Shown in pieces: positions 1-20,000 of a DNA stretch of 20,000 nucleotides. Origin of the DNA: an uncultured virus (IMG/VR IMGVR_UViG_3300032282_003852). Taxonomy: Duplodnaviria; Heunggongvirae; Uroviricota; Caudoviricetes. The first letter of the stretch is position 1. Every line of letters begins with the position of its first letter. The notes beneath the pieces are model-generated. The model was given only the letters and a program-made list of their open reading frames with translations. It was not told where the DNA came from and ran no database searches. The translations under genes were made by a program, and so were the position numbers. The DNA is taken from IMG/VR virus record IMGVR_UViG_3300032282_003852. One strand, written 5' to 3'.

Positions 1-250
1 CAATCCAGTGAGACAGTAGATCCCCATTCCCCTCCCTTGGCGGCCCGTCTTGTACTTGGGGGACGTTGAGGTTCACGCAATCGAATAGAACTCTGACTCT
101 ACCTCTATTCTGAGGGTCATCAACATCTTTTACAACTCCTCTTACAGTTCCCCTAGGTAAACCAGCAGATCTGGCGTGAGTTTCTGCTACTGAGCAGAAC
201 GTTGCGATCTTTCTAACTACCGGAATGTCTTTAGGATCGAAGTATGCCAT
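1..250 (-). CDS. Baseplate spike protein (gp5/gpV/VgrG-type OB-fold), N-terminal part; runs off the window edge
   Basis: Manual translation from ATG at 250 (TAATG overlap with the upstream stop): MAYFDPKDIPVVRKIATFCSVAETHARSAGLPRGTVRGVVKDVDDPQNRGRVRVLFDCVNLNVPQVQDGPPREGNGDLLSHWI... The G.V.dv.DP...GRVRV.f...S.WI pattern is typical of the spike OB-fold. Not in the ORF track. Confidence 0.8.
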   Translation of the reverse strand, partial: MAYFDPKDIPVVRKIATFCSVAETHARSAGLPRGTVRGVVKDVDDPQNRGRVRVLFDCVNLNVPQVQDGPPREGNGDLLSHWI

Positions 251-648
251 TATCTAACAAACTTGAGTTGATTCTTTGAGTGTTTTTTCTTGTCGTTGCC
301 AGACTGTGACTTTTTGATTTCATTGGGTTTGCTCGGCTTCTTAGGTTGACGCACGGGGGTCACCTTTTTCTCCGGTTCAATGACGATCTGGGCCTCGGCT
401 TCGCTGACGGCTTCACTCACCTCAACTGGTGATTCAATCTCCTCAGTTTCCTCCGTATTCTCAGTGCCCTCAACTACGTCAATCTCTGGCACCTCCTCAA
501 ACATTTCCTCTGTGTTCTCAAAACCCTCGGTATTCTCAGTGCCCTCAACTACGTCAATCTCTGGCACCTCCTCAAAACCTTCATGGTCTTCCGCAGTATC
601 TGCAATACTGGCAGTACCTTCAACAACGGACTTTTTTCTTCTAGGCAT
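250..648 (-). CDS. Hypothetical low-complexity protein, Glu-rich with a basic C-terminus and an internal duplication
   Basis: 132-aa ORF in the structural operon, translationally coupled to the spike gene; FEEVPEIDVVEGTENTE occurs twice. Confidence 0.75.
   Translation of the reverse strand: MPRRKKSVVEGTASIADTAEDHEGFEEVPEIDVVEGTENTEGFENTEEMFEEVPEIDVVEGTENTEETEEIESPVEVSEAVSEAEAQIVIEPEKKVTPVRQPKKPSKPNEIKKSQSGNDKKKHSKNQLKFVR
455..576. repeat. 47-bp perfect direct repeat (455-501 and 530-576; period 75 bp)
   Basis: GTATTCTCAGTGCCCTCAACTACGTCAATCTCTGGCACCTCCTCAAA is present twice, in frame within the 132-aa ORF. Confidence 0.95.
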
Positions 649-672
649 GGCGAAAATGAATTGTGATAAGTT

Positions 673-3531
673 TTACCCGAAAGTAAACACGGCCTCTTCT
701 GCGGCGGAAAGGTCGGCAGCAAAAAATGCGTAGCCTACCTTAAAATGATTGGCATCTACTGACCCTGACTCCTTGTCCATTAGGCAAGTTTGAGGAAACT
801 TATAGATGCTGGAGTCCCAGATTGGTGGGTCAACGGGATCCAGAGTCTCAGACACGATGTCATTCACCACGTGCCCTGTGACAAATGAGCAATCCGCCGC
901 TCGGAAATACTCCCCCTTCCAGTCTCCGTACCCTCTCCCCATTGGCGCAGAAGTGTCAGCTCTACGCTCATGTAGGGCGTCATACTCTACAATATCTGCT
1001 TCTGAGAAGGTATCGTAAGGTAGGTCAAATGACGGAAGGAGAGCAGCATTCTCATAGTCCTCTACATTTACAAAGTATGGTAAAGCTGTAGAGTAGAGGT
1101 AAGGCTCTGAGTATATGATGTTGGAAGGGGGTAGCCCTTGCCTGAATAGAAAGACCTCCTCGTAAATCTCTGGTTTTGATTCCTGAGATGGGCATGACAT
1201 GTCTTCTGGATAGCTAGGGGATCCCCAGTAGCCAAAGTCTTGGCAAATCAGGTTTACCTTCTGCCAATTTACCCCATTTCTTTGGAATGACGGGGCTAGT
1301 CTAATGAAGTACCTCTCCCAGCTTAGACTTAGGGGACCTGAGTTTGCATCAGCAACCAAGGCGTTAGGGTAGTTGAGCCTTGTGTAGGCAGAGTTGTCAT
1401 CTGTGCAGTACATGGGGTAGTCCTTCATCACCCTGAGCAAGGTCTCACTGTCACTCACGTTGGGGGACATGTAATACTGAAGGCCACTAAATACTAACTC
1501 AGAAATGTCTCGGAAAAATGAAGTTGTTAAGGAGTCAGATATAGTAATTAGGGGGTAACTAACCATTCCGCTATAGTTTCTTGGAACGTAACTAAACTCA
1601 AATTTCCCTGTGGTAGGGTGTATCGTATAAGAAAACTGGAAGTCATTAGTTAGATGGTTTACCCCGTCTGTTAGCAAGGTACCGTCGCAATAGACCAGAA
1701 TGGTGCCAAACTCAATGACGGATGGAGGCGGCCCAGTTACATTCCCGCCATTGACGTTGACCCAGTCCCCCTTCAGCTCCCACTCAAACGTTATAGTGTT
1801 GTACTCCCACCTATTGTAGTAGAAAATGGAGGCCGTTCGTGTGGGCACGTTAGGGTTGCTATAATCCCAAACCATTTCTCCTTCCACAGGGTTATCATAA
1901 TCCAGAGAACTTTGAAATAGCCGTGTGTCCCCTATGTACTTAAGCTCAGACGGGGGGGAGAGATACCAACTTCCGTCATTTTCATACTTCATTAACAGGG
2001 TGTTATAGTTACCTGATACAGTGATGCTCAGGTTTCTAACTGTGTAACTCCCTTCCGATGGGCTTAAACCGTTTGAGTCGATAATGGATGTCTTTACGTT
2101 GGGGGGCAGAGCCTGGCTATCGGAAGCAAAATCTCCAACATTGTTGTAAATGAACTGTAGCGGAAACCACCCTGTAGCCCACCTCGGCCTGAACATTATA
2201 ACCTGACCAGGAGATGTTAAAGGGGTGGTAATCCCCAATACATCGTCCAAAGCATCTAAACCAGAACAGTCTGTAATCTGAACAATGTCCCCAACTGAGA
2301 AGTCATCTGTGTAGTCTCTAAACCCCGAAACATTGGGAAAGATATAATCTGGGAACAGACTTTGTTCCTCATTTGACGAGTAATCTACCTCCACCCAGGG
2401 CCCACAGTTGAAGGAGTCGTCCACATGTAGAGAGAACTTGCCTGTTTGAGAGTTCCACCACACTTGAGACTTACGGGTTATGGGGGGTGGCAAACTATTC
2501 ACCTGCGTCTGTTGTTGGTACACAGAGTTCAGGAGAATGTCAAAGTCTATGTCCCTTGTTACGGGCTGCAAATACAGAGACTTTCTCTCGTCAAACCCAT
2601 GTAAGGACAAAGAGTCAAAGGTGAAGTGAAAAGGTAGGAATCCCCCCTTATTCCCCCAAACCCCGGTAAACTGCTCTATTTTATTTTTGGTTACCCAGTC
2701 AGATGGGTCGGACCATGTAGCAATGGACACGACGAGGGAAGAACCCTCATAGTCTAGCTTAGCTGAAAGTTCTGTGTTCTTTTTGGAAGACTCGCAGGGA
2801 ACATCAATGTACCACGTTTCGGAAACAAAGTCGTAGGTAGGGGCAATAAATATGACCTTGTTAAGGTCATCATATATGATGAGTTTTACAGGTAGATTGA
2901 AGTAGTAACGTGAACCTGCGTACAGGGTATTGAAGACGTACGGAAGAGTTTTGCCAGTGTCGTATAGGGGGTACAAGGTTATCTTCTCACCCTCGATGCC
3001 ACACAAGAAGCTCCTATCTGCTGAAACTCCTGCATCCTTTCTTACGAAGGGTGAGGGGATGACCGAAGGGGCTATTACCCTAAGCTGCAAACCAGTCGAT
3101 ATATCAGATAGGAATTGGGTCGGAATAGAATCAAAAGTTATTACTAAAGTGTCACCATCCTTTGTTACTGAAGAGGGCGTGTACTCGTATATCCCTACGT
3201 GGAAGACTTGCCCCTCGGAAATGTTCGAGTCATATTTTATGATAACCTCGTTACTCCAGTTCCTAATCTCTAGTATTTCCGGGTAAATGAACCCGCTATA
3301 CACACCAAAAGACCCCGTTAAAAGCTGTCTCTTTTGATCTATGGAGGCGTTAAAAGAGTCCCAATAGTTATCCCCCCTCCACCCCAAAAGCTGGCCTATC
3401 CAGTTCATTTGGGCGGGAATCCTTATGTTGGCATCTATAATCTTACCTACCTGTGTAGAGTTAAAGAAACCTTCGGTATCTCCCCTAAGCTCGTAGTTAT
3501 TGACGTTAAAGTCTGGGGAATAAATAGCCAT
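673..3531 (-). CDS. Large virion structural protein (tail/baseplate associated)
   Basis: 952-aa ORF between baseplate genes. Aromatic/acidic beta-rich composition, tail-fibre-like WWNSQTGKFSL...WVEV motif and an internal duplicated module (FPDYIFPNVSGF..ITDCSGL / LQFIYNNVGDF..IIDSNGL). Confidence 0.6.
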   Translation of the reverse strand: MAIYSPDFNVNNYELRGDTEGFFNSTQVGKIIDANIRIPAQMNWIGQLLGWRGDNYWDSFNASIDQKRQLLTGSFGVYSGFIYPEILEIRNWSNEVIIKYDSNISEGQVFHVGIYEYTPSSVTKDGDTLVITFDSIPTQFLSDISTGLQLRVIAPSVIPSPFVRKDAGVSADRSFLCGIEGEKITLYPLYDTGKTLPYVFNTLYAGSRYYFNLPVKLIIYDDLNKVIFIAPTYDFVSETWYIDVPCESSKKNTELSAKLDYEGSSLVVSIATWSDPSDWVTKNKIEQFTGVWGNKGGFLPFHFTFDSLSLHGFDERKSLYLQPVTRDIDFDILLNSVYQQQTQVNSLPPPITRKSQVWWNSQTGKFSLHVDDSFNCGPWVEVDYSSNEEQSLFPDYIFPNVSGFRDYTDDFSVGDIVQITDCSGLDALDDVLGITTPLTSPGQVIMFRPRWATGWFPLQFIYNNVGDFASDSQALPPNVKTSIIDSNGLSPSEGSYTVRNLSITVSGNYNTLLMKYENDGSWYLSPPSELKYIGDTRLFQSSLDYDNPVEGEMVWDYSNPNVPTRTASIFYYNRWEYNTITFEWELKGDWVNVNGGNVTGPPPSVIEFGTILVYCDGTLLTDGVNHLTNDFQFSYTIHPTTGKFEFSYVPRNYSGMVSYPLITISDSLTTSFFRDISELVFSGLQYYMSPNVSDSETLLRVMKDYPMYCTDDNSAYTRLNYPNALVADANSGPLSLSWERYFIRLAPSFQRNGVNWQKVNLICQDFGYWGSPSYPEDMSCPSQESKPEIYEEVFLFRQGLPPSNIIYSEPYLYSTALPYFVNVEDYENAALLPSFDLPYDTFSEADIVEYDALHERRADTSAPMGRGYGDWKGEYFRAADCSFVTGHVVNDIVSETLDPVDPPIWDSSIYKFPQTCLMDKESGSVDANHFKVGYAFFAADLSAAEEAVFTFG

Positions 3532-3563
3532 TTACTAACAAATTCTTAAATGAACTTTACCCG

Positions 3564-4865
3564 TCAATACTCCTGGTAAGCCGGGTCGGGGCATTTATCA
3601 AAGTTTAGTATCACGTCGCTCTCAGCCAAACCGACATACTCACCGACCATTGCAGTTTGGGGATTCATCCACGTCTGCGGGTAATTAGAAACTTGACCAT
3701 ACAGGTAGATTAAGTTGTTATCCCAAGTCCTGGTCAACCAGTCGGCTATGGGCTCGTAGCTAGTATTTACTATTTCCCTTATGTCTTGAATGCCCTCTAC
3801 TATAAAGGCAGAGTTAACGTCCACATAAGCTAACTTACATAAGACAAGTGGAACCTCTTCCCCCAGACTGTTGGTGAACTTTGTAGGAATGGCATTGACC
3901 GGGTAAGCCACTAAGTCAAAGTTGGTATAGGCCGTTGCTGGTTTTTTCATCTGGGTCACGGTGCCAGTGACAAATACATTGCTTATGGATACCCTAGGGT
4001 CAGACCACTCTACTTTCCAACCCTTGCAAACAGGGGGCTCATCTAAAGTGAATTTATAGTATTGACCGCCGGAATCTTCCAAAACAGAGACTGTCTCCTC
4101 AAACGTCCATTCAGGGGTCTGACAAAAAGCCTCACCTTCATCGGGACAAGTCATGTAGGATAGGGTGGCTGTTCCCGTTAGGGTTGTGTTTGAGGGGCAC
4201 CTGAGGAGGATTTCTGAGAATGCGCACGGTAACGGCAGTTGCCAGCTAAGGGTGGCATCTTGACTGTAAGACGGGAATAACCCGTCATAGTTACTCCAAT
4301 ACCTATCACTCTGACCTAAAAAGGCATATTGCGGAGTGTATCTCCACCCTAATACGTTGTCAGTATTGCTACGAATGTCCATTGTAAACCCGCTCAAAGG
4401 CATCCCGGTAACGGAATACTGGGCCTGTATCGGGGAGTCGTCGTAATAAAGTTGATAGGCAAGAAGGTATTTAGCACTGCCCATACCCAGAAGTTCTAGG
4501 TCTATGACTACAGGTATCGTGGGCAGCGTGCCGTATTCCCAAACAATATTACCACCTTGTATGACCAGATACTTGTTATCTCCAGACGTTTGCACATACA
4601 TGGACCCAGACCCTGTTCGTGCCCCTCCGTAAGGAATGTAAGTGTAGGCTAGGTTGTTATCATAAGAAAAGTTTACTTTGTACCTTTCTGAGGCTGATGG
4701 CAACCTGTCATAAACCGGCCTTCCACCCACTCTCCACTCTGTCGGAATGGGTTCCAGCCTTTTGACCTCAGCGTACTGCCTAGATAGGAACTTCCCAAAC
4801 TTAGGGGCAGAGTTGGTTACAATAGTCTCCCTGCCACCGTTTATTGAACTCTGATTTTGACTCAT
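3564..4865 (-). CDS. Putative baseplate wedge/tail protein
   Basis: 433-aa ORF overlapping the baseplate-J stop (ATGA). Its position after J and the RPVYDRLP...IADWLT motifs recall wedge partners of J; the central region looks like a beta-sandwich. Confidence 0.55.
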   Translation of the reverse strand: MSQNQSSINGGRETIVTNSAPKFGKFLSRQYAEVKRLEPIPTEWRVGGRPVYDRLPSASERYKVNFSYDNNLAYTYIPYGGARTGSGSMYVQTSGDNKYLVIQGGNIVWEYGTLPTIPVVIDLELLGMGSAKYLLAYQLYYDDSPIQAQYSVTGMPLSGFTMDIRSNTDNVLGWRYTPQYAFLGQSDRYWSNYDGLFPSYSQDATLSWQLPLPCAFSEILLRCPSNTTLTGTATLSYMTCPDEGEAFCQTPEWTFEETVSVLEDSGGQYYKFTLDEPPVCKGWKVEWSDPRVSISNVFVTGTVTQMKKPATAYTNFDLVAYPVNAIPTKFTNSLGEEVPLVLCKLAYVDVNSAFIVEGIQDIREIVNTSYEPIADWLTRTWDNNLIYLYGQVSNYPQTWMNPQTAMVGEYVGLAESDVILNFDKCPDPAYQEY

Positions 4866-7800
4866 AGTGCTAATGTCCCCTCTCTATAGTTGGGTGGAGA
4901 AAACTGGAAGGAGGTCCCCGTGTACCAGGATAGCTCAGGGGATTCCACCAGGGACTGGGTATTTTCCCAAACGTAAACGATTCTCTGGTTTTTGTTATTT
5001 CCCATCATCGTGTCCTTGGGAATGATGGTTATTTGGGCCACACCGAGTTTGATGGAGGAGGTTTCATCTCCGAACTGAGGGAGAACAGGCTCCTCGCAGA
5101 CGTACTTAGTAACAAACCTCAGCAAGTTTCCGGTGAACTCTTCATAACGACAGGAGTTAGTCTTTTGAGACCCAGACCAACTGGTTACAGTGGTCGGAGG
5201 GGTGAAGGCCCTCATTACCCTGTAATAGTTTCTTCCGTCAATGTCTATTAAGGTGTCTTCTGCGAAATCTGAGTATAGTGGATTATAGTATGGAATTGAT
5301 CCCTCGTAAGACTGGCTTCCAACCTCTGAGAACGATGTTTCTACGAATATTTTGTTGTTGTAGTATACCTCGAAGTTGAACAAGGGGGTTACAGATGAGG
5401 TGGCGGTGTATGACTGTATTTTGCTCCCATTACGGAAAAAAGTCTTGTCCCCCTTAAAGAAAGTGAACATTCTGACAGGAGTTGTCAGAGGGTTTTGGTT
5501 ATCTGCAAGAATGCTGGAGACTGAGAGGACTAGACCCACGCCAGCTCCACCAAGGAAGGCATTACTTATGGTTAGAGAATCAGAGACTCTGTAGTCTTTC
5601 CCTCGATCGTTAACCGACACGTAGGAGACGACCCCTCCAGACACAATAACATTAGCTGTAGCCAATGTTCCGTAACCACCCACCAGAGGCACGTCATAGT
5701 AAGTCCCGTTAGTATAACCTGAACCTCCAAAAACAATAGAAAGCTTTTCTATCTGCCCAGAGTAACCGCTCTTTACCTCAGAAGTGAACTGTGCAAATAA
5801 GTCGGGAGTGGGTGCCAAGTTGATAACTAGTCCCTCGTCAAGGAGATCCTGTACTTGATTGGAGTCGGGGGTGAAGGGTAGGGCCGCCATGTAATAGCTG
5901 GGATCGCTAGAGGATGATTCCCTATACTCCAGGTACTGACCACAATCAAATCTAGGTTTATACTTGCAGATGGGCAAACCCCCATTCCCGTCAAAAACAA
6001 TAACTTCATTGATTATTCCTTCCCCAACCAGCGAATCAAAGTAATTGCTTATAGTTTCAAGATTGGGGCTATACGTAAATGACGATACCACGTAGGCATA
6101 CTTGACAACAGCACCTTTTAGAATGTCAACATAGTAGTAGTTGGGGTCTATTGCGGGGTTAGGTCCGCTACCTACCTGGGGTGTGTAAACCCAGGTTCCA
6201 GCCGTATAGTTATTCCCTGGAGTTAGCTCATAAGTGGTGATTGGGGCACCTAGCTTGAACGAAGCCTGGGCACCGGTTATGTCATTAGACGCAGGCTGAA
6301 GGGTGAAGTTTTGAGAGACTAGCCAAACTAAGGCACCTGGTCGATTGTTAAGGGGTACTGAGGTTGGTGTGGCGGGTACAAACTCATTACTAGTGTAATC
6401 ATACTCTATGATTTCTGGGTCTATGATACCATTCAATGAGTATTGATAGTAGTTTCCCACTGACCATGGGCTGTATGTTTTTACACTAGATAGCTTACCA
6501 GCCTGTATAGCCAAGATTATGTCCGATGGGTTCAGCAATGAGATATTCTCTAAAACTACGTGAAGACCTTGCTGAGCATTGTCTAAAGACCCGTCGTAGT
6601 AAACCACGTCCCCCAGCTCAAAGTACCCTGTTGTAGCATACTTGATTTGCTTAAGAACTATGTTTCCGTAGATGGTTTGGTCGTACTTATCCGTTGAGTA
6701 GGGGGTGAAGTCCGACAGAACTGGGTAGAAAGAGGGGTTCGGGGAGTCCACTTTAACAAGATCATTTACAGATAGCAGGTTATCAGCGGGGGAGAACTCA
6801 TAAACGTTAGTGTAGGTTGCGTACTCTTTGGCCAGGGAGTTGGGAGTGTTGTAGGCGGAAGAACTTACAATGTGAGGGTCAATGAACCTTGTGTTTGCGG
6901 AGAAACCTGAGTAAAACGCTGCGTCTATATCACTAACAGTAGGGTTTATTGTGGCCGGAAAGACTGAGTTGGGTTGAAGGACAGAGAACAGTAAGTTTCT
7001 AAAATTTAAGGAACTTTGCTTAAAGTTTGATCCAAAACTCCCGTTTGGGTTTACTTCAACGGTAAGGTCATACTGTACCTGACTCAAGGTTATGGGGAAC
7101 AGGTGTCCTTGGTTCTCGATAGGTACCGAGAAGTTAACGGCGTTTTGACCTACCTTGAGCTGCTCTTCGGTCAGCTCTAGTCCATTTGCCCCTAGAACAA
7201 AAAATGAAACCTGGCCATTAGGCAAGGAGTAGTCAGTCTCATAGCTATAAGCGGCTTTGCTAGAGCGGTTAGGTTGGACAGAAGTTATCGTCCCTACTCC
7301 GTAAAGATCAATAAAGAAGTCCTGCCAGTCTGTCTCACTAACAGGATTCTTCCTCCTTATCAAAGTGAAAAATCTTTCTTGAACTTGTTGGAAAGATTCT
7401 ACATCGCTTCCCCCAACAGCAGGCTTAGGGTTTACAACTGATAAGGTTACATTGCTGGTGTTTGCGGCATTCGTAATGGATTTAGAGGGAGCATTATAGA
7501 GAGACCCCACGTACTTAGAAAAAACTGAAACCTTCCCTTCAGATTCCCCTGCGGGTATTACAAGATCTGTGTAGGAAATGAACTCGAAACTCTGGCCCCC
7601 AGTCTTCTGCGAGTCTGTGAAAAAAGAGGAGCCAGCAGGAACCACTACCGCTGTATCCCTGGGAACTGTTGTTACAGTTAGTTGAGCCGTGGCAGGAGTT
7701 CCCAACCTCCTCATGGCTCCCAGGAAGGGGCCGATCCACTCGATAAGGATTTTGTCCGGTAGTTGGTTTGCCCAGTATAGAAACTCCCCTTGGGCAAAAG

Positions 7801-7957
7801 CTTGCCCCTCAAGTAAAGCCGCTAGAGGGTTTCCAGCACTGAAGTCATTAAGGGCTTTGTTGGACGCCTCATAGACAACTTGAGCCGATCTCTGAACCAG
7901 ATCAGCTTCGTTTCTAGGGTCGATGGAGACCGAAGGAAGGGGTGAATACCTGGGCAT
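4862..7957 (-). CDS. Baseplate J-like (wedge) protein with long C-terminal extension
   Basis: The N-terminal ~350 aa has J/gp47-family motifs (DPRNEADLV, DFSAGNPLAALLE, LGAMRRLGTPATA, AVGGSDVES, RRKNPVSETDW); 1031 aa in total. Confidence 0.85.
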   Translation of the reverse strand: MPRYSPLPSVSIDPRNEADLVQRSAQVVYEASNKALNDFSAGNPLAALLEGQAFAQGEFLYWANQLPDKILIEWIGPFLGAMRRLGTPATAQLTVTTVPRDTAVVVPAGSSFFTDSQKTGGQSFEFISYTDLVIPAGESEGKVSVFSKYVGSLYNAPSKSITNAANTSNVTLSVVNPKPAVGGSDVESFQQVQERFFTLIRRKNPVSETDWQDFFIDLYGVGTITSVQPNRSSKAAYSYETDYSLPNGQVSFFVLGANGLELTEEQLKVGQNAVNFSVPIENQGHLFPITLSQVQYDLTVEVNPNGSFGSNFKQSSLNFRNLLFSVLQPNSVFPATINPTVSDIDAAFYSGFSANTRFIDPHIVSSSAYNTPNSLAKEYATYTNVYEFSPADNLLSVNDLVKVDSPNPSFYPVLSDFTPYSTDKYDQTIYGNIVLKQIKYATTGYFELGDVVYYDGSLDNAQQGLHVVLENISLLNPSDIILAIQAGKLSSVKTYSPWSVGNYYQYSLNGIIDPEIIEYDYTSNEFVPATPTSVPLNNRPGALVWLVSQNFTLQPASNDITGAQASFKLGAPITTYELTPGNNYTAGTWVYTPQVGSGPNPAIDPNYYYVDILKGAVVKYAYVVSSFTYSPNLETISNYFDSLVGEGIINEVIVFDGNGGLPICKYKPRFDCGQYLEYRESSSSDPSYYMAALPFTPDSNQVQDLLDEGLVINLAPTPDLFAQFTSEVKSGYSGQIEKLSIVFGGSGYTNGTYYDVPLVGGYGTLATANVIVSGGVVSYVSVNDRGKDYRVSDSLTISNAFLGGAGVGLVLSVSSILADNQNPLTTPVRMFTFFKGDKTFFRNGSKIQSYTATSSVTPLFNFEVYYNNKIFVETSFSEVGSQSYEGSIPYYNPLYSDFAEDTLIDIDGRNYYRVMRAFTPPTTVTSWSGSQKTNSCRYEEFTGNLLRFVTKYVCEEPVLPQFGDETSSIKLGVAQITIIPKDTMMGNNKNQRIVYVWENTQSLVESPELSWYTGTSFQFSPPNYREGTLAL

Positions 7958-7968
7958 GGTGTGTTATC

Positions 7969-8448
7969 TCAGTATGTTCCGTTATCAATGACTAGGGTAT
8001 CAAATTGGTCTACCAGTACCCCCTTAGTAATGACGTCGTTGTCTGTTAAGGCTTGGTACTTATCTGCAACAGATGGAGGATAGACCCCATTCGCATACTC
8101 ATATTTTGCGTTTGTTAGGTAGCTTAAGGGGGCATTGATACCGTTACCATCATCTATGGATGGGTTTTGGTCTGGATCGAAACCAAATGTTACCTTACCT
8201 GTAAATACTTTATTACCCGAGATTGGGTACCCGGTGATGTAAATACCTGCGGAGGATAATCCGGGCTGATCAGTCCCTAAAGTCACGTACCGGGAGTCTA
8301 AACCATTCGGCCCCTTCAGAATCAAGGATTCTAACCCCAGGGGGTTATAGTGCCAATCCAAGTCTTGACCGTCAAACCTAATCTCCTTAGCACCATTCAA
8401 CCATGCACTTGTTACGATGACTCCGGTGCTGAACGTCGTCTTTGCCAT
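7969..8448 (-). CDS. Virion-associated protein (tail-fibre-like N-terminus)
   Basis: 159 aa; MAKTTFSTGVIVTSAWLN resembles N-termini of phage fibre/structural proteins; ends in IDNGTY; lies in the structural operon. Confidence 0.55.
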   Translation of the reverse strand: MAKTTFSTGVIVTSAWLNGAKEIRFDGQDLDWHYNPLGLESLILKGPNGLDSRYVTLGTDQPGLSSAGIYITGYPISGNKVFTGKVTFGFDPDQNPSIDDGNGINAPLSYLTNAKYEYANGVYPPSVADKYQALTDNDVITKGVLVDQFDTLVIDNGTY

Positions 8449-8508
8449 ACTCTAGCGAATCTCATTATGCTGTTTACTTTTACCCCCACCATCATCTAAG
8501 TCGGTAAT

Positions 8509-8533
8509 AAAAAAGCCCCGCCGAAGCGGGGCT
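8509..8533 (-). terminator. Rho-independent terminator after the tail tube gene
   Basis: Minus strand AGCCCCGC-TTCG-GCGGGGCT (8-bp stem, C(UUCG)G loop) followed by a U-tract (TTTTTTATT). Confidence 0.92.
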
Positions 8534-8555
8534 GGTTATTAGGGTTGTATGGAAA

Positions 8556-8999
8556 TCAGGTTCTGTCCCAAGAGTTGACTGTAAACTCTACCTCAATTTC
8601 CTGGACGTCGCCGCTTTCACGATCGACTTCAGCAGTGTTAATTGAGACGAACCTACAACCGTAACAAGTGTATAGACCACCTGCCGGAGCAGAGCCGTTA
8701 CCGATACAGTCCTTAGGAGTGATAGTAATGGTGATCTCTTCACAGTTATAACTGAGCCAGAATTTCTCAAGCTGCTTGTAGATCGTGGGATCGTACGGGG
8801 CAGTGAGAGTGACGTTATCCGCCTTTCTGGGACCTACCAAGTGGTAGAGCCTGTTACCTGTACCATTGGCGTATTCGCTGCTATCTGAGGAATCCTTGAT
8901 TCCGCTAAATTTTGTGAACGTTGCTATCAGTGTTGGACCGCCTGGGGCTACAAAGGACACTTCGTATTGTGACTTTGTAATCGGACTGAGGATAGCCAT
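8556..8999 (-). CDS. Tail tube protein (contractile tail, gp19-like)
   Basis: 147 aa, strong SD (TAAGGAGG). FTKFSGI...YANG...LVGPRKADNVTLTAPYDP...Y.CYGC......VDRESGDVQEIEVEFTV matches the tube-protein layout. Confidence 0.8.
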   Translation of the reverse strand: MAILSPITKSQYEVSFVAPGGPTLIATFTKFSGIKDSSDSSEYANGTGNRLYHLVGPRKADNVTLTAPYDPTIYKQLEKFWLSYNCEEITITITPKDCIGNGSAPAGGLYTCYGCRFVSINTAEVDRESGDVQEIEVEFTVNSWDRT

Positions 9000-9032
9000 G
9001 TGAGCACCTCCTTATTGGTAATTCCTTCCTTA

Positions 9033-12000
9033 TCAGGAAAGAATGTCGGTGATCATTGAGCCAGAACCGATAAGACCGGTTGCACCAAGACCAACCAGGT
9101 TAACTACACGCTCGACGGTGATCTCAGCACGAACCACACGGCGCTCACGCACATAATACTCAGGACGCACGGAAGGAGTTCCAGTGAGTTGATCAAATGT
9201 GTTATCGTAAAAGTTCTTTATCTTTTACATCTTCCTATTTCTAGGAAGTTCAGACTATATCTTCTTCCCTAAATTCTTTTATAAACCTCTGAAGAGTTTT
9301 ACACCTGTACTTGTTCTTTTTAGTTCCTAGACCCAAGAGTTGGCCTAGTGCTATGTCCCCTGGTTTGCCGTTATCAATCCAGATAGCCCTTATGTCATCC
9401 TTTATGGATTCCAAGTCTTTTCTGGAGTTTGGGTGGTTGGCCCCTCTGAGCAGTTTTTCGGATGATAATCTCGATTGAGAAATCCTCCTCTTTCTGTCCT
9501 CTGATAAAGGGACTCCCTTTAAGGCTTGAGCAATCTTCTGGTTATGGGACTTGGATCTAACATAGTTGGATCTTAGGTAATCATAATCCCGGCTCTTACC
9601 TGAACTGCTCATTCTAAAGATGGCGTAGTATAAACCTTCATGTTCTGGGAACATTTTGTTTAGAAGCCGGTGCAGAATGTAGTGCTGTCTAAGGGTTGGG
9701 TAGCACAAGTTGTCCTTACTGGTTGGGTGTCCACCCATACACTTAGGGACAATGTGGTGTTCTTCAGTTTTATAGGTTCTTGGTTTGTTTGAAGGTATTA
9801 CGGAGATTAGATCCCAGTAAACCCTTTCGTATTTGTTTCTATAAAAGCATTTAAGGAGTGGGGCACTCGTGGACGAGTTATTGTTGTCGATACTCATCGT
9901 CTAGTCGTTGAACCTTTTTACTACTACCCCTCTATTATAGGAGGGAAGTTCGACGTAGTAAACTTGGCTGCTGATTACCTTGTGTTTCGTTTTGCGAAAC
10001 CGTCAGGCTTCCCAGCAATTCACCCCATTGACCTGCTGATCAGGCAGGTAATTTGACGTTACCGTCAAACCACGCATCTAACTCGTTGGAATGGAACGAT
10101 GTTATTAACATACGTGTATGCGAAAGCAGGAGTTGCGGCGTTAGCACCACCAGCAGGCATGATAGAATCAGAGGGACCGCTGGGGCTGTAGAACAGAAGG
10201 ATACCGTTGCTGGGGAACACCGGCTGGAGGGTACCATCGGCGGCCAGATAACGACCTTCGGCTACACGCAGACCACGCTCAAGACCGAAGTAGCGGGCAA
10301 GAACGTCGGTGTCGATAGAATCGGCACTGGTGTACTTGATACGCTCAAGGATCGCCTGGTTGGTCAGTAGTTGGTCGAACACTGCGGTTCCGAGAACAGC
10401 AGAGTTAGGACGGATACCGATTTGGTTAGCGACGGCACGCTTCATGGTGAGCACGTCCTCGATGGGGTTACCAGAGAGGGCGGACCAAGCAGCAGGACCG
10501 GCAGCAGTAGCGTAGGAATCCTTGAAAGCGGTCCAGGTCTCAAAGCCGAGACCGGTCTGTGAACCTAGGGTTGTATCCCAGGGCTCATATGGGTTGTAGG
10601 ATGCGGTGACGGTGACAGCTTGAGAAACGGTGTACTCATAGCTGTTCATTCAACTTGTTATCGCTAAGGCTTTTTATCCCTAGCCTCTCTATGTTTCCAC
10701 AGAGTTCAGACTATATCACATACCACAGTTACCAGTAGAAGTCAGGTACTGAACCGGGGTATTTGGGCGCTCGTGGGACTTTCTTCTGTTCTAGATTACT
10801 TGTCCTAGTCGTTGAACCTTCCTTCTATCCCTAGAAGGCTTGGCTGCTGATTGCCTTGCGTTTCGTTCCCGAAACCGTCAGGTTTCCCAGCAATTCACCC
10901 AATTTTCCATGTACTTAACATGGGGCCAATGTTTTTAGCCTCGACATCGCATTGCGGGTCTCAATAGCTCTGAGATCCACTTGTGCCGGACCTTCTCCGG
11001 CGTTCTCAATTCAATTATGTTACCACAAAGGCTCTTTATCCTTTGTATCTTCACATTTCTGTGAAGTTCAGACTATATCTTCACCCTCACTAGTGCCCCC
11101 AGACTTAGCTTTTGCTTTAGCTTCAGCTCTCATTTGGGTCATGTGGTTCCTGGCAGCTTCCCTATGGTCATGAGACCTTTTCTTGTCTGCCCAGTATCTA
11201 AGATTTGCTTCTCTTCTCTTTTGTTTCTCCTCTTCCGTCTATTTCCTGCCTCGGTTAGCCTCATGTGCCCGTCTGGAAGTCTCCTTAGGGAGACTTTTCC
11301 CTTTCTTGGACTCACTCAACTTCCTCCTCATGGACTCAGACTTTTTTCTACCTTTTTCGGCAGCCCCTGGGGACTTCCTAAAGGACTCTTGTTGAAGAGT
11401 AGTAACTAATATGGATAACCTAGGTTTATAACTAATAGACCCACCTTTTCCACTACCTTTACCAAAGATTGCTCTCCTAACATAACACCAGTGTTTAGGA
11501 TTGTTAGTTCCTTTGGCAAGCAGAACGTGGAAGATAAAGTGTTCTCTATGGGTTAACTTTACCAGGTTCTCGGGGTTATCATCTCCTCCATCACAAACTG
11601 GTATGATGTGGTGAATGTGAAACCCCCTCTCCTTTCTTAGTCTTCTATGTTTTCTAGAGTTGCAAAACTTATAGTACCACTTAAGCCACTTGTTAGGGTG
11701 TTGGGTGCTCGTGGACGAGTTATTGTTGTCGATACTCATCGTCTAGTCGTTGAACCTTCTTACCACAGTCACATGTATTATAGCAAGTGACTCGACTTGG
11801 TAAACTTGGCTGCTGATTGCCTTGTGTTTCAGGGAAGTCAGACCCGAAACCGTCAGGTTTCCCAGCAATTCACCCAATTTTTCCGTCAGCCTTTCGACTG
11901 AGGGAGGCTATTGATCTTAACCTCTTCCGGCAGTTCCCAAGCCACTACTTCTTGCTCAAGAGCATAAGGCTCTGAGTCGTAACGGCTCTGAACGAACGGG

Positions 12001-13422
12001 ATGTTGGTCCCGTATGCACGGCGGTAATCGTTAATAGCAAACTGCTCCTTCAATTATGTTATCGCAAAGGCTCTTTATCCTTTGCATCTTTGTATTTCTA
12101 CAAAGTTCAGACTATATCACCATCTTGTAAACAAGATGTGGGGCTCTCGTGTCAGCTTCATCACTGGTCTAGTGGTATGCTGTTAGTCGTTGAACCTTCC
12201 TTCTATCCCTAGAAGGCTTGGCTGCTGATTGCCTGTTTTGTGTAAGCAAAACTAAGGTTTTCCAGCAATTCACCCCATTTTTCATAACCCCTTACGAGGT
12301 TAAGCGGCATATGGAATACCGAAACGCAGGATGCGTCCTGCACGGGTCGGAGTGTCCACAACAGGTGCGATAAAGTTCGCAATGTTGGTGGACGGTAGCA
12401 TAAAACCTTGGGCAAGTGTTGTGAGGATAGGCAATTTGTTATCTTAAGGGCTCTTTATCCCTTAAATCTCTTTGTTCATTTCCAAAGAGTTCAGACTATA
12501 TCATCATCCTGGATTATAGCCTCTTATCCACCCGTCACCGGGAGAAACTTCACTTTTCCTCCTTTCTATAGAACCATCAGAGTTTCTTCTGGACCAGTAG
12601 ACTTTACCTTTGTTTTTGGATCCAGCCTTAGACATAGCAGGACTAATTTCCTTGCTTCTGCCTCTTGTCCATCCTTCCCCTGGAGACTCTAGACTTCTTT
12701 TGTTTTTTCCGTCTTTAGTCCACCACGGGAGCTTGCCTGTAGATTTACCGCCTTTTTTAGCTTGAGACTGCCCTTCGGAAGTATTCAAGAGGTAATTACT
12801 AACGGCAATACTATTGGCTTCTCTGTGTTCTTTCGATATCTTCTTCCCTTTGTGGATCTTGCTGATCTTATCCCTAGTTTCCTGGCTAGTGTCTCCTTTT
12901 CTTCTCGTAGAAAGGGCTTCTCTACATAGAAGTCTAAGTTCTTCGTACTCTTCAGGGGTCATTTCTTCCCCATTCAAGTGACTCATAAACCACAAGGCTG
13001 ACCTTAGTTTGGAATACTCTGGAAAAGTTTCAACTAAGAACTGATGGGCTATTAGATGTTCAGATGGTGTTAAGTAGATAAGGTTTTCTTCTTCCTCTCC
13101 CCCTTCCATACACCTAGGGATAATGTGATGCCTTTCTGTATAAAAGGGCGGTTTCACTCTCCTTTCGGGTAGGAGGCTTTTCAGGAAGAAATAGTAATCC
13201 GAGGAGCTGGGCACTCGTGTAGGAATTATTCCGGGGTTGGTCATCCTTTAGTCGTTGAACCTTTTTACTCTACCCCTATTATAGCAACAGGGGACCCAAA
13301 GTAAACTCGGCTGCTAATTGGCTTCTCAGCGTTTCAGCAATTCACCCAGTTTTCGATCTTCATTTCTGAAGAAAGGGACCATTTTAATCCACACCTGCGT
13401 AGGTTTGTTGTAGATTCATCAT
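9033..13422 (-). CDS. Major capsid protein; spliced gene of 6 exons: 13422-13387, 12431-12318, 12050-11920, 11011-10937, 10650-10112, 9193-9033 (1056 nt, 351 aa)
   Basis: Joined exons read MMNLQQTYAGVD/PILTTLAQGFMLPSTNIANFIAPVVDTPTRAGRILRFG/KEQFAINDYRRAYGTNIPFVQSRYDSEPYALEQEVVAWELPEEV/IENAGEGPAQVDLRAIETRNAMSRL/MNSYEY...GIRPNSAVLG...ILERIKY...TPAFAYTY/QLTGTPSVRPEYYVRERRVVRAEITVERVVNLVGLGATGLIGSGSMITDILS* with no frameshift or stop. The motifs VDPILT.LAQG, G.I..FGKE.F, G.RPN..VLG and P.F.YTYQL match a known phage major-capsid family (recognised from memory). Confidence 0.9.
9250..9897 (-). CDS. Intron-encoded HNH homing endonuclease with NUMOD3-like DNA-binding motif
   Basis: EEHHIVPKCMGG...DNL...TLRQHYILHRLL HNH motif; KGVPLSEDRKRRISQS NUMOD3-like; inside intron 5. 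Confidence 0.9.
   Translation of the reverse strand: MSIDNNNSSTSAPLLKCFYRNKYERVYWDLISVIPSNKPRTYKTEEHHIVPKCMGGHPTSKDNLCYPTLRQHYILHRLLNKMFPEHEGLYYAIFRMSSSGKSRDYDYLRSNYVRSKSHNQKIAQALKGVPLSEDRKRRISQSRLSSEKLLRGANHPNSRKDLESIKDDIRAIWIDNGKPGDIALGQLLGLGTKKNKYRCKTLQRFIKEFREEDIV
9934..9962 (-). promoter_or_regulatory. Sigma70-like promoter inside intron 5, upstream of the HNH ORF
   Basis: TTTACT-17 nt-TATAAT. Confidence 0.7.
10651..10936 (-). mobile_element. Group I intron 4 of the capsid gene (286 nt), ORF-less
   Basis: Core elements present; P1 GGCU|AA with UUGGCC; P10 CAUU with 3'-exon AAUG; terminal G at 10651. Confidence 0.93.
11068..11739 (-). pseudogene. Intron-encoded HNH/NUMOD3 homing endonuclease with an in-frame TAG at 11241-11239
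   Basis: HIHHIIPVCDGGDDNPENLVKLTHREHFIFH HNH motif. The frame continues past TAG for 56 codons (RGRK*TEEEKQKRREA...GEDIV*) and ends at the same EDIV-TGA as the intron-5 enzyme. Confidence 0.8.
11777..11804 (-). promoter_or_regulatory. Sigma70-like (extended -10) promoter inside intron 3
   Basis: TTTACC-16 nt-TATAAT, with TGC directly before TATAAT. Confidence 0.7.
12051..12317 (-). mobile_element. Group I intron 2 of the capsid gene (267 nt), ORF-less
   Basis: Same core elements; P1 CGGU|AU pairs with AUGCCG (U.G at the splice site); ends ...ACATAATTG; removal restores RFG/KEQF. Confidence 0.93.
12504..13244 (-). CDS. Intron-encoded HNH homing endonuclease with NUMOD3-like motifs and two C-terminal W..G repeats
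   Basis: ERHHIIPRCMEGGEEEENLIYLTPSEHLIAH; KGDTSQETRDKISKIHKGKKISKEH; repeats GKLPWWT...SPGEGWTRG / GKVYWS...SPGDGWIRG; inside intron 1. Confidence 0.9.
   Translation of the reverse strand: MTNPGIIPTRVPSSSDYYFFLKSLLPERRVKPPFYTERHHIIPRCMEGGEEEENLIYLTPSEHLIAHQFLVETFPEYSKLRSALWFMSHLNGEEMTPEEYEELRLLCREALSTRRKGDTSQETRDKISKIHKGKKISKEHREANSIAVSNYLLNTSEGQSQAKKGGKSTGKLPWWTKDGKNKRSLESPGEGWTRGRSKEISPAMSKAGSKNKGKVYWSRRNSDGSIERRKSEVSPGDGWIRGYNPG
13278..13305 (-). promoter_or_regulatory. Sigma70-like (extended -10) promoter inside intron 1
   Basis: TTTACT-16 nt-TATAAT, with TGC directly before TATAAT. Confidence 0.7.
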
Positions 13423-13524
13423 AATTGATGTACCACTTATGTTGGGTTGACTTCAAAGGCTACTTTCGTAACCTGACCCCCTTGAGCTTACATTCTTAGG
13501 AGTCAATCGGATTTATACCCAACT

Positions 13525-14118
13525 TCACTTCGCCTTGCGCAGTTCATCCAAACAAGCAGTAATTCCATCCATCTTTCTCTCCCATTCCTCCTGTGCCTTC
13601 TTTTGATTCTGTTCATGCAGCACCATGGAGTCCACAATCACCTGAGGGTTCTGAGTTCCGTAGAAATCATCCACAACGACCGGATAGCACTTATCACAAG
13701 ATGCAGGTTCTACCTCCTCTCTCCCCAGGTACTCGCTTGTTGAAAAGCTATAAGTCTTTCCCTCATACTCCTTTTCCTTAGTTTTGTAAACGTCCCGGAA
13801 CCATTTCACTGAGAACGATCCATCGTCATAGACATGGTATCCGATAAAGTGGAGCAGGGGGCCGAAGACATCCGTATCCTGAGGAATGATTTCCCTAAAC
13901 ATGTGGTGTTTCCAGTGCCTCGTTTCACCAGACTTAGTCTCCCACTCCAGGTACTTGGAAACGAAAGCTAGAACACTGTCTAGGTGATACTCCCTAAAGT
14001 ATGGGTTAGGGCCGTTCTTCCACTCGTTTAACCTATCTTTAAAACACCTGTGATTATCTTCAAGTTCCTTCACTATGTCGTGATGAACGCTGTCAATCAC
14101 TCCGAATAGATCATCCAT
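13525..14118 (-). CDS. Hypothetical protein
   Basis: 197-aa ORF overlapping the end of the upstream MTase gene, with GAGGTG SD; no recognised motif. Confidence 0.75.
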   Translation of the reverse strand: MDDLFGVIDSVHHDIVKELEDNHRCFKDRLNEWKNGPNPYFREYHLDSVLAFVSKYLEWETKSGETRHWKHHMFREIIPQDTDVFGPLLHFIGYHVYDDGSFSVKWFRDVYKTKEKEYEGKTYSFSTSEYLGREEVEPASCDKCYPVVVDDFYGTQNPQVIVDSMVLHEQNQKKAQEEWERKMDGITACLDELRKAK

Positions 14119-14926
14119 TCCCGCTCACCTCTCTCTCATGGTTCATAATCCTTGCCTTAGCTAGCTCAAAATACTCCTTATTTTTCTCAATTCCTATAAA
14201 GTTCCTGCCGGTATTGATGCAGGCGACACCTGTAGAACCAGAACCCATGCAGTTATCCAAAACCACCTCACCTTCAGAAGTGTACGTCTTGATTAGATAC
14301 TCAAGTAGGGGGACAGGTTTCTGGGTTGGGAATATGCGTTCCTTCCCAAATGGCACGTCGTAGCTCAGGATGGAGATGGGGTAGTTAGTTCCTGCAACTT
14401 CGTACTCACCCGCCTTCAAGGCATTGTATCTGAACGTCCCTTCTTTCCTAATGTCGTTCTTCCTAAACCGCTTCTTCTTCTCCCAGCATACCCCTTGAGG
14501 GTTGTATCTAAGGGGGGTAGATGCCCCGGTATTCACCCCAGCATGGCTGAATACAACAATGTCCTCATGAACTTTGAGGGGTTGAAACTTAACCGCAACA
14601 TGATTAGCAGCCTTGTTCTTCTCCCAAACCCAAGTGTATTTATACATCGCCAGGTTAGATGCAACCAAGACAGATGTGAAGGGTTGGGCACCGAATAGCA
14701 CAATTGCCCCATCTGGCTTGATGATCCGGCGATAATGATTCCATAGCGACCCCAGGTCGATAACCGACTCATTACGCATCTGGTTCCCATTCTTGAGGAC
14801 CGTATCAAAATCTGCGTAGGTTGTTCCGTAAGGTAAATCGCAGAGGACCATGTCAACTGAACCATCCGCTATCCCTCCCATCTTGTCGAGACAATCTCCT
14901 TGAAGCAAGTCTATCCCTTCGCTCAT
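14111..14926 (-). CDS. DNA amino-methyltransferase (N6A/N4C, beta class), orphan
   Basis: Motif IV CDLPY, FPTQKP, then motif I VVLDNCMGSGSTG and FIGIE, i.e. beta order; no adjacent restriction gene is evident. Confidence 0.93.
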   Translation of the reverse strand: MSEGIDLLQGDCLDKMGGIADGSVDMVLCDLPYGTTYADFDTVLKNGNQMRNESVIDLGSLWNHYRRIIKPDGAIVLFGAQPFTSVLVASNLAMYKYTWVWEKNKAANHVAVKFQPLKVHEDIVVFSHAGVNTGASTPLRYNPQGVCWEKKKRFRKNDIRKEGTFRYNALKAGEYEVAGTNYPISILSYDVPFGKERIFPTQKPVPLLEYLIKTYTSEGEVVLDNCMGSGSTGVACINTGRNFIGIEKNKEYFELAKARIMNHEREVSGNG

Positions 14927-14948
14927 AGGTGCATTAGTGTTACACCTT

Positions 14949-14976
14949 ATTGTAGGAGGGGGGTGCCCTCAGTAAA
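14949..14976 (-). promoter_or_regulatory. Sigma70-like promoter for the MTase gene
   Basis: TTTACT-16 nt-TACAAT ending 22 nt before the ATG; same -35 variant as the intron promoters. Confidence 0.55.
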
Positions 14977-15027
14977 CCCGTGCCCCAAGCATCTTAGGCT
15001 TCCCTAAATAATGTAGCTACTCGGGGA

Positions 15028-15243
15028 TTACGCAAGGGCATGGCGCTTCATCAGTAGGCCGGTGGCCGTGCGGACGGGGCCAGTCAGGTAGTCCAGCAGG
15101 CTTTCGGCATCAGGGTCAGTGACCTCTTCCAGGGCCTCAGCCGGGGTGATGCCGTAGTGGTCAGCAATGTTACCCAGGACTTCTTTCCGGGTCTTGGCGT
15201 CAATTACTACCAGGAAGGTCTTGGTGACGGTGGCGTTGCTCAT
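15028..15243 (-). CDS. Hypothetical protein
   Basis: 71 aa, SD GAGGGAG, own extended -10 (TGCTACAAT, 15269-15277); GC-rich third codon positions. Confidence 0.75.
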   Translation of the reverse strand: MSNATVTKTFLVVIDAKTRKEVLGNIADHYGITPAEALEEVTDPDAESLLDYLTGPVRTATGLLMKRHALA

Positions 15244-15310
15244 GGCTCCCTCTCTCGTTGACCCCTATATTGTAGCACGTCCCCCCCCGTGTTGTACAGA
15301 GGAGGGGGAA

Positions 15311-15532
15311 TCAGACGACTACAACATCCTCAATCCGGGCGGAAGTAGCACAGCTCGTAGGATGGGGCTCAAAAGTCTTGCTCCACCGGCTCATCACCAA
15401 CGTGGCATCAATCCCTACAAAGCCGTTCCTGACGTACTTAACGGTGCCAATCACCTGTTTGTAGGAGCTGTCCTGGCCCATGCGAGTGGCCTTCACCTTG
15501 GTTCCGACAGCGAAAGGGGCTTCGATGTTCAT
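15311..15532 (-). CDS. Hypothetical protein (small beta-rich, possibly SH3-like)
   Basis: 73 aa, preceded by extended -10 TGGTATAAT (15571-15579). Confidence 0.65.
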   Translation of the reverse strand: MNIEAPFAVGTKVKATRMGQDSSYKQVIGTVKYVRNGFVGIDATLVMSRWSKTFEPHPTSCATSARIEDVVVV

Positions 15533-15593
15533 GGTCTTGTGGCGGTGCGGCCTCAGCCGCTTACCTCCATATTATACCATGCCCCTTAACCCA

Positions 15594-16475
15594 CTAGCAA
15601 GCTGGAGATGGAGGGCGGCTCACGTACAAGGTGTCTAAGTGAAGCCAGGTTTTTCTGCCTTTATTGATAATGACGGCAGACTTCTCCCCTGTATGAGGAT
15701 TTACCTCGATTCCCGATACCGTTCCCTTCGTCAGGAGACAGGATGGGCTCCTTCTCCCCTTTGTGCCACTCGTTCTGTCAATCTGAAAAACTTCCTCATC
15801 AACTATTGAATCACAGGGCAGTTTGTCAGCTTTAACATAGGAAAACCGCCACTCTTGCAAGGAACACTCCCAGCATGACGGCTGCATGTTAGACGGTTTC
15901 CCGTCACCACCTTTGGACTTTGGCACAATCGTGCTTCGGGTCATCAAGTGATGGTCTTCCGTATAAATGTTTATGTGGTCTTTCCCCCCCTGTCTGGAGC
16001 GAATAAGCCTTGTGCCAACCCTACCGCAATAGGAACATCCACACCCCTTCTCTGCAAAAAGTCTTAGATTCTTCTTGTAAGGGAAATCCCCAATAGACGA
16101 CACGGGAAGTTCCTCAACTACAGTTCCCACCTTCCGGCTCGGGAGCAAAACCTTTGTCCCATCTATGTTACACCCCTTGGCATTATTGCACTCCCAGCAC
16201 ATTGGCTGGAGGTTCCCGATGTCGTCCGATCCTCCCATAGACTTAGGGAAGATGTGGTCTACTGTCAAAGGGTGAAGATCCTGAGTATAGACGTCTATGT
16301 GGGGCTTTCCATGAACGTCCTTACCTTGAATCAACCTTGTCCCCTTTCTGCCGCAAGCCACACACTTGCACCCTTTCCCCAAGAACACCTTGATACGAGG
16401 GTACTGGGAGAACTGCCTAAGGTGACTGAAGGGGAACTCTTTTACAAAGGTGTAGTTAAAGTGAGGGAGTTTCAT
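15594..16475 (-). CDS. Free-standing HNH endonuclease with two tandem Zn-finger HNH domains (second degenerate)
   Basis: Domain 1 CVACG...LTVDHIFPKSMGGSDDIGNLQPMCWECNNAKG; domain 2 CSYCG...MTRSTIVPKSKGGDGKPSNMQPSCWECSLQE. Confidence 0.88.
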   Translation of the reverse strand: MKLPHFNYTFVKEFPFSHLRQFSQYPRIKVFLGKGCKCVACGRKGTRLIQGKDVHGKPHIDVYTQDLHPLTVDHIFPKSMGGSDDIGNLQPMCWECNNAKGCNIDGTKVLLPSRKVGTVVEELPVSSIGDFPYKKNLRLFAEKGCGCSYCGRVGTRLIRSRQGGKDHINIYTEDHHLMTRSTIVPKSKGGDGKPSNMQPSCWECSLQEWRFSYVKADKLPCDSIVDEEVFQIDRTSGTKGRRSPSCLLTKGTVSGIEVNPHTGEKSAVIINKGRKTWLHLDTLYVSRPPSPAC

Positions 16476-16514
16476 TGCTACAGGAGGCGTGCGGGAACCC
16501 CCGCTGTCCCCACC

Positions 16515-16544
16515 ATTATACCTTGCCTGGGCGGTCTAGGTCAA
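16515..16544 (-). promoter_or_regulatory. Sigma70-like promoter for the tandem-HNH gene
   Basis: TTGACC-18 nt-TATAAT. Confidence 0.6.
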
Positions 16545-16734
16545 CCCCCCCATCCCCGTAAACCCCGTCCAATGTTTTTGCTATTGCCTCGGCCTTCCCT
16601 GGTGAACGCTCCACAGACAGGCGTAGCCAGACAGGCCCCCACACCTGTCCAATGACACTGTTGCCATGGGCTCGATAGCGGAACCACCGTGCTGGTAGGG
16701 CCTTGTACAGGGGGAGGTGGGGCAGGACAATCAC
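16516..16734 (-). CDS. Hypothetical protein
   Basis: 72 aa, GTGA overlap with the MTase stop; fills the gap in a co-oriented cluster. Confidence 0.5.
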   Translation of the reverse strand: MIVLPHLPLYKALPARWFRYRAHGNSVIGQVWGPVWLRLSVERSPGKAEAIAKTLDGVYGDGGVDLDRPGKV

Positions 16735-17759
16735 TTCGGTAGCCCTTGCGAGTGTGAGGAGTTTGCTAACCGGGTGGGGTCTGGATTGAGTCCTCTCAAC
16801 CTATCCCCAAAAAAGTCTTCTTCCATCCCTAACCTAGACATAATCCCGTCAAAATTACCATCTTCTGACTTAACTTTCGCCCCCAGGGTAGGGGTCTTCC
16901 TCTTAAGGTTTATGTCGAATGTAAACCCCTCAGGACTTAGGTTGTTTGACCTACAGTAGCTCCTTAAGCATTTAAGGTTGGCAAAACTATTGAGTTCATT
17001 AGGCAGACCACTAACCCTTCTCTCCGATACTTCACAATAACTTTTGACCATTTCACTACCTAGATAGTCCCTGCCGTTCTCTTTAGCTACAACAGCCACT
17101 GTGCCTGAGCCAATGTAAGGATCGTAGACCAAGTCCCCTGTATCTGTAGTTGATAAGATAATCCTCGCTATTAAGTCTTCTGGGAACTGACAAGGATGAA
17201 TCGTTTGCTCCTCATGGTTATGTTTAACATTGGAGAAAGCCCAAACATCCCCAGGGTTCTTGCCAAGTGGGTTACATGACAGCTTCCCTTTATTAGACCC
17301 TCTGTGAGACGTCTTCCCCTGGTACTTCTGGGGAACTCTTACGCCATCAAGATTGAACTTATAGGAGCTTGACTTTGAGTACCACATGATGGTTTCATGC
17401 CTCCCTGAGAACCTTCTTTTAGAGTGGAGGCCGTGCTGCCTAACCCAGACAACTCTGTTGACCGGGTTGAACCCCGCCTCGCAAAACCAAGGATAGGTAG
17501 CTATGTCAAGGGGGACATGAAAATGTCCATTAACGTAAATACCAACTTGCCAGAATACTGATCCGGAAGGCTTCAATACCCTGTACATCTCCTTGAACAA
17601 CTTCCCTTGATTGGACAAGTATTCATCTAGACCCACCTGTTTTTCGTATTCCTTACCTATGTTATAAGGAGGAGAACTAACTATTAAGTCTACAGAATCG
17701 TTTGGTAGATGGGATAAAGTGGTAAAACAATCTTCATTTCTTATAGAGTTCAGTTCCAT
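16731..17759 (-). CDS. DNA N4-cytosine methyltransferase (beta class), M.BglII/M.BstYI-like, orphan
   Basis: Motif IV SSPPY; GKNPGDVWAF.NVKHNHEEQTIHPCQFPED; motif I VYDPYIGSGT. The resemblance to M.BglII is from recall and not verified. Confidence 0.88.
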   Translation of the reverse strand: MELNSIRNEDCFTTLSHLPNDSVDLIVSSPPYNIGKEYEKQVGLDEYLSNQGKLFKEMYRVLKPSGSVFWQVGIYVNGHFHVPLDIATYPWFCEAGFNPVNRVVWVRQHGLHSKRRFSGRHETIMWYSKSSSYKFNLDGVRVPQKYQGKTSHRGSNKGKLSCNPLGKNPGDVWAFSNVKHNHEEQTIHPCQFPEDLIARIILSTTDTGDLVYDPYIGSGTVAVVAKENGRDYLGSEMVKSYCEVSERRVSGLPNELNSFANLKCLRSYCRSNNLSPEGFTFDINLKRKTPTLGAKVKSEDGNFDGIMSRLGMEEDFFGDRLRGLNPDPTRLANSSHSQGLPK

Positions 17760-17792
17760 TATGCCTTAGGTTGATTACTTACTTTAGGTGGT

Positions 17793-18221
17793 TCATGCGG
17801 GAATCCACCCTGTGTCCTTGTTGGGGTCTCCAGGGTAAGGGTTGCCCCGCCATCCCTCGATCTTTCCACCCCCACCAATGTTCAGGATGATGTAATCCCC
17901 GTACCCCTGACTCCCTACGCACAGGTACCTATCCGGAACATAGTGATCTTCCCTGGTTGCAATCCGCTGCATTTCCTTATTCAGCAGGAAGTACAGGCCC
18001 TCGTCACAAACCTTGTAATGGACATGGGCAGTTGTACCAGCGGGCCACCCCATAACCTGACCATCCGACAGGCGAATTGTAGGGTGCCAATGATCCCCCT
18101 CCCTTAACGGGATTAGCAACCCTTCTCTATCATCGACACCATCAACCGTGGCATCTTCCCAGTAACGAACCTCAGCCACGACCTCCAGATAATGGGGATC
18201 AATCTTCATGTGCGCAATCAT
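17793..18221 (-). CDS. Hypothetical phage protein (start may be the second Met, MKIDP)
   Basis: 142-aa ORF with ordinary globular composition (VRYWEDATVDG, HYKVCDEG, YGDYIILNI). Confidence 0.75.
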   Translation of the reverse strand: MIAHMKIDPHYLEVVAEVRYWEDATVDGVDDREGLLIPLREGDHWHPTIRLSDGQVMGWPAGTTAHVHYKVCDEGLYFLLNKEMQRIATREDHYVPDRYLCVGSQGYGDYIILNIGGGGKIEGWRGNPYPGDPNKDTGWIPA

Positions 18222-18248
18222 TATGATGCGAAAGGTTTTGAAATTTTA

Positions 18249-18322
18249 TGGCGGACCGGGGGATCGAACCCCTATTCCTCCAGCTTATGAGGCTGGCGTG
18301 ACTACCGTTACACTCGTCCGCA
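18249..18322 (-). tRNA. tRNA with CAU anticodon (Met-like), atypical; CCA not encoded
   Basis: TGCGGAC GA GTGT AACGGTAG TCAC G CCAGC CTCATAA GCTGG AGGAAT AGGGG TTCGATC CCCCG GTCCGCC A folds as a cloverleaf with a perfect anticodon arm and GGTTCGA T-loop. Confidence 0.85.
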
Positions 18323-18406
18323 GTGATGACCCATGTGTGCCACGCCAATAAGGCAAGCAGGGACATGGGCTCTGTCTCCTGTATTCTACCCAACTGCGCA
18401 AAGAAG

Positions 18407-18589
18407 TCAGCTACCCTTAAACGAGTTGCCAACCTCGAAAGCCTCCTCAAGGGCTGCCCTGATACTCCAGATTGCGACGTCGTAGAAATCCAAGTCATCC
18501 ATCTTGCGGGTCTCCAGAGTCTCCACATCGAAGTGCTTTTTGGCCAGTGCCTCAAGCAGCTTGGCCTTGGCCCGTTCCCGATCCGTCAT
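18407..18589 (-). CDS. Small conserved protein (DUF6900-like)
   Basis: LETRKMDDLDFYDVAIWSIRAALEEAFEVG motif recognised from memory; has its own promoter. Confidence 0.75.
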   Translation of the reverse strand: MTDRERAKAKLLEALAKKHFDVETLETRKMDDLDFYDVAIWSIRAALEEAFEVGNSFKGS

Positions 18590-18615
18590 CCTGGCCTCTT
18601 GCCAACTACATACAC

Positions 18616-18644
18616 ATTATAGTCCCCCTTGAGGAAATAGTCAA
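18616..18644 (-). promoter_or_regulatory. Near-consensus sigma70 promoter
   Basis: TTGACT-17 nt-TATAAT upstream of the DUF6900-like gene and the tRNA. Confidence 0.8.
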
Positions 18645-18844
18645 GCCCCCTGATCCCGTTCCTCCTTGACTGCCTTAAAATACAAATAATAGTACCGCTT
18701 CTTCATCTCCTCAAGAACCTCCATATCCTCCTTAAACCCGAGATACTTGAGCAAGGTGTATGACCCCTCTAGCTCACTCAGAAGCCTAGCGTAGTTGACG
18801 GCTTTCCTTTCATGGCCCCCGAACCTATGCTCATCCTTAGACAT
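18641..18844 (-). CDS. Hypothetical protein resembling small cyanophage proteins
   Basis: ORF-track frame 18641-18862; the ATG at 18844 (MSKDE) is the likelier start; RLLSELEGSY.LLKY.GF.EDM..LEEMKKRYY.LYF. Confidence 0.7.
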   Translation of the reverse strand: MSKDEHRFGGHERKAVNYARLLSELEGSYTLLKYLGFKEDMEVLEEMKKRYYYLYFKAVKEERDQGA

Positions 18845-19259
18845 TTGGGTCTTTCTTGGCACAAACTTCCATCAGTTCAGCAATGTATAGCAAGAAGTCC
18901 TTTTGCTCATCATGTGTCCCAGCAATCATCCTAATCAGGTCAACCCCGCACTGGAAGCCACGGTTGAAACTTTCCTCTGTCACCTCCCGGCATACCTTCT
19001 TGAAGTCGCCTTCCGTCAGGATAACCAGGGGGCCTTCCTGAGCCAGTAAAACATCTTCCTTGCTAGGGACAAAGACCCGGCCGTTGCCGTAGCTCCCAGG
19101 ATCCCCTTGGCTCCTTAGGTGCCCGTAACCATCAGCCTTACACCCGTACCCCGTCCCCTCCTCATTGACATCAAAGACAATATCAGAAAGATCCTCAGGC
19201 CACTTGAATACCCTGAAGTCTTGGAAAACTGTAGCCCCAGCTTTAATGGTCCCTCTCAT
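18837..19259 (-). CDS. Hypothetical protein
   Basis: 140-aa ORF in a co-oriented cluster. Confidence 0.7.
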   Translation of the reverse strand: MRGTIKAGATVFQDFRVFKWPEDLSDIVFDVNEEGTGYGCKADGYGHLRSQGDPGSYGNGRVFVPSKEDVLLAQEGPLVILTEGDFKKVCREVTEESFNRGFQCGVDLIRMIAGTHDEQKDFLLYIAELMEVCAKKDPNV

Positions 19260-19307
19260 TTGCGCTACCTTTTACTTAGAGTTTTTCAATCATGTTACTG
19301 AGCTTTA

Positions 19308-19610
19308 TTAAGGTAAGGTCATGGAGCCAGGGAGGAGAACATCAAGGATGATGCCGTCATGGCGAATAATTGCTGCATTTGGGTACCGTTCCCCCCACAT
19401 CCCCTTAGACTTCTCCACCATGTCCTTTGCCACACTGTACCTAACCTTTTTAGAAGTCTCTCTAACGAAAGAAAAACCTTCAATTTCCTTAAACTCACAG
19501 ATTACCTTTTTAACCTGTGGGTGAATGGAAAGAATGCCCCCCTTTGAGTTGCAGGAGAAGAAGTAAAGGTGGCAAAGAGGGTCGGCTGCTTTTACGAATC
19601 CCATGGTCAC
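19308..19610 (-). CDS. Hypothetical protein
   Basis: 100-aa ORF with GTGA overlap to the upstream gene. Confidence 0.6.
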   Translation of the reverse strand: MTMGFVKAADPLCHLYFFSCNSKGGILSIHPQVKKVICEFKEIEGFSFVRETSKKVRYSVAKDMVEKSKGMWGERYPNAAIIRHDGIILDVLLPGSMTLP

Positions 19611-19885
19611 TCGATGTCCTCTATCATCTTGTCAGCCAGCTCATTATACCCATTTCCCCTCAACCACTCGCAGCACTCTCTCACTCCTTCTGCATGGGCC
19701 TCCCCTTTGAGGTTTTCAGCAGATTCTGAGTTGAGTTCCAGGGCCGCATCCAAAAACTCTGTTGCCAAGTCATTGGCATCCCTAGAGTCAAGGAACTGCT
19801 CATCAAAAGTCACATCACCATACTTAACAGTGACGTATTTTGAGTCTGAGTAGGGATAGCTGCGAACAGTGACCTTAAATGTCAT
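19607..19885 (-). CDS. Hypothetical protein
   Basis: 92-aa acidic ORF, GAGG upstream of the ATG. Confidence 0.72.
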   Translation of the reverse strand: MTFKVTVRSYPYSDSKYVTVKYGDVTFDEQFLDSRDANDLATEFLDAALELNSESAENLKGEAHAEGVRECCEWLRGNGYNELADKMIEDIE

Positions 19886-19924
19886 TTTTCCTCAGTGTAA
19901 GACTGGTGGGGGAGTGGGCAAGAG

Positions 19925-20000
19925 TCAAACCTTGCCCTTCCAGGTCATGAGCTTGTTGATGATGTTGGTCACCGACTTTGCATCAACCTTGCGGAACTTA
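19925..20000 (-). CDS. 3' end of an unknown gene entering from the window edge
   Basis: Open frame ...KFRKVDAKSVTNIINKLMTWKGKV* ending at TGA 19927-19925. Confidence 0.5.
   Translation of the reverse strand, partial: KFRKVDAKSVTNIINKLMTWKGKV

Follow-up and report, generated by a model that had tools for sequence, protein, structure and literature searches.

The locus examined here raises the question of whether a phage major capsid gene can be interrupted by as many as five group I introns and still encode its product and, if so, why the introns are there. Within the window, by which we mean the whole 20,000-nt stretch of uncultured-virus DNA that was analysed, the capsid gene occupies positions 9033-13422 of the minus strand, where five group I introns separate its six exons (Table 1). 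The exons add up to 1056 nt and the introns to 3334 nt, i.e. 76% of the 4390-nt locus, and the joined exons form an open frame of 351 codons with a single terminal stop. This division, including the intron sizes and the 3334/1056-nt arithmetic, had been put forward in a first-pass annotation and was confirmed in every detail by our recount. In our interpretation, the gene has very probably been invaded by five mobile introns of one family, which it carries as selfish passengers.

Table 1. Exons, introns and intron-encoded ORFs of the split capsid gene, in order of transcription
Feature	Position	Strand	Length	Details
Exon 1	13387..13422	-	36 nt	ATG at 13422; aa 1-12; S-CBWM1 aa 1-12 match 13422-13387 (tblastn)
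Intron 1	12432..13386	-	955 nt	CDS nt 36; two RF00028 half matches; core and tail by nhmmer
Intron 1 ORF, predicted HNH-type homing endonuclease	12504..13244	-	246 aa	phrog_655 E 7.8e-35; phrog_12434 HNH
Exon 2	12318..12431	-	114 nt	aa 13-50; S-CBWM1 aa 13-50 match 12431-12318, 86.8% identity
Intron 2	12051..12317	-	267 nt	CDS nt 150; no ORF; RF00028 96.4 bits, E 4e-24, match 12327-12088
Exon 3	11920..12050	-	131 nt	S-CBWM1 aa 51-98 match 12050-11907; boundaries by reconstruction
Intron 3	11012..11919	-	908 nt	CDS nt 281; RF00028 72.7 bits, E 4.9e-17, match 11929-11049
Intron 3 ORF, predicted HNH homing endonuclease	11239..11739	-	166 aa	Pfam HNH 23.1 bits (cut-off 21.4); phrog_655 E 2.9e-26
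Exon 4	10937..11011	-	75 nt	S-CBWM1 aa 95-121 match 11010-10930; boundaries by reconstruction
Intron 4	10651..10936	-	286 nt	CDS nt 356; no ORF; RF00028 82.8 bits, E 4.7e-20, match 10946-10687
Exon 5	10112..10650	-	539 nt	largest capsid piece; S-CBWM1 aa 122-289 match, E 2.6e-64
Intron 5	9194..10111	-	918 nt	CDS nt 895; RF00028 58.7 bits, E 7.8e-13, match 10104-9231
Intron 5 ORF, predicted HNH-type homing endonuclease	9250..9897	-	215 aa	phrog_655 E 1.1e-32
Exon 6	9033..9193	-	161 nt	includes stop; S-CBWM1 aa 290-341 match 9191-9036, 76.9% identity

An Rfam cmscan of the whole window returned four matches to RF00028 above its gathering score of 50 bits, all on the minus strand, with scores of 58.7-96.4 bits and E values of 4e-24 to 8e-13. 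Intron 1 appeared below the threshold as two halves (13402-13199, 29.1 bits, E 3.5e-5; 12654-12472, 20.2 bits, E 0.016); its ribozyme is split by a 741-nt ORF, and no single RF00028 match there reached the threshold. Its core and tail are the same as in the other four introns. nhmmer profiles of the 5' cores and of the 3' tails, made from all five introns, gave exactly 5 + 5 matches in the window, and the three longer motifs named in the first-pass annotation were found by regular expression in every intron. The five group I cores claimed there are accounted for, four by matches above the gathering score and the fifth by the two half matches. Its reading of the intron ends held as well: in all five cases the base before the 5' splice site is an exon T/U paired to a G within P1 (U.G), and the intron ends in G (omega G), as ...TTG. 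The P1 helix comprises 4-5 exon pairs, including the U.G, plus two intron pairs, and the guide sequence differs in each intron. Outside the Rfam model, the P9 stem and another 3' hairpin show compensatory changes among 20 related introns, where 96.8% of cells are paired versus 26-58% with the partners slid, and 13 of 14 pairs have changes on both sides. By these comparisons of sequence, the ribozyme homology of the introns is far beyond chance. P7.1/P7.2 helices between the P7 5' strand and the P3 3' strand are a feature of subgroup IA, as in the introns of T4 td and nrdB, SPO1 and Twort; a hairpin-forming insert of ~30-36 nt that may correspond to them lies between these strands in all five introns.

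The exon boundaries were fixed by comparison with uninterrupted genes. Among isolates, the nearest one known is S-CBWM1, a Synechococcus phage (NC_048106, genus Aokuangvirus), and a tblastn search with its uninterrupted 341-aa capsid protein yielded six pieces that correspond to the six exons. The spliced product (1-351) aligns end to end with the S-CBWM1 protein (1-341) at 67.5% identity, and all five junction 24-mers are contiguous in intron-less alleles, with 1-4 mismatches. A blind dynamic-programming reconstruction, given the core and tail matches and the intron-less reference alone, recovered exactly the ten boundaries first proposed. Precise removal of the introns restores a frame collinear with intron-less homologues, as had been anticipated, with the S-CBWM1 alignment and the blind reconstruction in agreement. 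The exons have a G+C content of 54% and the introns of 43%.

The predicted stop-free, capsid-like product of 351 aa was borne out by family searches. Exon 5 alone matches Pfam PF03864 (Phage_cap_E; 37.7 bits, cut-off 22.9, E 1.6e-9) and the major head protein family phrog_1005 (E 1.5e-22); against PF03864, intron-less alleles reach 30.3 and 33.7 bits, and a sequence match was found to PDB 3bjq (E 4e-28). As a stand-in for the spliced product of the window, an intron-less allele of ~89% identity (L021) was modelled with AlphaFold (pLDDT 88.6, pTM 0.87), and Foldseek placed 3bjq at the top (E 4e-23; TM 0.70/0.80), followed by the capsids of HFTV1, YSD1, P23-45, lambda and HK97. The HK97 fold that had been expected is seen in this model, from which we take the spliced gene product to be a lambda gpE-type major capsid protein of HK97 fold. 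Compared with another intron-less allele (L009), third codon positions account for 154 of 204 nucleotide differences, with 136 codons silently different and 34 changed in residue. These substitutions show coding constraint on the spliced frame, which is itself intact.

That constraint bears on whether the locus could be a capsid gene that is dead or on its way out, or variants wrongly joined during assembly, with the head built from another gene. The contig is probably metagenomic, which leaves some room for such an artefact; against it stand the intact frame and a series of independent records. The nearest virus record (G001) has the same 918-nt gap at the intron 5 position, with flanking exons 100% identical, another relative (L025) has introns at sites 36 and 895 as in the window, and identical architectures recur in independent contigs (e.g., L014 and L017). 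No second capsid match was found in the window by the S-CBWM1 protein search. Likewise, the five related genomes G001-G005 have one capsid gene match each; the complete ones, G002 and G005, have no second, and exon 5 matched nothing but the split gene in G002 (279,339 bp with terminal repeats; CheckV 100%). We therefore regard a dead gene or an artefact as extremely improbable.

Three of the introns carry ORFs that, on homology, are predicted HNH homing endonucleases. The motif HH..P.C.GG...NL...H is common to all three, as is the match to phrog_655, while Pfam HNH exceeds its cut-off in the intron 3 ORF only; the intron 1 ORF has in addition a weak NUMOD3 match. The three are 27-33% identical to one another, and each lies wholly inside its intron, between the two P7 strands. 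The intron 1 ORF spans intron nt 143 to 883, and the stop codon of the intron 5 ORF falls within the P7 3' strand motif. In the intron 3 ORF, codon 166 is followed by an in-frame TAG, beyond which another 53 codons are open, and this nuclease gene may be truncated or decaying.

The first-pass annotation had suggested that the five splicing steps could have a regulatory role, gating capsid production in its timing or amount and with it the assembly of heads. Since the nuclease ORFs overlap elements of the ribozyme core, translation and folding could interact. Moreover, because read-through from each exon reaches a stop within 0-15 codons, RNA left unspliced should be unable to make capsid protein. 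A required timer, however, should be less dispensable than the introns of close relatives turn out to be. Among 67 related IMG/VR loci with a complete capsid gene, 39 are uninterrupted and 28 have 1-13 introns; two loci have 13, and at least 15 insertion sites are used across the lineage. At the DNA level, the spliced exons of a 13-intron allele share 97.1% identity with those of an intron-less one, the S-CBWM1 gene is uninterrupted, and a conserved regulatory feature was not found. A range of 0-13 introns between alleles is a better fit to dispensable selfish elements than to a built-in timer, leaving the proposed gate unsupported and, in our judgement, very unlikely.

The same survey bears on how the introns may have moved. 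The five sites of the window are all occupied in two other loci (L014 and L024), and in four of the five cases the window intron has its best match in the same-site intron of another phage; for intron 1, this closest relative is in L025. On the intron tree the site labels are clustered: they take 22 changes, compared with an average of 35.4 for shuffled labels, and none of 200 shuffles was as low. Sites 9, 36, 281 and 356 nevertheless show 2-3 changes each, with different intron lineages at one site in different phages, so that simple site-faithful homing is not the whole story. DNA conservation is 0.906 at insertion sites versus 0.871 at random sites, a value as high being reached in 0.3% of 5000 random draws.

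The reading that we favour, in which the introns are selfish passengers, can be laid out as follows. A pre-mRNA of ~4.4 kb would be transcribed from the split gene, and each intron would fold into a ribozyme whose own guide sequence pairs with the 4-5 bases at the exon end, placing a G across from the exon U. Excision by two guanosine-dependent transesterifications would leave a 1056-nt message for the 351-aa capsid protein. The HNH enzymes of introns 1, 3 and 5 would cut or nick the uninterrupted alleles that co-infecting relatives bring in, and repair would then copy the intron into such an allele. Introns 2 and 4, which have no ORF, could persist by splicing alone or be carried passively with neighbouring introns. 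The introns would be tolerated because they splice, rather than serve as a device of the phage. The host may be a cyanobacterium, going by the nearest isolate, a cyanobacterial phage.

A closely overlapping explanation, differing solely in who benefits, is that the introns are kept for competition between phages: by cutting the intron-less capsid alleles of co-infecting relatives, the HNH nucleases would spread the linked capsid region or damage the rival, making the intron load adaptive. An intron endonuclease of phage PhiPA3 that interferes with a co-infecting phage, as described in PMC11620839, provides a precedent. It would suit this explanation that a single essential gene holds three such diverged nuclease genes, that alleles with and without introns occur side by side, their exons up to 97% identical, and that 14 of the 17 group I matches of G002 are inside the capsid locus. 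On the other hand, the majority of complete loci, at 39, do without any intron, two of the five window introns lack a nuclease gene, and one nuclease ORF has a stop. We consider benefit to the phage conceivable but rather unlikely, and the passenger reading remains the preferred one.

An essential gene that serves as reservoir of numerous group I introns has a parallel in fungal mitochondrial cox1, a conserved gene with many strain-variable group I introns and homing endonucleases. Presence and absence vary in both; unlike the organellar gene, whose nucleases are mostly LAGLIDADG or GIY-YIG, the capsid locus is a 1-kb gene of a phage, and its nucleases are HNH. Among phages, Landthaler and Shub reportedly described in 1999 three group I introns and exon skipping in orf142 of Staphylococcus phage Twort, and self-splicing of the Twort introns is said to have been shown experimentally. 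Twort orf142 resembles the window in having several related group I introns in one late gene with short exons between, and differs in that the introns number three and the gene is not titled as a capsid gene.

Introns in capsid genes themselves have been published for mycobacteriophage LittleE, lactococcal phage Tuc2009 and crAss-like phages, and in that respect the background given in the first-pass annotation was outdated. LittleE (Cluster J) has one capsid-gene intron, its splicing demonstrated by RT-PCR and N-terminal sequencing, according to the account of Pope et al. 2013 (PMC3706429), where the Tuc2009 intron is also cited. The LittleE intron, as described there, bears an endonuclease, lies in an HK97-type capsid gene with intron-less relatives, starts after an exon U and ends in G, all as in the window; unlike this single, proven case, the five window introns are known from their sequence. 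In the passages of Yutin et al. 2021 (PMC7886860) on crAss-like phages, group I introns are reported in capsid genes of the Delta group, and in OLRF01000054, a cMAG from the Zeta group, the capsid gene is divided into five fragments, with four insertions, of which three have intron-type domains. There, too, a capsid gene is split by group I-type insertions with endonuclease genes and annotation is hampered. The window differs from OLRF01000054, as presented in that account, in having five introns with a recognisable ribozyme in each, and from the crAss-like case more generally in phage lineage, in capsid family and in having every junction pinned by intron-less alleles. Further afield, the major capsid gene of Faustovirus E12, an amoeba-infecting giant virus whose capsid is of the double-jelly-roll type, contains 12 introns belonging to two kinds, five of them Rfam-recognised group I, with GIY-YIG nucleases and RNA-seq-supported junctions, in the description of Cherif Louazani et al. 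2018 (PMC6247863). Both are many-exon viral capsid genes with five Rfam group I introns, homing-endonuclease ORFs in some of these, and exons richer in G+C than introns; the window, in contrast, is from a phage, with an HK97-fold capsid, HNH nucleases and junctions derived from alignment. Because capsid-gene introns were already published, five represent a high count and not a new kind. Relatives have up to 13. The split gene is extreme among cases of selfish elements of this already known type, and across its lineage the capsid gene has 0 to 13 introns.

S-CBWM1 shares with the window the gene order downstream of the capsid gene, i.e. a 147-aa tube-like protein (69% identical), a protein of ~160-180 aa (52%) and then baseplate J (51%). 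Its capsid gene, unlike that of the window, is continuous over 1026 nt, and its genome is 139 kb versus ~280 kb for the complete relatives of the window; the intron reported for S-CBWM1, in the text of PMC8557907, is in psbA. Finally, the forecast that automated annotation would miss such a capsid gene is matched by a public predicted-protein library, which contains exon-sized fragments of this family with a start or an end at an intron site (e.g., aa 120-298, 1-94 and 299-351).

The capsid locus of the window is a single gene divided into six exons by five group I introns, as the first-pass annotation had proposed from the sequence alone. On the minus strand, the Rfam group I intron model RF00028 gave four matches above its gathering score of 50 bits, and intron 1 was recovered in a permissive search as two halves, since the insert between them exceeds the length tolerance of the model. 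Core motifs are common to all five introns; a profile of their 5' cores and one of their 3' tails each found exactly five matches in the window. Every intron is preceded by an exon U that is paired with a G in P1, and every intron has G as its last base, both as had been predicted (5 of 5 in either case); P1 is made of 4-5 exon pairs plus 2 intron pairs, with a guide sequence that differs from one intron to the next. The Rfam matches end ~37 nt before the 3' splice sites, and the tail past them, as aligned across 20 related introns, is a conserved element consisting of a P9 stem and a further hairpin, which is 96.8% paired, as against 26-58% when the partners are slid, and has compensatory changes in 13 of its 14 pairs.

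Splice boundaries were reconstructed by dynamic programming from the core and tail matches, an intron-less reference and the rule that an intron follows a U and closes with a G, and on the window this procedure returned precisely the ten coordinates of the first reading. The sequence words that had been expected to meet at the junctions each lie where they were placed, and all five 24-nt junction words can be read without a break in intron-less relatives, the best matches differing at 1-4 positions; at the level of sequence comparison, these intron-less alleles settle the exactness of the boundaries. The lengths held as well, with exons of 36, 114, 131, 75, 539 and 161 nt and introns of 955, 267, 908, 286 and 918 nt, leaving 1056 nt of exon that encode 351 residues and a single, terminal stop.

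Coordinates of the features discussed (window positions unless another record is named)
Feature	Position	Strand	Detail
Intron 1	12432-13386	minus
Intron 2	12051-12317	minus
Intron 3	11012-11919	minus
Intron 4	10651-10936	minus
Intron 5	9194-10111	minus
RF00028 match	12327-12088	minus	96.4 bits
RF00028 match	10946-10687	minus	82.8 bits
RF00028 match	11929-11049	minus	72.7 bits
RF00028 match	10104-9231	minus	58.7 bits
Intron 1, first RF00028 half	13402-13199	minus	29.1 bits, E 3.5e-5 (permissive search)
Intron 1, second RF00028 half	12654-12472	minus	20.2 bits, E 0.016 (permissive search)
Intron 1 ORF	12504-13244	minus	246 aa
Intron 3 ORF	11239-11739	minus	166 aa
Intron 5 ORF	9250-9897	minus	215 aa
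Insertion sites in the lineage, CDS nt	9, 36, 41, 86, 93, 150, 160, 192, 273, 281, 303, 318, 356, 895, 927
N6/N4 DNA methyltransferase gene	14111-14926	minus	complete
Free-standing HNH endonuclease gene	15594-16475	minus
N6/N4 DNA methyltransferase gene	16731-17759	minus	complete
tRNA-Met	18249-18322	minus	anticodon CAT
Two large ORFs	673-4865	minus	952 aa and 433 aa
Primase-like gene of relative G002	L084:909-3856 (G002:C1:19408-22355)	minus	three Rfam group I matches

By itself, exon 5 matches Phage_cap_E of Pfam (PF03864) at E 1.6e-9 and the major head protein family PHROG 1005 at E 1.5e-22. The nearest GenBank phage is Synechococcus phage S-CBWM1, in which the annotated major head protein gene is uninterrupted (1026 nt), and its 341-aa protein aligned to the window by tblastn in six pieces that coincide with the six exons in the same order, so that the split gene is collinear with an intron-less homologue. 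The product spliced by script is 67.5% identical to the S-CBWM1 protein in an end-to-end alignment. All other tblastn matches of that protein had E > 1, leaving no second capsid match in the window. Downstream of the capsid gene, the genes for a 147-aa tube-like protein, a 159-aa protein and baseplate J are homologous to those of S-CBWM1 and keep their order, and the whole locus gave no megablast match among GenBank phages. The expected HK97 fold was found in a related allele: the intron-less IMG/VR allele L009 matches PDB 3bjq by sequence (E 4e-28), and an AlphaFold model of L021, an intron-less allele ~89% identical to the window product and modelled in place of the window's joined sequence, matches 3bjq (TM 0.70/0.80) and then many HK97-fold capsids, including those of lambda and HK97. 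This model (pLDDT 88.6) was built with 123 diverse relatives, a prediction from 16 near-identical sequences having given pLDDT 29 and been discarded.

Coding constraint on the joined exons is evident from the comparison with L009, where third codon positions hold 154 of the 204 nucleotide differences and 136 codon differences are silent vs 34 that change the residue. In the unspliced RNA a stop codon is met 0-15 codons past each 5' splice site, and therefore capsid protein cannot be made without splicing. The split gene is also the only match to exon 5 in two related genomes, G002 (279,339 bp, with terminal repeats and 100% complete by CheckV) and G005 (277 kb, 98%). In place of the window's own genome, the comparisons drew on its nearest record, G001, and on those that contain related loci. 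It had been anticipated that automated annotation would miss such a gene, and gene callers do split it: a public predicted-protein library holds exon-sized fragments of this capsid family that end at intron sites, for instance aa 120-298, 1-94 and 299-351 (P0002, P0006, P0011, P0027, P0102, P0141 and others). Capsid-based surveys and annotations would therefore under-count or misfile such phages.

An IMG/VR scan with exon 5 as the query confirmed 193 related loci, and the best 80 of these were kept. Among the best 80 of 193, 67 had the complete gene, which was uninterrupted in 39 and carried introns in 28. The number of intron cores per gene span in these 67 was 0 in 44, 1 in four, 2 in three, 4 in one, 5 in eight, 6 in two, 7, 9 and 10 in one each, and 13 in two. 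Five of the 44 loci without a core have a 3' tail match just before codon 4, and in four of them an 890-nt intron follows CDS nt 9 according to the reconstruction, which gave no solution for the fifth (L033). The 16 interrupted loci tested with Rfam gave 67 group I matches that pass the threshold, every one of them on the strand of the capsid gene. The heaviest load belongs to L014 (2102-7882, in record G002) and its twin L017, where an intact 1056-nt frame emerges once 13 introns are taken out, and this frame shares 97.1% DNA identity with the intron-less L021; nine introns were found in L024. Intron number thus ranges from 0 to 13, over at least 15 sites, among alleles with exon identity of up to 97%, and some relatives have exons of only 5-10 nt. 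The capsid gene is an intron hot spot in this lineage, within which the window holds a middle position.

The twelve solved loci and the window define 15 insertion sites, the window's five all falling within this set; the reconstruction gave no solution for two of five sources (L008 and L004), and of 24 loci it left 14 unsolved or with a broken frame (L007, L012, L033, L045, L048, L055, L056, L058, L059, L061, L064, L065, L066 and L071), in which sites are known only roughly from tblastn gaps, e.g. near aa 25/26. Sequence conservation is 0.906 at insertion sites vs 0.871 at random positions, a value reached in 0.3% of random draws. That no intron was seen within exon 5 of the relatives carries no weight, and may be an artefact, because exon 5 was the query by which relatives were found and ranked. 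In G002 the capsid locus holds 14 of the 17 group I matches of the genome, the other three lying in a primase-like gene, and in G005 it holds 7 of 8. The primase-like gene is itself split over two successive ORFs, which match positions 11-273 and 342-585 of the phrog_25243 profile.

Pairwise identity among the ribozyme parts of the window's introns is 59-70%, and on that measure the five are one family and not recent copies. All five have an extra hairpin between P7 and P3'; introns of subgroup IA carry P7.1/P7.2 in that position. The ORFs of introns 1, 3 and 5 all match PHROG 655, homing endonuclease (E 1e-26 to 1e-35), and one of the three matches Pfam HNH. They have an HNH-type motif in common, yet only 27-33% pairwise identity, although the first 11 codons of the intron 3 and intron 5 ORFs are identical; a phmmer search of PDB with the intron 1 nuclease gave no match at E up to 1. 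In each the ATG is 5 nt past the 5' strand of P7, within the extra hairpin, and the ORF spans P3' and P8 and reaches or enters the 3' strand of P7, so that coding sequence and ribozyme core overlap. The intron 3 ORF meets an in-frame TAG after 166 codons, followed by 53 further open codons (11080-11739, minus). On account of this TAG the ORF may be decaying, and it would represent either a decaying homing endonuclease gene or one that is read through.

In a tree of 46 introns, insertion sites were clustered (22 changes vs a shuffled mean of 35.4, with none of 200 shuffles as low), a kind of clustering that near-copies inflate. Several sites nevertheless have two or three lineages of intron, depending on the phage. 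Site 36, for instance, is taken in the window and in L025 by a 955-nt intron with a nuclease gene, and in L014 and L024 by a 276-nt intron without an ORF, from another branch of the tree. Such differing lineages at one site point to repeated invasion or replacement.

Most likely, transcription of the capsid gene runs through all five introns, and each ribozyme would then excise itself. During mixed infection, introns 1, 3 and 5 would be carried into intron-less alleles by their HNH enzymes, and introns 2 and 4, which lack an ORF, would be maintained by splicing. The exons of L014 and L017 measure 9, 27, 5, 45, 64, 10, 32, 81, 8, 37, 38, 539, 32 and 129 nt, and those of 5, 8, 9 and 10 nt are too short to form a full P1 alone, which suggests an order of splicing. 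The proposal that the introns gate or time head assembly is unsupported, because close relatives have no intron at all. The introns may have a role in competition between phages, and phage PhiPA3 offers a precedent (PMC11620839). A broader reading, which we put forward tentatively and consider doubtful as a whole, is that a single group I intron family has invaded these ~280-kb phages across the population, with the capsid gene as its main arena, and that this load is not neutral: the HNH nucleases would be weapons against the intron-less alleles of co-infecting relatives, and a set splicing order would hold in transcripts with adjacent introns, because a 5-nt exon needs the upstream intron gone for a full P1.

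The elements of the window are ordinary in kind, being group I introns with HNH homing endonucleases, and their density is extreme. The background of the first-pass annotation, which placed phage group I introns mostly in nucleotide-metabolism, polymerase, terminase or lysin genes, was not right, as capsid-gene introns are already published. They include one in mycobacteriophage LittleE, with splicing shown (PMC3706429), and others in crAss-like phages, with one capsid gene in five fragments (PMC7886860). Group I introns average 18.5 per genome in the Jug phages, whose genomes measure 360-402 kb, and 37 of 76 have support for splicing (PMC12880540); the capsid gene of Faustovirus E12 has 12 introns, 5 of them group I (PMC6247863). 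The endonuclease annotation of cyanophage PA-SR01 (PMC10286775) and the polymerase intron speculated for a Lactobacillus plantarum phage (PMC6669764) have no bearing on capsid-gene introns. In the literature searched, no phage gene was found described with as many introns and sites as here (0-13 introns, at least 15 sites), and searches of the literature outside subscription journals gave, beyond the systems cited, neither an account of this lineage nor one of a capsid gene in any phage with at least five recognised group I introns. Each particle needs hundreds of copies of the capsid protein, and therefore five ribozymes, or thirteen in relatives, must all work efficiently on one transcript; the locus thereby puts the self-splicing of many introns in a bacterial cell to a severe test in nature. 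The polymorphism of the lineage offers a comparative series, one gene with intron-less and intron-bearing alleles and with a nuclease gene present or absent at the same site, that is suited to the study of gain, loss and replacement of introns and homing endonucleases, and of any use they have in phage competition.

Some observations concern the neighbourhood. At 9033-13422, G+C is 54.2% in exons vs 42.9% in introns vs 46-48% in the neighbouring genes. The two methyltransferase genes, with the free-standing HNH gene between them (14111-17759), each match the full Pfam profile, and they are separate genes and not halves of a split one. The tRNA, on which Rfam and ARAGORN agree, is the sole Rfam family besides group I in the whole window. 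Downstream of the baseplate J gene, the two large ORFs match no Pfam or PHROG family, and that of 433 aa is related, at ~50% identity, to sequences in L025 and L014.

Follow-up and report, generated by a model that had tools for sequence, protein, structure and literature searches.

The major capsid protein gene of an uncultured virus (IMGVR_UViG_3300032282_003852) is interrupted by five group I introns, three of which carry a gene for an HNH homing endonuclease. In the window, i.e., the whole stretch of 20,000 nt analyzed here, each of these three genes is preceded by a promoter-like sequence lying inside a helix of the ribozyme. This raises the question of whether one sequence can serve both as an RNA hairpin and as a DNA promoter that expresses the endonuclease separately from the capsid gene, as a first-pass annotation of the locus had proposed.

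The interrupted capsid gene and its endonucleases

The major capsid protein gene (9033..13422, minus strand, as are all features described below) was mapped by searching the window with the major head protein of S-CBWM1 in tblastn. Six exons were identified (exons 1-3 at 13422-13387, 12431-12318, and 12050-11920; exons 4-6 at 11011-10937, 10650-10112, and 9193-9033), which together align with the capsid protein of S-CBWM1 over its full length, and the intron edges were read off the sequence from the P1 U-G pairs and the terminal G. We infer the host of the phage from the 49-87% identity of its proteins to those of Synechococcus phage S-CBWM1.

Introns 2-5 scored 58.7-96.4 bits with the group I covariance model RF00028, against a gathering score of 50, whereas intron 1 (12432..13386, 955 nt) stayed under this score with 29.1 bits (E 3.1e-5). 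HNH ORFs are carried by intron 1, by intron 3 (11012..11919, 908 nt, 72.7 bits), where the ORF has a premature stop, and by intron 5 (9194..10111, 918 nt, 58.7 bits). Intron 2 (12051..12317, 267 nt, 96.4 bits, also delimited by exon mapping) and intron 4 (10651..10936, 286 nt, 82.8 bits) have no ORF and a short P6a. Natural intron-less alleles were found in the DNA contigs of other runs, with the exons joined at introns 1, 3, 4, and 5. These joints skip 958 nt with 3 letters replaced at intron 1 (net 955, run X2), 918 nt with 10 letters replaced at intron 3 (net 908, run X3), 293 nt with 7 letters replaced at intron 4 (net 286, runs X2, X3, and X5), and exactly 918 nt at intron 5 (9191 to 10110, run X3). 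As the DNA joints and the exon alignment demonstrate, removing the introns restores a continuous capsid gene. Among RNA runs, none was found to contain the sequence.

The HNH ORFs of introns 1 (12504..13244, 246 aa), 3 (11068..11739), and 5 (9250..9897, 215 aa) matched phrog_655 with E values of 7.8e-35, 2.9e-26, and 1.1e-32, respectively, and the intron 3 ORF was the only one to reach the cut-off of Pfam PF01844 (23.1 bits). Translation of the latter gave 166 aa before a premature TAG at 11241-11239, past which the frame stays open for 56 further codons, to a TGA at 11070-11068. The final codons of the intron 5 ORF cross the P7' core sequence GATATAGTCTGA. When the three proteins were aligned, H39, H40, N54, and H63 were invariant and the HH..P..N..H motif was visible. 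Their pairwise identity is just 27-33%; the -10 boxes ahead of their genes are identical and the -35 boxes nearly so.

A promoter-like motif within the P6a hairpin

The motif TTTACYN{16,17}TATAAT occurs exactly three times in the window, always on the minus strand, against 0.01 copies expected by chance, and none of 200 shuffles yielded three copies; it is real and not a chance match. One copy lies in each HNH-carrying intron, at 13278-13305 (intron 1, spacer 16 nt), 11777-11804 (intron 3, 16 nt), and 9934-9962 (intron 5, 17 nt), on the same strand as the ORF. From the end of the -10 box to the ATG, we measured 33 nt (13277..13245), 37 nt (11776..11740), and 36 nt (9933..9898), in agreement with the 33-37 nt first annotated. 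All three copies have the exact TATAAT of a sigma70-type promoter, and the TG of an extended -10 element, likewise claimed earlier for two copies, was found in those starting at 13305 and 11804. The -35 boxes (TTTACT or TTTACC) match TTGACA at 4/6 positions and lack the G of TTG.

Comparable sites were present elsewhere in the window. The best seven sigma70-like sites (at least 10/12 matches) are all on the coding strand, and three of them are the intron sites. Intergenic sites, three with at least 10/12 and two with 9/12 matches, lie 22-39 nt upstream of the ORF starts 18589, 16475, 15532, 15243, and 14926. The one closest to its gene, TTTACT-16-TACAAT (14949..14976), had already been recognized as sharing the layout of the intron motifs and stands 22 nt upstream of the ATG of a DNA methylase gene (14926). 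Since sigma70-like sites precede these five other genes, the phage appears to use this promoter type. Immediately ahead of the capsid gene start, the window scan found no such site.

In the RF00028 alignments, the motif segments fall between P4' and the P7 strand, flanked by GCAGCC(A/G)AG and AAGGTTCAACGACTA, and correspond to the P6/P6a hairpin. The original assignment to P6 was right in outline, the precise helix being P6a, which extends P6 distally. In intron 1, the extended P6a hairpin (13264..13305) comprises TTTACT at 13305-13300, a 5' bulge GGGTC at 13297-13293, and TGC-TATAAT with the -10 box at 13283-13278. Intron 3 (11759..11804) has TTTACC at 11804-11799, the bulge GTCGA at 11796-11792, and TGC-TATAAT with the -10 box at 11782-11777, and intron 5 (9917..9962) has TTTACT at 9962-9957, GTCGA at 9954-9950, and TATAAT at 9939-9934. 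The three segments are predicted to fold as hairpins with minimum free energies of -16.6, -12.8, and -14.0 kcal/mol (z-scores -3.2, -2.5, and -2.2), and TTTACY forms the 5' basal arm in these folds, which bears out the suggestion that the -35 box is itself one arm of an RNA stem. The P6a of ORF-less introns 2 and 4 consists of only CCTTCTA-GGGA-TAGAAGG, a 7-bp stem with a GGGA loop (12200-12217 and 10822-10839), as had been noted.

The HNH start codons lie within the P7.1 hairpins of intron 1 (13220..13248, start codon 13244-13242), intron 3 (11714..11743, 11739-11737), and intron 5 (9872..9901, 9897-9895). The loop segment AACCC (13238-13234) of intron 1 is complementary to its P6a bulge, and the loop TCGAC of introns 3 (11732-11728) and 5 (9890-9886) pairs with the bulge GTCGA. 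Across related introns, 191 of 210 bulge-loop cells pair, a value reached in none of 5000 permutations, and slid registers gave only 55-122. This covariation shows the P6a hairpin to be a working part of the ribozyme whose 5' bulge base-pairs with the P7.1 loop, so that the claim of a ribozyme helix is upheld by both the Rfam placement and the covariation.

Conservation of the hairpin in related introns

A complete scan of IMG/VR yielded 89 stretches representing 42 distinct P6a/P7.1 versions, with the three of the window counted in. TAnnnT was present in 40 of the 42 variants and the exact TATAAT in 17, and the spacer from the basal arm to the -10 box was 15-17 nt in 41, with the 15-nt form, which as a promoter spacer would be weak in E. 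coli, in 20. At least 4/6 positions of the -35-like arm matched TTGACA in 36/42, and TG preceded the -10 box in 13/42, across all three sub-lineages. In alignment A2, position 1 of the -10 box was invariant, positions 2 and 6 reached at least 90% conservation, and positions 3-5 varied; the known information profile of -10 elements is the same, with positions 1, 2, and 6 conserved and 3-5 variable. Thus, as judged from the aligned variants, the retention of TAnnnT while the stem between it and the TTTACT-like arm varies freely corresponds to how a -10 box is conserved. The hexamer also slides relative to the stem-loop boundary, and the predicted structures have between 0 and 4 of its bases in pairs.

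The -35-like arm comprised 9 distinct hexamers (1.57 bits), with TTTACT in 31/42, and the other arms were far more variable, with 12 hexamers (3.02 bits) in the P7.1 arm and 29 (4.58 bits) in the distal arm; relatives with a short P6a had 54 distinct hexamers among 64. Among the 42 variants, the distal stems have fully diverged, with compensatory changes. The -10 box is damaged in two members that carry an ORF, reading TATAAC in L300 and TCTGAT in L304.

The "perfect" 3-versus-2 correlation between motif and ORF stands inside the window, but it does not extend beyond it. Eight ORF-less relatives retain the long hairpin, all with TAnnnT, two with the full TATAAT, and with no clear decay, a persistence that would also be in keeping with a constraint at the RNA level or an ancestral one. 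Among 120 distinct introns of the subclass sampled without bias (23 insert-bearing and 97 insert-less), the P6a motif was found in 8/23 insert-bearing versus 3/97 insert-less introns (Fisher p 6.6e-5, uncorrected for relatedness) and was absent from the other 15/23 insert-bearing ones. As the long-hairpin lineage has its own P7.1 type, the 3-versus-2 correlation is, by this sequence comparison, a split between two intron lineages and not an ORF-dependent feature. Furthermore, two relatives (L256 and L249) have identical P6a/P7.1 sequences despite different ORF content, which suggests that sequence can be exchanged among the introns of one gene.

For six introns that bear an insert but have a short P6a, the ORF begins 79-151 nt past P7, inside the P8 loop, and we found Shine-Dalgarno-like purine runs there in four and promoter-like sites in three. 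Such sites beside P8-loop ORFs suggest that promoter position tracks the ORF start. In L011, an unrelated intron, P6a contains a perfect TTGACA-16-TATAAT, and an HNH ORF follows further downstream.

A proposed dual-function hairpin and its alternatives

On balance, we favor the view that the three sequences are bifunctional, acting as an RNA hairpin and as a DNA promoter for the HNH gene, and the motif together with its conservation makes promoter activity in P6a reasonably probable. At the RNA level, the covariation shows that the extended P6a combines a basal stem, a 5' bulge pairing with the P7.1 loop, and a freely varying distal stem. At the DNA level, its 42-46 bp would form a promoter recognized by the primary-sigma RNA polymerase of the host. 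The basal 5' arm would supply the -35-like box, and the -10 box would fall in the apical loop and 3' arm. With transcription starting some 7 nt past the -10 box, in the P6a 3' arm, a leader of 27-31 nt would precede the HNH start codon. In the long-hairpin lineage, the HNH frame opens only 4 nt past the P7 strand, within P7.1, and a TAG stands in frame two codons ahead of it, so no non-ribozyme DNA is free for a promoter; P6a is the nearest upstream peripheral helix tolerant of extra sequence and would thus be the promoter site.

A transcript initiated in P6a would lack P1-P5 and the 5' half of P6a, including, by geometry, the bulge that pairs with L7.1. It could therefore not fold as a ribozyme and would be endonuclease mRNA only, made independently of capsid gene transcription. 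In pseudoknot-free partition-function folding, the unpaired probability of the AUG was 0.03-0.46 in the short transcript and 0.09-0.64 in the long one, and the AUG remained in the P7.1 stem in both contexts. No Shine-Dalgarno sequence was found at a usable distance from the HNH starts. We tentatively suggest that about 110 nt may be read in three ways, as a DNA promoter, as the P6a-L7.1 tertiary pairing by which the RNA keeps the ribozyme together, and as mRNA encoding the endonuclease's start codon and first amino acids, with the start site deciding the fate of the transcript. If true, a whole lineage of phage capsid-gene introns has a host-type promoter built permanently into a helix of the catalytic domain; transcripts begun at the capsid promoter would fold and splice, and those from P6a, without their 5' pairing partner, would be endonuclease mRNA only, probably made early in infection, ahead of the capsid gene switching on.

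Part of the hairpin conservation needs no promoter because an RNA role has been demonstrated for both the basal arm and the bulge. The extended P6a might accordingly be a peripheral ribozyme domain docking on the P7.1 loop and nothing else, its motif kept by descent or for RNA reasons such as stem stability or an unrecognized loop contact, and the HNH protein translated from the capsid pre-mRNA or the excised intron. This account, which we regard as rather unlikely, draws on the well-supported bulge-L7.1 pairing, the ORF-less members with the whole hairpin and TAnnnT, the lineage split, and a spacer that follows hairpin geometry and measures 15 nt in roughly half the family. It leaves unexplained why TAnnnT is held at a fixed distance, sliding relative to the loop, while the distal stem is free (29 distinct arms in 42 variants), why TG is enriched, and why the sites resemble the five intergenic promoter-like sites of the phage; moreover, the -10 hexamer in the loop had no complementary partner in the non-ORF parts of the introns (0/36).

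The conserved loop and arm could also form an operator or RNA site bound by the HNH protein of the same intron, serving autorepression or maturase-like help in folding. I-TevI binds an operator overlapping its own promoter, and the same is proposed for I-TevII as well as for I-TevIII, according to the sections of PMC2988022 considered here. Although the P6a element is confined to the HNH-bearing lineage, one and the same motif precedes the genes of proteins so divergent that a shared specific contact would be unexpected, and ORF-less introns retain it. Such binding, which we think very unlikely, would be compatible with promoter function and no replacement for it. Shared ancestry plus chance, with the hairpins as copies of one ancestral insert and a functionless promoter likeness, could appeal to the single lineage of all three hairpins and to the sequence exchange indicated by L256 and L249. 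However, TAnnnT and TTTACT persist in most variants although the distal stems have diverged completely, and the chance expectation in the window is minute; we give this explanation hardly any credence.

A promoter within P6a would be a new form of a theme known from phage T4, in that the promoter-like motif lies inside a ribozyme hairpin of capsid-gene introns. In the T4 td, nrdD, and nrdB introns, internal promoters drive the I-TevI and I-TevII genes as well as the I-TevIII gene (PMC2988022, PMC3014915), and the promoters mapped in PMC2988022 confirm the annotation's reference to T4. According to the portions of these papers used here, the T4 promoters act independently of the interrupted gene, as predicted for the window, and their DNA likewise encodes part of an RNA hairpin, the 5' arm of which is missing from promoter transcripts. 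By the same accounts, the T4 promoters belong to the middle or late class of phage promoters and have been mapped by primer extension; they are located in the loop that bears the ORF, directly ahead of a normal Shine-Dalgarno sequence, in introns of early or middle host genes. In contrast, the promoter predicted here is of the host -35/-10 type, lies in a capsid-gene ribozyme helix (P6a) with a tertiary contact of its own, and is followed by no Shine-Dalgarno sequence. The T4-type hairpin switch frees a sequestered ribosome-binding site, whereas pseudoknot-free folding did not show release of the start codon here.

The introns also resemble phage introns with "core creep", such as that of SPO1, with I-HmuI in P8, and those of Pf-WMP3 (I-PfoP3I) and PhiI/W31, whose ORFs start in P6a (PMC3073962 Table 1, PMC3428280). 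There too, the HNH gene of an intron of group IA type has nucleotides in common with P6a, P7, P7.1, or P8; in the window, the ORF starts in P7.1 and ends in P7'. The passages of PMC3073962 and PMC3428280 drawn on here describe no promoter inside a ribozyme helix and present expression as relying on the transcript of the host gene, with a ribosome-binding site that is weak, whereas a promoter-like motif lies upstream in P6a in our introns. The Lactococcus Ll.LtrB intron, as cited in the part of PMC3073962 considered, is likewise a bacterial intron with an internal promoter for its intron-encoded protein, but it is a group II intron with the promoter in the ORF-bearing domain IV loop, and the motif described here occupies a catalytic-core helix of group I introns.

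Capsid gene introns and their endonuclease genes

Every gene in the window lies on the minus strand. The major capsid protein gene (13422 to 9033, minus) comprises six exons, which match the major head protein of Synechococcus phage S-CBWM1 end to end. This phage is the nearest isolated relative, with identities of 58-87% for the capsid exons and 49% for the baseplate protein, and we infer the host of the window's phage only from this likeness to a Synechococcus phage. The long-P6a pattern, that is, the extended P6a hairpin of introns 1, 3, and 5, had no matches across bacterial and archaeal genome contigs, and therefore prophages gave no host identification.

All five interruptions of the capsid gene were group I introns, four of them above the Rfam gathering score (58.7-96.4 bits) and intron 1 at 29.1 bits (E 3.1e-5). 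Boundaries were set from the aligned exons together with the P1 U-G pair and the terminal G, giving intron 1 at 13386-12432 (955 nt), intron 2 at 12317-12051 (267 nt), intron 3 at 11919-11012 (908 nt), intron 4 at 10936-10651 (286 nt), and intron 5 at 10111-9194 (918 nt), all on the minus strand. Exon-exon joints corresponding to introns 1, 3, 4, and 5 were found in DNA contigs of other metagenome runs (X2, X3, and X5; mostly freshwater), with a skipped length of exactly 918 nt at intron 5 and net lengths of 286, 908, and 955 nt at introns 4, 3, and 1. These results indicate that intron-less alleles exist in nature and that the boundaries are right; the capsid introns are optional in related phages. 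One X5 contig has a joint from 11086 to 12137, which points to a chimeric intron that arose between the intron 2 and intron 3 cores. Additionally, exon sequence encoding the capsid-typical ...IYNI.P..TPF... followed many introns of the same subclass in unrelated viral contigs (IMG/VR loci L124, L137, L152, L161, L179, and others), and several contigs had at least four introns per gene (e.g., the contig of L249-L251, and L256-L259). This intron subclass seems to recur in capsid genes.

Introns 1, 3, and 5 each harbored one HNH homing endonuclease ORF (phrog_655 at E 7.8e-35, 2.9e-26, and 1.1e-32), and the three proteins were mutually only 27-33% identical. The intron 3 gene (11068-11739, minus) contained one premature TAG at codon 167 (11239-11241), past which the frame stayed open for 56 further codons to the same ...EDIV* ending as the intron 5 gene. 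The window's sole tRNA was tRNA-Met (CAT), which is not a suppressor. This TAG looks like a recent nonsense mutation, and the promoter-like motif of intron 3 is intact.

A promoter-like motif in the long P6a hairpins

The first-pass annotation had proposed that a sigma70-type promoter is built into the P6 hairpin of the three endonuclease-carrying introns, and its observation of the motif was confirmed. The 20 kb contained precisely three copies of TTTACY-N16/17-TATAAT, at the places reported (0.01 expected by chance), with TG ahead of the -10 box in two of the three, as claimed, and with the -10 boxes ending 33, 37, and 36 nt upstream of the HNH start codons. The Rfam alignment put the motif segments in the P6/P6a hairpin (13264-13305, 11759-11804, and 9917-9962), and all three folded as hairpins in which TTTACY, as the -35-like box, forms the basal 5' arm, with energies of -16.6, -12.8, and -14.0 kcal/mol and z-scores of -3.2, -2.5, and -2.2. 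In place of the long hairpin, introns 2 and 4 had a 7-bp stem and a GGGA loop, as taken straight from the sequence.

A general promoter scan of the window gave no overall excess (30 sites vs 23.4 ± 5.0 in shuffles). The seven best sites, with at least 10/12 matches to the -35/-10 consensus, were all on the coding strand and consisted of the three intron sites, one within an ORF (8356-8328), and intergenic sites at 18644-18616, 16544-16515, and 15600-15571. Together with two intergenic sites of 9/12 matches (15298-15269 and 14976-14949), these intergenic sites each lay 22-39 nt upstream of an ORF start, and the genes downstream included a free-standing HNH gene and a DNA methylase. The stretch 14111-17759 contained DNA methylase genes (14111-14926 and 16731-17759, minus), the free-standing HNH gene (15594-16475, minus), and small ORFs; four of its ORFs, namely the methylase starting at 14926, the HNH gene, and two small ORFs, had their own -35/-10-like site. 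Since the intergenic sites are similar and stand just before ORFs, the intron motifs look like ordinary promoter-like sites of this phage. No -35/-10 site of this kind was identified upstream of the capsid gene. TATAAAT was present at 13511-13517 (minus), 89 nt before the capsid ATG and directly past the stop codon of the preceding ORF, and might represent a different (late?) promoter type.

The association between motif and ORF was examined in homologous metagenome introns. The P7 strand AGGTTCAACGACTA was widespread in viral contigs (approximately 6700 stretches estimated), and the subclass selected by adding a P3' anchor was estimated at approximately 850 stretches, of which 126 were sampled from 9/64 parts. 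The contig G001, the nearest viral record, is essentially the same phage and not independent, and its loci L001, L002, and L317 were dropped from all comparative counts; the sample thus comprised 120 distinct subclass introns, excluding the window and G001. An ORF-sized insert between P7 and P7' was present in 23 introns and absent from 97. The P6a motif, defined as a hexamer matching TTGACA in at least 4/6 positions followed after 15-18 nt by TAnnnT, was found in 8/23 insert-bearing and 3/97 insert-less introns (odds ratio 16.7, Fisher p 6.6e-5, uncorrected for kinship). Therefore, an association with the ORF stands among relatives, but it is far from perfect. The 3-versus-2 correlation within the window reflects instead the split of two intron lineages, because the long hairpin accompanies a particular type of P7.1, the hairpin holding the HNH start codon.

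Twelve insert-bearing introns were sorted as short-P6a, although two of them (L302 and L320) belong to the long-P6a family. Half of the twelve had a long ORF starting 79-151 nt past P7, within the P8 loop, with Shine-Dalgarno-like runs in four of these six and a promoter-like site there in three; because these ORFs begin in the P8 loop, no P6a promoter would be needed. The remaining four had, on this strand, only short ORFs.

DNA signal and RNA structure in the long-hairpin family

A full scan for subclass introns with a 36-52-nt P6a insert yielded 89 stretches, which together with the window's three gave 42 distinct P6a/P7.1 versions. The ORF insert was present in 33 of these and absent from 7, and 2 were truncated. 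Intron L256 (P7-P7' distance 77), the eighth without an ORF, shared its hairpin exactly with an ORF-bearing intron. TAnnnT was present in 40/42 versions (31/33 with ORF, 7/7 without, and 2/2 of unknown state), exact TATAAT in 17/42 (15/33 ORF-bearing vs 1/7 ORF-less), and TG ahead of the -10-like hexamer in 13/42. Spacer lengths were 15 nt (20 versions), 16 nt (19), 17 nt (2), and 19 nt (1). Alignment with MAFFT showed position 1 of the -10-like hexamer to be invariant, positions 2 and 6 to be at least 90% conserved, and the middle three to be variable; conserved first, second, and sixth positions with a variable middle form the information profile of a -10 element. TANNNT at -13 to -6 is also described as frequent in cyanobacterial promoters (PMC10359606).

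The basal 5' arm was TTTACT in 31/42 versions, with only 9 distinct hexamers (1.57 bits), and two outliers had unlike first six bases (L313, CATATC; L279, CCTAAC). The P7.1 stem arm had 12 distinct forms (3.02 bits), the distal P6a arm 29 (4.58 bits), and the corresponding arm of 64 short-P6a relatives 54. These counts indicate that the family has diverged enough for stem covariation, yet the two hexamers are fixed.

The same hairpin has an RNA role. The 5' bulge of the long P6a was complementary to the P7.1 loop, in covarying forms GTCGA/TCGAC, GGGT(C/A)/(G/T)ACCC, and TTCGG/CCGAA. Pairs were counted by script in fixed registers, since the MAFFT alignment of P6a/P7.1 versions (A2) places a gap inside L7.1 that shifts the register. 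In the fixed register, 191/210 positions were paired, whereas shuffling partners among introns gave 114 on average and never more than 148 (5000 trials), and slid registers gave 55-122; a looser measure gave 0/2000 permutations at the observed level. Pairs 2 and 3 change from G-C to T-A and from G-C to C-G in approximately half of the sequences. This covariation indicates that the long hairpin is a structural part of the ribozyme, and the contact is a new, testable tertiary contact for the subclass. Short P6a tips of the sister lineage were GNRA-type tetraloops (GGGA, GGAA, and GTAA; e.g., window 12200-12217 and 10822-10839), which may dock onto another helix through a tetraloop-receptor interaction, in contrast to the Watson-Crick pairing with L7.1 in the long lineage.

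The HNH reading frame of the long-hairpin lineage opens with ATG or GTG 4 nt past the P7 strand, at the P7.1 stem-loop junction, and in introns 3 and 5 an in-frame TAG stands two codons upstream of this start. The RTGA motif around the start codon was also present in ORF-less members of the wider subclass, and the ORF has thus grown into a pre-existing ribozyme motif; such extension has been discussed as "core creep" (PMC3073962). The intron 5 reading frame terminates within the P7' core sequence. Release of the start codon by a promoter-initiated transcript was unsupported: in pseudoknot-free partition-function folding, the start codon was no more accessible in the short transcript than in the long one, and in introns 3 and 5 the AUG was paired in the P7.1 stem in both contexts. 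No RNA run containing the sequence was found.

With moderate confidence, we regard the P6a element as most likely both a ribozyme helix and a promoter. Because the ORF starts hard against P7, there would be no free DNA ahead of the start codon, and P6a would be the nearest place able to take a promoter. The promoter interpretation of the first-pass annotation is partly supported: the conservation of the -10-like hexamer and the likeness to the intergenic sites speak for it, and the imperfect correlation with the ORF speaks against it. The main rival, a purely RNA-level element, appears rather unlikely. It would accommodate the bulge-L7.1 covariation. Several features weigh against a promoter: the -35 box is without the G of TTG, the spacer is 15 nt in half of the family, the motif is kept in ORF-less members, the -10 box is damaged in two ORF-bearing members (L300 and L304), no Shine-Dalgarno sequence was found for the lineage's HNH start, and the simple folding above gave no gain in start-codon access for the short transcript. 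The -10-like hexamer itself shifts relative to the stem-loop boundary, with 0-4 of its bases paired in predicted folds, and the reverse complement of an intron's own hexamer was found in the non-ORF intron parts of 0/36 introns (both flanks); 5-mer partners of the loop, present in 16/36, were too AT-rich to inform.

Comparison with other intron-internal promoters

A standing problem with mobile introns is how an endonuclease can be expressed from within a tightly folded ribozyme while splicing stays intact. To our knowledge, it has been answered experimentally essentially only for phage T4. In T4, the three intron endonuclease genes are served by middle and late promoters of their own, which primer extension has mapped, and the I-TevI late promoter sits inside a hairpin sequestering the ribosome-binding site (PMC2988022, PMC3014915). 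Early promoters are noted as absent among those specific to the free-standing T4 endonucleases (PMC2988022 / PMC3014915). The present introns resemble T4 in having an intron-internal promoter, here predicted from sequence, whose DNA doubles as a hairpin arm. They differ in the predicted class (host-type -35/-10 vs middle/late), in location (inside a ribozyme helix that makes a tertiary contact of its own, rather than in an ORF loop), and in their setting in a capsid gene. The literature covered, which was incomplete, contained no description of a promoter within P6/P6a or of cyanophage capsid-gene introns.

This arrangement would solve the problem differently from T4: with the endonuclease gene extending deep into the ribozyme core, its promoter would have been forced into a ribozyme helix. 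If true, homing enzymes would be expressed in a host-type, probably early, manner from inside a late structural gene, and DNA, RNA, and protein codes would overlap cleanly in one natural sequence. The approximately forty natural variants would separate positions set by the DNA signal from those set by RNA pairing. In addition, an unrelated IA2-like intron (IMG/VR locus L011) carried a perfect TTGACA-16-TATAAT in an AT-rich P6a extension, approximately 53 to 26 nt before the P7 strand, and its HNH ORF, preceded by a good Shine-Dalgarno sequence, begins approximately 210 nt downstream, in the P9 region. This intron may be an independent instance of a promoter in P6a.
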